Shown here: piece after piece, positions 1 to 64,000 of the stretch | How positions within the stretch are numbered: the stretch's first letter is position 1 | Layout: every line of letters starts with the position of its first letter | Origin: Candidatus Eiseniibacteriota bacterium | Lineage (GTDB): Bacteria; Eisenbacteria; RBG-16-71-46; CAVPCR01 | NCBI GenBank assembly: GCA_963823555.1 | Contig: CAWGMA010000001.1 | Location: 1,248,001 to 1,312,000 of the forward strand | DNA: 64,000 bases | Reading direction: 5' to 3' | Notes under the pieces: generated by a model | The model's input: only the letters and a program-made list of their open reading frames with translations | The model's database searches: none | Told to the model about the DNA's origin: nothing | Program-made: the position numbers and the translations under genes

Positions 1-750
1 TGCGCTCCGGCCGTCGCCCCACAACCGATCGCTCGCCCAGGCGATGAGGTTCTGCGGGAGTGACCAGTTGGGCTGGATGTCGTCGCCCGGCCAGTAGGTG
101 ACCTGAGTGCCCTGCTCGCCGGCCGGAAGGGGCGCGATCCAGATCTCCCGATTTCCGCTCCGGTTCGACTGAAAGACGAAGCGGGCCATCGTGGGAGCGA
201 ATCCGGGCTCTGCGTCGTGAGCCTGATGCAACGTGGCAAGCGTCACCAGGATGCCGCTCATGGCGTCGTAGACCGCGATGTCCCAGCCGGCGAAGACGGT
301 GTGGCAGATGACCCAGCTCCCGGTGAACCCGGCGGTCGGTTCGAGATCGCGGCGATCGTTGTACGTGAGCCGGAGCGGCGCCCCGCCCGCTGCGGGCACG
401 CGGTAGAGCTCCTCCTGGTACTCGCTCGCAAGGGAGCTGTCGTACACGATCCACTGCCCGTCGGGTGTGAACGTGGGCCCGCCTTCGTAGACGTCGTTGA
501 ATGTGAGGCGGGTCGGATTCGAGCCGTCTGCGTTCATCACCCAGATCTCGTTCGACCCGGTGCGGTTCGAGACGAAGGCGATCCGCCCGCCGTCCGGCGA
601 CCAGGCGGGGCCGGAATCATCCGCGCTATCGAAGGTGATCTGGGTGAGCGTCACCGCGGCGACATTGCGCGGCACGAGGAAGAGGAGGAAGGCGAGAACG
701 AGAAAGGCCGCAGGAGGGCCGGCGGCCGAGGGGAGACGCCAACGCGACAT
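1..750 (-). CDS. secreted TolB-like/PD40-repeat beta-propeller protein (3' end runs off window)
   Basis: Not in ORF track. Manual translation from ATG at 750 (GGAGG upstream): signal peptide MSRWRLPSAAGPPAAFLVLAFLLFLVPRNVAA, then PD40 motifs PAWSPDGGRIAFVSNRTGSNEIWVMNADG, PTFTPDGQWIVY, FQSNRSGNREIW. Confidence 0.85.
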   Translation of the reverse strand, partial: MSRWRLPSAAGPPAAFLVLAFLLFLVPRNVAAVTLTQITFDSADDSGPAWSPDGGRIAFVSNRTGSNEIWVMNADGSNPTRLTFNDVYEGGPTFTPDGQWIVYDSSLASEYQEELYRVPAAGGAPLRLTYNDRRDLEPTAGFTGSWVICHTVFAGWDIAVYDAMSGILVTLATLHQAHDAEPGFAPTMARFVFQSNRSGNREIWIAPLPAGEQGTQVTYWPGDDIQPNWSLPQNLIAWASDRLWGDGRSA

Positions 751-884
751 CGGAGGATTCCTCCGGGCGGAGGCCGACGCGTTTCTCCTGGCTCCGGGGA
801 CGCACAGAAAGCGACCCACGCTTCTCGGAACCCGAGCCAGGCCCGCGGCATCGACCGTCGCACCTGGGTTGGAGTAGGATCTTC

Positions 885-913
885 ATGGTACGTCCAGCCG
901 GCGCCCCGGGCAA
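885..913 (-). promoter_or_regulatory. putative sigma70 promoter for the PD40 gene
   Basis: Minus strand reads TTGCCC-17 bp-TACCAT. Confidence 0.5.
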
Positions 914-1059
914 GAGATGTGCAAATGGCCTCATGCGCTGACACTTCCGCTGGCGCCGGGCTCATCGCGGCGACGCACGCCCGCTACGCCCATGCATAGG
1001 GGGCACGCCCCAGTGGCCGCCTTCGTCGGGCACTGAACGTGGTCCCAGGGGAGAGGAAC

Positions 1060-1575
1060 ATGACTCTCGGCGCCGACGATGTGATCCGGATGTTGGATCT
1101 CGTTCCGCTGCCCGGAGAAGGCGGTCTGTTCAGAGAGACCTACCGTTCTCCGCTGCGCCTGCCCGCCGCAATCCTGCCACCGCAGTACGTTGGAGAGCGC
1201 CCTGCGAGCACCGCGATCTACTATCTCCTCACCCGTGACACGTTCTCGGCCATGCACCGCCTGCGCGGTGACGAGGTGTACCACTTCTACCTGGGGGACC
1301 CCGTGGAGATGCTCCAGCTCCGGGGCGATGGCACGGGTCAGGGGGTGATCATGGGCAGCGACCTCGCCGGCGGGATGGCCCCGCAGGTCGTCGTCCCCGC
1401 GGGAGTCTGGCAGGGGACGCGGCTCCTGGATGGCGGGATCTTCGCCCTCCTTGGGACCACGATGGCGCCGGGATTCGACGCGAGGGACTTCGAGCTGGGA
1501 AACCGCGCCGAGCTTGCCCGTGGCTTCCCGGAGCACGCAGCGATGATCGCAGCCCTGACCCACGAGAATCGCTAG
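1060..1575 (+). CDS. cupin superfamily protein (DUF985/Cupin_5)
   Basis: LPGEGGLFRETYRS, STAIYYLL, FSAMHRLRGDEVYHFYLGDP, PQVVVPAGVWQG, TMAPGFD. ATG at 1060 follows GAGAGGA. Confidence 0.85.
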   Translation: MTLGADDVIRMLDLVPLPGEGGLFRETYRSPLRLPAAILPPQYVGERPASTAIYYLLTRDTFSAMHRLRGDEVYHFYLGDPVEMLQLRGDGTGQGVIMGSDLAGGMAPQVVVPAGVWQGTRLLDGGIFALLGTTMAPGFDARDFELGNRAELARGFPEHAAMIAALTHENR

Positions 1576-1605
1576 CTCGCACCGCCGCTCAGAGGCGGTG
1601 CGAGC
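1575..1605. terminator. hairpin between convergent cupin genes (possible bidirectional terminator)
   Basis: GCTCGCACCGCC-7 nt-GGCGGTGCGAGC, a perfect 12-bp stem; no U-tract. Confidence 0.5.
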
Positions 1606-1622
1606 CGGAATGACGCAGGAGA

Positions 1623-2009
1623 CTAGCCAGCCATCTTGCGCAGCATGTGGTCGATGACCTTGCTGTGCTCGTGTTGCGGGCTGAACAGAATGACCTCGGC
1701 ATCCTTGTTCACCCTTACCGTGTGCCCGGGGGGCCAGTAGAAGAGATCGCCGCTCTTGACCACTTCCTCTGCCTTGTCGGCGTACGTGACGGTGACTTCT
1801 CCCTGCAGCATGTAGCCCCAGTGTGGAGACTGGCAGAGGTCACCCTCGAGCCCCTTGAGCAGCGGCGCGATATCCGCGCCTGCGCCCAGCGAGAAGTACT
1901 CGCCGCTCATCTTGCCGTATCCGGAGGCATCGCCGAAATCCGCCTGCTGTCGGGCGGTGGCTCCCGGCGCGTCGATTCGGACCGGGACGTCGTTCTTGGG
2001 TATTCGCAT
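1623..2009 (-). CDS. small cupin-domain protein
   Basis: CQSPHWGYMLQGEVTV and GDLFYWPPGHT cupin motifs. Confidence 0.8.
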   Translation of the reverse strand: MRIPKNDVPVRIDAPGATARQQADFGDASGYGKMSGEYFSLGAGADIAPLLKGLEGDLCQSPHWGYMLQGEVTVTYADKAEEVVKSGDLFYWPPGHTVRVNKDAEVILFSPQHEHSKVIDHMLRKMAG

Positions 2010-2088
2010 CTCGTTGCTCCTTCCGGTGCCTCTGGCACCAGGAACGCATCATGGCGGGGGGACAAGGGGCGGATGGACCGGGAACCCT

Positions 2089-2649
2089 CTAGGCGCGCTC
2101 GACGAACGTGCCGTCGCGCGTGTCGACCCGCACCAGCTCGCCGGTCGTGATGTACTCGGGGACCCGGATCGTGATCCCGTTCTCGAGCTTGGCGGGCTTG
2201 GGTGACCCGGCCGCCGTCGCTCCCCTGAGCGGGGGGTCGGTCTCGATGATGCGCAGCTCGACCGTCGTCGGCAGCTCGACGCCGAGCACCTCGCTGTCAT
2301 GGAACTCGACGATCACCTTCATGTTCTCTTTCAGGAACTTGGCATCATCTCCGAGCACGGCGTCGGAAACATGGACCTGCTCGTACGTCTCGAGGTTCAT
2401 GAAGACGTAGCCTTCAGCCGGCGAATGGTACAGGTACTCCATGTTCCGCTGCTCGAGAGCCAGGGGATCGGCCTTCTCGTCGGAGCGGAAGCGGTACTGC
2501 TGCTGGTTGCCGGTACGCAGGTTGCGGAGCTTCGCATGCACGACGGCCTGGCCCTTCCCGGGCGTGACATGCGTGAGCCCGATGATGCGATGGAGGTCGC
2601 CCTCGTGCATGATGACCATTCCGACCCGGAGTTGCGTCGCCGGAATCAT
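2089..2649 (-). CDS. efp: translation elongation factor P
   Basis: HVTPGKGQA loop, YLY...YVFMNLETYEQ, KPAKLENG, VRVDTRDGTFVER; 186 aa. Confidence 0.97.
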   Translation of the reverse strand: MIPATQLRVGMVIMHEGDLHRIIGLTHVTPGKGQAVVHAKLRNLRTGNQQQYRFRSDEKADPLALEQRNMEYLYHSPAEGYVFMNLETYEQVHVSDAVLGDDAKFLKENMKVIVEFHDSEVLGVELPTTVELRIIETDPPLRGATAAGSPKPAKLENGITIRVPEYITTGELVRVDTRDGTFVERA

Positions 2650-2897
2650 GAGAACTCGTTCTCCTCTGTCATGGTGGGTGGCCGCGGCCGACTGGGCCGC
2701 GCACGCGAACGGCCGGTCCCGAGGATCCGGCCAGGGGGCGCCTCTTGGCGCCCGGGGTGCCGCTTCGAGCCGTGTTCTGACTGGGATTCACTTCTAGCAT
2801 ACCGGATGCAGAGGGGCAAGTCGGGCCCGGTGCCAACCGTTGCGGCGCCATGTCGTCGCCGGCCGGTGCGGTCTCGAGGCCGCCGCGGCGGCCTCGA

Positions 2898-2926
2898 TTG
2901 ACCACCCATGGGGGTCTTGCTAGCCT
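2898..2926 (+). promoter_or_regulatory. putative sigma70 promoter of the pur/gua operon
   Basis: TTGACC-17 bp-TAGCCT with extended -10 TG, upstream of purN. Confidence 0.6.
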
Positions 2927-2967
2927 CCGGCGTTCGGTTGCGGCCCTGCCGGCAGGAGCGGGGCCGA

Positions 2968-3005
2968 GGAATCCGGCCCGCCTGACGGAATCCGGCCCGC
3001 CTGAC
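2968..3005 (+). repeat. 19-bp perfect tandem duplication in the purN leader
   Basis: GGAATCCGGCCCGCCTGAC twice (2968-2986, 2987-3005), followed by GGA. Confidence 0.9.
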
Positions 3006-3048
3006 GGAGCATGGAGCAAACCCCCGCATCCCCGGGAACCAGCGCAGC

Positions 3049-3747
3049 ATGGAAGCACGGCTCAGACTTGGCGTCCTCGCCTCCGGACGCGGGTCCAACT
3101 TGCAGGCCATCCTCGATGTCATCGAGCGCGGCGAACTCGCCGCCGAGGTGCGCGTCGTCGTCTCCGATCGCCCGGATGCGGAGGCCCTGGCGCGCGCGCG
3201 GCGCCACGGCGTCGAGGCGGTCGTGCTCGATCCGGGCCGCTTCCGCACCCGGCTCGATGACGCCGCCGAGGAAACTCTGGTCGGGATCCTCCGCCAGCGC
3301 GAGGTCGAACTGGTCGTTCTCGCCGGGTTCATGCGGGTCCTGCACGACACGTTCCTCGGCGCGTTCGCCGGGGCGATCATCAATATCCACCCGTCGCTCC
3401 TGCCGGCATTCCCCGGTCTCGACGCGCAGGGCCAGGCCCTCGAGTACGGGGTCAAGGTCGCGGGGTGCACGGTGCACTTCGTCGATCCCGGGGGAGTGGA
3501 CGGGGGCGCCATCATCAAACAGCGCGCCGTGCCGGTGCTTCCCGGCGACACGCGCGACATCCTGGCCGAGCGTATCCTCGTCGCGGAGCATCAGCTCCTC
3601 GTCGACGTGATTGGTGACTTCGCCGCGCGGCGCGTGCGCCGCGAAGGGCGCCGGGTGTGGATCGCAGCCGAAGCGAACCACGCTCGCGGCGGCACCGGGA
3701 CGGGCCGGCAGCGCGATGCGCTCGCCGGCGGCAGTGAGTGGAGGTAA
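3049..3747 (+). CDS. purN: phosphoribosylglycinamide formyltransferase
   Basis: LASGRGSNLQA, VLAGFMR, NIHPSLLPAFPG, GCTVHFV, DGGAII. Confidence 0.96.
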   Translation: MEARLRLGVLASGRGSNLQAILDVIERGELAAEVRVVVSDRPDAEALARARRHGVEAVVLDPGRFRTRLDDAAEETLVGILRQREVELVVLAGFMRVLHDTFLGAFAGAIINIHPSLLPAFPGLDAQGQALEYGVKVAGCTVHFVDPGGVDGGAIIKQRAVPVLPGDTRDILAERILVAEHQLLVDVIGDFAARRVRREGRRVWIAAEANHARGGTGTGRQRDALAGGSEWR

Positions 3748-3749
3748 GG

Positions 3750-4721
<972 letters not shown>

Positions 4722-4751
4722 GCCTCCAACCGGGCCGAACCAGGGAGTTCC

Positions 4752-6380
4752 ATGATCACCGTTCATCCGTCAACGGCCCAGGCGGCCGCCGCCGACGTCG
4801 CGATCACGCGAGCCCTGCTCTCGGTCTACGACAAGCGCGGGCTCATCCCGCTCGGGCGCGCGCTGGCCGAGCGCGGCATCGAGATCGTGGCCACCGGAGG
4901 CACGGCCACGATCCTCGTCGAAGCTGGGCTGCCGGTCGTGCCGGTCGATGAGCTCACCGGCTATCCCGAGATGCTCGATGGCCGGGTGAAGAGCCTGCAT
5001 CCGGCGATCCATGCCGGGATCCTCTTCCAGCGCCACCTCGACGAGCACGTCAAGGACATCACCACCCATGGCATCCGCCCCATCGATCTCGTCGTGTGCA
5101 CGCTCTATCCGTTCGCCGAGGCCCGGGAGCGCGCCGCGGAGCTCGCCGAGCTCGTCGAGTTCATCGATGTCGGCGGGCCGACCATGGTGCGGGCGGCGGC
5201 CAAGAACTTCGCGCATGTCGCCGTGGTGACGGGCCCTCACCAGTACGAGCCGCTGATCGAGGAACTCGCCGCGCGCGCGGGGAAGGTGTCGGGGGCGACC
5301 CGTCTTCGCCTGGCGGCCGAGGCCTTTGCCACGCTGGCCGCCTACGACGGGGCGGTCGCGGCGAGTCTCGGCGCTCTCGCCGCGGGGTCGGATGGCGATG
5401 CGGCCGGCGAGTCGCGACCGGGCTTGCCGGCGGTGCTCGCCCTCGGCGCGCGCCGGGAGCGCGTGCTCCGCTACGGGGAGAACCCGCACCAGCGGGCGGC
5501 CTTCTACGCGGAAACGAACGACGTGGGGCTCGCGGGTGCCCGGGTCCACCAGGGCAAGGAGCTTTCGTACACCAATCTCCTCGACCTCGATGCGGCTCTG
5601 CTCGCCATGAGCGAGTTCCCGGGGGATTCCTGCGTGGTCGTCAAGCACGCGAGCCCGTCGGGGATCGCGGTCGCCCCGACTGCTGTCGAGGCCTTTCGTC
5701 TGGCCCGGGATGGCGATCCGCTCTCGGCCTTCGGCGGGGTCATCGGATCGGCGCGCCTCGTCGACGAGGAGATGGCGAACGAGATCGCCCGTGACTTCTA
5801 CGAGGTTGTCGTCGCGCCGGGCTTCACGCCCGAGGCCCTGACCCGGCTGGCCCGGAAGCCCGCCCTCAGGGTGGTCGAGCTATCGAACGAGGCTCTGGCC
5901 CGCGCCGTCCGCGCGCAGCGCCTGCGCTCGATTCTCGGCGGCTACCTGGTGCAGGAGCCCGATCTCCGCCCCGCGGGGGACTCGCTCGCAGGCGAGGTCG
6001 TGACCCGCCGCCAGCCCACCACGGATGAGCGCGCGGCGCTTCGCTTCGCGTTCAAGGTGGCCAAGCTCGTGCGCTCGAATGCCATCGTCATTGCGCGTGC
6101 GGATCGCACGCTGGGAATCGGCGGCGGCCAGGCCAGTCGCATCGACGCGGTCGAGGTGGCGGCGATGAAGGCGGCGCGCGTGGGCCACGATGTGCGCGGC
6201 GCCGTGCTCGCCTCCGACGCCTTCTTCCCGTTCCCCGATGCGGTCGAGAGCGCTGGGCGTCTTGGCCTCACCGCCATCGTCCAGCCGGGCGGATCGAAGC
6301 GCGATGCGGATTCGATCGCCGCCTGCGATCGGCTGGGGATCGCCATGCTCTTTACCGGGGAGCGGCATTTCGTCCACTGA
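4752..6380 (+). CDS. purH: bifunctional AICAR transformylase/IMP cyclohydrolase
   Basis: RALLSVYDK, GRVKSLHP, IDVGGPTMVRAAAKN, LRYGENPHQ, KHASPSG, SNAIV, ASDAFFPFPD. Confidence 0.97.
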   Translation: MITVHPSTAQAAAADVAITRALLSVYDKRGLIPLGRALAERGIEIVATGGTATILVEAGLPVVPVDELTGYPEMLDGRVKSLHPAIHAGILFQRHLDEHVKDITTHGIRPIDLVVCTLYPFAEARERAAELAELVEFIDVGGPTMVRAAAKNFAHVAVVTGPHQYEPLIEELAARAGKVSGATRLRLAAEAFATLAAYDGAVAASLGALAAGSDGDAAGESRPGLPAVLALGARRERVLRYGENPHQRAAFYAETNDVGLAGARVHQGKELSYTNLLDLDAALLAMSEFPGDSCVVVKHASPSGIAVAPTAVEAFRLARDGDPLSAFGGVIGSARLVDEEMANEIARDFYEVVVAPGFTPEALTRLARKPALRVVELSNEALARAVRAQRLRSILGGYLVQEPDLRPAGDSLAGEVVTRRQPTTDERAALRFAFKVAKLVRSNAIVIARADRTLGIGGGQASRIDAVEVAAMKAARVGHDVRGAVLASDAFFPFPDAVESAGRLGLTAIVQPGGSKRDADSIAACDRLGIAMLFTGERHFVH

Positions 6381-6417
6381 GAGAAGAGACCCAGATCGAT
6401 CCTGGGAGGAGGAACGC

Positions 6418-8004
6418 GTGGCTCAGACCGGCTCGTCAGCGGCGGTCGGGGGAGAGAAGAAGGGCGGGGTGAATACCGTGCCCATCGCCATCCTGGATTT
6501 CGGTTCGCAGTATGCGCAGCTCATTGCCCGGCGCGTGCGCGAGCGGCACGTGTACTGCGAGATCCTGCGCCACGACACGCCGCTGGCCACCCTCAGGGAG
6601 AAGGGTGTGGAGGGCATCATTCTCTCCGGAGGTCCGGCGAGCGTGCTCTCGCCCCAGGCGCCCCGGCCGGATCCCGAGATCCTTGCCTCCGGGCTCCCCA
6701 TTCTCGGTCTCTGTTACGGCATGGAGATCGTGACCCTCATGCTCGGCGGCCGCATCGAGCGGTCGACGATGCGCGAGTACGGGCTCTCCCGTCTCGAGGT
6801 CGAGAGCGAGGGCGAGGTCCTGGCCGGGCTCAAGGCGTTTCCGGCCTGGATGAGCCACGGCGATTCGGTGGTCGAGCTGCCCCCGGATCTGGTTCCACTC
6901 GGTCGCACCGGCGACTGCCGTTTCGCGGCATCCCGCCACCGGACCCGGCCCATCTTCCTCCTCCAGTTCCACCCTGAGGTGGCCCATACCGAGGACCAGG
7001 GGAAGATCCTCGACAACTTCCTGTTCCGGATCTGCCGGCTCGAACCCGGCTGGACCATGGAGAATTTCGCGGCCGCGGCGGTTCAAAGCATCAAGGCGCA
7101 GGCGCCGGAGGGGACGGCCATCTGCGCCCTGTCGGGAGGCGTCGACTCCTCGGTGGCGGCCGTCCTTGCGGCGGAGGCCCTGGGGGCGCGGCTCGTGTGC
7201 ATCTTCGTCGACCACGGGCTCCTGCGGGCCGGCGAGGCGGAGATGGTGACGCACGAGCTCGAGGAACGCTTCCATCTCAACGTGCACCACGTGGACGCCT
7301 CGAACCTCTTCCTGTCCCGGCTGGCCGGGATCGAGGATCCGGAGGAGAAACGCAAGCGCATCGGCGCCGCCTTCATCCAGGTCTTCGAGGACGAGGCGCG
7401 CCATCTCGACGATGCGCGCTATCTCGTGCAGGGGACCTTGTATCCAGACGTGATCGAATCGGCGGCGGCCGGCGGGCCGGCGGCCACCATCAAGAGTCAT
7501 CACAACGTGGGCGGGCTGCCGGAGAAGATGGGTCTCAAGCTGATCGAACCCTTGCGCGAGCTCTTCAAGGACGAGGTGCGGGCGGTGGGGCGGGTGCTCG
7601 CGATCCCCGAGTCGGTGATCGGGCGACATCCGTTCCCCGGACCGGGGCTCGCCGTGCGTGTGATCGGTCCCGTCGATCGCGAGAGCCTCGAGGTGGCGCG
7701 CCGCGCCGATGCCATCTTCATCGAGGAGCTGCGCACGAGCGGGCTCTACGATGCAGTCTGGCAGGCCTTTGCCGTACTCCTGCCGGTGAAGACGGTCGGC
7801 GTGATGGGAGACGAACGCACCTACGAAGAGGTGATCGCGCTGCGCGCCGTGAACTCCACCGACGGCATGACGGCGGACTGGGCGCGGCTGCCGGTGGATT
7901 TCCTCGGCCGCGTCGCCAATCGCATCGTGAACGAAGTCAGGGGCGTGAACCGCGTCGTCTATGACCTCTCCTCCAAGCCCCCTGCCACCATCGAGTGGGA
8001 GTGA
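6418..8004 (+). CDS. guaA: glutamine-hydrolysing GMP synthase
   Basis: ILDFGSQYAQLIARR, GLCYG, QFHPEV, SGGVDSSV, IKSHHNVGG, HPFPGPGL, SKPPATIEWE. GTG start after GGAGGAGG. Confidence 0.97.
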   Translation: MAQTGSSAAVGGEKKGGVNTVPIAILDFGSQYAQLIARRVRERHVYCEILRHDTPLATLREKGVEGIILSGGPASVLSPQAPRPDPEILASGLPILGLCYGMEIVTLMLGGRIERSTMREYGLSRLEVESEGEVLAGLKAFPAWMSHGDSVVELPPDLVPLGRTGDCRFAASRHRTRPIFLLQFHPEVAHTEDQGKILDNFLFRICRLEPGWTMENFAAAAVQSIKAQAPEGTAICALSGGVDSSVAAVLAAEALGARLVCIFVDHGLLRAGEAEMVTHELEERFHLNVHHVDASNLFLSRLAGIEDPEEKRKRIGAAFIQVFEDEARHLDDARYLVQGTLYPDVIESAAAGGPAATIKSHHNVGGLPEKMGLKLIEPLRELFKDEVRAVGRVLAIPESVIGRHPFPGPGLAVRVIGPVDRESLEVARRADAIFIEELRTSGLYDAVWQAFAVLLPVKTVGVMGDERTYEEVIALRAVNSTDGMTADWARLPVDFLGRVANRIVNEVRGVNRVVYDLSSKPPATIEWE

Positions 8005-8009
8005 CCCGG

Positions 8010-10979
8010 ATGCCCGATCGACTCGGGGCGGCTGAAGCCGCCGGTCTCGTCCTCGCGGCGGTGCTCTGCTGCGGCGTCCCGCAGAGCGGAGCCATGCCGC
8101 TGCATCCAAGCGTCGCCGAGAACCTGGCCAAGAGGGGAGAGCTCGAGTCGTTCGCTCGGGAGCAGGCGGACCTCCAGGCCAAGGGCCTCGATCGTCCGGC
8201 GCGGGCCAAGCTCGGGAGTCATCGCGCCTCGGGGATGCACGTCGCGGTCCTCATCGTCGACTTCAGCGACAACCCGTGGCAGATCGAGCCCGCCTACACG
8301 CCGGACCATTATGACGATCTCCTCTTCTCGCGTGGCACCCATTCCACCGGGAGCCTGCGCGACTACTATCTCGAGAACTCCTACGAGGTCTTCGATCTGA
8401 CCGGGCAGGTCTCGGGCTGGCATCGCATGCCGCAGACCTACGCTTACTACGTCGATGGCAAGCGCGGCACACGGGGCAACTATCCGCGCAACGCCCAGAA
8501 GCTGGTCGAGGATGCCGTGCGCCTGGCCGACGCTCAGGATCCGACGCTCGATTGGCGCCAGTTCGACAACGACGGTCCCGACGGCATTCCCAGCTCCGGG
8601 GATGATGACGGCACGGTGGACGGACTCATCGTCATCCATGCCGGTCCGGGTTACGAGGAAACAGGCAACCCCAACGACATCCACTCGCACTACTGGAACG
8701 TGGTCGACGAGGACCTCGAAGTCGACGGCGTGCGCATCTTCAACTACATGGTCGACCCGCAGAACGGACGCACCGGGGTCTTCGCGCACGAGTTCGGCCA
8801 CAACATCGGTCTCGTCGACCTCTACGAGACCGATGGCGGGACCTCGAGCGTCGTGGGCGTGTGGTCGGTGATGTCGCTCGGGGCCTGGCTCTCGGCCACG
8901 GGTGGGGCGTTCGGGCCGGGCTCGGGCACGCGGCCGTCGCATCTCGATGCCTGGTCGAAGGTCGCCGCGGGTTTCCTCGAACCGGTCGACGTGTCGGCGA
9001 ACGCCGTCCAGCGAGTCCTTGCCCCGTCGGAGACCAGCTCGGAGATCCTCCGCCTGTGGACCAATGGATCGGAATCGAACGAGTACTTCCTGGTCGAGAA
9101 CCGGGCGCCCATCGGTTTCGACCGCGCTTTACCGTTCGCCTCGACCACGATCGGTGGCTTCCTCGTCTGGCACGTCGATGAGGACGTGGCGACCAACGAT
9201 GATGCGGCGCATCCTCGGGTTGCCCTCGAGCAGGCCGATGGCCGTTTCGACATCGAGTCGAACCGCAACTACGGAGACGCCGGCGATCCGTTCAGCCTGG
9301 GCGATGCGTTCACCATGGCCTCGCTACCCTCGAGCCGGAGCTATGGCCTCGAGGACACCCAGGTGCGCGTGGAGAACATGCGGCTCGTGAGCGGCGCCAC
9401 CTTCGCGGCCGATATCACCGTGGAGACTGCGCCCGCCGTGCGCAAGGTGCGCCTCATCGTCCGGGATGAGAGCGGCAATGGAGACGGCGGCCTGGACGCG
9501 ACCGAGCAAGGCCAGATCGAGGTCGAGATCCAGAACATCGGGCTCGATGCCCGCAGCCTCGAGGTCCAGCTCGTGAGCCTCGACCCCCTCGTGACCATCG
9601 CCGGCGGTCCCCTCGCGGCCGGGGACGTGGCCGCCGATGCCGCCCTCACGGTGCCCGGAGCCTTCTCCTTTCTCGTGTCGGAGCTGCCGGAAGATCCCTA
9701 TCCCGTCATGCTGCGTCTCGACTACTCGGCGGCCGGCTACACGGCGAGCGAGGATGTGGTCGTGATGGCCGGAGACGTGATCGGCTTCGCCGCGAGCTTC
9801 GAGAGCGGGGAGGCGGGCTTCGTCCACTCCGGCGGCCGGCCGGGTTATCGCGATACGTGGCACGTCGCCCCGGGCGCCGGTCGCAACGGCCGGAGCGCCT
9901 ACCGCTGTGCGCCGCCGGATTCGATCGCCTACGCCAATCTCACCGACGCCCGGCTCGACTCACCGTATTTCTCGCTCGATGGGACCTGCCGCCTCTTCCT
10001 GTGGCATACGATCGACGCCGAGGTGGATGTGGCCACGCGGGCCTGGGACGGTGGGCTCGTGGAGCTGTCCGTGGACGGCGGGCCATTCACGGCGATCACG
10101 CCGGTGGGTGGCTATCCCTACCGCATCATCCGGAACTCGCAGAGCCCGATCGCGGACCGGGAGGTCTTCTCGGGGACGACCAGCGGTTTCGAGCAGGTCG
10201 AGTTCGACCTCGCCGGTCTCACGGGCGCCGCTCGCCTGCGTTTCCACTTCGGTTCCGACGGCTCGATCACGCAGCGAGGCTGGGTGGTGGACGAGGTCAC
10301 GGTGGTCTCGCCGGCCGAGCCCTACGCGGTGACCTTCCTCACGCCGAGCGTGGATGCCGGGGGGCAGGTCCTGGTCGATTTCGAGGTGCAGGAGTTCTTC
10401 CCCGAGCTGCCCTACGCGGGACGGGGCTTCAGGGTCCACCGCCGCGCGGAGAGCCCGACCTTCCCCCTCAAGATGGCGGGGGCCACGGGAGTCCCCGATG
10501 GCTACGAGCTTCTGACGCCGGCCCCGTTGCCGCCGGACGCGAGCTACCTGGACACCGACGTCCGCCCGGCGGAGATCTTCGCGTACCTCCTCGAGGATCT
10601 GCGCGAGGAGGGGGAGGCGTCCCGATTCTACGGCCCGCGCACGGTCTACGTGCCCGGAGGACCGGCGTCAGCCCGGATCGTGCGGGCGGTGCCCAGCGTG
10701 TTCGAGCCGGCCCAGTCGCCGACGACTCGTATCGAGTTCCTCGTGCCTCCGGGCTCGGGCCGGAACGTTGCCGCCGCCGTGCCGGTCAAGCTCTCCGTGT
10801 ACGATCTGTCGGGCCGGCAGGTCGCGACCCTGGTCCATGAGGACCGGTTGCCGGGCAAGAACGTGGCCGAATGGAACGGCGTCGGCTCCCGCGGTTTCGC
10901 GGCCCCCTCCGGTGTCTACTTCCTCCGACTCGAGGCGGGGGAGGAGACGGCCGGTCGGCGGCTCGTGCTCCTGCGTTGA
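8010..10979 (+). CDS. secreted M6-family (immune inhibitor A-like) metalloprotease with C-terminal FlgD-Ig/T9SS-like domain
   Basis: Signal peptide, SLRDYYLENSY, IHAGPG, FAHEFGHNIGLVDLY (HExxH...D), WSVMSLG, EYFLVENR; C-terminus SVYDLSGRQVATL...WNG...SGVYFLRL...LVLLR. Confidence 0.88.
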   Translation: MPDRLGAAEAAGLVLAAVLCCGVPQSGAMPLHPSVAENLAKRGELESFAREQADLQAKGLDRPARAKLGSHRASGMHVAVLIVDFSDNPWQIEPAYTPDHYDDLLFSRGTHSTGSLRDYYLENSYEVFDLTGQVSGWHRMPQTYAYYVDGKRGTRGNYPRNAQKLVEDAVRLADAQDPTLDWRQFDNDGPDGIPSSGDDDGTVDGLIVIHAGPGYEETGNPNDIHSHYWNVVDEDLEVDGVRIFNYMVDPQNGRTGVFAHEFGHNIGLVDLYETDGGTSSVVGVWSVMSLGAWLSATGGAFGPGSGTRPSHLDAWSKVAAGFLEPVDVSANAVQRVLAPSETSSEILRLWTNGSESNEYFLVENRAPIGFDRALPFASTTIGGFLVWHVDEDVATNDDAAHPRVALEQADGRFDIESNRNYGDAGDPFSLGDAFTMASLPSSRSYGLEDTQVRVENMRLVSGATFAADITVETAPAVRKVRLIVRDESGNGDGGLDATEQGQIEVEIQNIGLDARSLEVQLVSLDPLVTIAGGPLAAGDVAADAALTVPGAFSFLVSELPEDPYPVMLRLDYSAAGYTASEDVVVMAGDVIGFAASFESGEAGFVHSGGRPGYRDTWHVAPGAGRNGRSAYRCAPPDSIAYANLTDARLDSPYFSLDGTCRLFLWHTIDAEVDVATRAWDGGLVELSVDGGPFTAITPVGGYPYRIIRNSQSPIADREVFSGTTSGFEQVEFDLAGLTGAARLRFHFGSDGSITQRGWVVDEVTVVSPAEPYAVTFLTPSVDAGGQVLVDFEVQEFFPELPYAGRGFRVHRRAESPTFPLKMAGATGVPDGYELLTPAPLPPDASYLDTDVRPAEIFAYLLEDLREEGEASRFYGPRTVYVPGGPASARIVRAVPSVFEPAQSPTTRIEFLVPPGSGRNVAAAVPVKLSVYDLSGRQVATLVHEDRLPGKNVAEWNGVGSRGFAAPSGVYFLRLEAGEETAGRRLVLLR

Positions 10980-10988
10980 CCCGGGAGC

Positions 10989-11017
10989 TTGTCGTCACCT
11001 GAGGCTCCTGTTATGGT
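10989..11017 (+). promoter_or_regulatory. putative sigma70 promoter
   Basis: TTGTCG-17 bp-TATGGT with extended -10 TG. Confidence 0.45.
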
Positions 11018-11277
11018 CGGCGCCGTGTGGTGCGGTGACCAAGCTGGTCCGTGCATCGCACGTGCGATCTCCCCCGCGGTGCCCCGGGCCCACGAGCCTT
11101 CGCGGGAAAGGCGTGGTTACCGAGGACGCCAGCGTGCAGGTGTGCCGGCGTGGCCAGTCATGGTTCTCGCGGCCTGCGCGGCCAATCCCCTGTCCTGTCG
11201 CCAACCCTCGGTGATCGCCCCGTTCCTCTTGGCGCGCTGCCGCAACGGAATGCTGGCAGCGGAACGAGGTAAGGCGA

Positions 11278-13845
11278 ATGGCTCTCCCTCTTCTCGACCT
11301 CGCCACACAGACCCCGGTTCATTCCCGTTGCTTGACCCATGGCGAGTCGGATCGTGCCCACGCCGGATCGGCGCTCGCCATCCTGGCCCACGATGCCACG
11401 GGCCATAGCGCCGGCTGGCCGCAGGCCCTGGCGGCCTACCGCCATCTGTGGGCCGGCTACAAGGGACATGCCCCGCTCCGCCGAGTGAGCGAATTGCTCA
11501 CGACCGGCATGCGCGGGCTGGCCGCCAATCGCGACTTCCTTTCCCAGCCGGAGATCACAGCGGCGTTCCTCGGCCTCGATGGGGGGCACGTCCTGGCCTA
11601 TGCCACGCGGACGGCTCTCGTCCTGGTCCGGCACGGGTCGGATCTGGCCGAGCTCGGGCCCGACGGTTTTCATCCGCTTCCGGAGAGCGGCACCCTGGCG
11701 CGGGCGATGACCGGCACCGGACTGCTGCGGGGATCCCTGGCGCTCAGCACGGGTGACGCCATTTGCCTGATGAGCCGGCAGGCGGCGGCGCGTGTCGGAC
11801 TGTGGCGGTTGCGTGAGGCGATGAGCGCTCAGTCGGCGGCCGATCTTCTCAACGGACTGGGTCCGCTGGATGAGCCGGTCCTGGCCGCGCGGCTGAATCG
11901 CGCCCCGGTCCAGCGCGCGGTCCCGATCGAGGGGGTCCTGGCGGCGGTGGCGAACGCGAATCCGTGGGCCGGGTCCCGGGCCGGGACCGAGCCCCGTGTC
12001 GCGGTCGAATCCACCGATCGGGCCGCCACGAACGCCGCCTTGCCCGAGCGGAGCGCGACCGCAGAGCCCGAGCCAGGCACCGCCGGGGTATCGGGCATCG
12101 TGTCCGAAGCGGGCGCTGAGCCCGAAGCGGGGACCACGCCCGGGTCGAGCCGAGACGAGGAGTCGGCACCGGAATCGAGCCTCGCCCGGGCGCAGCCGCA
12201 AGCCGAGCCCGATGGGGACCGCAGTGCGTCTCGAGAAGGGGACGCCGCTCCTCCGTTGTTCGTGCGCTCCGGACGTCGTCATCGCGAGGCGGAGCCCTCG
12301 TGGCGCGAGCGATGGCTGGGTGGTTCACCCCCCGACCCCGGGCCCGAGAGGGAGCGGCATGCAAGAACGGACCTCCCCGAGCAGCCGGTCCCTGAAGCGG
12401 CCATGGACCGACGTTTCGAACTGGAGCCCGCTCCAGCTGACGAGCCCCAGGAAGACCTCTTCTTCTCGCCGGAGGTGACGGAGGCGACCGCTTCTCGAGA
12501 ACCCGGATTCGTCCTGCCTGCACCGAGCCCTGGTGCTGGAGGCGCCGATGCTGAACGAATGGCGGAGGGATCGATCATGGTTCCCGGCCGCCGTTCGCTC
12601 AGGGCCGAGGAGGCCGGGGCCGGCTGGCGCCTGCCTGGAAACAAGGACTCCTTTCTCCTCCGGCGCTGGTTCACCTGGGCGACGGTCGGCCTCGGCCTCG
12701 TGGCGGCTCTCGTCATCATCATCCTGATCGGTCGCTTCCTCACCGGGGCCGGTCCCACGGGTCCCAAGGTGGAAGGGCTCGATGTCTCATCCAGGTCGGC
12801 CGGGTCCGGCGCCGTGGGAGAGGAGGATCCAGGCGTTCCGCCGCTCCCGCCCTTCTCGGGGGCGAGCTGGACCAAGACCTTCAAGGACGCGATCACGTCC
12901 TCGCCGCTCGTCGTGGGCGAGCGCGTGATCTTCGGCGGTCGGGACGGGAATCTCTATGCCCTCAGCATCCACGATGGAGGTGAGGCGTGGCGGCTTCGGG
13001 CCGGGTCCGGCATGGGTTCCTCGCCGGCGGCGGCAGGTGATCTGGTCGTGATCGGCACCTACGGAGGCGACGTGCTCGCAGCCGACGCGGCGAGCGGGAC
13101 GGAACGCTGGCGCTCCAAGACCGGAGGCAAGATCGTATCCTCCCCGGTCTTCGATGCCGCATCCGGCCTCGTCGTGATCGGCTCGCACGACAATCGCGTC
13201 CACGCCTTGAACGCCGTCGACGGGACGACCCGCTGGCGGGCGGCGACAGGCGGCATCGTCTGGGCCTCGCCGACGATCGATCGCAACCGCGTGTTTGTCG
13301 GCTCGCACGACAAGATGCTCTACTGCCTGGACCTCGAGAGCGGGGACGTCGTCTGGCGGTCATCGGCGGATGATGCTGTCTCGACCACTGCGGCTGTGGC
13401 CGGTGACCGCGTCGTCATCGGGACCACCAAGGGAACCGTGGCGGCGTACGCCCTGGCGGACGGCAAGAGGTTGTGGACCCGGAAGGTGAAGAGCGCTTGC
13501 GGAGGCGCCGCCGTGGTTGCCGGGGATATGGTCCTGATCGGAACCGATGTCGGGAACGTCCTGGCCTTGAACCTGGCCGATGGCGCCGAGCGCTACCGGG
13601 TGCGGACGGGAGATGCGGTCAAGTGCCGCCCCGCAGTGAGCGGAGATCTCGCGTGGATCACCGGATACGATGGCAATCTGCGGGTCTTCGATCTGGCGAC
13701 CGGCGAGGAGCAGTGGAAGTTCAAGGCCAAGGGGCGGCTCTATTCGAGCCCGGCGGTGCTGGGCCGCACGGCCTTCTTCGGTTCCATGGACAACCTCTTC
13801 TATGCGGCGACCTGGCCCGAGGAGGCCCCGGCGACGGCGCGCTGA
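11278..13845 (+). CDS. membrane protein: degenerate PP2C-like N-terminal domain, acidic/Pro-rich linker, TM helix, PQQ-like (BamB-type) beta-propeller
   Basis: TM segment WATVGLGLVAALVIIILIG; about eight repeats of SSP...VIG..D..LYAL....G...W. Confidence 0.8.
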   Translation: MALPLLDLATQTPVHSRCLTHGESDRAHAGSALAILAHDATGHSAGWPQALAAYRHLWAGYKGHAPLRRVSELLTTGMRGLAANRDFLSQPEITAAFLGLDGGHVLAYATRTALVLVRHGSDLAELGPDGFHPLPESGTLARAMTGTGLLRGSLALSTGDAICLMSRQAAARVGLWRLREAMSAQSAADLLNGLGPLDEPVLAARLNRAPVQRAVPIEGVLAAVANANPWAGSRAGTEPRVAVESTDRAATNAALPERSATAEPEPGTAGVSGIVSEAGAEPEAGTTPGSSRDEESAPESSLARAQPQAEPDGDRSASREGDAAPPLFVRSGRRHREAEPSWRERWLGGSPPDPGPERERHARTDLPEQPVPEAAMDRRFELEPAPADEPQEDLFFSPEVTEATASREPGFVLPAPSPGAGGADAERMAEGSIMVPGRRSLRAEEAGAGWRLPGNKDSFLLRRWFTWATVGLGLVAALVIIILIGRFLTGAGPTGPKVEGLDVSSRSAGSGAVGEEDPGVPPLPPFSGASWTKTFKDAITSSPLVVGERVIFGGRDGNLYALSIHDGGEAWRLRAGSGMGSSPAAAGDLVVIGTYGGDVLAADAASGTERWRSKTGGKIVSSPVFDAASGLVVIGSHDNRVHALNAVDGTTRWRAATGGIVWASPTIDRNRVFVGSHDKMLYCLDLESGDVVWRSSADDAVSTTAAVAGDRVVIGTTKGTVAAYALADGKRLWTRKVKSACGGAAVVAGDMVLIGTDVGNVLALNLADGAERYRVRTGDAVKCRPAVSGDLAWITGYDGNLRVFDLATGEEQWKFKAKGRLYSSPAVLGRTAFFGSMDNLFYAATWPEEAPATAR

Positions 13846-14164
13846 GCTTGTCGTCCCGCTCGAGGTGGTCAAGCCAAATCGTTGTATTAAATTGGTTTGT
13901 GCTCGTCGTTCTGATGCTTTCCCGCTGCCCGCGCGACATCTGCTAGCCTTCTTGGCTTGCAGGGCGTGCGTGGCCATGCTCCAGCGTCGTTACCCGCCAG
14001 TCCCTGGCCTTCGGGCCAGCGGGGGAATGAGAACCGCTCGAGCGATGCCGTTGTAAGCTCCCCCGAGAAGCGGGCGCCCGGGCCGGGCGCTGGCGAGGCG
14101 ATTCGCGCCCGGGGCGCCGGCGCTCTGATTCAGGCGTCACCGGTGGGAAAGCAAGGGAGTAGCA

Positions 14165-17354
<3,190 letters not shown>

Positions 17355-17493
17355 TGCTTTGCTAATAAAGGCGTTATAGGCCGTTAGCCCTCCCGGGCGA
17401 AATTGCCCTGTAACCTTAGAGGGGGCTGACCGATCTGAGAGGATGATGGCGGGCCCGGGCCCGGTGGGCCTCCCGCCGGCGAGGAGGATCTCG

Positions 17494-17970
17494 ATGGACG
17501 ATCCAGTCGACGAAGTACTCATGGTCATCGTGCAGCAGCTGCGCGCCTATATGCGCGGGGACACGCATGCCATCGAGGACCTGTCCGACTGGCTCGATTC
17601 CGGCGAGTTCGATCAGGCCGCCGTGAGCTCTGCGTTCCAGTTCTTGCTTCAACTCATCGAGCCCTACACGACCGGGCTCTACGTCGAGAAGGGTAGCCGG
17701 CGCAAGGTCAACAACCGGATTCTCGATCGCGCGGAGCGGGAGCTCCTGTCGCGCGAGGCCTACGGCCATCTGCTCAAGCTCCGGGACCAGGGTGCTCTCG
17801 ATGACTTCCAGCTCGAACTGATCCTGAACCAGATCGTGGGTACGCGTTCGGAGCCCGTCGATCTCGATGAGATCAAGCGCATCATCAACGCCGTGCTCTT
17901 CCACTCTCCCGACGGAGAAGGAGAGGGTTCGCTGCCGCAGGGTGAGGACGATCTGCCACGTCCGCACTAG
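17494..17970 (+). CDS. smg: DUF494/Smg family protein
   Basis: About 158 aa with RILDRAERELLSREAYGHLLKLRDQG..LELIL; lies directly upstream of topA, the usual smg position. Confidence 0.75.
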   Translation: MDDPVDEVLMVIVQQLRAYMRGDTHAIEDLSDWLDSGEFDQAAVSSAFQFLLQLIEPYTTGLYVEKGSRRKVNNRILDRAERELLSREAYGHLLKLRDQGALDDFQLELILNQIVGTRSEPVDLDEIKRIINAVLFHSPDGEGEGSLPQGEDDLPRPH

Positions 17971-18050
17971 ATCCGTGGCCCGGCGCTCTGTCCGGGCCGT
18001 TCGGGCACTCGACCAGCAGCCATCGGGACTGAAATCGTGAGGACCGCTCT

Positions 18051-20321
18051 ATGTCCAAGTCGCTCGTGATCGTCGAGTCGCCGACCAAGGCCAAGACCTT
18101 GACCAAGTTCCTGGGACGGAGCTTTCAGGTTCTGGCTTCGGGCGGGCACATCATGGACCTGCCCAAGTCCAAGCTCGGCGTGGACGTCGATCGAGACTTC
18201 GAGCCCCAGTACGTGACCATTCGCGGCAAGGGGCCGACGATCAAGGAGCTCAAGTCGGCGGCGAAGAAGGCCAAGGAAGTCTTCCTGGCCCCGGACCCGG
18301 ACCGGGAGGGAGAAGCCATCGCCTGGCATCTGGCGCGGCAGCTGGGGAACGGATCGCTCACGGTGCGGCGCCTCGCCTTCTACGAGATCACCAAGAAGGC
18401 GGTCGAGCGGGCGCTCAAGGAGCCCCGCACGATCGACATGAACATGGTCAACGCCCAGCAGGCGCGGCGCGTGATGGATCGTCTGGTGGGCTACCAGGTG
18501 AGCCCGCTCCTGTGGCGGACGATCCGCTATGGGCTCTCCGCCGGCCGCGTCCAGTCGGTGGCGCTGCGCATGGTGGTGGAGCGCGAGCGCGAGATCCAGG
18601 CCTTCGTGCCGGTCGAGTACTGGTCGATCACGGCGCTTCTCGAGACCCTGGCCCATGAGCGCTTCGAGGCCAAACTGGTGAAGATCGCCGGCCAGGCGCC
18701 GGAGATCAAGAACGAGATCGAGGCCCAGCGCATTGTCGATGAGCTCAAGCAGGGGCAGCCGCTGGTCCAGTCGGTCACGCGACAGGAGAAGCGGCGCTCG
18801 GCCAAACCGCCGTTCAAGACCTCGACCTTGCAGCAGGAGGCCTATCAGCGGCTGCGCTTCTCGTCGAAGAAGACCATGATGATCGCCCAGGAGCTCTACG
18901 AGGGGGTGGATGTTCCGGGCGAGGGCACCGTCGGTCTCATCACCTACATGCGCACCGATTCGACGCGCATCGCCGGGGAAGCGGTGGATGAGGTCCGGGA
19001 GTTCATCAAGACCCGCTACGGCGATCGCTACCTCCCGGACGAGCCGCAGGTCTACGCCAAGAAGAGCGCGACCACTCAGGATGCCCATGAGGCGATCCGG
19101 CCCACCGCGGTGACCCGCACTCCCGAGTCCCTGCGCGGGGCCCTCTCGGCGCCCCAGCTCAAGCTCTACACCTTGATCTGGAACCGCTTCGTCGCCTGCC
19201 AGATGGGGCCGGCCGTCTTCGATGTGACCACGGTCGAAGTCGCCGTGGGCGACAAGATCCTACGGGCGACCGGCACCCTCCCCAAGTTCGACGGCTTCCT
19301 GCGCGTCTATGGCAGCGCGACCAACGGCGAGAACGGGAACGAGGAAGGCGAGGGCATGACCTTGCCCGCGGTCGCGGAGGGCGACCGGCTGGGCATGCGC
19401 AAGGTGACGCCCAAGCAGCACTTCACTCAGCCGCCGCCGCGCTACACCGAGGCCACCATCATCAAGGTTCTCGAGGCAGCCGGTATCGGCCGGCCGTCGA
19501 CCTACGCCACGATCGTGTCGACCATCCTGAACCGCGACTACGTGATCAAGGAGAAGGGCGCGCTCAAGCCGACCGATCTCGGCATGACCGTGACCGATCT
19601 CCTGCTGCAGAACTTCCCCGACATCTTCGAGGTCCAGTTCACCGCGCGCATGGAGGAGGAACTGGACAAGGTGGAGACCGGGGAGGACGAGTGGGTGAAG
19701 GTCGTCAGGGACTTCTACACTCCGTTCTCGAGCGACCTGGTCAAGGCCGAGGAGAAGCAGGCCGAGCTCAAGCAGTCGGTGCAGCAGGAGTCGGAGGTCG
19801 TGTGCGACACCTGCGGCCGCAACATGGTGAAGAAGTACGGACGGAACGGCCCGTTCCTGGCCTGTCCCGGCTATCCGGAGTGCCGCAACACGAAGCCCCT
19901 CGAGGGCGAGAGCGCCGCCATCGCCACCGACGAGGTGTGCACCAAGTGCGGCTCGCCGATGGTGGTGAAGAGCGGTCGTTTCGGCCGCTTCCTGGCCTGC
20001 TCGGCCTACCCCGAGTGCAAGAACACCGCATCGCTCAAGGTGGGGGTGGGGTGCCCGGAGACGGGCTGTACGGGGCAGCTCGTCGAGAAGCGGACCCGCC
20101 GCGGCAAGATGTTCTATGGCTGCGACCGCTACCCGGACTGCAAGTTCGCTCTCTGGCAGCGGCCGGTGCCGACTCCGTGCCGCGCCTGCGGCGCGCCCTT
20201 CATGGTGTTCCGCGAGACCAAGGCCCACGGACCCCACCACTACTGCTCACGCTGCAAGGCCGTGGCGGCGATCGAGACAGACGAGACCGAGCTCCCCGAG
20301 GCCATGGAATCCGGCGCCTAG
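18051..20321 (+). CDS. topA: DNA topoisomerase I with C-terminal zinc ribbons
   Basis: LVIVESPTKAK, DPDREGEAI, SAGRVQS, LITYMRTDS (catalytic Tyr), QDAHEAIRPT, GIGRPSTY, repeated C4 ribbons. Confidence 0.98.
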   Translation: MSKSLVIVESPTKAKTLTKFLGRSFQVLASGGHIMDLPKSKLGVDVDRDFEPQYVTIRGKGPTIKELKSAAKKAKEVFLAPDPDREGEAIAWHLARQLGNGSLTVRRLAFYEITKKAVERALKEPRTIDMNMVNAQQARRVMDRLVGYQVSPLLWRTIRYGLSAGRVQSVALRMVVEREREIQAFVPVEYWSITALLETLAHERFEAKLVKIAGQAPEIKNEIEAQRIVDELKQGQPLVQSVTRQEKRRSAKPPFKTSTLQQEAYQRLRFSSKKTMMIAQELYEGVDVPGEGTVGLITYMRTDSTRIAGEAVDEVREFIKTRYGDRYLPDEPQVYAKKSATTQDAHEAIRPTAVTRTPESLRGALSAPQLKLYTLIWNRFVACQMGPAVFDVTTVEVAVGDKILRATGTLPKFDGFLRVYGSATNGENGNEEGEGMTLPAVAEGDRLGMRKVTPKQHFTQPPPRYTEATIIKVLEAAGIGRPSTYATIVSTILNRDYVIKEKGALKPTDLGMTVTDLLLQNFPDIFEVQFTARMEEELDKVETGEDEWVKVVRDFYTPFSSDLVKAEEKQAELKQSVQQESEVVCDTCGRNMVKKYGRNGPFLACPGYPECRNTKPLEGESAAIATDEVCTKCGSPMVVKSGRFGRFLACSAYPECKNTASLKVGVGCPETGCTGQLVEKRTRRGKMFYGCDRYPDCKFALWQRPVPTPCRACGAPFMVFRETKAHGPHHYCSRCKAVAAIETDETELPEAMESGA

Positions 20322-20345
20322 GCGCCGGGTGCGAGGGCTCCCTCG

Positions 20346-21683
20346 ATGCGCGAGGCCTGGGTCATCGGGGGCGGTCTCGCCGGCGCCGAGGCGGCCTTCC
20401 AGGCGGCCGAGCGTGGCGTCCCGGTCCGTCTCTTCGAGATGCGCCCCCACCGCATGACGCCGGCGCATCAGACTGACGGCCTCGCCGAGCTCGTGTGCTC
20501 GAACTCGTTCAAGTCGGAGGCGATCACGGCCGCGCACGGTCTCCTCAAGCGCGAGCTCCGTGACCTGGGCGGCCTCCTGGTTCGCATCGCGGACCAGGTC
20601 CGGGTGCCTGCCGGGCGCGCCCTGGCGGTGGATCGCCAGGCCTTCTCCGCGCAGGTCGAAGCCGTCCTTTCCGCCCATCCCCGCATCACGATCGTGCGTG
20701 CGGAGCAAACCGCGCTGCCGGATGATCGTCCGGCGGTGATTGCCACGGGCCCCTTGACCTCTGATGCCCTCGCTCAGAACCTCGCCGCCCGGGTGGGCGC
20801 CGGCTCGCTCTTCTTCTTCGACGCCATCGCGCCCATCGTCGATGCCGACTCCATCGATCGCGAGAAGGTCTTTGCCGGTTCGCGCTATGGGCACGGCGAG
20901 GACTACCTGAACTGCCCGCTCGATGAGGGCGAGTACCAGCGATTGCGAGCGGAGATCCTGGCGGCCGAGCCGGCGGAGGTGAAGGATTTCGACCGCAAGC
21001 GGTTGTTCGAGGCGTGCCTGCCAGTCGAGGAGCTGGCCGCGCGCGGCGAGCTGACGCTGGCATTCGGTCCCATGAAGCCCGTGGGGCTCAGGGACCCGCG
21101 CACCGGACGCCGTCCCTTCGCCTTGGTGCAGCTGCGGGCCGAGAACCGCGAGCGCACCATGTACGGCCTCGTCGGCTTCCAGACGCGGCTCAAGTACGGG
21201 GAGCAGGAGCGGGTGCTGCGCATGATTCCGGGGCTGGAAGGCGCCGAGTTCCTGCGGCTGGGTTCGATGCATCGCAACTCCTTCCTCGAAGCACCGGAGG
21301 TCCTGGACGCCGATCTCCGGCTGCGTGCCGCCGATCATCTTCTGGTGGCGGGACAGCTGACCGGGGCCGAGGGTTACTGCGAGGCGATGGCCACGGGCTT
21401 CGTCGCCGGTATCAACCTGGCGCGGCTGGTGGAGGGGCGCGAGCGACTGGTCTTTCCCCCGGAGACGGCCATCGGGGCGCTCACCCGCTACCTGGCCACG
21501 GCTCCAGTGCGGCCCTTCCAGCCCATGAACTTCAACTTCGGTCTCCTGCCGGCGCTGGCGCGCCAGAGGAGCCGCATCGCCAAGAAGGAAGCGTTCGCCG
21601 AACGCGCCCTGGCGGCGCTCCGCACTCTCTCCGATGCGACACCGGACCTCATGTCGCGCTCGCCCGCCATCCGCGGCCTGTAG
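20346..21683 (+). CDS. trmFO: folate/FAD-dependent tRNA m5U54 methyltransferase
   Basis: VIGGGLAGAEAA, AELVCSNSF, ALAVDR, FFDAIAPIV, FEACLPVE, FGPMKPVGL, HRNSF, FQPMNFNFG. Confidence 0.96.
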   Translation: MREAWVIGGGLAGAEAAFQAAERGVPVRLFEMRPHRMTPAHQTDGLAELVCSNSFKSEAITAAHGLLKRELRDLGGLLVRIADQVRVPAGRALAVDRQAFSAQVEAVLSAHPRITIVRAEQTALPDDRPAVIATGPLTSDALAQNLAARVGAGSLFFFDAIAPIVDADSIDREKVFAGSRYGHGEDYLNCPLDEGEYQRLRAEILAAEPAEVKDFDRKRLFEACLPVEELAARGELTLAFGPMKPVGLRDPRTGRRPFALVQLRAENRERTMYGLVGFQTRLKYGEQERVLRMIPGLEGAEFLRLGSMHRNSFLEAPEVLDADLRLRAADHLLVAGQLTGAEGYCEAMATGFVAGINLARLVEGRERLVFPPETAIGALTRYLATAPVRPFQPMNFNFGLLPALARQRSRIAKKEAFAERALAALRTLSDATPDLMSRSPAIRGL

Positions 21684-21707
21684 GAACGCGTGTCGAGGCG
21701 GCGCTTC

Positions 21708-21736
21708 TTGACGCAGTTCGGGGCGGCAGCTATCTT
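21708..21736 (+). promoter_or_regulatory. putative sigma70 promoter for the DUF3300-DUF2950 cassette
   Basis: TTGACG-17 bp-TATCTT. Confidence 0.6.
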
Positions 21737-21779
21737 TCGCGGGGTCCATTCTCCCCGCCAACCCAACAAAGGAGCCTTG

Positions 21780-23021
21780 ATGTCGAGATTCCCGCGGTCG
21801 CGAGCGAGCGGCCTGCCGGTTCCGTGTCTGCTCTCGGTGCTCGTCCTCCTCTTGGCGCCCGCGGTCCGCGCCGGTGACGAGCCCCCCAGCTTCTCGGCCG
21901 AGAAGCTCGATGAACTGGTAGCGCCAGTCGCCCTCTATCCTGATCCGATCCTCTCCCAGGTGATGACCGCGTCCACGTTTCCCGATCAGGTCCAGGCGGC
22001 CAACGAGTGGTCCACCCAGCACAAGGATCTGCAGGGCGACGCCCTCGCGCAGGCGATGGCCGATGCCAACCTGGACTGGGATCCGAGCGTCCAGGCGCTC
22101 CTTCCGTTCCCGTCCGTGCTCGAGAACATGGCCCGCGACCCGAGCTGGCTCCGGGATTTCGGGAACGCCGTCCTCGCCCAGCGCGGGGACACGATGGATG
22201 CGGTGCAGCGCATGCGCAAGAAGGCGCAGGACGCCGGCAACCTGCAGAGCTCCGAGTACATGACGGTCGAGAGCACGAGCCCCACCGTGATCGAGATCCA
22301 GCCGGCCGACCCGCAGGTCATCTACGTGCCGACCTACGATCCGGCGGTCGTTTACGCCCCGCCACCCCCGTCCTCGAGCGGCAATGTAGCCGCGGCGGCT
22401 CTCTTCGGCTTCGCCGCGGGAGTCATGGTGGCCGAGGTGTTCGATGATGACTGGTATGGTGGCTGCGGCTTCTACTGGGGCTCGCACACGGTCGTCGTCC
22501 ACAACTCGGCGTGGGGCTGTACCTGGGGGAACCGCTACACCTATCACCCGCCGTATCCTCCGCCGCGCAATATCCACGTTGATCGCAACGTGAACATCAA
22601 CACCGGTGACATCAACATCGGGAACGACGTGAACATCAAGGGCGGCAACAAGAACGTGAACATCAAGGGTGGTGATAAGACGACGAACATCGGCAGCGGC
22701 AACAACAAGAAAGCCGTCGCCGACAAGAAGGCCGGCGTGACCGACCAGAGGGTGGGCGCCGACAAGGGCAAGGCGGGAGCCGCGGCGGCAGCCAGGCCGC
22801 AGCCGAGCAAGCCGAGCGCAGCCACGGCGCAGCGCGGCTACAAGCAGAACCCGCAGGCCAACTCCAAGAGCGCGATGAGCGGAATCCAGAACGGAAGGAC
22901 CGAGTCGTCGGCCGCCAAGCGTGGCAAGGCCAGCACGGGTGGTAAGGTGCCCGCCGCTAGCAAGGCAAGCGCCGGCAAGGCGAAAGCCGGGAGCAGGGCC
23001 GGCGCGCGAGGAGGCAGGTAA
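21780..23021 (+). CDS. DUF3300 domain-containing secreted protein with low-complexity basic tail
   Basis: LDELVAPVALYPDPILSQVMTASTFP, WDPSVQAL, IEIQPADPQVIYVPTYDPAVVY; ATG after AAAGGAG. Confidence 0.88.
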   Translation: MSRFPRSRASGLPVPCLLSVLVLLLAPAVRAGDEPPSFSAEKLDELVAPVALYPDPILSQVMTASTFPDQVQAANEWSTQHKDLQGDALAQAMADANLDWDPSVQALLPFPSVLENMARDPSWLRDFGNAVLAQRGDTMDAVQRMRKKAQDAGNLQSSEYMTVESTSPTVIEIQPADPQVIYVPTYDPAVVYAPPPPSSSGNVAAAALFGFAAGVMVAEVFDDDWYGGCGFYWGSHTVVVHNSAWGCTWGNRYTYHPPYPPPRNIHVDRNVNINTGDINIGNDVNIKGGNKNVNIKGGDKTTNIGSGNNKKAVADKKAGVTDQRVGADKGKAGAAAAARPQPSKPSAATAQRGYKQNPQANSKSAMSGIQNGRTESSAAKRGKASTGGKVPAASKASAGKAKAGSRAGARGGR

Positions 23022-23962
23022 TGAGACGATGGATCGCATCGGGAAGATGGCCGCTGATCGCATGCCTCGTCATGGCCGTGCTCGTCCTCGGTTGCGGCGG
23101 GCAGAAGGCGGGCAAGGAGCGTACCTTCGCCACACCCGACGATGCCGTGCGGGCCCTGGTGGCGGCCGTGGAGTCCAAGTCCAGTGCGGAGATCAAGGCG
23201 ATCGTCGGGCCGCACTTGGTCGATTTGATCATCGGTGACGAGGACGCGAACGCCGATGTCCTGCGCTCCGAGTTCGTGCGTGTGGCGCGGCGCGGGATCA
23301 AGGTCCAGCCCGATCCCGACAACCCGGCGCAGCAGATCGCCTATCTTGGACGGCGGGAGTGGCCGTTCCCGGCTCCTCTCGTGCGCGAGGGTAACGCCTG
23401 GCGTTTCGATGGCCAGGCTGGCGCCGACGAGGTCGTGTTCCGGCGCGTTGGCCGGAACGAGCTCGCGGTCATCGCCCTGTGCATGGGCTATGAGGACGCT
23501 CAGGCCGAGTACGCAGCGGCGGATCACGACGGGGACGGGATCCTCCAGTACGCGATCCGCATCAACTCGACGCCGGGCCTGACCGATGGCCTCTACTGGA
23601 GCACGGCGAGCGGCCAGGATATGAGCCCGGTCGGGCCGTTCGTTGCCGCCGCTGCCGTCGGCGAAGAAGTGGCGGGGGGTGAGCCGGAGCCGGTGAGCGG
23701 CTATTGGGTGCGTCTCCTGCCGGCGACGCGTCCCGGCCCCGGGGTGCCGGGCCCGAAGGCCGAACCGGGGGCTCTCGTTCCGGCCGTGCTGTGGCCTGCC
23801 GAGTACGGCTTCACGGGGGTGAGCACCTTCGCCGTGGATGCGATGGGCAAGATCTACGAGAAGGACCTTGGCGAGAAGACCGCGGAGATCGTCGAAACGA
23901 TGACGGGATTCACCCCGGACGCCACCTGGGAGCCGGTCGCCAGGGAGTGGGAAGAGGGTTGA
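23021..23962 (+). CDS. DUF2950 family lipoprotein
   Basis: Lipobox VLGC, FATPDDAVRALV, WPFPAPLV, RRVGRNEL, DGLYW, WPAEYG.TGV.TF, IYEKDLG; coupled to DUF3300. Confidence 0.88.
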   Translation: MRRWIASGRWPLIACLVMAVLVLGCGGQKAGKERTFATPDDAVRALVAAVESKSSAEIKAIVGPHLVDLIIGDEDANADVLRSEFVRVARRGIKVQPDPDNPAQQIAYLGRREWPFPAPLVREGNAWRFDGQAGADEVVFRRVGRNELAVIALCMGYEDAQAEYAAADHDGDGILQYAIRINSTPGLTDGLYWSTASGQDMSPVGPFVAAAAVGEEVAGGEPEPVSGYWVRLLPATRPGPGVPGPKAEPGALVPAVLWPAEYGFTGVSTFAVDAMGKIYEKDLGEKTAEIVETMTGFTPDATWEPVAREWEEG

Positions 23963-23978
23963 TGCTCCGGGGAACGGG

Positions 23979-24422
23979 ATGACGCGACGCGGTGCTGCTT
24001 TCGTGGCGGCTGCCTGGCTTGTGATGTCCGTCGGCTGCGCCAAGACGCAAACATCGAGCACGACGCCGGTGCCGGTGGTGACGCCACCCTCGCCGCCTGT
24101 GGTCGAGCCCGCTCCGCTCCCGCCACCCGCCCCGCCCGCGGAGAGCGGGCCCACGCTCGCGATCGTTCGCACGTATGAGGAGACGCTCGCCGGCGGCAAA
24201 CGGAGCGTGAAGCTCGTCCTTAGTGGGGAGGAAGATGACGCCCGCGTAGCGCGACTGCTCACAGACTACGTGCATGACAACAGGCGTGAGGGTGAGGAGC
24301 TCTGGGTCGCCGTCTTCTTCGAGGGGATGGATCTGCAATCGATCGAGTACGCCTTCGCCGTGGCCAAGCCGGGCCGGAGGCCCTACATCACGGTGCGCGA
24401 GTCGCTGCAGACCTATCGCTGA
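23979..24422 (+). CDS. hypothetical lipoprotein with Pro-rich linker
   Basis: Lipobox SVGC, Pro-rich stretch, compact C-terminal domain; co-oriented and tightly spaced. Confidence 0.65.
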   Translation: MTRRGAAFVAAAWLVMSVGCAKTQTSSTTPVPVVTPPSPPVVEPAPLPPPAPPAESGPTLAIVRTYEETLAGGKRSVKLVLSGEEDDARVARLLTDYVHDNRREGEELWVAVFFEGMDLQSIEYAFAVAKPGRRPYITVRESLQTYR

Positions 24423-24450
24423 TCACGCCGGGCGAGTGCGGAGACGCCGG

Positions 24451-24660
24451 ATGAACGGGGAGCTCTCGAGAAGCGGCTGGCAGCGAGCCCGCGACGGCCG
24501 GATCCTCGCCGGCGTGTGCGCTGGCTTTGCCGCGGCGAAGGGTGTGTCGCCCTGGCTCGTGCGCGGGGTCGCGCTGTTCGCCGTGGTGGTGACCCTGGGC
24601 CTGGCGGTCGTCGTCTACGGGATCCTCGCCGTCATCCTGCCCGAGGAGGGGGCCGAGTGA
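24451..24660 (+). CDS. PspC domain-containing membrane protein
   Basis: [16 protein letters not shown]...WLVR...hydrophobic...YGILAVILP. Confidence 0.8.
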
Positions 24661-25601
24661 GGCGCCAGGGAAGTCCGCGCCACGGCCCCGAGGATGCGGC
24701 TCCAGCCGATCTCGCTGCCGCGATCGGGGCCTATCTCCAGCACCTCGCACACGAGCGGCGGTTGTCGCCGCATTCGGTGGCCGCGTACCGGCGTGATCTC
24801 GCCGCCTTTGCGAATTCGGTCGCCGGCGGCGAGGATCGTTCACCCGAGCTCTCCCACTTCGATCGGGAAGCCGCGACCGCCTTCCTCCGCGCCACGACCG
24901 GGATGGGCCTCGCCGCTCGCACCGTGGCGCGCCGGCTGGCCGCGGTGCGCGGCCTGGCCCGTTTCCTCCGGCGCCATGGTTGGCTTCCGGACGATCCCAC
25001 CACGGCCATCCGCTCACCGCGCTTGCCGAAGGCGTTGCCCAGAGTTCTGCCCGCCGGTGAGCTCGCTCGCGCGCTCGATGCCATCCCGCTCCAGGCGGGA
25101 TCGGAGGTTCGGGACCGGGCCATCATCGAGCTCCTCTACTCGACCGGGATCCGGCTCTCCGAGCTGGTGTCACTCGACGACGAGGACGTCGATCTCGATC
25201 GGGGTCTCGTTCGCGTCATGGGGAAGGGGGGCAAGGAGCGGCTCGCGGTCCTGGGTCGGACGGCGATCGCTGCGCTCAGGGCCTACCAGGACACGCGGCC
25301 GGCGGGGGAGGGCTCGTTCTTCCGTGGGCGGAGCGGTCGCCGGCTCGCGCGGCGCACGATCCAGCGCCTGGTCCGGGCGCGGCTCCTGGGCCTCGCTCAT
25401 GGACTCGAGGTGAGCCCGCACGTTCTCCGGCACAGCTTCGCCACGCATCTTCTCGATCGCGGGGCGCCGATCCGCGAGGTGCAGGAGCTCCTCGGGCACG
25501 CCTCGATCTCGTCGACCCAGATCTACACTCACGTCACCGCGGCACGGTTGCGCGAGGTGTATGCGCTCGCCCACCCGCGGGCGCGCCGGCAACGGGGATA
25601 G
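24657..25601 (+). CDS. xerC: tyrosine recombinase XerC
   Basis: [74 protein letters not shown]; downstream of topA-trmFO. Confidence 0.88.
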
Positions 25602-25607
25602 CCCGCG

Positions 25608-26390
25608 ATGGCTAGTGAACAAGATCTCGAACGGCGTCTGGAGGAACTCCATCGGCTGGCGGTGCGCCACTGCCGCGCGGGGAGCCGGGACGAGGCGCTG
25701 GCCGCGGTCGAGGGATTGCTGGCCGCCGGCTTTCCCGACCTCAGAGGGCTCATGGAGGACAAGGACCTGGCGATCCTGCGCGAGGACGAGCGCTTCCGAT
25801 CCATGATCCGCAAGGTCTCGATCGAGCGCTACATCGCCATGCTGGAGCGAGAGGAGCGGGCCGCGTTCCAGAAGCCGGATCAAGTCATGGCCGCGCTCGC
25901 ATTCCGCGGCGGCGAGCGCGTGGCCGATATCGGGGCCGGGTCGAGCTACTTCACGATTCCGATCGCCCGGGCGGTGGGTCCCGCGGGGAAGGTCTGGGCC
26001 CTCGATATCCGGCAGGAGCTGCTCGACTACGCGCGGCGGAAGATCGAAGCGGCGGGCGTGACCAACGTCGTCCTGGATCTGGTCCCTGCCGATGACCCGC
26101 AGCTCCGGGCGGAGAGCGTCGACACGATCCTGATGGTGGATACGATCCACTACATCGCGGACCGCACGGCCTATGCTCGGAAGCTCCGCCGCGCGATCGC
26201 ACCCGGAGGCCGGGTGGTGATCATCGACTACATTCCCAGACCGTGGTCCGAGCGGCCCTTCGGGCCGGCACCCGAACAGCAGATACCGCGCGCCACGATC
26301 GATCGGGAACTGGCGGCCGCCGGGCTCGAGCCGCGGCGCGTGCACGACTTCCTGCCCGAGCAGTATTTCGTCGAATACGGGGCTTCCTGA
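25608..26390 (+). CDS. class I SAM-dependent methyltransferase with short N-terminal TPR-end-like segment
   Basis: ERAAFQKPDQVM, VADIGAGSSYFT, GKVWALDI, PEQYF. Confidence 0.8.
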   Translation: MASEQDLERRLEELHRLAVRHCRAGSRDEALAAVEGLLAAGFPDLRGLMEDKDLAILREDERFRSMIRKVSIERYIAMLEREERAAFQKPDQVMAALAFRGGERVADIGAGSSYFTIPIARAVGPAGKVWALDIRQELLDYARRKIEAAGVTNVVLDLVPADDPQLRAESVDTILMVDTIHYIADRTAYARKLRRAIAPGGRVVIIDYIPRPWSERPFGPAPEQQIPRATIDRELAAAGLEPRRVHDFLPEQYFVEYGAS

Positions 26391-26418
26391 CGACTCCGGG
26401 CCCGGCTCCGGCTCCCAC

Positions 26419-28037
26419 TCACTCGCCGCCGCCCGTGAAGCCCTTGATGACTTCAGCCACCTGCCAGACGGTGTCGATCACCGTGCCGTCGACCCACTTG
26501 ACGACGGCCACCGGCCGCTCGGTGACACGCGCCCGGCGCGGCTTGCCGCCGCAGAGCCGCTCGACCTCGGCCTGGATCTCCTCGATCGGCCGGATCGGCA
26601 GATCCGAGCCCTTGACGCGCGTCGAGCAGATCCCCGCGCCGCGGGTTGATGGCGATGCCGCGCTCGGTGACCACGACGTCGATCAGCTCCCCGGGCCCGG
26701 TGAGGGTCGTCACCTCGTCGACGATCACCGGGATCCGGTCGCGGAACGAGGGCACGGCGAGGATCGTGCAGCCGGCGAAGAGGCAGTTCTGCCAGCCGCC
26801 GATGCCGTGCAGCAGGCGGCCGTCGGAGTGGGTGACGACGTTGGCGTTGAAGTCGACGTCGACCTCGGTGGCGCCGAGAACAGCGACATCGACCATGCGA
26901 GGCGAAGTTGCCCTTGCCGTGGTAGTTGTAGGAGGTGAAGGGGGAGGTGGCGACGTGGCGCGGGTTCTCGGCGATCGAGCGCACGGCGTCGAGGTCGAAG
27001 GTCTGACCGTCGAGGATGTAGTCGGTCAGGCCCTCGCGCAGCATCTCGACCAGGTAGCGGGTCGAGCCGCCGCGCACGAAGCCGGCGCTTGCACCCCGCC
27101 CTCGCGCATCATCTCGGCCAGGAAGGCGACGAAGGCCAGCGCGATGCCGCCGGCGCCGGCCTGGAACGAGAAGCCGTCGCGCATGATCCCGGCGTCGCGG
27201 ATGAAGCGTGCCACGAGCTCGGCGATCAGCAGGCGATCGGGGCTCGTGTGATCTGCGTCGTGCCGGAGACGATCTTCGCCGGGTCGCCGATCGAGTCCAC
27301 CTCGACCACGCAGTCGACGTTGTTGCCCTGGATCTGCCACGGGATGCAGGGGAACGGGACCAGGTTGTCGGTGACGACGATGACGTGGTCGGCGTAGATC
27401 GAGTCGGCCAGCGCGAAGCCCAGCGAGCCGCAGGCGGACGGCCCGTGGGAACCGTTGGCGTTGCCGAACGGGTCGGCGGTGGGCGCGGCGATGACCGCGA
27501 TGTCGATCTGGACCTCGCCGTCCTGGATCGCCTGCCAGCGGCCGCCGTGGGAGCGCAGCACGCCCAGCCCGCGCATCTTCGCCTGCGAGCAGTAGTCGCC
27601 GAGCGGGCCGTTCATGCTGCCCTCGATGTGGTGCACGACACCCCGCTCCATCAGCTCGATCACCGGCTCGTGGCAGGGGAACGAGGCGCTGGGGAACCAC
27701 ATGAGGTCCTGCACGCCCATCTCGGCCGCGGTCTCGCAGCACCTCGAGCGCGACCCGGTCGCCGTTGCGCAGGTGGTGGTGGATCGAGATGACCATGCCG
27801 TCGCGCAGGCCGCACTTCTCGAGGGCGGTCGCGGAGGCTCGCGACCCGCTTGTCGCCGTTCGCCGGGTAGTCCGTGGCGCGAGCGATCGGCGGCGCGGCC
27901 TTGCTGGCCGGTAGCGGGGTGCTTGCCGACCCCGGCAAACGGAGCTTGCGGCTTCCCGTTGACGACCGTGGGAACCAGACGGCCGGCGCGTTCCGTGCGA
28001 GGTCCGTCTGGGCGGGAGTCGGAGCTGTCCTCGTCAT
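26419..28037 (-). CDS. citF: citrate lyase alpha subunit / citrate CoA-transferase-like (frameshifted in this sequence)
   Basis: Pieces across frames: DGMVISIHHHLRNGD, LRSHGGRWQAI, D.FGNANG..GPSACGSLG, IGDPAKIVSGTT, FSFQAGAGG, LGATEVDVDFNANV, IDVVVTERGIAINPRR, DGTVIDTVWQV. Confidence 0.88.
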
Positions 28038-29284
28038 CGCGCTTCCTCCGCAGCGGCCGCCGCCGGGATGAGGCCCATGGCCCGCGCCTCGGCCGCGAGC
28101 TTCCGGGCCCGCTGCGACCACCGGCGGATCGATCATCTTCGACCCGAGGCTCACCACGCCGAGACCGCGCCGCCTCGGCCTCCTCGAAGGCGGCGACGAT
28201 GCGCCAGCGCCTTCTCGATCTCCGCCGCGCGGCGGGGCGAAGGCCTCGTGGATGACCGGGATCTGGCGCGGGTGGACGCAGCCCATGCCCTCGAAGCCAA
28301 GCGCGCGCGAGCGCTCGCCCAGGCGCCGCAGGCCCGTCGAGGTCGTCGACGTCGCCGTAGACCGAGTCGATGGCCTGCACGCCGGCCGCCCGCGCCGCGT
28401 TGACCAGCCGCAGCCGCGCGCAGAGCGACTCTCGGCTCCCTCGCCGGTCTTCACGCACGCCGAGGTCGGCGGTGTAGTCCTCGAGGCCGATGGTCAGCGC
28501 GCACACGCGCGGGCGAGGCCGCGGCGATCTCGAAGGCGTTCTCGATGCCGAGGGCGGACTCGAGGATCGGCATGAGCCAGACCGGCCGGTCGCTGCCGTG
28601 CCGGGCCTGGATCGCGGCGATCGTCGCGATCGACCTCGCGGACCTGCTCGGCGCGTCTCGACCTTGGGGATCAGGATCAGGTCGGGGCTCTCGGGGACGA
28701 TCTGCGTCCAGATCCTCGAGCCCGAGCGGCAGCTGGTTGATCCGCACCATCCGCTCGGCGCCTCCGAAGTCGACGGCGCGCAGCGCGTTGCGCACCAGCG
28801 AGCCGGGCCGCGTCCTTCTCGTCGGGGTGCACCGAGTCCTCGAGGTCGAGGATGACGCCGTCGGCGCCGGTGGAGCCCGGCGTTGACCATGAACTTGGGC
28901 TCGTTGCCCGGGCAGGTAGAGCCGCGAGCGGCGGAGGCGATCCCGCGCCGACGCCGGTGGCGGCGCCACGAGGCGCTCGGGCCGGGCATCGCCGTCGTGC
29001 GACGCCGGCTCGCCGCGCCGCCGCCTCGACCCGCGCCGCGATCACGAACGGCAGCGCGCCGGGTCTCGATCTCGACCCGCGCGTGTCCGCACGCCAAGGC
29101 GTCCCAGGACGTCCTGGCACCTGCGCGCGGATCGCCTCGCCGTAGTAGGGCTCGACCTGCGACTCGAGGTCGAGCTCGAGCCCGCCGCCGTCCGCGCGGC
29201 TCGACCGCGACCCAGAGGTCGGAGCGGACCTCGTCCCCCCGGCGGCCCGCGGTGCCGCGCCCCGCCCGGCCCGTTCTCGTTCAT
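28034..29284 (-). CDS. citE: fusion of citrate lyase ACP-like (CitD) and citryl-CoA lyase-like (CitE) domains (frameshifted)
   Basis: N-part AGRRGDEVRSDLWV...LES.V.PYYGEAI...GALPFVIAARVEAA; C-part LRRSRLYLPGN.PKFMVNA, DGVILDLEDSV, MVRIN, LIPKVE, ILESALG, IGLEDYTAD, GCVHPRQI, KMIDPPV. Confidence 0.82.
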
Positions 29285-29306
29285 CGTATTCACGGCGTCG
29301 CTCCGC

Positions 29307-30507
29307 TCAGCCAGCTGGGCGAGGATCGCGTCGGTCATCTGCATCGTGGTCGCCGCGCCCCGCTCGATGACATCCGGGCCGCCCGGCGAGCCGCATCATG
29401 TCGTAGGTGCGCACCTTGCCCTCGCCGACGACCGCGGCCGACCGCGTCGCGCACCCGCCGGGCCTTCGCCGTCCTCGCCGACGTGGTCGAGCAGCATCGC
29501 CGCGGAGAGGATCATGGCGATCGGGTTGACGATCGGCGGATCGAGCTTCGTCGTACTTCGGCGCCGAGCCGTGGGTCGGCTCGAAGACCGCCACCTCGTC
29601 GCCGATGTTGCCGGAGCAGGCGAAGCCGAGGCCGCCGACCAGTCCGGCGAAGGCGTCGGAGACGATGTCGCCGAACAGGTTGCCGGCCACGATCACGCCG
29701 TAGTCCTCGGGGTTCTTGGTCAGCCACATCATCTGCGCGTCGATGTTGGTGGACCAGAGCTGCGATCTCCGGGGAAGTCCTTCTGCGACCTCCTTCGCCA
29801 CCTCCTCCATCATGCCCGAGGTCTCGCGCAGCACGTTCGGCTTCTCGCAGACCGTGACCGACTTGTAGCCGTGCTTGCTGGGCGTACTCGAACGCGGCGC
29901 GGACGATGCGCCGGCAGGCGCGCGCGGGTGAAGATCCGGGCGCTGATCGCCAGGTCCGCGCCCGGCGACCTGGGCGAAGGCCTTGAACTTCGGATGCGTC
30001 GCGAGGGCCTCGCGCACGGCCGGCGGCGGGTTGGTCCACTCGACGCCGGCGTACAGGCCCTCGGTGTTCTGGCGGAAGATCACGGCGTCGACCGGCGGCT
30101 CCTCGAAGCCGCCGTCGGCCGTGCGGCGGATGAAGTTCAGCGGGTTGCCCGGGAAGGAGCGGCAGGGCCGGATGCAGACGTCGAGGTTGAAGCGCTGGCG
30201 CATGCCGACGATGGGGCTGAAGTAGACGTAGACCCTTGTCCGCGGAGCTCGGGCTTGAGCTCGGCCGCCGCCTTGCTTCTTGGGCTTCGAGGTGATGGCA
30301 CCGAACAGGCCGAGCTTGTGCCCGGCCAGCAGCTCGACCGTGCGCTCGGGCAGCGCGTTGCCCTCGTTGATCCAGAACTCCCAGCCGATGTCGGCGTGGA
30401 CGTACTCGGCATCGAAGCCGACCGCGTCGAGCACGCGGATCGCCTCGGGCAGGACCACCTTGCCGATGCCGTCTCCGGGCATCGTCACGACGGTGTAGCT
30501 TGGCCAT
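29307..30507 (-). CDS. beta-decarboxylating dehydrogenase (homoisocitrate/isocitrate/isopropylmalate family; frameshifted, 3' end approximate)
   Basis: MPGDGIG, LFGAITS, YFSPIVGMRQ, FRQNTEGLY, NLFGDIVSD, GGLG, FEPTHGSAPKY, NPIAMILS. Confidence 0.88.
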
Positions 30508-30550
30508 GTCAGTTCTCCTGTGCTCTCGCGTCCGATTGCGATCGACGTCG

Positions 30551-32541
30551 TCAGGCCGAGCTCAGCCGTCGCTGACCAGGTTCTCCACGCCGCCGGCGAC
30601 GACCAGCGCCTGCGGCACCGCGCCCAGCGGCGGGAAGCGGAAACGTCTCGCCGCCGAAGCGTGATCGTGCCCGCGCGCGAAGTCGACCTCGATCTCGTCG
30701 CCCGGAATGACGGTCGTGTCGCCTCGGCGCCGCTCTCCGCCGCGAACAGCTCGCGCAGGCGGTCGCACGAGCTCCGGGCACTCGATGCAGGGGAACCCGT
30801 TGTTGAACGCGTTGCGCAGGTAGGTCTGCGAGAAGCTGCCGGCGATCGACCAGCGGGATCCCCTTGGCCTGCAGCGCGGTGACCGCCTGCTCGCGGCTCG
30901 AGCCGGTGCCGAAGTTGCAGCCGCCCGACGATCACGTCCCCGGCGCCGCGTCGCTGCGCGCGAACCCGGGGTCGTAGTTCTCCATGACCACCTCGGCCAT
31001 CATCTCGCGGCGTCATGTCCTCGCGGTAGGTGTAGTCCTTGCCGTAGATGCCGTCGGTGTTGAGGTTGTCCTGCGGCAGGAAGACGAGCCGGCCCGCTCA
31101 GCTGCTCGGGAAAGCCGGCGAGGATCTCGACGCGTCTCGTCGGACGCGGCCGGGCGTCGGCCGGATCGCTCGATGCGGCGCTCGAGCGGACGCGGTGCCG
31201 CGCCAGCGAGCTCGGCCGGGCCCGCGATGTAGCCGGCCACGGCCGACGCGGCGACGACCGCGGGGCTGGCCAGGTAGCACTGCGCGTCCCGCGATCCCAT
31301 GCGACCCTTGAAGTTGCGGTTGGTCGCCGAGATGCCGACCTCGCCCGGCTCGAGCAGGCCCGGTCGCCGAGGCCGATGCAGGGCCCGCAGCCCGGCGGCA
31401 GCGGTCGTGGCGCCGGCGTCGAGCAGCGCCTGCCAGGCCCCGCGCCGCTCGGCCTCCTCCTGGACGTCGCGGCTCGCCGCGGCGACGTAGAGCTCGACCC
31501 CGTCGGCGACCTTCTTGCCCCGCAGCACGCGCGGCCGCCGCCGCCGAGGTCCTCGACCCGCGAGTTGACGCAGGAGACGAGGTAGGCCTTGTGGATCGCG
31601 ATCTTCCGCGGCTCGATCTCGGCGAGCGGGGTGGCGTCACCTGCACCGTGTCGGGGCCCGAGACGTGCGGCGTGACCGCCGCGAGATCGAGCGCGATCCG
31701 CGCGGCGTAGCTCGGCATCGGCGTCCGGGCGCCGGCGGGTTCTCGGCCCAGGCCTCGAGGTCGCTCGTCCTGACGCGGTCGATCCCCGCTCGGCGAGGAC
31801 GCTCCCGGCGCTCGTCGCAGGTACGTCGAGCGTCGACCTCGTCGACCGGGAACCAGCCGACCAGCGCGCCCCACTCGGTGGTCATGTTGGCGATGGTCAG
31901 GCGCTCGTCCAGGGAGAGCGTCGCGACCCCGGGCCCGGCGAACTCGACCGCGGCGTTCAGCACCTCGCCCTGGTTGTAGAGCCCGCACAGGGCGAGGATC
32001 ACGTCCTTGCCGGTCGACCCCGGCCGGCAGCGCGCCCTCGAGCACGACCTGCACCGTGCGCGGGATCTGCCACCAGAACTCGCCGGTGGCCCAGATCGCC
32101 GCGGCGTCGGTGCGCACCACCGGCGTGCCCACCGCGCCCAGCGCCGCCGTACATGTTGGAGTGCGAGTCGGAGGCGACGACGAAGGCCCCGGGCACCACG
32201 TACCGCTGCTCGACCATGACCTGGTGGCCGATGCCCGGTCCCGGCCGGATAGAAGTCGACGCCCTGCTCGCGGGCGAACGCCTCGATCGCGCGGTACTTG
32301 GCCAGGTTCTCCTCGGAGCGGTTCTGGATGTCGTGGTCCAGGGCGAAGACCGGCTGCCGCGGGTCGTGGATCCGCGTGCGCGCCGATCGCCTGGAACTTC
32401 TTCATCACCGGCGCCGTGTTGTCGTGGGTCATCACGTGGCGCGGCCGGATGGAGAGGAAGTCGCCGGCGCGCAGCGGCCGCGCTCGGCGGCCCCTCGGCC
32501 ATGTGCGCCTGGGCGATCTTCTCGACGACCGTCTGTCCCAT
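30551..32541 (-). CDS. single-chain homoaconitase-like [4Fe-4S] hydro-lyase (frameshifted)
   Basis: [96 protein letters not shown], fused swivel domain NTDGIYG...[11 protein letters not shown]. Confidence 0.85.
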
Positions 32542-32580
32542 CGTGCATCTCCCTCGGCCTCAGCCGCTCGGCTGCGCGAG

Positions 32581-34025
32581 TCAGCGTCCATCAGCGTCGC
32601 GTGATCGAGTCGCAGCTTCTCCAGGTTCCAGACCGCGTCCTTGACGCCTGCGCGCGCCGTCCGCGGCGAGCACCGGCTCGGCCAGGGCGTCGAACTTCTC
32701 CTCGATCTCCTCGTCGGTCAGCGGGTTGCGCGGGTCGCCCTTCGGGTAGTCGATCTGCTTGGTGAACTCGCGGCCGTCGTGGTCGTGATCGTGACGATCG
32801 ACCCGCTGCAGCTCGGGGAACACGCTTCTCGATCTCGGGATCGGCGACCACCTCGACCTTGTTCAGCTGGGCGCGGATCGTCGGGTCCATGATCTTCTCC
32901 GTCGGTGAACTGCAGCGGCGTGACCTGGCGGTCGGCGATCGCCGCGGCGATGCACGTAGGGCAGGCAGTGATCGGCGGTCTCCTTGGTGCGCGGATCGTA
33001 CTTGCGACGGGTCGGCCAGGATGTCCGCGGCGCGGGCCAGCGAGCGGATGTGGACCTTCTCGACCTGCTCCGGCTGCGAGGTCGTTGCTCCTTGACCAGG
33101 TCGAGCACGGCGGAGATCGGCGCGTGGGTCAGCGCCTCGGTGGGGAAGGCCTTCATGCCGCACTGGGTGATGCGCCAGACTCTCGCCGAGCCCATCGGTC
33201 AGGATCTCGAGCTTCCACTCCGGGCCCGATGCAGTGGACCAGGCCCTCCTTGCCGTCGATGACGTGCTCGGGCCCGGTGTAGCCCTTCTCGGCCAGCAGC
33301 GCGGCCAGCACGCCGCTCTGGGTGGCCAGCGGGTCGACGGTGTTCTTCATCATGGTCAGCTTGCCCGCGGTGACCGCGCCGAGCGTGGCATGCGCGGCTG
33401 CCGGAGATGCCGATGGCGTGCTGGATCTGCTCCGCGGTCGAGGTCGAGCATGCGTGCCGGCGACGATCGGCGAGACGAAGCGCGGTCAGCGTGGCGTGGT
33501 GCCAGCCCCGCTCGCGGATGCCCGGGAAACGCCGCCTCGCACAGCCGCATCTCGAACTCGTGGCCGAGCACGATGCCGACGATCAGCTCCTTGCCGTCCT
33601 TGCCGCGCGCGCTCGCCGCAGGCCATCGCGGCCGGGATGATGTCCGAGGGGTGCGACGGATCCTGCTTCCAGTAGATGTCGTTGTAGTCCATCACCCGGA
33701 CCATCAGCGCGTTGAGCGAGCGAGGCCGAGACCGGGTCGATGCTTGCTGGCCGGTGCCGATGACGGTCGCCGGGCCCTGGCCGGCCGTTCTCGTCCAGCA
33801 CCTCGAGCGCGATCTTGACGTCGTGCTGCTGGTAGCCGCCGAGGGCGCAGCCCAGCGAGTCGAGCAGGTAGCGCTTGGCCTCGTGGACGGCGTCCGTCGG
33901 AGAGGTCGTCGAAGCTCGAGGCCGGCGGCCCAGCGGGACATGTCGCGCGGTGATCGTGTCGGGCTCCTGTCGTCCTTCGCGACCTCGCGGGATCGGTACG
34001 TCACGGTCCGCGTCTCCTCGATCAC
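32581..34025 (-). CDS. MmgE/PrpD family (2-methylcitrate dehydratase-like) protein (frameshifted, ends approximate)
   Basis: RYLLDSLGC, RVMDYND, SHPSDII, GWHH, MMKN, GYTGP..VIDGKEG, KAFPTEALTH, ETADHCLPY, PKGDPRNPL...IEEKF. Confidence 0.85.
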
Positions 34026-34565
34026 CGGTCGAGGTTCTTGAACGGCACGAAGCTCATGAAGTCGGCGTGGTGGACGATGAACGCCTCGGTGCTGCGCTTG
34101 ACCAGTTCGCCCTCGCCGGCGTGGGTGGCGATGATGTGGCAGACCTCGTCGGGAACGCCGCAGGCCATCGCCAGGTGCGACGCCGGTGAACGGGTGGCGC
34201 AGCGCTCTTGCCGCGGTCGCTCTGCACGCGCCTTGCCGTCGACCTTCTCGTACTCGAGCAGCTTGCCGACGTCGGCCAGGATCGCGCCGGCGATCACCGT
34301 GTCCATGTCGATCGGCAGCGCGCGGCCGAGGAACTCCTGCATCGCCTCGGCCGACCGGCGCGCGATGTGCACGACGCAGCGCTTGTGCTCCATGAAGGTG
34401 GCCGGGCAGTCGGGGACGAGCAGCGTGAAGGGGATCCGTTGAGGTCGTCGGGCGTCAGCGGGCTCGCTCGAACGCCATGACCCAGGTCTCGAGCACTCGT
34501 TCGCGCAGCGTCTCGTTCTCGATCCAGGCCAGCTCGGGCCACAGCTCGTTGACCGCCTCGCGCAA
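34022..34565 (-). CDS. HD/HDIG-domain-like protein (frameshifted; HD motif reads AD)
   Basis: TTG start after AGGACGAGG; LWPEL.WI, IPFTLL, FMEHKRCVV, AGAILADVGKLLEY, RHPFTG, HIIATH, EAFIVHHAD. Confidence 0.78.
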
Positions 34566-34745
34566 CTGAACCTCGTCCTTAACTGGTGATGATGGAGTCA
34601 CTTGGTCCCTCCGGTGCGACGTTGCAGCCAGATCGATTGGGCGATGCCGTCATGGTCTCGGACAAAGGCCGTCAAGTATCTCCCGGGCGGCGGGCAGCCG
34701 CCAGCCAAATCGCCGGCAGGGGCGCTGCCCCCGGCCGGCCGCCTC

Positions 34746-34774
34746 TTGCCACGCCTGGCGGCCCTTCCTACACT
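34746..34774 (+). promoter_or_regulatory. putative sigma70 promoter of argF
   Basis: TTGCCA-17 bp-TACACT. Confidence 0.6.
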
Positions 34775-34825
34775 CCGCCGGCAACCTGTCGGAGCCTGGA
34801 GGCTCCGGCCAAACCGAGAGGGAAA

Positions 34826-35785
34826 ATGACCACCACCACGACTCCGTCCGCCCAGAAACCGGCTGCCGCCAACAAGATGGACTTCGTCACCCTGTCCGAC
34901 TGGGACCGCCCGCAGCTCGAGGCCGTGCTCACCGAGGCCGCTCACGTGAAGAAGGGCTTCCGCGAACGGGGGGCCTCCGACCGTCTGCACGGCCGCACGC
35001 TGGCCATGATCTTCCACAAACCGAGCCTGCGCACGCGCGTCAGCTTCGAGGTGGGGATGACCCAGCTCGGCGGAGCGGCGGTCTACATCACCGAGCGCGA
35101 GATCGGGATCGATTCCCGCGAGGCGGTGGAGGATGTGGCCCGGGTTCTCAGCGGCTACGTCGATGCCATCATGATCCGCACCTTCTCCCATGAGCTCGTG
35201 CGCAAGCTGGCGCAGAACGCCACCATCCCGGTCATCAACGGTCTCGATGACCTCGTTCATCCCTGCCAGATCCTCGCTGACCTCATGACGCTCAGAGAGC
35301 TCGGCTTTGCCTTCGACGGTCTCCCCGTGGCCTGGCTGGGGGATGGCAACAACGTGGCTCACTCGTGGATCGATGCGGCCGTGATCTTCGGCCTCGATCT
35401 TCGGCTCGCAGTGCCCGCGGGTTACGAGCCGCAGGCGGCGTTCCTCGCCCGTGCTCGAGAGGCTGGCGCCAAGGTCACGGTGACCCACGATCCGCGGGCG
35501 GCGGTGAGCGGGGCGCGCATGCTCTATGCCGACGTCTGGGCGTCGATGGGGCAAGAGAGTGAGGCCGCCGCGCGCCGCGAGGTCTTCCGTCCTTTCCAGA
35601 TCAACGCCGCATTGCTCAAGCAGGCTGATCCCAAGGCGGTGGTGATGCACTGTCTCCCCGCCCATCGCGGCGAGGAGATCACCGCCGACGTGATCGAGGG
35701 TCCGCAGTCGGTCGTCTTCCACCAGGCCGAGAACCGAATGCATGCCCAGAAGGGGCTCCTCGTGAGCCTGATCGGCCGGGGATGA
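34826..35785 (+). CDS. argF: ornithine carbamoyltransferase
   Basis: FHKPSLRTRVSFE, HPCQILAD, GDGNNV, DVWASMG, MHCLPAHRG, QAENR. Confidence 0.92.
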   Translation: MTTTTTPSAQKPAAANKMDFVTLSDWDRPQLEAVLTEAAHVKKGFRERGASDRLHGRTLAMIFHKPSLRTRVSFEVGMTQLGGAAVYITEREIGIDSREAVEDVARVLSGYVDAIMIRTFSHELVRKLAQNATIPVINGLDDLVHPCQILADLMTLRELGFAFDGLPVAWLGDGNNVAHSWIDAAVIFGLDLRLAVPAGYEPQAAFLARAREAGAKVTVTHDPRAAVSGARMLYADVWASMGQESEAAARREVFRPFQINAALLKQADPKAVVMHCLPAHRGEEITADVIEGPQSVVFHQAENRMHAQKGLLVSLIGRG

Positions 35786-35833
35786 CGTGCGCGGCTCCGG
35801 CTCCGGGCCCATCGCTCCGGGAAATCGGCAGCC

Positions 35834-37036
35834 GTGGTGACGCGGCCCGCCGGATGGGGGGCGGCATTCGTCCTCGGCCTTCTCGGCTTCGCCTGCGCCC
35901 GCCAGGGCTTCCCCCCCGGCGGCCCCCGTGACGAGACGGCGCCCTACGTCGTCGCCACCGAGCCGGATTCCGGAGCGACGCGGGTGCCGCTCGACGCGGA
36001 CGTCGCCATCACCTTCTCCGAGGCGATGAACCAGAGCTCGGTGATCGACTGGATCCTTCTCTCGCCGCCCCGGGACTTCTCCGGGCGCGACTGGAAGGGC
36101 AACATGCTGCGTCTTAGCGGGGGCGAGGACTTCCCGCCTGATGTGACGACCACCGTCATCATCGGCATTGGAGCCCGCGACGCGCGCGAGAACATCCCGA
36201 TGACATCACCGTACCTGTTCGTCTTCTCCACCGGCGACTCGCTCGATCGCGGGCGCATCGAAGGCCGGCTCGTGGCCAAGAATCAGCGCGCCCAGGGCAC
36301 CATGGTGTGGGCGATGGACGTCGAGCGAGCGGCGGCCCGGCCCGACACGATGCTGCCGGACTACGTGACCCAGGCCGGGCAGGACTCGAGCTTCGTCTTC
36401 ATCGGTCTCGCCACCGACCGGCGCTATCGGGTGATGGCCCACTTCGACGCCAACAACGACCGGGAGTTCGATCGCGATTCCGAGTTCCTGGCGGCCTATC
36501 CGGACACGATCTGGATCGATCCCGCCGCGCCGACGGTCGCTGACGCCGTGATCGACTTCCGGAATCCGCGCGCTCCGGGCTCGATCGCCGGTTCGGTCAT
36601 CGACTCGACGGGGCTCGCGCCTCGGGCCGCCGCGGCTGCCCCCGCCGAGACCCTGGCCGTCGCCGTGAGCGACACGATGGCGATGCCGGCCCTGGCCGAT
36701 ACGACGGCCATGCCGGCGCCGGCCGACACGACGTGGCAAGCCTTCCTCGTCGAAGCGTGGCTGGTCGCGCTCGCCGTGCCGCCACCGAGTCCGGCCGAGG
36801 CGCCCGTCGACACGGTGGCGCTGGCCACGGCCAGGTCCGACAGCCTCGGGCGATACGTGCTGCGCAATCTGCCTCCCGGTCTCTATCGGGTCGAGGCCTA
36901 TCTCGATCGCAACGAGGATCAGCGCTATGATGCCGACGAGCCGGCCGCCGTACCGGCCGATTCCGTGCGTGTCGACCCGCTCGAGGAAACCAAGAACGTC
37001 GATCTCATCGTCGGTCGCAGGCCCCGTCCGCGGTAG
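35834..37036 (+). CDS. Ig-like (Big_5) domain lipoprotein
   Basis: Lipobox GFAC then A.QG.PPGGPRDETAP, ITFSE, FSTG; Dx[DN]xD motifs DANND and DRNED. Confidence 0.78.
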   Translation: MVTRPAGWGAAFVLGLLGFACARQGFPPGGPRDETAPYVVATEPDSGATRVPLDADVAITFSEAMNQSSVIDWILLSPPRDFSGRDWKGNMLRLSGGEDFPPDVTTTVIIGIGARDARENIPMTSPYLFVFSTGDSLDRGRIEGRLVAKNQRAQGTMVWAMDVERAAARPDTMLPDYVTQAGQDSSFVFIGLATDRRYRVMAHFDANNDREFDRDSEFLAAYPDTIWIDPAAPTVADAVIDFRNPRAPGSIAGSVIDSTGLAPRAAAAAPAETLAVAVSDTMAMPALADTTAMPAPADTTWQAFLVEAWLVALAVPPPSPAEAPVDTVALATARSDSLGRYVLRNLPPGLYRVEAYLDRNEDQRYDADEPAAVPADSVRVDPLEETKNVDLIVGRRPRPR

Positions 37037-37059
37037 GGACCTGCCCAAAGGAGCGAGCC

Positions 37060-37950
37060 ATGTTTGAAGGTGCCAGTGCCGCGATCGTGACGCCCTTCCG
37101 CCAAGGTGCCGTCGACTACGACGCCATGCGCGTTCTCGCGCGCCATCTCGTCACCTCGGGGCTCGATGGGATCATCGTCATCGGGTCGACGGGTGAGGGC
37201 GCCACGCTCGCGCCCGAGGAAAAGCGGCGAGCGATCGAGGTCGTCCTGGCCGAGGCCAAGGGCCGGGCCTTCGTCGTGGCCGGCACCGGAACCAACTCGA
37301 CCGAGCAGTCGGTCGAGCTCTCGCGCCTGGCCCGCGAGATCGGCGCCGACGGGGTGATGGTGGTGACTCCCTACTACAACAAGCCGACCCCCGAGGGGCT
37401 CTACCGCCATTACGAAGCCGTGGCGCGCGCGGCGCGGCTGCCGATCGTGGTCTACAACGTGCCCGGACGCACCGGACTCAACTTGAAGCCGGAGACGGCG
37501 GCTCGCCTCGCCCGGATCGATGGCGTCGTCGCCATCAAGGAAGCCGCCGGCTCCGTCGATCAGGTGAGCGAGCTCGTGGCACAGACCAACCTCACCGTGC
37601 TCGCCGGAGACGATTCCCTCACCTTGCCGATGATGGCGGTGGGAGCCCGCGGCATCGTGTCCGTGGTGGCCAACGTCGCTCCGGCCGAGGTCAAGGCGCT
37701 GGTCGACGCCGCGGCGCGGAGCGATCTGTCACACGCTCGCGAGTTGCACGCCCGGCTCTATCCGCTCACCAAGGCGATGTTCCTCGAAACCAATCCGGGC
37801 CCGGTCAAGCATGCGCTGCATCTGCTCGGGCTCATCGCCGAAGAGCTTCGCCTCCCGCTCGTGCCGGTCACCGCGCCCACCGGGCGCGCCGTCGAGGAAG
37901 CCCTCCGCGCCTTCGGTCTCACGATCGGCGCCCATGCCGGGGTGCGCTGA
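37060..37950 (+). CDS. dapA: 4-hydroxy-tetrahydrodipicolinate synthase
   Basis: AIVTPF, GSTGEG, GTGTNST, PYYNKP, YNVPGRTG, AIKEA, ETNPGPVK, LRLPL. Confidence 0.96.
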   Translation: MFEGASAAIVTPFRQGAVDYDAMRVLARHLVTSGLDGIIVIGSTGEGATLAPEEKRRAIEVVLAEAKGRAFVVAGTGTNSTEQSVELSRLAREIGADGVMVVTPYYNKPTPEGLYRHYEAVARAARLPIVVYNVPGRTGLNLKPETAARLARIDGVVAIKEAAGSVDQVSELVAQTNLTVLAGDDSLTLPMMAVGARGIVSVVANVAPAEVKALVDAAARSDLSHARELHARLYPLTKAMFLETNPGPVKHALHLLGLIAEELRLPLVPVTAPTGRAVEEALRAFGLTIGAHAGVR

Positions 37951-38759
37951 TGGCCGGCAAGATCAACGTCGTCATCGCCGGCGCGACCGGCCGCATGGGA
38001 GAACCCGTTGCTCGCGCCGTGATGGCCGACGATCGCTTCGCGCTGGCTGGCATCCTCGTGCACGCGGATGATCCCGCGCGGGGATCGTCACCGCTGCCCG
38101 GTGGGCCGGCGGCCATGGTCGATCCCGATCTTGTGCTCGAGCGCGGTCAGGTGCTCATCGAATTCACCACACCGGAGGCCACGGCCGGGCTGGCGCGAGC
38201 CGCGGCGAGCGCGGGTGCGGCCATCGTGAGTGGCACGACGGGGCTGGGCAACGAGGCCGAGTCGGCGCTCGCGGCCGCCGCCCGCACCGTGGCCGTCGTG
38301 CATGCGCCCAATATGAGCCGCGGGATCGCGCTCCTCACCGCGCTCGCGGTGCGCGCGGTCTCCAATCTGGCCGATTTCGATCTCGAGATCGAAGAACGCC
38401 ATCACCGCGGCAAGGCCGATGCTCCCAGCGGGACGGCGCTCGCGCTGGCGCGGGCCCTGGCGGGCGCGCGCGGCACCGGCCCCGAGGTCTACCGGCACGG
38501 CCGCTCGGGACGGGGCCAGAGAACCCCGAAGGAGATCGGCCTCCATGCCCTCCGTGGTGGGGACTGGGTGGGGGAGCACGCGATCATCCTCGCCGGTCCC
38601 GGAGAGACGATCGAGCTTCGCCACCGCGCGGAGAGCCGGATGGCCTTCGTGCGCGGTGCGCTGGCCGCCGCGGCCTTCGCCGCCGGCGCGACACCCGGGC
38701 TCTACAGCATGGTCGATGTGCTGGACGAGAGCGCAAAGGGGCCGAACTCCGGGACCTGA
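37950..38759 (+). CDS. dapB: 4-hydroxy-tetrahydrodipicolinate reductase
   Basis: GATGRMG, EFTTP, SGTTG, APNMS.G, ERHHRGKADAPSGTA, RGG..VGEH. Confidence 0.95.
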   Translation: MAGKINVVIAGATGRMGEPVARAVMADDRFALAGILVHADDPARGSSPLPGGPAAMVDPDLVLERGQVLIEFTTPEATAGLARAAASAGAAIVSGTTGLGNEAESALAAAARTVAVVHAPNMSRGIALLTALAVRAVSNLADFDLEIEERHHRGKADAPSGTALALARALAGARGTGPEVYRHGRSGRGQRTPKEIGLHALRGGDWVGEHAIILAGPGETIELRHRAESRMAFVRGALAAAAFAAGATPGLYSMVDVLDESAKGPNSGT

Positions 38760-38850
38760 TGTCGTAGACTGGTTATGGGTCGGCACCCTGGCTGACCGGC
38801 CCGAACCGACTGACCGCCCGCGACGCCCCGGGCGGCGGAGAGACGGCATC

Positions 38851-41800
38851 ATGGATCAGCGACCGGCGTGTCCCGACCTCTCATGGCTGCCGCGTGACTG
38901 CGGGTCCGCACGCGCTCGTGCCGCGCCCGCTCCAGGGCCTCCTGGTCGGTGCCTGGGCGGCCGCGGCGCTGCCCCCGGTCCCGCCGCGCTCCTCGCCTCG
39001 GCGCTCCTCCTCGCTCTCCTGCTATCGCCGCCGCCGGTCTCGGCTCAGGCCTTCTTCGGGAAGAACAAGGTCCAGTACGCCGAATTCTCCTGGCAAGTCA
39101 TGCAGACGCCCCACATCGATCTGCACTTCTACCCGGAAGAGGAGGAAGTCGCCGAGTGGGTGGCCGAGGTGGCGGAGGAAGCCTGGGCCGAGTTCACGAT
39201 CGAGATGGGGCTCGACTCGCTGACCACCAAACGCATCCCCTTTCTGCTCTACTCGACGCACCGCGACTTCGAGCAGACCAACGTCTCACCCGGGCCCATC
39301 CCGGAGGAGGTCGGGGGGCTCACGGATCTCCTCAAGGGGCGCGTGCTGGTGCCCCATACGGGTTCCTATCATCGCCTGCGCTGGGTCGTTCGCCACGAGC
39401 TGGTTCACGCCCTCATGCTCGAGAAGCTGAGCCAGGATCTGCGCGTGCACAAGAAGACGCGCTACACCTATCCGCCCCTCTGGTACGTGGAGGGGCTCGC
39501 CGAGTTCCTTGCTGCCGACTGGGATGCGCGCGCGGACATGATCGTGCGCGATGCGGTGATCCATGATCGACTCGTCCCCGTCGACCAGCTGTGGACGATC
39601 AACGGCTCGTTCCAGATGTACAAGGAGGGGCAGTCGATCCTGCTCCACATCGCGGAGCACCATGGCCGCGACAAGGTGCTCGAGTTCCTCAAGCTCTGGT
39701 GGCAGACCGACGACTTCGATCGCCTGATGATCGAGATCCTGGGGATGACGACCAAGGAGCTCGACCGGGCCTGGACCGATGAGCTCAGGCGGCGGTATTA
39801 CCCGCAGGTCAAGGAGCGTGATGCGGTGGATGTGGCGGCCGAGAGGATGATCGGTCATGGCCGCTTCAACCTGGCCGCCTGCGCCTTGCCGCCGGCCGGT
39901 GCTGCGGCCGCCGACTCGGCCCTCGATCTGGTCTTCCTGTCGAGCTTGGGCGGTTTCCCCGGGCTTCGCCATGGCGTGTACCGGCCCGGCGTCCCACCTG
40001 ACAAGGCCGAGCCTCCGGTGCTGTTGGTGAAGGGTGGCACCAGCGAGGATTTCGAGAGCCTGCACTTCTTCGAGAGCGCGCTCGATGTGAATGCCCGGCG
40101 CGAAGTGGTCTTCGTCGCGCGCTCGGGGGCGCGCGACGTGCTCCACATCGTCGATGTCGACCGCCGGTTGCGCCTGGCGTCCCTCACCTTCCCGTCGCTC
40201 GTGGCTCTGAGCTCTCCATCCTGGTCACCCGACGGGAGCCGGATCGTGATGAGCGGGGTGGATGTCTCGGGCCGGTGCGATCTCTATACCGTCGGCCGCG
40301 ATGGAAGCGGCCTGCGGGCCCTGACCAGCGATGTCTATGACGATCGCGATCCGGACTGGTCGCCCGACGGTCGCATGATCGTGTTCGCGTCGGATCGCTG
40401 TCCCGGTGGGGCCGCCGGTGCGATGAATCTCTACTTGCTGGATCCCGAGGTGAGCGCTGAGCCGGTTCCCCTGACGAGCGGGTTCCAGGAGGATGCGGAG
40501 CCCGCCTTCTCACCCGACGGCCGGTTGATCGCGTTCCGTTCCGATCGCCATGCCTCGACCTACGATCTCTACCTGGTCGACCTCGCCGGTCGCGTGACTC
40601 CGCTCCAGCGCTTCCAGACCGCGGCCCTCGATCCGGAGTGGACCCCGGACGGCCGGCAGATCCTGTTCACGACCTTCCTTGAACAGTCGTTCGCCATCTA
40701 CCGGACTCCGGCCATCGAGTTGCCGCTGCCTGCGCCAGTGGAGGAGACGGGCCCGATTCTGGCCGGGCTCACCGGCCACGGCAGCGGGATCGCCAGCACC
40801 GGCCGCACCCTCGAACTGGCCGGCCTCTTCGCCGCGGGCAGCGCGGAGAGCGATGCGGCCTCACCGGGCCCGGAGCCCACTCCGAGCTGGGATCCCACTG
40901 CCGATCTCGGCGCGCCCGCGGACACGCCCGGAGGCCCGGGCGAGAGCGCCGGCTCGGCATGGGAACCGGCGGTGCCCGACTCGTCCTACCCGGTGTCCGG
41001 ATATCGCCGGCGCTTCGAGCTCGATCTGATCCAGGGCGGCGTGGCCTACGATCCCGATTTCGGCGGCGGGGGAGGCGGGCAGATCGCCTTCTCGGATCTG
41101 CTCAACAACGAGCAGCTGCTCTTCTTCATTGCCAACGATGGCGGTTCGAGCGGCAACTTCCTCGACTCCTTCGACCTGGGCTTCACCTACTACAACGCGT
41201 GGCGGCGATTGAACTGGGGAGCCGGGGCCTTCCGCCTGGCGCGCACCTACAACGCGGATCTCGACCTCTTCCTCCGGGAGAGCCGGGTCGGCGGGCTCTT
41301 CCTCGCCAGCTATCCGCTGAGCCGCTTCAACCGGATCGAGACCACGCTCGTCGTGCGCCGGATCTCGAACCACCTCTATCGCTCCGGAGTGGTGAGCGAC
41401 ACCTATTTCGTCTCCAACGTCTTCTCGTATGTCCACGATGGAACGCTGTGGTCGATGCTGGGCCCCTTCGATGGTTCCCGGTACAATCTGACACTCGGTC
41501 TCACCACCGACATCGGCGCCGGCATCGGCGATTACGTGAGCGTCCTGGGCGACTACCGCTGGTATCACCGGTTGTTCGAAGACATGGTCTACGCCATGCG
41601 CACACAAGCCCGGGTCAGCTTCGGGGACGAAGGCCAGCGCTACTTCGTGGGGGGGGCCTTCAGTCTGCGCGGCTATCCGCATCGCTCGGTCGCCGGCCGG
41701 CGGCTCCTGCTGCTGAATCAAGAGGTACGCTTCCCGATCATCGACCGCATGGTCGTCGCCATGCCCGCGGGCCCGCTCGACATGCCCGTCTTCTATGGAG

Positions 41801-41991
41801 CGGGGTTCGTCGACATGGCCTGGGTGGGTGATCCGGATTGGGCGGCACGCCCGGTGGGGAGCGTCGGCGTCGGATTCTTCATCGGGGGCGGGCCGTATCC
41901 GCGGTTGCGCGTCGATTTCAGCTGGCCGACCGATTTCCATTCGATCTCGGGCCGGGCCGATACCGAGTTCTCGATCGGCTTCGGCTATTGA
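38851..41991 (+). CDS. Omp85/BamA-superfamily protein with N-terminal HExxH metallopeptidase-like domain and PD40 propeller (start approximate)
   Basis: FGKNKVQY after signal peptide, RHELVH...WYVEGLAEF, several WSPDG/FSPDG repeats, SLRGY (L6 motif), NQEVRFP, C-terminal FSIGFGY. Confidence 0.85.
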   Translation: MDQRPACPDLSWLPRDCGSARARAAPAPGPPGRCLGGRGAAPGPAALLASALLLALLLSPPPVSAQAFFGKNKVQYAEFSWQVMQTPHIDLHFYPEEEEVAEWVAEVAEEAWAEFTIEMGLDSLTTKRIPFLLYSTHRDFEQTNVSPGPIPEEVGGLTDLLKGRVLVPHTGSYHRLRWVVRHELVHALMLEKLSQDLRVHKKTRYTYPPLWYVEGLAEFLAADWDARADMIVRDAVIHDRLVPVDQLWTINGSFQMYKEGQSILLHIAEHHGRDKVLEFLKLWWQTDDFDRLMIEILGMTTKELDRAWTDELRRRYYPQVKERDAVDVAAERMIGHGRFNLAACALPPAGAAAADSALDLVFLSSLGGFPGLRHGVYRPGVPPDKAEPPVLLVKGGTSEDFESLHFFESALDVNARREVVFVARSGARDVLHIVDVDRRLRLASLTFPSLVALSSPSWSPDGSRIVMSGVDVSGRCDLYTVGRDGSGLRALTSDVYDDRDPDWSPDGRMIVFASDRCPGGAAGAMNLYLLDPEVSAEPVPLTSGFQEDAEPAFSPDGRLIAFRSDRHASTYDLYLVDLAGRVTPLQRFQTAALDPEWTPDGRQILFTTFLEQSFAIYRTPAIELPLPAPVEETGPILAGLTGHGSGIASTGRTLELAGLFAAGSAESDAASPGPEPTPSWDPTADLGAPADTPGGPGESAGSAWEPAVPDSSYPVSGYRRRFELDLIQGGVAYDPDFGGGGGGQIAFSDLLNNEQLLFFIANDGGSSGNFLDSFDLGFTYYNAWRRLNWGAGAFRLARTYNADLDLFLRESRVGGLFLASYPLSRFNRIETTLVVRRISNHLYRSGVVSDTYFVSNVFSYVHDGTLWSMLGPFDGSRYNLTLGLTTDIGAGIGDYVSVLGDYRWYHRLFEDMVYAMRTQARVSFGDEGQRYFVGGAFSLRGYPHRSVAGRRLLLLNQEVRFPIIDRMVVAMPAGPLDMPVFYGAGFVDMAWVGDPDWAARPVGSVGVGFFIGGGPYPRLRVDFSWPTDFHSISGRADTEFSIGFGY

Positions 41992-42132
41992 TGAGGCGGC
42001 CCGGCTCCCGGCACGAGCAGGCGGCATACCGCGCGGGCGAGGTGGCGCTGCTCGCCTGCAGACGGCAGGCACGCGCGGCGCCTCGGCACCGGGCTCACGA
42101 TCGGGCACCCGGAAGTGGGTGCCGGGTTTTGC

Positions 42133-42162
42133 TTGCCCGGATCGCCAAGGCGGGCTTATCTT
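42133..42162 (+). promoter_or_regulatory. possible sigma70 promoter of the gpgS-ABC operon
   Basis: TTGCCC-18 bp-TATCTT. Confidence 0.4.
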
Positions 42163-42241
42163 GAATCACCCGCATGCGCGATCAACGCGCTTCTCTCCCT
42201 CGCTCTCTTGACGCCCCGGCCGCCGACCAACGGGAGGGCAC

Positions 42242-43450
42242 ATGAGCGACTTCCATCAGTTCGGACCCATCACGGCAATGCCCCGCCTCGTGCCGTGGAC
42301 TCTGGAGGAAATCGAGGCGCGCGTCGAGGGCCTCGCCCGCAAGTTCCCCGTCGGGCTCGTGATTCCGATGGTGCCCTCGGAGATGGACCGCCCGGCCCTG
42401 GCGCGGATCATCGGTGAGCTCTGCGAGGTGAGTTATCTCGACACGCTCGTCATCTCACTCAACCGGGCCACCGCTCGCGACTACACGCGAGCGAAGAGTT
42501 TCTTCGCCCCCTATCCGGGACGAAAGGTCATTGTCTGGAACGAGTCTCCCGGGGTGCGCAAGTTCCTGAGCCAGATCAGCGCGGCAAACCTCTACACCGG
42601 GGAGCCAGGCAAGGGACGCGCCTGCTGGCTTGCGATCGGGTACATCCTCGCCGGGGAGAGGGCCGAGTACATCGCGTTTCAAGACGCCGACGTCGTCAAC
42701 TACTCGCGCGAGATGCTGGCGCGGCTCGTGCTTCCGACCATCGATCCCACGGTCGATTTCGATTTCGTCAAGGGCTACTACTCCCGGGTCTCGGACCGCC
42801 TGCACGGTCGGGTCACTCGCTTGATGCTGGCGCCGCTCCTGGCGGCGCTCACTCGACTGATCGGTGACGATCCCTACGTGCGCTACCTGTCTTCGTTCCG
42901 CTATCCGCTGGCCGGGGAGTTCGCGGTGAAGGCCGATCTGGCCCAGCGGATGCGCCTGCCCTGCGACTGGGGACTCGAGATCGTCACCCTGTTCGAGGTG
43001 CTCCGCCATCGGGCCCCGGCCCGCATTGGACAGGTGGAGATAGCGGATCGCTACGAGCACAAGCATCAGGAGCTGTCGGCCGATGACCCGTCCCGCGGCT
43101 TGCACCGCATGGTGCGGGACATCGTCAAGCATCTCCTGCGCACCCTGGCCGCCGCTGGAGTCAATCTCTCGGACGGGCTCCTGCGCAGCATGCTCGCGGC
43201 CTACCAGCGCGAGGCAGGTGACGCCATCGCCGACAGCTACGCGGTGGCGCGGATGAACGGGCTGCGCTATGACCGCCACCAGGAGGAGGAGAACGTGCAG
43301 GTCTTCCTGGCGGCGATCCGGTCGTCGATCGATGAGGTGCGGGCCGACCCCCTCGGGGCTCCCATGGTACCGAACTGGGTCCGCATCTGGGCCGGGGTTC
43401 CGGATGCCAATGCCCGGCTTCTCGCCGCGGTCGAGCGGGGAGGGAAGTAG
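42242..43450 (+). CDS. gpgS: glucosyl-3-phosphoglycerate synthase (about 400-aa type)
   Basis: MSDFHQFGPIT, GKGRACW, DAD, FVKGYYSR, GRVTRL, FRYPLAGEF, DWGLEI, YEHKHQ, DRHQEE. Confidence 0.78.
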   Translation: MSDFHQFGPITAMPRLVPWTLEEIEARVEGLARKFPVGLVIPMVPSEMDRPALARIIGELCEVSYLDTLVISLNRATARDYTRAKSFFAPYPGRKVIVWNESPGVRKFLSQISAANLYTGEPGKGRACWLAIGYILAGERAEYIAFQDADVVNYSREMLARLVLPTIDPTVDFDFVKGYYSRVSDRLHGRVTRLMLAPLLAALTRLIGDDPYVRYLSSFRYPLAGEFAVKADLAQRMRLPCDWGLEIVTLFEVLRHRAPARIGQVEIADRYEHKHQELSADDPSRGLHRMVRDIVKHLLRTLAAAGVNLSDGLLRSMLAAYQREAGDAIADSYAVARMNGLRYDRHQEEENVQVFLAAIRSSIDEVRADPLGAPMVPNWVRIWAGVPDANARLLAAVERGGK

Positions 43451-43453
43451 CCG

Positions 43454-44800
43454 GTGATGGATGGGCGGCACCGCTGGCCGCATCGCCGCGAACTCGAGGG
43501 ACGGCGCGCGATCCGGGACGGCGGTCGCCGCCTCGCGATCGCTGCACTCGCGCTTCTCGTCGCGGCGTGCGGGCGGGATGGGGCGAGTGCGGACGAGTCG
43601 GTTCTCCGCCTTCTCCTGCCGGCAACGGAACGCAGCGCGTGGCAGCCGCTGGCGGCGGCGTTCTCGGCCACCCGCCCCGGGGTTCGCGTCGAGCTGATCG
43701 AGGGACCCAACTCGACCGATCTGCGGGAGAGCCTCGTGTCAACGGCCCTCCTGGCGCGCGATCCGACTTATGATCTCGTCTATCTCGATGTGACATGGAC
43801 CCCGAAGTTCGCGGCGGCCGGCTGGCTGCGCGATCTCTCGGCAGATTTCGGCACGGATAGCCGCGAGAGATTTCTCGCGCCGGCGCTCGCCGCCGGTGTG
43901 GCCGCAGGCCGCCTCTACCGGATCCCCGTGCGCACCGATGCTGGATGTCTCTACTACCGGGCCGATCTACTCGCCGCGGCGAGCATCGAGCCGCCCGAGA
44001 CGTTCGCCGGGATGGCTGCCGCTTGCCGCGAGCTTGCGGATCCGCCGGAGCGCTTTGGATATGTCTGGCAGGGGAAGCAGTACGAGGGTCTGGTATGCAA
44101 CTACCTCGAGGTGCTGGCCGGCTTCGGTGGGGTGTGGATCGATGCCGAGACGGGGCACATCGGTCTCGATGAACCCCCGGCTCAGGCCGCGCTCGAGTTC
44201 CTGGTCCGTTGCGCCCGGCCGGGTGGGATCTCTCCGCCCGGAGTGCTGAGCTATCAAGAGGAGGAATCGCGGCGCCTGTTCCAGGAGGGCCGGGCGATCT
44301 TTCTCCGCAACTGGCCCTACGTGTGGCGGCTCGCGCAGCGCCCCGAGTCGGCGCTCCGAGATCGGGTCGGTGTCCGCCCGATGGTCGCGACATCCGCAGG
44401 GCGGCCGGCGGCGACCCTCGGCGGGTGGGGGCTCGCGGTGTCCAGCTATTCACGCCATCCGGCGCTCGCCGTGGACTTCATCCGCCATGTCACCACAATC
44501 GAGTCGCAACGCCTCCTGTGCCTGCCGACCGGATATGCGCCGGCGCTACGCGCCGCCTACGCCGACTCGGAGCTCCTGGCACAGAACCCCTTCCTCACCA
44601 CGGTCCTCGAGCTTCACGCGAGCGCCGTCCTCCGGCCGGCGCTCGTCGATTACGCGCGGGCCTCCGATATTCTGCAGCGTCGGCTCTCTGCCGCGCTCTC
44701 CGGGCGCGAATCCGTGGCCGGCGCCCTCGCCGCGGCGGCGCGGGAGACCCGAGCCCTCCTCGCCGTGGGCGGCGAGGCTCCCCCGCGGAGCGGATCATGA
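43454..44800 (+). CDS. sugar ABC transporter substrate-binding lipoprotein (trehalose/maltose-like)
   Basis: Lipobox VAAC, DVTWTPKFAAAGW, LYYRADLL, WQGKQYEGL.C, FLRNWPY, TLGGWGL. Confidence 0.9.
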   Translation: MMDGRHRWPHRRELEGRRAIRDGGRRLAIAALALLVAACGRDGASADESVLRLLLPATERSAWQPLAAAFSATRPGVRVELIEGPNSTDLRESLVSTALLARDPTYDLVYLDVTWTPKFAAAGWLRDLSADFGTDSRERFLAPALAAGVAAGRLYRIPVRTDAGCLYYRADLLAAASIEPPETFAGMAAACRELADPPERFGYVWQGKQYEGLVCNYLEVLAGFGGVWIDAETGHIGLDEPPAQAALEFLVRCARPGGISPPGVLSYQEEESRRLFQEGRAIFLRNWPYVWRLAQRPESALRDRVGVRPMVATSAGRPAATLGGWGLAVSSYSRHPALAVDFIRHVTTIESQRLLCLPTGYAPALRAAYADSELLAQNPFLTTVLELHASAVLRPALVDYARASDILQRRLSAALSGRESVAGALAAAARETRALLAVGGEAPPRSGS

Positions 44801-45663
44801 GGTGGCGCGAGCAACTCTGGCTCCTCGCGCCGGCGGCGGTCCTCCTCGCCGCGGCCGTCGCCTATCCCATCGCCCGGGTCCTCATGCTCTCCTTTGCCGA
44901 CTACGGTCTCGCCACATCCTTCGAGATCCAGTGGCGAGGCCTCGAGCCCTACCAGCGATTGCTCGGGGATTCGCGCTTCGCCACGGCTCTCTGGAACACG
45001 ACCCTCTTCACTGGTGCATCGGTCGCGCTCGAGACCATCCTCGGACTTGCGATCGCCCTCATGCTCCGCCACCCGTTCAAGGGCCGGCGCGGCGCGCGCG
45101 CTCTCATGATGTTGCCGTGGGCGATGCCGACGGCCGTGATGGCCCTGGCCTGGACCTGGATCTTCAATGATGCCTTCGGAGTGGCCAACGATCTCCTGCT
45201 CAGGGCGGGGATGATCCGCGATCCCCTGCCGTGGCTCGCCGAGCCGCGGCTCGCCATGACGGCGCTGGTAGCGGCCGATGTGTGGAAGACAACACCCTTC
45301 GTGGCCCTGATCCTGCTTGCGGGACTCTCGAGCATCCCCGACTCGATCGAGGAGTCAGCGGAGGTCGACGGCATCGGTCGCTGGCGCCGGCTCGTGACGC
45401 TGATCCTGCCGCAACTCATGCCCTTCCTCGTGGTCGCCGTCATCTTCCGCGCGGTCCAGGCCTGGGCCGCCTTCGACCTGATCTACGTGATGACAGGGGG
45501 AGGGCCTGGGGGAGCGACGGAAACGGTCTCCCTCTATGCTCAGCAGACCTATTTCCGCTACCTCGATTTCGGCTATGCCTCGACGATCGTCGTGGTCTCG
45601 ATCGCCGCCTTGCTGGCGGCGGTGGCCGCGCTGCGCGGGCTAGGACGGAGGGTGACCTTGTGA
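44797..45663 (+). CDS. carbohydrate ABC transporter permease (MalF-like)
   Basis: ATGA overlap; LPWAMP, ADVWKTTPFVALILLAGL, EAA-like ESAEVDG, MTGGGPGGATE. Confidence 0.92.
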   Translation: MRWREQLWLLAPAAVLLAAAVAYPIARVLMLSFADYGLATSFEIQWRGLEPYQRLLGDSRFATALWNTTLFTGASVALETILGLAIALMLRHPFKGRRGARALMMLPWAMPTAVMALAWTWIFNDAFGVANDLLLRAGMIRDPLPWLAEPRLAMTALVAADVWKTTPFVALILLAGLSSIPDSIEESAEVDGIGRWRRLVTLILPQLMPFLVVAVIFRAVQAWAAFDLIYVMTGGGPGGATETVSLYAQQTYFRYLDFGYASTIVVVSIAALLAAVAALRGLGRRVTL

Positions 45664-46496
45664 AGCAGTCGCTTGCCAGCCTGGTGCTCCGGATCGTGGC
45701 GCTCGCGCTCCTCATCGGCTTGGCGCTGGGACCGGTGGCCTGGCAAGCCCTGACCTCGATCAAGAGCGACAACGAGATCACGACGCGACCGACCGTGTAC
45801 TGGCCGCGCCAGCCCACGCTCGATGCCTACCGCACGCTCTTCCAGCGCAAGCCCATGATGACCTACCTCGCCAATTCTCTCGTGGTCTCGGTCTCGGCCA
45901 CCATGCTCTGCCTGGCGGTCGCCATCCCCGCTGCCTATGCCCTGGCGCGCATGCGGCCGCGGGCGCGGCGCCTCGGACTGGCCGGGCTCCTCGGGGTGGC
46001 GCTCTTCCCGCCGGTGCTCTTGCTGTTTCCGCTCTACGAGGTGTTCCGCGCTCTGGGCTGGCTGAACCACTCGATCGCGCTCGTCGTGCCCTATGCGGCG
46101 CTGAATCTCCCGCTCGCCGTATGGGCGGTGGAGAGCGCGATCGGCACCGTTCCGATCGAGGTGGACGAGGCGGCCGTCCTCGACGGCCTTTCGGTGCGGC
46201 GCCGGCTCGTCCTCGTGCATGCCCCGCTGGCCGCCTCGGGAATCGCGGCGGCGGGGATCCTGGTGCTCATCTTCTCGTGGAACGAGTTCCTGCTCGCGCT
46301 CACCTTCATGACGCGCGATCAGGCGAAGACGGTCACCGCCGGAATCGCCAGTGTGAGCGGCTCCTCGATCTACGAGATCCCGTGGGGCCAGCTCTCGGCG
46401 GCAACGGTCGTGGCAACCGCTCCACTCATGGCGCTCGTGCTGCTCGGACAGCGTTTCCTCATCCAGGGCATCACGCGCGGTGCGGTGAAGGGATAG
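45660..46496 (+). CDS. carbohydrate ABC transporter permease (MalG-like)
   Basis: GTGA overlap; NSLVVS, AAYALAR, EAAVLDG, FSWNEFL.A, GITRGAVKG. Confidence 0.92.
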   Translation: MKQSLASLVLRIVALALLIGLALGPVAWQALTSIKSDNEITTRPTVYWPRQPTLDAYRTLFQRKPMMTYLANSLVVSVSATMLCLAVAIPAAYALARMRPRARRLGLAGLLGVALFPPVLLLFPLYEVFRALGWLNHSIALVVPYAALNLPLAVWAVESAIGTVPIEVDEAAVLDGLSVRRRLVLVHAPLAASGIAAAGILVLIFSWNEFLLALTFMTRDQAKTVTAGIASVSGSSIYEIPWGQLSAATVVATAPLMALVLLGQRFLIQGITRGAVKG

Positions 46497-46501
46497 ATGC
46501 G

Positions 46502-47632
46502 GTGGTAACGACAGCGAGTGAAAGGGCGAGGCGGAGTGCCGCCCATCTCGAGATCAGCGAGGTATCGGCCGCCTACGGCGACGACGCGGTTCTGGACCGG
46601 GTCTCCTTCACGGCGTCCCCCGGGACGATCCTGACCCTGCTCGGCCCGTCAGGCTGCGGCAAATCGACGCTCCTCCGGGTCGTGGCCGGGCTCCTGTCCC
46701 CGACTGCGGGTGATGTGCGCATCGACGGCCGGTCCGTGCTCGACTCGCCGCCCGGACGGCGGGATGTCGCCATGGTCTTCCAGAACTACGCGCTCTATCC
46801 CCATCTGAGCGTGAAGCGGAATCTCTCTCTTGCTCTCGAGGCGCGGCGCATCGACAAGAAGGAGATCACGCGTCGCATCACCGAGGTCTCCGGATTGCTG
46901 GGCATCGGCGATCTTCTCATGCGGAAGCCCAGGGCCCTCTCCGGGGGGCAGCAGCAGCGGGTGGCTCTGGGCCGGGCCCTGGTGCGCGAACCCCGGCTGT
47001 ATCTCCTCGATGAGCCGCTGTCGAATCTCGATGCGCTCTTGCGCGAGGAGATGCGGAGTGAGCTGAAAGCGCTGTTCCGCCGGCTCGGGGCGACCGTGCT
47101 CTATGTTACCCACGACCAGGTGGAGGCCCTCACCCTCGCCGACACGGTGGTCGTGCTCGAACGGGGGCGGGTGCGACAGGTCGGCGCGCCCGCCGAAGTC
47201 CACCGCCAGCCGGCCGATCTGTTCGTGGCCACCTTTGTCGGGTCCCCGCGCATGAACCTGATCGCGGGCGAGGTGAGTGCCGATGGCTTCGCTGCCCACG
47301 GACTCCGCCTGCGCGGTCCGGTCCCGGCGCCGGGGGGAACCCGGGTCATGCTCGGCATCCGCCCCGAGGACGTCCAGGTGAGTCGTGCCGACCGGGCGGC
47401 GGATGCCACGGAGCAGGATGGGATGAGCGCGCGCATCACGCTGAACGAGAACCTGGGGTCCCAGGTCCTGCTCACCCTTGCGGTGGGGGACTTGAGGATC
47501 CGCGCTCTCGTCCCGGAGAGCCCACCGGGAGAGAGGATCTCGATTCGCTTCCCGGCCTCCCGGCGGCACTGGTTCGACCTGGCGAGCGGCGGACGGCTGA
47601 ATCCGGTCCAGGTCGAGCGGCCACCGGTGTAG
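46502..47632 (+). CDS. sugar ABC transporter ATP-binding protein (MalK-like)
   Basis: GPSGCGKST, MVFQNYALYPH, LSGGQQQRVA, LLDEPLSNLD, YVTHDQ, FVGSPRMN, TOBE tail. Confidence 0.95.
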   Translation: MVTTASERARRSAAHLEISEVSAAYGDDAVLDRVSFTASPGTILTLLGPSGCGKSTLLRVVAGLLSPTAGDVRIDGRSVLDSPPGRRDVAMVFQNYALYPHLSVKRNLSLALEARRIDKKEITRRITEVSGLLGIGDLLMRKPRALSGGQQQRVALGRALVREPRLYLLDEPLSNLDALLREEMRSELKALFRRLGATVLYVTHDQVEALTLADTVVVLERGRVRQVGAPAEVHRQPADLFVATFVGSPRMNLIAGEVSADGFAAHGLRLRGPVPAPGGTRVMLGIRPEDVQVSRADRAADATEQDGMSARITLNENLGSQVLLTLAVGDLRIRALVPESPPGERISIRFPASRRHWFDLASGGRLNPVQVERPPV

Positions 47633-47671
47633 GTCGAGCGGCCGCGTCCGACATCACGGTCGCCCGTCGAC

Positions 47672-49501
47672 TCATCCCGATCCGGGTGCGTCGGGTCGCG
47701 CTCCGCTCGTGAGCTTCTGGTAGGTGCGCAGGAGATCGTGTCGCGACAGGATCGCGATCAGTCGATCGGGATCGTGGGGATCGACGACCACCAGATCATC
47801 CTCATCATTGGCGACGAGAAGGGTGAGCGCCTCACGCAGATCGATGTTGGGAGTGACGCGCGGCACTTCGACGCGGACCAGGTCCTGAGCGATCAGGTAG
47901 GAGCCGATCGCCTCGCGTCCGGCGACATGCAGATCGGACAGGGTGAGGAGTCCGAGCAGGCGGCCGTCCTCGTCGACGACGGCGAACGAGCTCACGCCTT
48001 CCTCGATGGCGCGTTCGGCCACCTCCTTGATGGGTGTCGCGCGGCTCACGCTGCGCGTGGGCGCTCCGGCCTGCAGGGCGTCGGAGACGTGCATGCTGGC
48101 CAGTGCTGCTGCGGCCAGCTCGCCTTGATGGGCTGGCGACTCGCTGCGCGACTGCACCTGCTCGCGATAGATGCTGGTGCGCGGCGCGAGCAGAGAGGTG
48201 ACGGTCGAGACCAGGATCAAGGGCAGGATGAGCCCGTAAGAGCCCGTCATCTCGCAGATGAGAATGACGGACGTGAGGGGCGTCTTGGCCACGCCGGCGA
48301 AGAATCCCCCCATCCCCACCAGCGCACAGGCCGCCGGCGAGGGGGCGATGCCCGGCAGCAGGGTCTGACCCACGGCACCGAAGGCGCCTCCGAGGCAGGC
48401 GCCGATGGCGAGCGAGGGCGCGAACACGCCCCCTGAACCTCCGCTCGAGATGGTGAAGGTCGTGGCGAAGATCTTCGCCATGGCGAGCGAGAGCAGGAGG
48501 AGGGGTGGGAATCGGCCATCGATCGAGTTCTGGGCGAGGCCGTAGCCGCCGCCGAGAAGAAGGTGATCATCACCGGTCCAGAGTCCGAACAGAAGCGTGA
48601 GCGCGCCCAGGCTGGCGCCGCCGATGGCGGCCCGCGCCGGGGCGGGAAGGGGGATCCGTTTGAATACGCGCTCGCCGCGGTAGAAGACGCGCACATAGAT
48701 GATCCCGACCGCGGCGCACAGGAGGCCGAGCGCCGCGAAGAACGGCAGCTCACTCGGGTGTTCGAAGCCCAGGGCGGGGATCGCGAAGAGCGGTTCGCGA
48801 TGCCCCAGCATGATGAAGGTCGAGTAGGCGACAATGGCGGCGATCACTCCGGGAAAGACCGCCGAGCCCTCGAAGTCGGGTCCCCGATAGACGACCTCGG
48901 CGGCGAACAAGGCCCCCCCGAGCGGGGCGCGGAAGATGGCGCCGATGCCACCGGCGGCGCCCGACAAGAGGAGGATCCGGCGCGCGCGCGGGCCGAGATG
49001 GAGCAGGTTTCCCATCACCGAGCCGAGTGTGCCGCCGAACTGGGCCACGGGTCCCTCACGTCCCGCCGAGCCCCCGGTGCCGAGCGTCATCATGGAGGCG
49101 AGGAGCTTGAGCGGGGCCACGCGGAAGCGAACGCGGCCGGCAGCGCGGTGGTAAGCACGGACCACGGCGTCGGTGCCGTGGCCGGTGGCTTCTGGAGCGA
49201 AGGTGAAGGTCAGCCAGGCCGAGGCCGCGGCACCGGCCGCCGGAACCAGCAGGAGAAAGAGAATCCGGGACAGCCGCCGCGCTTCGGTGGTGTGGACCGT
49301 GGAATTGAGGGCGGCTTCGGGCTGGGCGAACAGGACATCATGGGAGAAATCGAGGCCCGCCTGGAAGATCCCAGCCGCCAGTCCGATGGCGAGACCGAGC
49401 AGGCTGGCGAGCATGATCCAGCGGCCGCCCTCACGGAGATCCAGGTTGTCCGTGAACCGGCGGCCGAACGAGCGGAGGTCGGTGAACGTCGCCTGCTTCA
49501 A
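47672..49501 (-). CDS. ClC-family chloride channel/transporter with C-terminal CBS pair
   Basis: GSAGREGP, FRAPLGG, GGSGGVFAPSL, EMTG.Y, multiple TM helices, CBS motifs. Confidence 0.93.
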   Translation of the reverse strand: MKQATFTDLRSFGRRFTDNLDLREGGRWIMLASLLGLAIGLAAGIFQAGLDFSHDVLFAQPEAALNSTVHTTEARRLSRILFLLLVPAAGAAASAWLTFTFAPEATGHGTDAVVRAYHRAAGRVRFRVAPLKLLASMMTLGTGGSAGREGPVAQFGGTLGSVMGNLLHLGPRARRILLLSGAAGGIGAIFRAPLGGALFAAEVVYRGPDFEGSAVFPGVIAAIVAYSTFIMLGHREPLFAIPALGFEHPSELPFFAALGLLCAAVGIIYVRVFYRGERVFKRIPLPAPARAAIGGASLGALTLLFGLWTGDDHLLLGGGYGLAQNSIDGRFPPLLLLSLAMAKIFATTFTISSGGSGGVFAPSLAIGACLGGAFGAVGQTLLPGIAPSPAACALVGMGGFFAGVAKTPLTSVILICEMTGSYGLILPLILVSTVTSLLAPRTSIYREQVQSRSESPAHQGELAAAALASMHVSDALQAGAPTRSVSRATPIKEVAERAIEEGVSSFAVVDEDGRLLGLLTLSDLHVAGREAIGSYLIAQDLVRVEVPRVTPNIDLREALTLLVANDEDDLVVVDPHDPDRLIAILSRHDLLRTYQKLTSGARPDAPGSG

Positions 49502-50949
49502 CGAAGCTCCCAGGGGAACTCGTTCCCTTCGGACGCCAGGCCCCCCGACAGGGCGACCGGCTCCGTGGCCTCGAGGTCACGCAGGATGGCGGCGCCCCAC
49601 TCGTTGGCGGTTCCGGTCTGGACGCGCCTGAGGAGCCTGGCGTGGCGATCGCGGCGCTCCTCCACGGACATCGCGAGCGCTCGGGCGATACCCCGCGCGA
49701 CATCGACGGGAACGTAGGGGTTGACGATCAAGGCTTCCTTGAGCTCCTCCGCGGCCCCCGCGCAGCGACTCAAGACAAGGACTCCCGGGTCCATTGGATC
49801 CTGGGCGGCGACATACTCCTTGGCGACGAGGTTCATGCCGTCGCGGAGCGGCGTGACGAGACCGACGTCGCTGCGCCGGTAGAGACCGGCCAGGAATCGG
49901 CGCGGGTAGTTGCGGTACAGGTAGCGGATCGGGGTCCAGTCGGTCTCCGCCAGCTCCCCGTTCACGCGCCCGAGAACGGCTTCCACACGGCGTCTTTGCT
50001 CGACGTACTCGGGGACCTGGGTGCGGCTCGGTGAGGCGATCTGGACCAGGATGACGCGGCGGCGCCACGCCTCGTACTTGCGCAGGAACTCCTCGAAGGC
50101 CGTGAACCGCTCCGGTATGCCCTTCGTGTAGTCGAGTCGGTCGACGGCCAGCACGATGCGGCGGCGGCGCGAGGAGGTCGTGGTGACGGTTCGCCACGGC
50201 ATCGCGTCCGCCTCGGGCCGCGGCGCGAAATCGGCGGGCTCGATGCCCACCGGGTACGTGCCCGCACGTTGGCTGCGCTCGCCCACGGTCACGGTCGTGC
50301 CATCCCAGCGAGCCCCGAACTCGCGCCGGCAGCAGGTGATGTAGTTCTCGAGGAAACTCTGAACGTGGAATCCGACGAGGTCATACTCGAGCAGGGCGCC
50401 AAGGAAGTCGCGAGGATCGGGCAAAAGTCGCCACAGGTCGTGAGGTGGGAACGGCGTGTGCAGGAAGAAGCCGATCCGCCCCTGCCATCCGAGGTGTCGG
50501 AGCTCCCGCCCGAGCAGCAGGAGGTGATAATCATGGACCCAGATGAGGTCGTCTGCGGCGAGTAGCGGGAAGAGAGCGCGCGCGAAACGGCTCTGCACGC
50601 GTCGGTAGCAGGCTTCCTGCCGCGGGGTGATCCGGACCCGGCCCTGGAAGCAGTGGAACAGCGGCCATAGAGTGCGGTTGCAGAATCCCGCGTAGTAATC
50701 GTCCACCTCCGCCTGGGTGAGGGCGAGCCCGGCGAACTTGACCCCGAGCGCGGACCGTGTGGTGACCCGAGTCTCGCGCCCCGGCTCCGCGACGCGACCG
50801 CTCCACCCGAACCAGTAGCTTCCAGGGAAACGGCGCAGGGCCGCGAACACGGCGCTGGCCAGTCCGCCCACCGGGACCTCCGGTTCGCCGATCGAGCCCG
50901 ACTTCTGCACGCTCGGCAAGCGATTGGATACGGCAACCAACCTGGTCAT
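49498..50949 (-). CDS. otsA: trehalose-6-phosphate synthase (GT20)
   Basis: [56 protein letters not shown]. Confidence 0.96.
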
Positions 50950-51761
50950 GGCGCCGTGCTCCCGGGTGTATCGACGACATGGAACCACTTCTCCAGGAAG
51001 TCGGCGACGGCCTCGATCGAGGGCAGACGGGCGGTGGCCAGAGAGGGGCGCGGTTCTTCCGCGACCAGGATGCCAAGACCGTTGCCCGCGATGGCGCGAA
51101 AGGCGTCCTCGTCCGTCGAGTCATCCCCCACGTAGACCGGGTACACGTCGGGTTCCGCGGCCGCGATCAGATCATGGACCGCTGTTTCCTTGGTCCGCTC
51201 GGTGCAAGCCAGCTCGATGCCGCCATCGGCCATGAGGAGCCGAAGCCCGGAATCCTGGGCCAGGGGTCGCCAGCGCGCGCTCAGGGCGCGCGCGCTCGCT
51301 TCGGCCTCCGCCCGGGGCATGCCGCGGGTGTGGAACATGATGGCCGAGCGCTTGGGCTCGAGACGGGGGCCGAGGCCGAGGGCAACCGCTTGCTCGGCGG
51401 CTCGGGCCAAGGCCGCTTCGGCGCCGGCTGGGAGCGGTCGCTGGATGAGCTCATGAGGCGGATGCCGCTCCTCCCAGCCGTGCTCGCCGACCAGAGTCAC
51501 CGGGAGCGGGCCGAGGAGCGTCTCGATCTCCGCGAGCGGGCGGCCGGAGACGATGGCCACCGCCGTTGCCTTTCGCACCACGATCTGTTTGAGCGCGGCC
51601 AGGGCTCGCGGGTGGGGGAGCGCGCGGCGACGATCGGGATGGAAGGGAGCGAGCGTCCCATCGTAGTCGAGCATCAGCAAGCGATGACGGGCTGTTGCTG
51701 CCTCCTGCCAGAGCCGGGGGGGAAGCTCGCCGAGCCCGAGGGTCAGATCGTGGACGGCCAT
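50946..51761 (-). CDS. otsB: trehalose-6-phosphate phosphatase (HAD)
   Basis: LDYDGTLAP, IVSGR, GEHG, YVGDDSTDEDAF. Confidence 0.93.
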   Translation of the reverse strand: MAVHDLTLGLGELPPRLWQEAATARHRLLMLDYDGTLAPFHPDRRRALPHPRALAALKQIVVRKATAVAIVSGRPLAEIETLLGPLPVTLVGEHGWEERHPPHELIQRPLPAGAEAALARAAEQAVALGLGPRLEPKRSAIMFHTRGMPRAEAEASARALSARWRPLAQDSGLRLLMADGGIELACTERTKETAVHDLIAAAEPDVYPVYVGDDSTDEDAFRAIAGNGLGILVAEEPRPSLATARLPSIEAVADFLEKWFHVVDTPGSTAP

Positions 51762-53002
51762 CAGTAGATCTCCACGCGGTCGGACGCACCATGCCGTAAC
51801 GCGAGCATGAGGGTCAGGTATTCGCGCAGATGGCGCGTGAGAAGGAAGTTCTCACGGACCAGGGTGCGCGCCTTCTCGGCCATCTCCGCCATGATGCGCG
51901 GACGATTCAAGAGGTAGCGCATGCGCATGGCGGCGCCCTCGGGCGTGTTGACGAGAAAGCCGGTGTGGTGATTGACGACCTGGAGCGTGATGCCTCCGGT
52001 CTCGCCGCCGATCACGGGCTTGCCCTTCCACAAGGCCTCGGTCACGGTGAGCCCGAACCCCTCACGAAGCGACTTCTGCAGCACGATATCGGCGCGCCGC
52101 TGCAAGGCGTTGATGTCGCGATGCGCATCGCTGGGGAGCAGGAGAATGTGGATGTTGGGATCCCCGTCGGTGGCCTGGCGAACATCGGCCAGGACCTCCG
52201 CTCCCTCCGGATCATCGTCGGCGGCACCGCCGGCCAGCACGAGCTGGAGGGGCATGTGCTCCCGCACCATACGGTAGGCGTTGATCACGCCGACCGGGTC
52301 CTTGAAGCGGTCGAAGCGGGATACCTGGAGCGCGACCGGAACCTTGGGGTCGAGATGGAACCGCTGGGCGACGGCGGAGACCTCCTCCGGGTCGAGCGGC
52401 ATGTTCTTCTCGCTCAGAGGGTCGATGCTGGGCGCAATGAGATACTGTGGATGCTTGAGCGGCTGGACGAAATTGGCGAGCGAGAAGATGCTGGCATCGT
52501 AATCGTTGATGAACGGTCGCAGGAATTTCCAGACCGGGCGATGAGGGCGACTGACGTCGATGTGGCACCGCCAGACCCACTTGCCGCGTCGCCGGGGGAG
52601 GTGGCGGAGCAATGCGGCGGGTTGCGGGTCGTGAACGAAGACGAAATCCGCCTCCTCGAGCACCGGGCGCATGGCCTCGGCGTTGACTCGATTGACCTCG
52701 GCATAGCCCTCGAGCAAGCGGGGCGGGATGTTGACTGCAGTGCCCTGGAGTCCGTTATGAAAGCCCTTGGTCGCGGCAAAGAAGTCCTGGTTGCCCTCGA
52801 TCACTTCCCAGCTGGCGCGGAGGCCCAGCTCCTGCATCAGTGGGATCAAGCGGGCCAGGATCTCCGCCACGCCGCCGCCGCTGCGCGTCGAGTTGACATG
52901 CACGACCGACATGTCCTTGAGCGAACGCGCGAGCTTGCCGAGCTGGGCCACGGCCTCGGGGCCGGCGATCGCGGCGTAGTCGGCGAGTTGCGGCCGCTTC
53001 AT
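51761..53002 (-). CDS. treT: glycosyl-transferring trehalose synthase (GT4)
   Basis: HVNST..GGGVAEIL, HDPQP, WRCHID, PSIDPLS.KN, QVSRFD.FKD, DDPEG, QKSLREGFGLTVTEALWKG. Confidence 0.9.
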   Translation of the reverse strand: MKRPQLADYAAIAGPEAVAQLGKLARSLKDMSVVHVNSTRSGGGVAEILARLIPLMQELGLRASWEVIEGNQDFFAATKGFHNGLQGTAVNIPPRLLEGYAEVNRVNAEAMRPVLEEADFVFVHDPQPAALLRHLPRRRGKWVWRCHIDVSRPHRPVWKFLRPFINDYDASIFSLANFVQPLKHPQYLIAPSIDPLSEKNMPLDPEEVSAVAQRFHLDPKVPVALQVSRFDRFKDPVGVINAYRMVREHMPLQLVLAGGAADDDPEGAEVLADVRQATDGDPNIHILLLPSDAHRDINALQRRADIVLQKSLREGFGLTVTEALWKGKPVIGGETGGITLQVVNHHTGFLVNTPEGAAMRMRYLLNRPRIMAEMAEKARTLVRENFLLTRHLREYLTLMLALRHGASDRVEIY

Positions 53003-53688
53003 GGCTCTTGCTCCGTGTCGGGTGATGGACCCAGACCGGCCGCGGCGAAGCAGCGGGCGATGCGTTCCTTGATCTCGTTCAGCGTCCACAGCTGGAAGTC
53101 GACGTTGGAAAGGTCAGCGCGAAGCGAGTCGTAGCTGGGGCCCCAGGTGGCGAGCCAAACGGAGAAGTCATCGAGAAGAAGGGGCAGCCGGCGCCGCGCC
53201 TCGACGAAGTGGTAGAAGATGCTGCCGGTCGAGAGTTGCGGTAGGAGCTGTGCGAGCTCGGCCGGGGTCTGGGCCTGGAAACCCGTGGTGAAGATGACGA
53301 ACTGGGAGCGGAGGAAATGGAACTCCCGACCGCGCCTGGCCTGCGGGACCTCGCTGGCCTCGGCGAGGTGATCCTCGACGACATCCAGGAGCATCTGCCG
53401 CAGATCTTCGAGATCGGGGAAGTCGAGGGGATCGATGACGGCCAGGCGCTCGGCGAGAGCGGCGTCGTTCAGCTGGTCACGGGCCCAGAGGGCGAAGTCG
53501 TTGCGGAACTCGGGATCATCGAACGCCGGGCGCAGCAGCGATTCATAGAAGTGGTGGCTCAAGCTGGGAGCGGGAACGCTGGCCAGGTGATCGCGCAGTT
53601 CCCGCAGGTTCTGCGCGCTGCGGCCCGTCGAGATGATGGTGAGAGCGCAGTCCATGACCTGGAAGGGAGGAGGAGTCGAGTGGCTCAT
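52999..53688 (-). CDS. DUF5752-family protein (common TreT neighbour)
   Basis: Internally duplicated S..HHF...NDFA.W / SIFYHF...DDFS.W pattern; lies directly upstream of treT. Confidence 0.75.
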   Translation of the reverse strand: MSHSTPPPFQVMDCALTIISTGRSAQNLRELRDHLASVPAPSLSHHFYESLLRPAFDDPEFRNDFALWARDQLNDAALAERLAVIDPLDFPDLEDLRQMLLDVVEDHLAEASEVPQARRGREFHFLRSQFVIFTTGFQAQTPAELAQLLPQLSTGSIFYHFVEARRRLPLLLDDFSVWLATWGPSYDSLRADLSNVDFQLWTLNEIKERIARCFAAAGLGPSPDTEQEP

Positions 53689-54416
53689 GGTCGCCTCGCG
53701 CTTGCGGGACGCGTCCTCCGCTGCGCACTGGAATCCCGGCGCTTGGCACGAGCGCGGCTCAGCGCCACGAAGCCCGGGGCCAGAGCCGCCCCCGCGCCGG
53801 CGAGCGACGCATCGGGATCCAAGGCGGCCCGCACCGAGCAGAACCCGGAGATCGAGCCGAAGAGCAACATGGCCAGAACACGCTGGGGCGGACGTCGGTC
53901 CGCGCGGGCCAGCGGCCTGGCCAGGAGATCGGCCATGCGCTCGATGTGCCGCGACAGGACGGCGCGTAGCGGGCGCCAGCGTTGCTGGTTGAACTTGAGG
54001 AGCCCCCGGACCTGATGGAAGAGACGCAAGAGGTCGGGATTGTCGGCAAAGAACTCGACATGGCCTTCGACGATGCCGGCAACCACGGCGGCGTGGGTGC
54101 GTGCGCGGCTGGTCTTGGCCATGATCCGCTCATCGAGCGCATCGAACCCGGCATTGACGACGGCGAGGACGAGCGCGTCCTTGTCGCTGAAGTAACGGTA
54201 GAGAGTCCCCTTGGCGATTCCGGCGCGGGCGGTCAAGTCCTCAATCCGCGATTCGTACAGACCGCGCTCGCTGAACAGCTCGCGGCCCGCCTGCAGAAGC
54301 TCGCTACGTGTCAGGACCTTGCGTTGTTCCCTGCGGCCACGCGGCAAGGTCGTCGCGGTCGCAGCGTGGATTCGTGATGGCACCGTCTTGCACCCAGTGG
54401 GTCCCGTCGTGATCAA
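53685..54416 (-). CDS. TetR/AcrR family transcriptional regulator (alternative GTG start at 54383)
   Basis: LLQAGRELFSERG...IEDLTARAGIAKGTLYRYFSDKDAL helix-turn-helix. Confidence 0.92.
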   Translation of the reverse strand: MITTGPTGCKTVPSRIHAATATTLPRGRREQRKVLTRSELLQAGRELFSERGLYESRIEDLTARAGIAKGTLYRYFSDKDALVLAVVNAGFDALDERIMAKTSRARTHAAVVAGIVEGHVEFFADNPDLLRLFHQVRGLLKFNQQRWRPLRAVLSRHIERMADLLARPLARADRRPPQRVLAMLLFGSISGFCSVRAALDPDASLAGAGAALAPGFVALSRARAKRRDSSAQRRTRPASARRP

Positions 54417-54417
54417 G

Positions 54418-54469
54418 ATGACCGTCGGGTCATCTATGACTGATGGGTCATAAATGACTGCTTGGTCAT
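54418..54469. promoter_or_regulatory. three tandem palindromic operators ATGAC-N6-GTCAT
   Basis: ATGACcgtcggGTCAT (54418-54433), ATGACtgatggGTCAT (54436-54451), ATGACtgcttgGTCAT (54454-54469); 18-bp period, directly upstream of the TetR gene. Confidence 0.85.
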
Positions 54470-54473
54470 TTTG

Positions 54474-55841
54474 TCACTGGCCTGGTGGATGGTCAAGTCG
54501 CGATCGAGATCCGCCTGAGCGGCGAGCCGGAGCAAGACCCACATCGACGTCGAAGGGAAGCGAGAAGCCACGCGCGCGTCCCACTTCGTGCCCTCCGGTT
54601 GTGAGTTTGGCAATCGCTCCCGTCTCGGACTCGACGACCCAGATCCCGGCGTCCACGGGATCGACGGCGAGGCCGAGGGGATGGGAGAAGCCGCTGACCC
54701 GGACGATGAGATCGATACGCCCTCCATGCGTGGTGTAGCGCTCGATGGTGCCGCCCGCGAAGCTACCGACCCATAGATCCTCCGTGCTCTGGTGCACGGC
54801 GATGCCGAACGGCCGTGGTACGGGGGAGATGGCCTGGCTGATCCTCCCGTCTGGATGGAGGCGCAGGACGCGGTCGAGATCATAGTCGGCGATCCAGCAC
54901 GATGTGTCGGCATGGACGGCTGCGAGCTGCAGCGGCTGGCCGAAGCCGCCGACACGAAGGAGGAGAGTGCCGTCGGCGGCGACGCGCAGGACCTCGCCGC
55001 GGGTCCCGTCGGCAGCCCAGGCCGTGCCGTCGGATGGGTTGGCGGCCACGTCGGTCGGTTCCGCGAGGCCAGAGAACCGCCCCAGAACGTCGCCGCCCGG
55101 GCTCAAGTGGGTGACGCTGCTATCGCGCTCGTCCGCCACCCAGATCGTACCGTCGGCGGGCGAGACCGAGACCGCCTTCGGCACGACGAACCCTCCCACC
55201 TCCCGCACCGTGGCGCCCGCGCTGTCGAGGGCGACGATGCGCCTGTTGAAGGAGTCGGCAATCCAGACCAGTCCATCGCGTGGACTCACGGCGACCGAGT
55301 TGGGCGAGCGGAATCCGCCGCGACGGAAGGCGACGGCACGACCATCGGGTGCGACACGGACCACCTCGAACCCCCCGGTGTCGGCTACCCAGACTTGCTG
55401 TGGGCCCGGTGTCGCCACCGCGGGGCCGTCGCTCATGAGCTCGCGGCCGTCCACGAGGTGGGGGACGAGGAGGTAGGTGTACTCGCTGCCGTTGTCCAGG
55501 TCGCCATCGCGGTAAGACCCCGTGAGCGGGCCCACCGTGAAGACCATCGAGTCCCGGCCGGCCGTGCTGCGGATGAGGTGGAAGGAACCGAGATCAGGAA
55601 AGTCCTGCACATCCCATCGCAGATTCACCGCGTGGTTCTCCGCGACGGCGGTGAAGCGCCAGGGCACGCCCGCCGTCTCCGGGTTCTCAGGATCGAGTGG
55701 ATTGAGATGCTCCCGATCGCTGCAGGCGACAGCGGCGAGCAGGCCAGCGACCATGAGGGTGCAAGGGATCTGGATGCGGCTGCTGGTCCGGGGCCGCTGG
55801 CCTCGGCTGCAGTGTGCTTGAGGCCGGTTCAGAAGCGCCAT
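54474..55841 (-). CDS. lipoprotein with Fn3-like domain and NHL-repeat beta-propeller
   Basis: AVAC lipobox, NPLDP, LRW...Y.Y Fn3-like motif, repeats of P..VAV...DG..W.AD. Confidence 0.78.
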   Translation of the reverse strand: MALLNRPQAHCSRGQRPRTSSRIQIPCTLMVAGLLAAVACSDREHLNPLDPENPETAGVPWRFTAVAENHAVNLRWDVQDFPDLGSFHLIRSTAGRDSMVFTVGPLTGSYRDGDLDNGSEYTYLLVPHLVDGRELMSDGPAVATPGPQQVWVADTGGFEVVRVAPDGRAVAFRRGGFRSPNSVAVSPRDGLVWIADSFNRRIVALDSAGATVREVGGFVVPKAVSVSPADGTIWVADERDSSVTHLSPGGDVLGRFSGLAEPTDVAANPSDGTAWAADGTRGEVLRVAADGTLLLRVGGFGQPLQLAAVHADTSCWIADYDLDRVLRLHPDGRISQAISPVPRPFGIAVHQSTEDLWVGSFAGGTIERYTTHGGRIDLIVRVSGFSHPLGLAVDPVDAGIWVVESETGAIAKLTTGGHEVGRARGFSLPFDVDVGLAPARRSGGSRSRLDHPPGQ

Positions 55842-56329
55842 TGGACAGCGAGCCCTCCTCGCGTCGGCACGAGCTCGGGGAGGGGCTGGCCGGCGGCTTC
55901 GGGACGGGAGGCGTCTGCCGCCTGATCGGACGAGTCGGCTGTGAAGCCCTGATCCTCCTCGGCTGGGGCCACGAAGAAGCCGAGGTATAGCGTGGCCAGG
56001 AAGAGCGCCTCGCTGGTGACGAAGAGCACCGCAGCGCGGTTGTCGAGGTCCTCGGTTTCGCGATAGAGCGCCTGAATGCGTTCGGGATCAGCGGTGCGCT
56101 GGTATTCGTCATAGCGGCTGTTGGCCGCGCTACGGGAGACGATGGCACCGATACCGCAGGCGGCGGCGCCGCCACCCGCGGCGATGAGCAAGGCGCGGCG
56201 ATGGCGGGAGAGAAAGGACGGCCGGGGCGCGGGGGTCTGGTCCGCGTCCGGTGCGGCGTGGGCCAGCGGACCGGACGCGAGAACGGTACTGAGGAAGATT
56301 GCGACGAGGACTCGGGGCCTGGGCCCCAC
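55829..56329 (-). CDS. hypothetical membrane/secreted protein
   Basis: Signal-like N-terminus, two hydrophobic segments, C-terminal GLAVQWRF; fills the gap between rpsT and the NHL gene. Confidence 0.65.
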   Translation of the reverse strand: MGPRPRVLVAIFLSTVLASGPLAHAAPDADQTPAPRPSFLSRHRRALLIAAGGGAAACGIGAIVSRSAANSRYDEYQRTADPERIQALYRETEDLDNRAAVLFVTSEALFLATLYLGFFVAPAEEDQGFTADSSDQAADASRPEAAGQPLPELVPTRGGLAVQWRF

Positions 56330-56332
56330 GCG

Positions 56333-56593
56333 TTACTTGCTCTGCGCGGCCTTGTTCAGCCGCTTGGCGAGGCGGGACTTCTTGCGGTCAGCGCGGCCCT
56401 TGGGAATGACGCCTTTCGAAGCAGCCCGATCGAGTGCGGACATGGCGTCATTGAAGGCCGGGGCGGCCTCCGCGCCATCCGTGTTCTCCGCCATCTTGAG
56501 GACTCCCTTGAGCCGCGACTTGGTGGCGCGGTTCCGGAGGCGGGCTTTCTCGCTGGTGCGCAGGCGCTTGGTTGCCGACTTGTGATGCGGCAT
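56333..56593 (-). CDS. rpsT: 30S ribosomal protein S20
   Basis: MPHHKSATKRLRTSEKARLRNRATKSRLK...LDRAASKGVIPKGRADRKKSRLAK; 86 aa. Confidence 0.96.
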   Translation of the reverse strand: MPHHKSATKRLRTSEKARLRNRATKSRLKGVLKMAENTDGAEAAPAFNDAMSALDRAASKGVIPKGRADRKKSRLAKRLNKAAQSK

Positions 56594-56726
56594 CGGTTCG
56601 GTCTTCCTCCTCTTGGCTCGACCCGGGGGCCTGCCCCGTTCAGGTCGATGGGTTCCGGCTGGTGGTTTCGACCAGCCCCTCCTGCCGCACCCCGGGTCTC
56701 GAGCAAGGACGCGGAAAGGACCAGAG

Positions 56727-56755
56727 AATCTAGCAGGGAGGCAGAGAGCCGTCAA
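56727..56755 (-). promoter_or_regulatory. putative sigma70 promoter of rpsT
   Basis: Minus strand TTGACG-17 bp-TAGATT with extended -10 TG. Confidence 0.7.
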
Positions 56756-56844
56756 TGGGGCGCCCAGGGGCAAATGGGCAAGCGCCGCGCCGGGGAGGGG
56801 GGCTCCGCTGGCCGGGCCCCGCCTGGGCAGGGGCCGCCCCTTTC

Positions 56845-56874
56845 TTGATCGGCGGCGAGAGAGGGTGGTAGCTT
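56845..56874 (+). promoter_or_regulatory. putative sigma70 promoter of the thioesterase-xerD unit
   Basis: TTGATC-18 bp-TAGCTT with extended -10 TG; ATG starts 7 nt downstream. Confidence 0.5.
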
Positions 56875-56880
56875 GGCGCC

Positions 56881-57297
56881 ATGTCATCGCCCGTGGTGGT
56901 TGCGAGGGAGCGCGTGCGCTATGCCGAGACCGACGGTATGGGCGTGGCCTACAATTCCAACTTCCTTGTCTGGTTCGAGATCGGGCGCACATCGTACATG
57001 CGGGACATGGGGTTTCCGTACCGCGAGCTGGAGGCCGCCGGGTATTTCATGCCCGTATCCGGATTCAGGGCCGAGCTCCGCGAACCACTCGTCTACGACG
57101 ACGAGTTCGAGATCCACACCCGGGTGAGCCGGATCCGCTCCCGGCAGGTCGACTTTGTCTATGAGATCCGGCGTGATGGACGTCTGATCGCCACTGGAGA
57201 GACCAGTCACATCTGCGTCGATCGATCTCGGCGATCGCTCGCGTTGCCCCCGCAAATCCGGGCTCGGCTCCTGCCGAGCCCGGCGGCATCCGAGTAG
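56881..57297 (+). CDS. acyl-CoA thioesterase (YbgC/FadM hotdog family)
   Basis: RVRYAETDGMGVAYNSNFLVWFEIGRT, P..YDD, ATGETSH. Confidence 0.9.
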   Translation: MSSPVVVARERVRYAETDGMGVAYNSNFLVWFEIGRTSYMRDMGFPYRELEAAGYFMPVSGFRAELREPLVYDDEFEIHTRVSRIRSRQVDFVYEIRRDGRLIATGETSHICVDRSRRSLALPPQIRARLLPSPAASE

Positions 57298-57303
57298 CCG
57301 GCC

Positions 57304-58266
57304 GTGGCGCGGACGACACCGATACCCTCTCGACCTCCACGGCGCCGGGACTCCGAAGCCCGGGCGCGGCTTGCCGCATTCCTCGATCACCTCGCCCTCG
57401 AGAGACGCTTATCACCCAATTCCGTCGAGGCTTATCAGCGTGATCTGATCCGTTTTCTGGATTCGATCGGGGTTGCGAGTGAACATGAACTCGCGGACCT
57501 TGGTTACAGGCACGTGGCTGAGCACATGAGAGTGCTGGCCGAGGCCGGACTCAAGGCCTCATCGGTGGCGCGCCATCAGTCGGCGATCCGGGGCTTCCTG
57601 GCCTACCTGGTCAGCCAGGGCGTCCTGGCCCGGAATCCAGCTGCCGATCTCGGGCGGCCACGCACGCAGCGCCGGCTGCCGCGAACCATATCGGTCGAGG
57701 AGATCGAGGTCCTTCTCGCCCAGCCCGATCCGGCGACCGTTCTGGGTTGTCGGGACGCGGCTCTGCTGGAGGTGCTCTACGCCACGGGCATCCGCGTTTC
57801 AGAGGCCACGACGCTCACGGGAGCCTCCCTCAAGATGGACCAGGGGTATCTCGTGTGTTTCGGAAAGGGTGGCAAGGAGCGGGCCGTACCGCTTGGGAAG
57901 CCAGCCATCGCGGCCGTGCACAGGTACCTGGAGGGGAGCCGCCCGGTCCTCCTGAAGCGCCGGCCTGGGGGCCGGGGAGAGCCACCGTTGTTCCTCAACC
58001 ACCGTGGCGGGGGGCTGACGCGGGCCGGGGTCTTCGAGATCATCAAGCGCCATGCCCGGGCGGCCGGTCTCCTCCGCCCCGGGCGACCGATCGGGCCGCA
58101 CCTGCTCCGCCATGCCTTTGCTACCCATCTCCTCATGGGTGGAGCCGATCTACGGGTGGTCCAGGACCTCCTCGGTCATGCCTCGATCACGACCACCCAG
58201 GTGTACACCCACGTTGAGCGCGACGCCCTGCGCGAGGTTCATTCCCGCTTCCACCCCCGGGGCTGA
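57304..58266 (+). CDS. xerD: tyrosine recombinase XerD
   Basis: LERRLSPNSVEAYQRDL, RDAALLEVLYATGIRVSE, FGKGGKER, PHLLRHAFATHLL.GGADLRVVQ.LLGHA.ITTTQVYTHV, FHPRG. Confidence 0.92.
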   Translation: MARTTPIPSRPPRRRDSEARARLAAFLDHLALERRLSPNSVEAYQRDLIRFLDSIGVASEHELADLGYRHVAEHMRVLAEAGLKASSVARHQSAIRGFLAYLVSQGVLARNPAADLGRPRTQRRLPRTISVEEIEVLLAQPDPATVLGCRDAALLEVLYATGIRVSEATTLTGASLKMDQGYLVCFGKGGKERAVPLGKPAIAAVHRYLEGSRPVLLKRRPGGRGEPPLFLNHRGGGLTRAGVFEIIKRHARAAGLLRPGRPIGPHLLRHAFATHLLMGGADLRVVQDLLGHASITTTQVYTHVERDALREVHSRFHPRG

Positions 58267-58354
58267 TACACTTTTCCGTTCCGGTGAATACCCCCCCCGG
58301 GGTCGGGATGGCGAGGCCCTACCAGGCTCCCCCAGCAACAAGGAGGGACCGGGC

Positions 58355-59002
58355 GTGACGAGAGCCACAGCGAGTTCGCGCGCTGGATCAGTCGGCGGCG
58401 GTCCCGTGCACCGCGTGCAGCCGCCCGCGGTCCGTGTGGGGCTCCTGACCGCAGCGGTGGCCGCATTGCTTTGCCTGGCTGGTTCGGCCTCGGCCCAGGA
58501 GCGGCCCGGGACCCTGAGCCTGGGTATCCAGGGGCAGTACGGCTTCATCTTCGGCCCCTCGGATTTCTCTGAGGACTTCAACAATGGCGCCGGGTTCGGC
58601 GTGCGCATTCGCTATGCGCTCGGCGGGCCCCAGGCCTTCGGCATTTCGTTCGAGAGCCAGACCTTCGGTCCGACCCCGGAGCCGGGGGACGAGAACCCGC
58701 CCAGGGATCTCAGGCTCGCCAACGTCTCGGTCGAGTACCTGCGCTACTTCAATCGCGGGCAGGGTCGGTCGCAGTATGCCGTGTTCGGGGGAGGTCTCTT
58801 CCATCCGACCGAGGTGCGAGAGCGAGGGGTCGCGGCCGTCTCTGATGGGCTCTTGCTGGTGGGTGGTGCCGGTGTCGAGATCTTCGTGCGGAGAACGACG
58901 GCAGTGGACCTGTCGCTGCGAGTGAACGGCCTCCTGGGAGGGGATGCCTTTTCGGCCACCGTGGAAGCAGCGGCCGGCTTTCACTTCTACCTCATCAAGT
59001 GA
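58355..59002 (+). CDS. outer-membrane beta-barrel protein
   Basis: Signal peptide ending SASA-Q, alternating amphipathic strands, C-terminal GFHFYLIK. Confidence 0.72.
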   Translation: MTRATASSRAGSVGGGPVHRVQPPAVRVGLLTAAVAALLCLAGSASAQERPGTLSLGIQGQYGFIFGPSDFSEDFNNGAGFGVRIRYALGGPQAFGISFESQTFGPTPEPGDENPPRDLRLANVSVEYLRYFNRGQGRSQYAVFGGGLFHPTEVRERGVAAVSDGLLLVGGAGVEIFVRRTTAVDLSLRVNGLLGGDAFSATVEAAAGFHFYLIK

Positions 59003-59077
59003 AAGCGAAACGGCGCTCGACGGGCGCCGCGAGGGAGCGATAGCAACAGGGATGCAGCACGAGGGTTGGCTTCGGTC

Positions 59078-61288
59078 ATGAGCGCACGGCCTCGCTTTCG
59101 CGTCGGCGAGCGACTGATTCACTCGCGCTTCGGCACCGGGCTCGTGGTCGAGGTCCGCGAGCGTGGCTTCTACGACATCCTGGAAGTCGCTTTCGACGAC
59201 GACGTCCGGCGCCTGACCTCGATTCATCCCGACATCGTCGGCCGGGAGCCGATGCCGGGCGAGGACGTGCACGGGCCTCGGTCCGTGTCAGCGGGGGAAG
59301 GTGGTCCGGGACCCTCGCCTGCGGTCAAGGCGAACTCCACCCCGGCGAGCCCAGTGGCGGTCGAGGCGGAGACCGGATCACGGGTTCCTCCTGAGGCCGA
59401 GCGGGAAGACCGTGGGTCGGAGACATCTGGACCTCAGGGCACCACAGAGGCGCTCCATGCTGCGTCGCGGCAGCGGGCGGCGGCGATCATCGCCGCCGAG
59501 GAGAAGGCCAAGGATGCGGTCGCAACGCGGCGGCCGCGGCGCCGGAGCCCGTTCGCGCACCCGGCACTCACGCTCGACCGCACTCACATCTCGCTGCTCG
59601 GCAGGCACCGCCGCGCGCATTTCGATCCCTACCGCGAAGTTCGGCTGCGCCTCATGGCCGAGGAGCTTGTGGCGCGACGCGCCTCGAGCGAGCTCGTTGC
59701 GGTCGACACCATGCGCGATGTCATTCGCTACGCTCATCAGGAGCACGCCGTGCGGCGGGTGATGGATGAGATGCGGGGGCGCGCGCTGCTCGCCGACGAG
59801 GTCGGGCTCGGCAAGACGATCGAGGCCGGCATGATCCTCACGGAGTACGTGCTGCGCGGTCTCGTGCGGCGGGCATTGATCCTGGTGCCGGCCGCACTGC
59901 AGCGGCAGTGGCGCGATGAGCTCCGGCTCAAGTTCGGGCTCAGCTTCCACATTCGCCGCCGAGGCGAGCGTTTCCGGGGGCATCCCTTCCTCATCACGAC
60001 ACTCGACACCGCACGGGTGTCGCGTAATCAGGAAGAGATCCTCGCCGAGAACTACGATATCGTCGTCGTCGACGAGGCGCATCGACTCAAGAATCACCGC
60101 ACGCTCAGCTATGGGTTCGCCGCCGCTCTGGCCAGCCGCCGGCTCCTGCTCTTGACAGCGACTCCGGTGCACAACGACCTGCGCGAGCTCTACAACCTGG
60201 TGACTCTGCTCAAGCCCGGCGTCCTGGGCACGGCCAGCGAGTTCCGCCGGGGTCACATCGCGCGGGGCGACAAGCGGATGCCGCGGAATCCGCAGCTCCT
60301 CGGCCGGCGGCTGCGCCAGGTGATGGTGCGCACGCGGCGGGAGGACACGGCGATCCCGTTTCCCCGGCGCACGGCCGAGACCGTGCTCGTGCCGCTGACC
60401 CCGGAGGAACGCGCGCTCTACGACGATGTGACGCGCTTCGTGCGCCACACCTGTCGCGACCAGGACCTGCGGCGAGCGGCCGCGGGGTGGCATCTGACAC
60501 TTCTCGTGTTGCAGAAGGAGATCGGCAGTTCATCCCGCGCCGCGGTGCATACCCTGGAGCGGCTCAAGGCTCGGGCCCCGCAGGCCGAGGTGAGGGCGGA
60601 GGCCGAGGCGCTGGCCGAGCGGGCGCGGACCATTCAGGCCGCAAGCAAACTGACGCGGCTCCTGGATATCGTCTCGGCCGTAGACGACAAGGCCATCGTC
60701 TTCACCCAGTTCCGCGGCACGCTGCACTATATCGCCGATGCCCTGCGCGAGCGCGGTCTCGAGGTGGTCACCTTCTACGGAGGCATGACCGATGCCCAGC
60801 GGGAGGAGGCGGTCCAGCGCTTCCGCCAGTCGGCGCGCATCTTCGTTTCCACCGATGCCGGTGGTGAGGGCGGAAACCTGCAGTTCTGCCGGCGCGTGAT
60901 CAACTTCGACCTGCCGTGGAATCCGATGAAGGTCGAGCAACGCATCGGGCGCGTGCATCGACTGGGGCAGGAACGCGACGTCTTCGTACACAATTTCTCG
61001 GCGCAAGCGACCCTCGAGGCCCGCGTGCTCGAGATCCTGCAGCTCAAGCTCAACATGTTCGAGCTCGTGGTGGGCGAGCTGGATCTGATCCTCGGCAACT
61101 ACCCGGAGGCTCCCGCCATCGAGGAGACCGTGTTCAAGATCTGGACCGCGAGCGAGGACGAGCAGGAGATCGATCACGGCTTTCGCAAGCTCGGAGAGGA
61201 GCTCGTGGTCGCGCGCGAGCGCTATGAGCGCATCCGGGAACTTGACCGGGAGATCTTCGATCTCCTGCGCACGGAGATCGGCGAATGA
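59078..61288 (+). CDS. SNF2-family ATPase (YqhH/RapA-like) with N-terminal Tudor-like domain
   Basis: LLADEVGLGKTIEAG, VVDEAH, LLTATP, IVFTQF, STDAGGEG.NLQ, NFDLPWNP..VEQRIGRVHRLGQ. Confidence 0.92.
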   Translation: MSARPRFRVGERLIHSRFGTGLVVEVRERGFYDILEVAFDDDVRRLTSIHPDIVGREPMPGEDVHGPRSVSAGEGGPGPSPAVKANSTPASPVAVEAETGSRVPPEAEREDRGSETSGPQGTTEALHAASRQRAAAIIAAEEKAKDAVATRRPRRRSPFAHPALTLDRTHISLLGRHRRAHFDPYREVRLRLMAEELVARRASSELVAVDTMRDVIRYAHQEHAVRRVMDEMRGRALLADEVGLGKTIEAGMILTEYVLRGLVRRALILVPAALQRQWRDELRLKFGLSFHIRRRGERFRGHPFLITTLDTARVSRNQEEILAENYDIVVVDEAHRLKNHRTLSYGFAAALASRRLLLLTATPVHNDLRELYNLVTLLKPGVLGTASEFRRGHIARGDKRMPRNPQLLGRRLRQVMVRTRREDTAIPFPRRTAETVLVPLTPEERALYDDVTRFVRHTCRDQDLRRAAAGWHLTLLVLQKEIGSSSRAAVHTLERLKARAPQAEVRAEAEALAERARTIQAASKLTRLLDIVSAVDDKAIVFTQFRGTLHYIADALRERGLEVVTFYGGMTDAQREEAVQRFRQSARIFVSTDAGGEGGNLQFCRRVINFDLPWNPMKVEQRIGRVHRLGQERDVFVHNFSAQATLEARVLEILQLKLNMFELVVGELDLILGNYPEAPAIEETVFKIWTASEDEQEIDHGFRKLGEELVVARERYERIRELDREIFDLLRTEIGE

Positions 61289-62451
61289 CGACGTCGAGCG
61301 CGGCGGATCGCGAGCGTTTCGTGCGCGATTTTCTCCGCTTTCACGGGGCGAAGCTCGTGGGCCCGCTCCGCGGTCCCTTCACGGCCGAGCTGCCGCCGGC
61401 ACTGGCGCGGCGGCTCAAGGCCCGCGAGCCCACGTTCGTGTTCCGGGCCGCGGACCTGGCTGAGCACCCGGGAGCCGTGCTCGTCGCGCCGGGCAATCCG
61501 ATCTTCGATCGCATGTTGCGCATCGCCCGTGGGGGAGGGGCGGTGAGCCGCCGCTACCTGCGGCCGGATCGCGAGCTGGATCCAGCGGCTGTCCTGGCCG
61601 GGATCGCGCCTGGAGGCCGCATGATCCTCGGCGAGGCGATCTACCGCCCGCGCGTGCTCTTCACCTTTCGCATCGCCTACCGAGCCTTCGACGGCTTCGA
61701 TGAGATTCGGGCCATCATGGTCGACGTGCCGGCCGGTGCGCTGACCGGAGCGCGCGCCCAGGATGGCCGTGACTTCTTTCGCAATCTGAACCTCGCCGAC
61801 GAGCCGGATCCGCAGGTTGCAACACGCCCGGACATCGACCTGAGCGCCCTGCACGGACTGGCCCTGGCCGCGCTGGAGACCCGGCTCGGGCCCCAGGTGG
61901 GGAAGTTCGCGCAGCGGGCTGACGCGCTCCTCGCCCGGGAGAACGAGCGGCTCCAGGAGTTCTACCTGGCGCTCATCGAAGAAGAGAAGGTTCGTCTCCA
62001 GAAGCGGGGGGGCCGCGCCGCCGTCGCCGCGGTGCCCCGCAAGCTCGAGTGGCTGAAGCGCGCGCAGCGTGAGATGCGTCTGTTCGCCCCCGAGGTGCGA
62101 GTGAGCCTGCTCGGCCTGGAGGAGATCTGGGTGCCCATTCGCCTGCTCGCAGGCTCGGGCGCGGAGGGGGAGGAGCCTCTCGGCGAGCTCGACCTGGCCA
62201 CCGGCGAGGTGCGGGCCATCGTCTGTCAGGCCTGCGGCGATCCGGTCGCCGAAACCGTGGTGTGCGCTGGCGGGCACCTCGTCTGCGGGCGCTGCCGGCG
62301 GAGCTGCGAGCGCTGTGGCGCGGCGACCTGCCCGCGGTGTGCCGGGCCGGCCGTTGTCGGGTCTCCGGGCGTGTGCTACGATGCCCCGTCTCTCGATCCC
62401 AGTGGAAGCGTGCATTGCCCGGCCTGTGCCGAGGCCAGCCGCCCGGGCTAG
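61285..62451 (+). CDS. YqhG-like helicase partner with C-terminal Cys-rich zinc-binding region
   Basis: ATGA overlap with the SNF2 gene; F..VAPGNPIF, E..RLQEFY; C-terminal CQAC, C...HLVCGRC, CERC, CPRC, CPAC. Confidence 0.65.
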   Translation: MTTSSAADRERFVRDFLRFHGAKLVGPLRGPFTAELPPALARRLKAREPTFVFRAADLAEHPGAVLVAPGNPIFDRMLRIARGGGAVSRRYLRPDRELDPAAVLAGIAPGGRMILGEAIYRPRVLFTFRIAYRAFDGFDEIRAIMVDVPAGALTGARAQDGRDFFRNLNLADEPDPQVATRPDIDLSALHGLALAALETRLGPQVGKFAQRADALLARENERLQEFYLALIEEEKVRLQKRGGRAAVAAVPRKLEWLKRAQREMRLFAPEVRVSLLGLEEIWVPIRLLAGSGAEGEEPLGELDLATGEVRAIVCQACGDPVAETVVCAGGHLVCGRCRRSCERCGAATCPRCAGPAVVGSPGVCYDAPSLDPSGSVHCPACAEASRPG

Positions 62452-62523
62452 ACGGCAACACCCCGGCATCCTCTCTCAGCCAGCAGCCAGGCGGCTGCTC
62501 AGCCGGGCGACCAAGGAGTATCC

Positions 62524-63264
62524 GTGGTTCAGAAGCGCCTCACGAAACGCCAGATGAAGGAGGACCCGCTCCTCACCTGGACCGTGCGCATCGAGAACTA
62601 CTTCGAGACCAATCTCAAGCGCATTGCCCTCGTTGCGCTCGGCATCGCCGTCGCGGTCGCTCTGGTCTTCGTCGTGCGGGGAGCCCGGCGCGGCGCCGAG
62701 AGCGAGGCCTCCGAGCTCCTTGCGCAGGCCCAGTTCGCGCTGTGGTCGGGGGATGCCAGCCAGGCCGCCACGGTTGCCAGTCAGGTGGTCGAGCGCTCTT
62801 CGGGCACGCGAAGTGGCCGCATGGCCTATCTCGTGCAGGGCGACGCGCTCTTGCAGACCGGTGACGCCGAGGGTGCGATCACCGCCTACCGGACGTTCCT
62901 CGATCGCGAGCGCCACGACGACACCATGCGTCTGGTGGCGCGCCGCGGTCTGGCGGTTGCCCTCGACGATGCAGGGAAGTACGCGGAGGCGGCCCAGGCC
63001 TACGAGGAGCTGGCACGAGAGGGTCAAGGAGCGCTCGCCGAGCGCCGGCCGTCCCCGACGCGCCCCGGCATGCCCAAGCCGGAGGCCGCGATCATCCAGG
63101 ATCTCATGTCAGCGGCTCGCAGCTATGAGCGAACCGGAGACCCCGCCAAGGCTCAGACCCTCTACCAGGAGATCATCGACAAGTATCCGACCGAGATGCA
63201 GACGGTCGATGCCAAGCTTCGCCTGTTCGAGCTCGAGCAGCGTACCGCTGGCAGCTCGTCCTAG
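62524..63264 (+). CDS. membrane-anchored TPR protein (YfgM-like)
   Basis: KRLTKRQMKED, single N-terminal TM helix, TPR helices, Y.EIIDKYP. Confidence 0.75.
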   Translation: MVQKRLTKRQMKEDPLLTWTVRIENYFETNLKRIALVALGIAVAVALVFVVRGARRGAESEASELLAQAQFALWSGDASQAATVASQVVERSSGTRSGRMAYLVQGDALLQTGDAEGAITAYRTFLDRERHDDTMRLVARRGLAVALDDAGKYAEAAQAYEELAREGQGALAERRPSPTRPGMPKPEAAIIQDLMSAARSYERTGDPAKAQTLYQEIIDKYPTEMQTVDAKLRLFELEQRTAGSSS

Positions 63265-63332
63265 GAAGGGCCGAAACCCGCAGCGCGGGTCTCGGATTCG
63301 AGACGCCCGAGAAGAGGTCCCTCGCAACGCCG

Positions 63333-64000
63333 ATGGCGGAACCGCGCCACCAGAAGATCTGTCTCGCCCTGGTGTGGCACATGCATCAGCCACACTACGA
63401 AAACCCCTTTACCGGCCAGTTCGAGTTGCCCTGGGTCCGGCTTCACGGGACCAAGGACTACTACGACATGGCCGCGCTCGCCGAGAACTACCCGCGAGTA
63501 CGCTTCACGATCAACGTCGTGCCGAGCCTGCTCGAGCAGATCGACGACTATGTGAGCGGCCGCCGTACCGATCGCTTCTTCGATCTGTCGCGGCGCGGGC
63601 CGGCCGAACTCGACGCCGAGGAGCGTCGCTTCGTGGAGGAGAACTTCTTCTCCGCCAATGAGGCGACCATGCTCACCCGTTACCCGCGGCTGAGCGAGCT
63701 CCATCGGCGGTTCCGGAACCGGCTCCCCGGCCGGCAGGAACAGCTGTTCTCCGATTCCGAGCTCCGCGACCTCATCGTCCTCTTCAACCTGGTCTGGATC
63801 GACCCCACGTTCTTCGTCGATCCGGAGCTCAAGCGACTGGCGGACAAGGGCCGGCACTTCAGCGAGGAGGACAAGCACCAGGTCCTGGACCGGCACCTCG
63901 AGATTCTCGCCTCGATCGCGCCTCTCTACCGGCGGCTCGCCGATGCCGGGCGGATCGAGCTCGCGGTGAGCCCCTACTATCATCCGATCCTCCCTCTCCT
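63333..64000 (+). CDS. glycoside hydrolase family 57 protein (3' end runs off window)
   Basis: Not in ORF track. From ATG at 63333: LALVWHMHQPHY, LPWVRLHGTKDYYDM, NVVPSLLEQI, IELAVSPYYHPILPL. Confidence 0.9.
   Translation, partial: MAEPRHQKICLALVWHMHQPHYENPFTGQFELPWVRLHGTKDYYDMAALAENYPRVRFTINVVPSLLEQIDDYVSGRRTDRFFDLSRRGPAELDAEERRFVEENFFSANEATMLTRYPRLSELHRRFRNRLPGRQEQLFSDSELRDLIVLFNLVWIDPTFFVDPELKRLADKGRHFSEEDKHQVLDRHLEILASIAPLYRRLADAGRIELAVSPYYHPILPL

Follow-up and report, generated by a model that had tools for sequence, protein, structure and literature searches.

Six co-oriented genes in the window, by which we mean the whole 64,000-nucleotide stretch of DNA analysed here, appear to encode a route for the CoA-dependent cleavage of (S)-homocitrate, in which 2-oxoadipate, CO2 and NADPH would be converted to 2-oxoglutarate and acetate. 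Based on sequence comparisons, we assign this reading a probability of roughly 0.55. Gene set, gene order, families, motifs and co-occurrence were read directly from the data. The tight, co-oriented setting of the genes given in the preliminary description was confirmed on the minus strand at 26419-34565, from a probable start at 34565 (a putative TTG codon) to the CitF stop at 26419. A scan for promoters and terminators found none on the operon's strand. The genes are:

34022..34565, minus strand: HD-domain protein of about 177 amino acids, YhaM-like fold, HD dyad changed to AD
32560..34004 (ends approximate), minus strand: MmgE/PrpD-family protein, frameshifted; proposed (S)-homocitrate dehydratase
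30551..32541 (3' end approximate), minus strand: Lys4-type homoaconitase, single chain (TIGR00139), frameshifted here
29307..30507, minus strand: decarboxylating dehydrogenase of a distinct subfamily, frameshifted, with a fungal-HICDH-like substrate motif and NADP-like cofactor motifs
28034..29293 (start approximate), minus strand: fusion of a CitD-like domain and a CitE-family C-C lyase (PF06857, PF03328), frameshifted
26419..28037, minus strand: CitF-family CoA transferase (PF04223), frameshifted, its start overlapping the CitDE stop (ATGA)

None of these genes is a single open frame in the window copy, so the gene families were assigned from the intact G028 orthologues (L016; 74-79% DNA identity to the window), which belong to HD (PF01966), MmgE/PrpD, homoaconitase TIGR00139, Iso_dh, an ACP and HpcH/CitE fusion, and CitF. 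Against the intact relative L086, blastn placed 139 gaps whose length is not divisible by three in approximately 7.8 kb (113 extra in the window, 26 missing). By the same gap count, the window differs from the operon segments of six relatives by 7-26 off-frame gaps per kb, compared with 0-10 per kb in control comparisons of relative with relative, where one segment reached 17.8. The flanking genes topA, trmFO, xerC, argF and dapA each form a long open frame in the window. The approximately 140 off-frame indels are probably assembly errors, while the window copy may instead be truly decayed. Several of the window's single extra bases are missing from read-derived contigs, which fits sequence errors without showing the genes of this strain to be intact, as the contigs all derive from relatives and no single one covers the stretch. 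The best sequencing-read run contained 0.14 of the words searched for, and no RNA run was listed as containing them.

Of 80 related loci spread over five phyla, 59 show this six-gene order intact, many of the hosts being soil and sediment bacteria. The conserved synteny that the preliminary description proposed to look for is thus present, and the genes form a conserved functional unit rather than a chance string. A chimeric assembly was ruled out by this conservation and by the same-genus genome G001, in which the block, there without the dehydrogenase, is likewise flanked by these xerC and dapA genes. No seventh gene, transporter or regulator recurred across phyla in the 80 loci, and the proximity of dapA-dapB, earlier used as an argument about lysine synthesis, is uninformative. 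The literature searched, mostly outside subscription journals, contained no description of such an operon or of a homocitrate lyase or homocitryl-CoA route, and we regard the shortening of 2-oxoadipate via homocitrate cleavage as not yet described.

Two of the genes bear on the length of the substrate. The intact orthologue of the homoaconitase scored 722 bits against TIGR00139, above the cut-off of 530; its Fe-S ligands Cys306, Cys366 and Cys369 are invariant in five aligned rows of intact orthologues, and it shares 53% identity with a Lys4-like protein of the eukaryote Amoeboaphelidium, which ranked fourth among the representative matches. We propose that the product is a putative homoaconitate/homoisocitrate hydratase. 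The dehydrogenase fell under all equivalog cut-offs (259 against 540 bits at best), and its motif Y-x-S-P-I-V, found in all 74 orthologues, is shared with the S. pombe HICDH 3ty3 (YFSPIV versus YSSPIV). The Asn of ICDH is absent; ICDH 6lky reads S-x-N instead of S-P-I-V. From the Lys4-type score and the HICDH-like S-P-I-V we infer that the pathway acts on C6 (homo-) acids. Instead of the NAD-type motif HGSAPDI of Thermus HICDH, the dehydrogenase carries HGSAPKY (74/74 orthologues) and T-Y-D (64/74), presumably NADP-type motifs. Since HGSAPKY also occurs in the LeuB-like protein of the window's genome (G000), the assignment of NADP as cofactor is made with moderate confidence. Table 1 of PMC3556520 lists some turnover of citrate and isocitrate by the fungal LysF, and this counts against the homocitrate reading.

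The lyase genes depart from citrate lyase in several respects. At window positions 29226-29224 the CitD-like domain has an Arg, which in the alignment takes the place of Ser14 in the canonical G016 CitD; we take Ser14 to be the residue carrying the ACP prosthetic group. None of 64 orthologues had Ser at this position, and 59 had Arg under a strict pattern. The following residue is a conserved Ser, to which prosthetic-group attachment may have shifted. Both parts of the fusion scored under the NCBIfam equivalog cut-offs (CitE 277 against 443 bits, CitD 41 against 63.5), while the canonical G016 CitD passes. A CitE segment reads M-G-C-[IV]-H in 59/64 orthologues and K-S-L-V-N in the canonical CitE of G016, a genome of the same class. 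CitF scored 478 bits with TIGR01584, slightly below the cut-off of 501, and is 45% identical to the canonical G016 CitF versus approximately 70-80% to operon-type CitF. As for the accessory genes, citG was present in one of 23 carriers, there beside a separate canonical citC-D-E-F-G cluster, and citC in one of five; tblastn with the G016 proteins found no match for citC, citG or a citX-like gene in G000, which is 92.5% complete. An assembly artefact, or an ordinary ACP-dependent citrate lyase whose TCA or leucine gene neighbours have nothing to do with it, would agree with the automatic family labels and with the heavy frameshifting of the window copy. It is nevertheless very improbable: the Arg at the ACP Ser and the rarity of citG, seen only beside a canonical cluster, speak against the alternative that the preliminary description had set against its own proposal, as do the conserved order and the identical site in the same-genus genome.

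The PrpD-family protein is a member of its superfamily (PF03972, PF19305) and scored only 60-89 bits against PrpD cut-offs of 458-950 (TIGR02330 60/458; PRK09425 81/575). prpB and prpC were not found as recurring neighbours in the 80 loci. Among solved sequences it lies closest to IDS epimerase (7e-40) and B. subtilis IRG1, while 2-methylcitrate dehydratases match it at 1e-15 to 2e-6; its greater similarity to the former two than to PrpD is a point against a role as homocitrate dehydratase. The catalytic residues of iminodisuccinate epimerase are His99 and Tyr145, of which His99 is kept and Tyr145 aligns with Arg.

The idea that PrpD supplies the half-reaction that Lys4 lacks is probably incomplete, because ordinary aconitases already dehydrate homocitrate in fungi and Thermus, as stated in a passage of PMC3556520, and the genome has an aconitase. 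In the same source, PrpD is described as existing to dehydrate a substrate out of aconitase's reach, and part of PMC6689899 reports that CitE-family and HMG-CoA-lyase-family enzymes take opposite enantiomers. A stereochemical reason for PrpD fits the gene patterns better. The same dehydrogenase subfamily is paired elsewhere with three unrelated C-C lyase modules, which speaks for a cleavage role. Among 87 loci not of the Lys4 type, seven of them hand-picked, an HMG-CoA-lyase-like protein with CoA-transferase III and HacAB was complete in 30, and a SucCD-like ligase with a citryl-CoA-lyase-like protein was found in three plus G002; an ICL/PEP-mutase-family enzyme was found in five loci. The latter two modules each fall at more than one place on the dehydrogenase tree, a quick version with outgroups on long branches and a misframed G000 Icd outgroup row, which gives no root or order of events. 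No locus with this dehydrogenase subfamily carried a synthase over its cut-off. PrpD was present in all 80 Lys4-type loci and in none of the 87 others, and a PrpD-like protein was found in 22/22 other carriers compared with 0/6 genomes having only the HMG-CoA-lyase type. Its absence alongside a lyase type of opposite handedness suggests that the substrate is chiral. PrpD accompanies both the Lys4-type hydratase and the lyase type, so that the two explanations are largely confounded. Two genomes speak for the handedness reading: G009 (99% complete) combines a citryl-CoA-lyase-like gene with Lys4-type and PrpD genes and lacks the other type's HacA, and G014 combines such a lyase gene with two HacAB pairs. 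Counting against the homocitrate reading, G014 and G002 have the citryl-CoA-lyase-like gene without this PrpD, and in G015 PrpD is present and the Lys4-type gene was not found.

The first gene encodes a protein whose window pieces are 73% identical to the G028 orthologue (PF01966, TIGR00277). Its AlphaFold model (pLDDT 94) best matches the YhaM fold (9h3f, E 3e-5), and in place of the His-Asp dyad of HD phosphohydrolases, Ala precedes Asp in 69/72 orthologues.

Together, these genes could form a CoA-dependent, near-equilibrium module that reverses the first half of the aminoadipate pathway and removes one carbon from 2-oxoadipate; its substrate, handedness, cofactor and direction are predicted from the comparisons above. 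The dehydrogenase would use CO2 and NADPH to convert 2-oxoadipate to homoisocitrate, which the Lys4-type enzyme would dehydrate to cis-homoaconitate. Hydration by the PrpD-family enzyme would then give (S)-homocitrate, the enantiomer of the intermediate used in biosynthesis. CitF would then transfer CoA from acetyl-CoA or another acyl-CoA onto (S)-homocitrate, and the CitE domain would split the CoA ester into acetyl-CoA and 2-oxoglutarate, with the CitD-like domain lacking a prosthetic group and probably being structural. Counting against this scheme, reductive carboxylation is uphill unless CO2 and NADPH are high. Of the two options raised in the preliminary description, this homocitrate route appears better than a citrate/2-oxoglutarate branch. 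The gene set is not a stand-in for TCA enzymes, because separate genes are present: elsewhere the genome encodes two citrate synthases, an aconitase, NADP-Icd and LeuBCD-like proteins, and replacement of TCA or leucine genes was rejected accordingly.

Lysine catabolism is the likely feed of the module. PF16653 was found in 7/14 carriers compared with 1/25 non-carriers among Terriglobales, and in 19/21 compared with 12/20 in the window's class. A lysine-6-dehydrogenase-like member of this family, whose best PDB match 3ABI is named lysine 6-dehydrogenase in the relevant part of PMC10413350, was present in 7/14 carriers versus 2/97 non-carriers, a count for which the query was taken from a carrier and in which related genomes are not independent samples; restricted to the closest genomes it was 7/14 versus 0/6 (p = 0.05). 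In two of the 80 loci this gene is a same-strand neighbour of the operon, less than 3 kb away. G000 has both it and a lysine aminotransferase, and sucA was not found there. The aminotransferase showed no link to the operon (12/21 carriers versus 16/20 in the class, 0/39 Terriglobales), and by these searches 7/14 Terriglobales carriers lack both lysine entry enzymes. Nor was sucA a correlate of the operon; its presence in 13/14 Terriglobales carriers means that another sink for 2-oxoadipate may exist. Two candidates were set aside as support: a semialdehyde dehydrogenase, present in 14/14 carriers but also in 49/97 non-carriers and with PDB matches that named no substrate, and an adjacent aminotransferase that is AlaA-like.

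The same homocitrate chemistry could run in reverse, from acetate or acetyl-CoA and 2-oxoglutarate to 2-oxoadipate, CO2 and NADPH, with the thioester conserved by CitF, the 2-oxoadipate then being oxidised via glutaryl-CoA or used in an unspecified biosynthesis. All steps are reversible in principle and decarboxylation is downhill; moreover, in G013 and G026 a related dehydrogenase directly follows the gene for a 2-oxoacid dehydrogenase E1, and the lysA-like match in G000 is weak (121 bits against a cut-off of 298). We still consider this direction rather improbable, since the ADP-forming ligase of some sister operons and the CoA-free ICL-family lyase of others suit cleavage, the lysine gene linked to the operon looks like that of a catabolic dehydrogenase, and LysX over its cut-off was found in 0/80 genomes. 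The LysX result also bears out the earlier view that LysW-type lysine synthesis is unlikely. No synthase recurred in the 80 loci, and G000 has one unclassified synthase-like gene elsewhere, below all cut-offs.

Shorter substrates were weighed against the same evidence. A citrate branch from 2-oxoglutarate and CO2 through isocitrate and citrate to acetate and oxaloacetate would serve to break down glutamate in redox balance or to run part of the TCA cycle in reverse, and a promiscuous form could shorten C6 and C5 acids alike. CitF is almost at its cut-off, sister loci have citryl-CoA-lyase-like and SucCD-like partners, the NADP-like motifs resemble Icd, PPDK follows related dehydrogenases in three genomes, and the LysF turnover of citrate and isocitrate (tabulated in PMC3556520) would agree. 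This branch is unlikely because citrate is not chiral and one aconitase would suffice, further genes of the aconitase and isocitrate dehydrogenase families and for citrate synthase are present in all five genomes tested, and neither the missing ICDH Asn nor the altered CitE segment suits it. An alkylmalate route through (S)-citramalate or another 2-alkylmalate, for example from 2-oxobutyrate and CO2 via 3-methylmalate, citraconate and citramalate to pyruvate and acetyl-CoA, is quite doubtful as well. In its favour, (S)-citramalyl-CoA lyases of the CitE family are known, according to part of PMC6689899. The sister pair of CoA-transferase III and an HMG-CoA-lyase-like protein resembles the (R)-citramalate enzymes of Chloroflexus, the PPDK neighbours point to pyruvate, and the argument from handedness holds for this route too. 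Against it, the hydratase is of Lys4 rather than LeuCD type, the motif of the dehydrogenase agrees with HICDH, LeuBCD-like genes occur separately in G000, and the lysine-dehydrogenase-like gene co-occurs with the operon.

The proposed homocitrate cleavage resembles four known systems in part. With citrate lyase CitDEF (EC 4.1.3.6; with CitC, CitG and CitX) it shares homologous alpha, beta and gamma parts and a transfer-then-cleave logic, but its D and E parts are fused, hydratases and a dehydrogenase are linked, and it differs in the ACP Ser, the CitE segment and the accessory genes described above. The first half of the aminoadipate pathway of fungi and Thermus (homocitrate synthase, aconitase with Lys4/LysF, homoisocitrate dehydrogenase) likewise has a Lys4-type hydratase and the HICDH-like motif, and splits the isomerisation over two enzymes, as a passage of PMC3556520 describes. 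The operon has a CoA transferase and lyase instead of a synthase, a PrpD-family enzyme in place of aconitase, NADP-like motifs, carriers without LysX, and a proposed opposite enantiomer and direction. In the 2-methylcitrate cycle (PrpC, PrpD, aconitase, PrpB), PrpD-family and aconitase-family enzymes also share one isomerisation for a stereochemical reason; the operon differs in its protein far under the PrpD cut-offs, its lack of prpB and prpC, and its terminal decarboxylating dehydrogenase. Reverse-TCA citrate cleavage (citryl-CoA synthetase and lyase) and CoA-dependent citramalate cleavage share CoA-ester activation and retro-Claisen cleavage after reductive carboxylation, and sister loci carry these module types, whereas the operon's markers point to C6 homologues and carriers keep a separate ordinary TCA set.

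A broader proposal, which we hold tentatively and at slightly under even odds, is that the operon encodes a CO2-fixing degradation of lysine. 2-Oxoadipate would be carboxylated at the expense of NADPH, (S)-homocitrate would have a dehydratase of its own, and the 'homocitrate lyase', descended from citrate lyase, would work without a cofactor. Four such cleavage modules, this one included, would have converged on a single lineage of dehydrogenases, and each would suit its hydratase's handedness; the operon may also be the bacterial source setting of fungal Lys4. The handedness rule is a sharp prediction that can be checked with a few purified enzymes. Automatic annotation has likely mislabelled the operon genes as citrate lyase, TCA or lysine-synthesis genes. 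If the homocitrate reading is true, (S)-homocitrate dehydratase, homocitryl-CoA lyase and NADP-linked homoisocitrate dehydrogenase would be new activities, and the module would provide a reversible, thioester-saving elongation of 2-oxoacid chains useful for adipate-type engineering. Abundant uncultured soil and sediment bacteria would then fix CO2, rather than release it, at the 2-oxoadipate step of lysine breakdown.

The six-gene pathway is real and widespread, is composed of known enzyme families and is apparently undescribed in the literature. In the window its genes are co-oriented and close-packed, as had been seen from the sequence, and the end of CitDE overlaps the start of CitF at ATGA. 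The window features considered here are:

26419-34565, minus strand: operon of HD, PrpD-family, Lys4-type homoaconitase (the hydratase), dehydrogenase, CitD-CitE fusion (CitDE) and CitF genes
14241-17253: secA, split by frameshifts
37060-38759, considered together with L261:7440-8786 (G000:C4, same genome): dapA and dapB, and a lysA-like gene

None of the six operon genes is a single open frame in the window copy. Aligned with an intact relative, it shows 139 off-frame gaps in 7.8 kb, 113 of them additional bases in the window, while the control comparisons between relatives mostly gave 0-10 off-frame gaps per kb. The genes flanking the operon are intact, DNA identity to intact operon copies is 74-82% throughout with all genes retained, and several window-specific additional bases are absent from contigs of related organisms. 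We read the frameshifts as locally poor long-read consensus; real decay of the window's single copy may be the alternative. Like secA, a lysine aminotransferase gene elsewhere (L260:7649-9247) is frameshift-split, so the assembly contains further error patches. Intact orthologues, mainly from G028 (L016), were therefore used throughout for protein-level tests.

A hydratase-seeded scan gave at least 577 matching places, titled in the best 80 as Acidobacteriota, Gemmatimonadota, Ca. Eisenbacteria, Ca. Latescibacterota and Rhodothermales. All six genes occur in identical order in 59 of these 80, a figure that overstates family-wide conservation since these are the closest loci. The synteny sought for the operon is borne out. 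Of the 21 incomplete loci, 16 hit a contig end and five are truly split or partial. PrpD adjoins the hydratase in 80/80, and no recurrent seventh gene was found across the 80. In an even sample of Terriglobales the dehydrogenase is carried by 14/111 genomes, a count that, like 2/97 (non-carriers with the lysine-6-dehydrogenase-like gene) and 49/97 (non-carriers with a candidate semialdehyde dehydrogenase) from the same sample, partly rests on seven genomes flagged unpublished, all non-carriers; two of these also lie within the 80-genome set searched for lysX, lysine aminotransferase, citG, sucA and HacA. In G001, a genome of the same genus, the block is present without its own dehydrogenase (L013, G001:C2:82150-89113) and has the same two neighbours, xerC and dapA. 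At a distance of 27 kb stands the five-gene HMG-CoA-lyase type, complete and including a dehydrogenase (L072, G001:C2:116296-121400), and this single dehydrogenase may serve both modules. In one Eisenbacteria family, extra opposite-strand genes stand between PrpD and hydratase (L014:10883-14152, L015:5152-9222, L086:8857-9735, L026:762-1971), and a membrane-protein gene without Pfam match precedes HD.

The preliminary description would be refuted by enzymes acting only as an ordinary citrate lyase, which is not what the sequences indicate: CitF, CitE and CitD each score below the citrate lyase cut-offs. An internal control is provided by G016, which carries both operon-type genes and a canonical citC-citD-citE-citF-citG cluster (L025:4508-9999), making the two sets a ready control pair for enzyme assays. 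The canonical CitD motif there is AG-TMQ-SSD, whereas the fused domains have AG-x5-[VI]-RSD, with Arg aligned to the first Ser, which we take to be the prosthetic-group attachment residue. Ser is found at this position in 0/64 operon-type orthologues, citG in 1/23 carriers (G016 alone) and citC in 1/5 carriers tested. Because the Ser is replaced and citG and citC are mostly absent, the lyase most likely acts on free CoA esters. Nor does the operon replace central enzymes. Two citrate synthases, a mitochondrial-type aconitase, an NADP-Icd and LeuBCD-like genes are encoded elsewhere in the window's genome, and the operon is therefore additional to central metabolism.

The substrate clues come from the hydratase and dehydrogenase. 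The intact hydratase orthologue scores above the homoaconitase cut-off, and a eukaryotic protein (53% identity) is its fourth-best representative match among 1.8 billion proteins searched. Fungal Lys4 and LysF interconvert homoaconitate and homoisocitrate but do not dehydrate homocitrate, and LysF has 1-2 U/mg activity on citrate and isocitrate (PMC3556520). The dehydrogenase motif Y-x-S-P-I-V, found in 74/74 orthologues, is shared with S. pombe HICDH, while the Asn of ICDH is missing. Its HGSAPKY and TYD motifs agree with Icd-like proteins of relatives and not with the HGSAPDI type; the enzyme likely uses NADP, although this is not certain because KY is also seen in a LeuB-like protein.

Dehydrogenases of the same subfamily (53-56% identity, identical motifs) stand elsewhere beside other activation and cleavage genes. 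The sister loci compared number 87, 80 from a dehydrogenase-seeded metagenome scan and 7 picked from relatives. A complete HMG-CoA-lyase-like, CoA-transferase III and HacAB set is present in 30 of the 87, a SucCD-like ligase and citryl-CoA-lyase-like pair in 3, and the dehydrogenase alone in 27 (many being short contigs); PrpD, CitDE and CitF occur in 0/87. An ICL/PEP-mutase-family enzyme is found at five loci of the subfamily, and in a quick tree neither the ligase-lyase type nor the ICL type is confined to a single position. Since four unrelated modules splitting tertiary hydroxy acids occur with no synthase, we argue that cleavage is the function under selection. A fifth arrangement, in G014 (L255:459-9452), runs citryl-CoA-lyase-like, HD, two different HacAB pairs, dehydrogenase and PPDK; in L257 and L258, too, the gene after the dehydrogenase is PPDK. 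L220:8001-15944 holds dehydrogenase, ICL-family enzyme and HacAB, then, on the opposite strand, an opine-dehydrogenase-family gene and a B12-binding protein. The HD protein, with AD in place of HD and a YhaM-like fold, accompanies the CitE and citryl-CoA-lyase types and, in at least one case, the HMG-CoA-lyase type; our guess is that it repairs a lactone or CoA by-product.

Handedness could account for PrpD. CitE-family and HMG-CoA lyases act on opposite enantiomers (PMC6689899), and PrpD dehydrates (2S,3S)-methylcitrate, beyond aconitase's reach (PMC3556520). By analogy, a CitE-type lyase would take (S)-homocitryl-CoA and hence need its own dedicated dehydratase, while the HMG-CoA-lyase type would take the (R) form, for which HacAB alone would suffice. 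The (R) form is assigned to HacAB from the handedness of homocitrate synthase products. Non-chiral citrate would need no such matching. Genome patterns fit: the PrpD-like protein is in 22/22 other carriers (the window genome's copy was missed because it is broken) and in G009, where a citryl-CoA-lyase-like gene accompanies Lys4-type and PrpD genes and no HacA of the HMG-CoA-lyase type was found, and in 0/6 genomes having only the HMG-CoA-lyase type. However, the Lys4-type hydratase is a confounder of PrpD presence, PrpD is absent from G014 (a citryl-CoA-lyase-like gene with two HacAB pairs) and from G002 (85% complete), G015 is without a Lys4-type match, and the family member is nearer IDS epimerase and IRG1 than PrpD.

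As the preliminary description supposed, LysW-type lysine synthesis is an unlikely role, since LysX exceeds its cut-off in 0/80 genomes. The sole lysA-like gene of the window's genome is far under cut-off, and a DRE-TIM synthase-like protein (L035:1228-2700, G000:C1, about 486 kb; also L037) gives near-equal, sub-cut-off scores on isopropylmalate, citramalate and homocitrate synthase models. Among the genomes compared, neither sucA nor lysine aminotransferase tracks the pathway (the latter 12/21 carriers versus 16/20 non-carriers in the window's class, 0/39 Terriglobales). The saccharopine-dehydrogenase family does track it (Terriglobales 7/14 carriers versus 1/25; window's class 19/21 versus 12/20). 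The Terriglobales member is nearest to 3ABI, a lysine 6-dehydrogenase (PMC10413350), and occurs in 7/14 carriers versus 2/97 non-carriers (2/90 without the unpublished genomes), with a query from a carrier, non-independent kin and p = 0.05 among nearest genomes. A lysine-6-dehydrogenase-like gene adjoins the operon in L139. In L160:3752-7928 one lies directly upstream, 3 kb from the operon and in its orientation; between them are a corrinoid protein and a gene of the trimethylamine-methyltransferase family, possibly for demethylation of a methylated lysine derivative. The window's genome has both lysine entry enzymes, with no sucA match found. Neither entry enzyme was found in half of the Terriglobales carriers, so 2-oxoadipate may have other sources there or the substrate may differ.

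By membership tests the operon belongs to none of citrate lyase, PrpD and LysW-type synthesis; it most resembles the homocitrate pathway run in reverse, with a citrate-lyase-like reaction at its end. Of the two options originally proposed, the homocitrate-lyase route is favoured over the non-canonical citrate branch. We consider homocitrate-type chemistry, in either direction, probable, and lysine-fed cleavage is the best single reading, at somewhat better than even odds (roughly 0.55).
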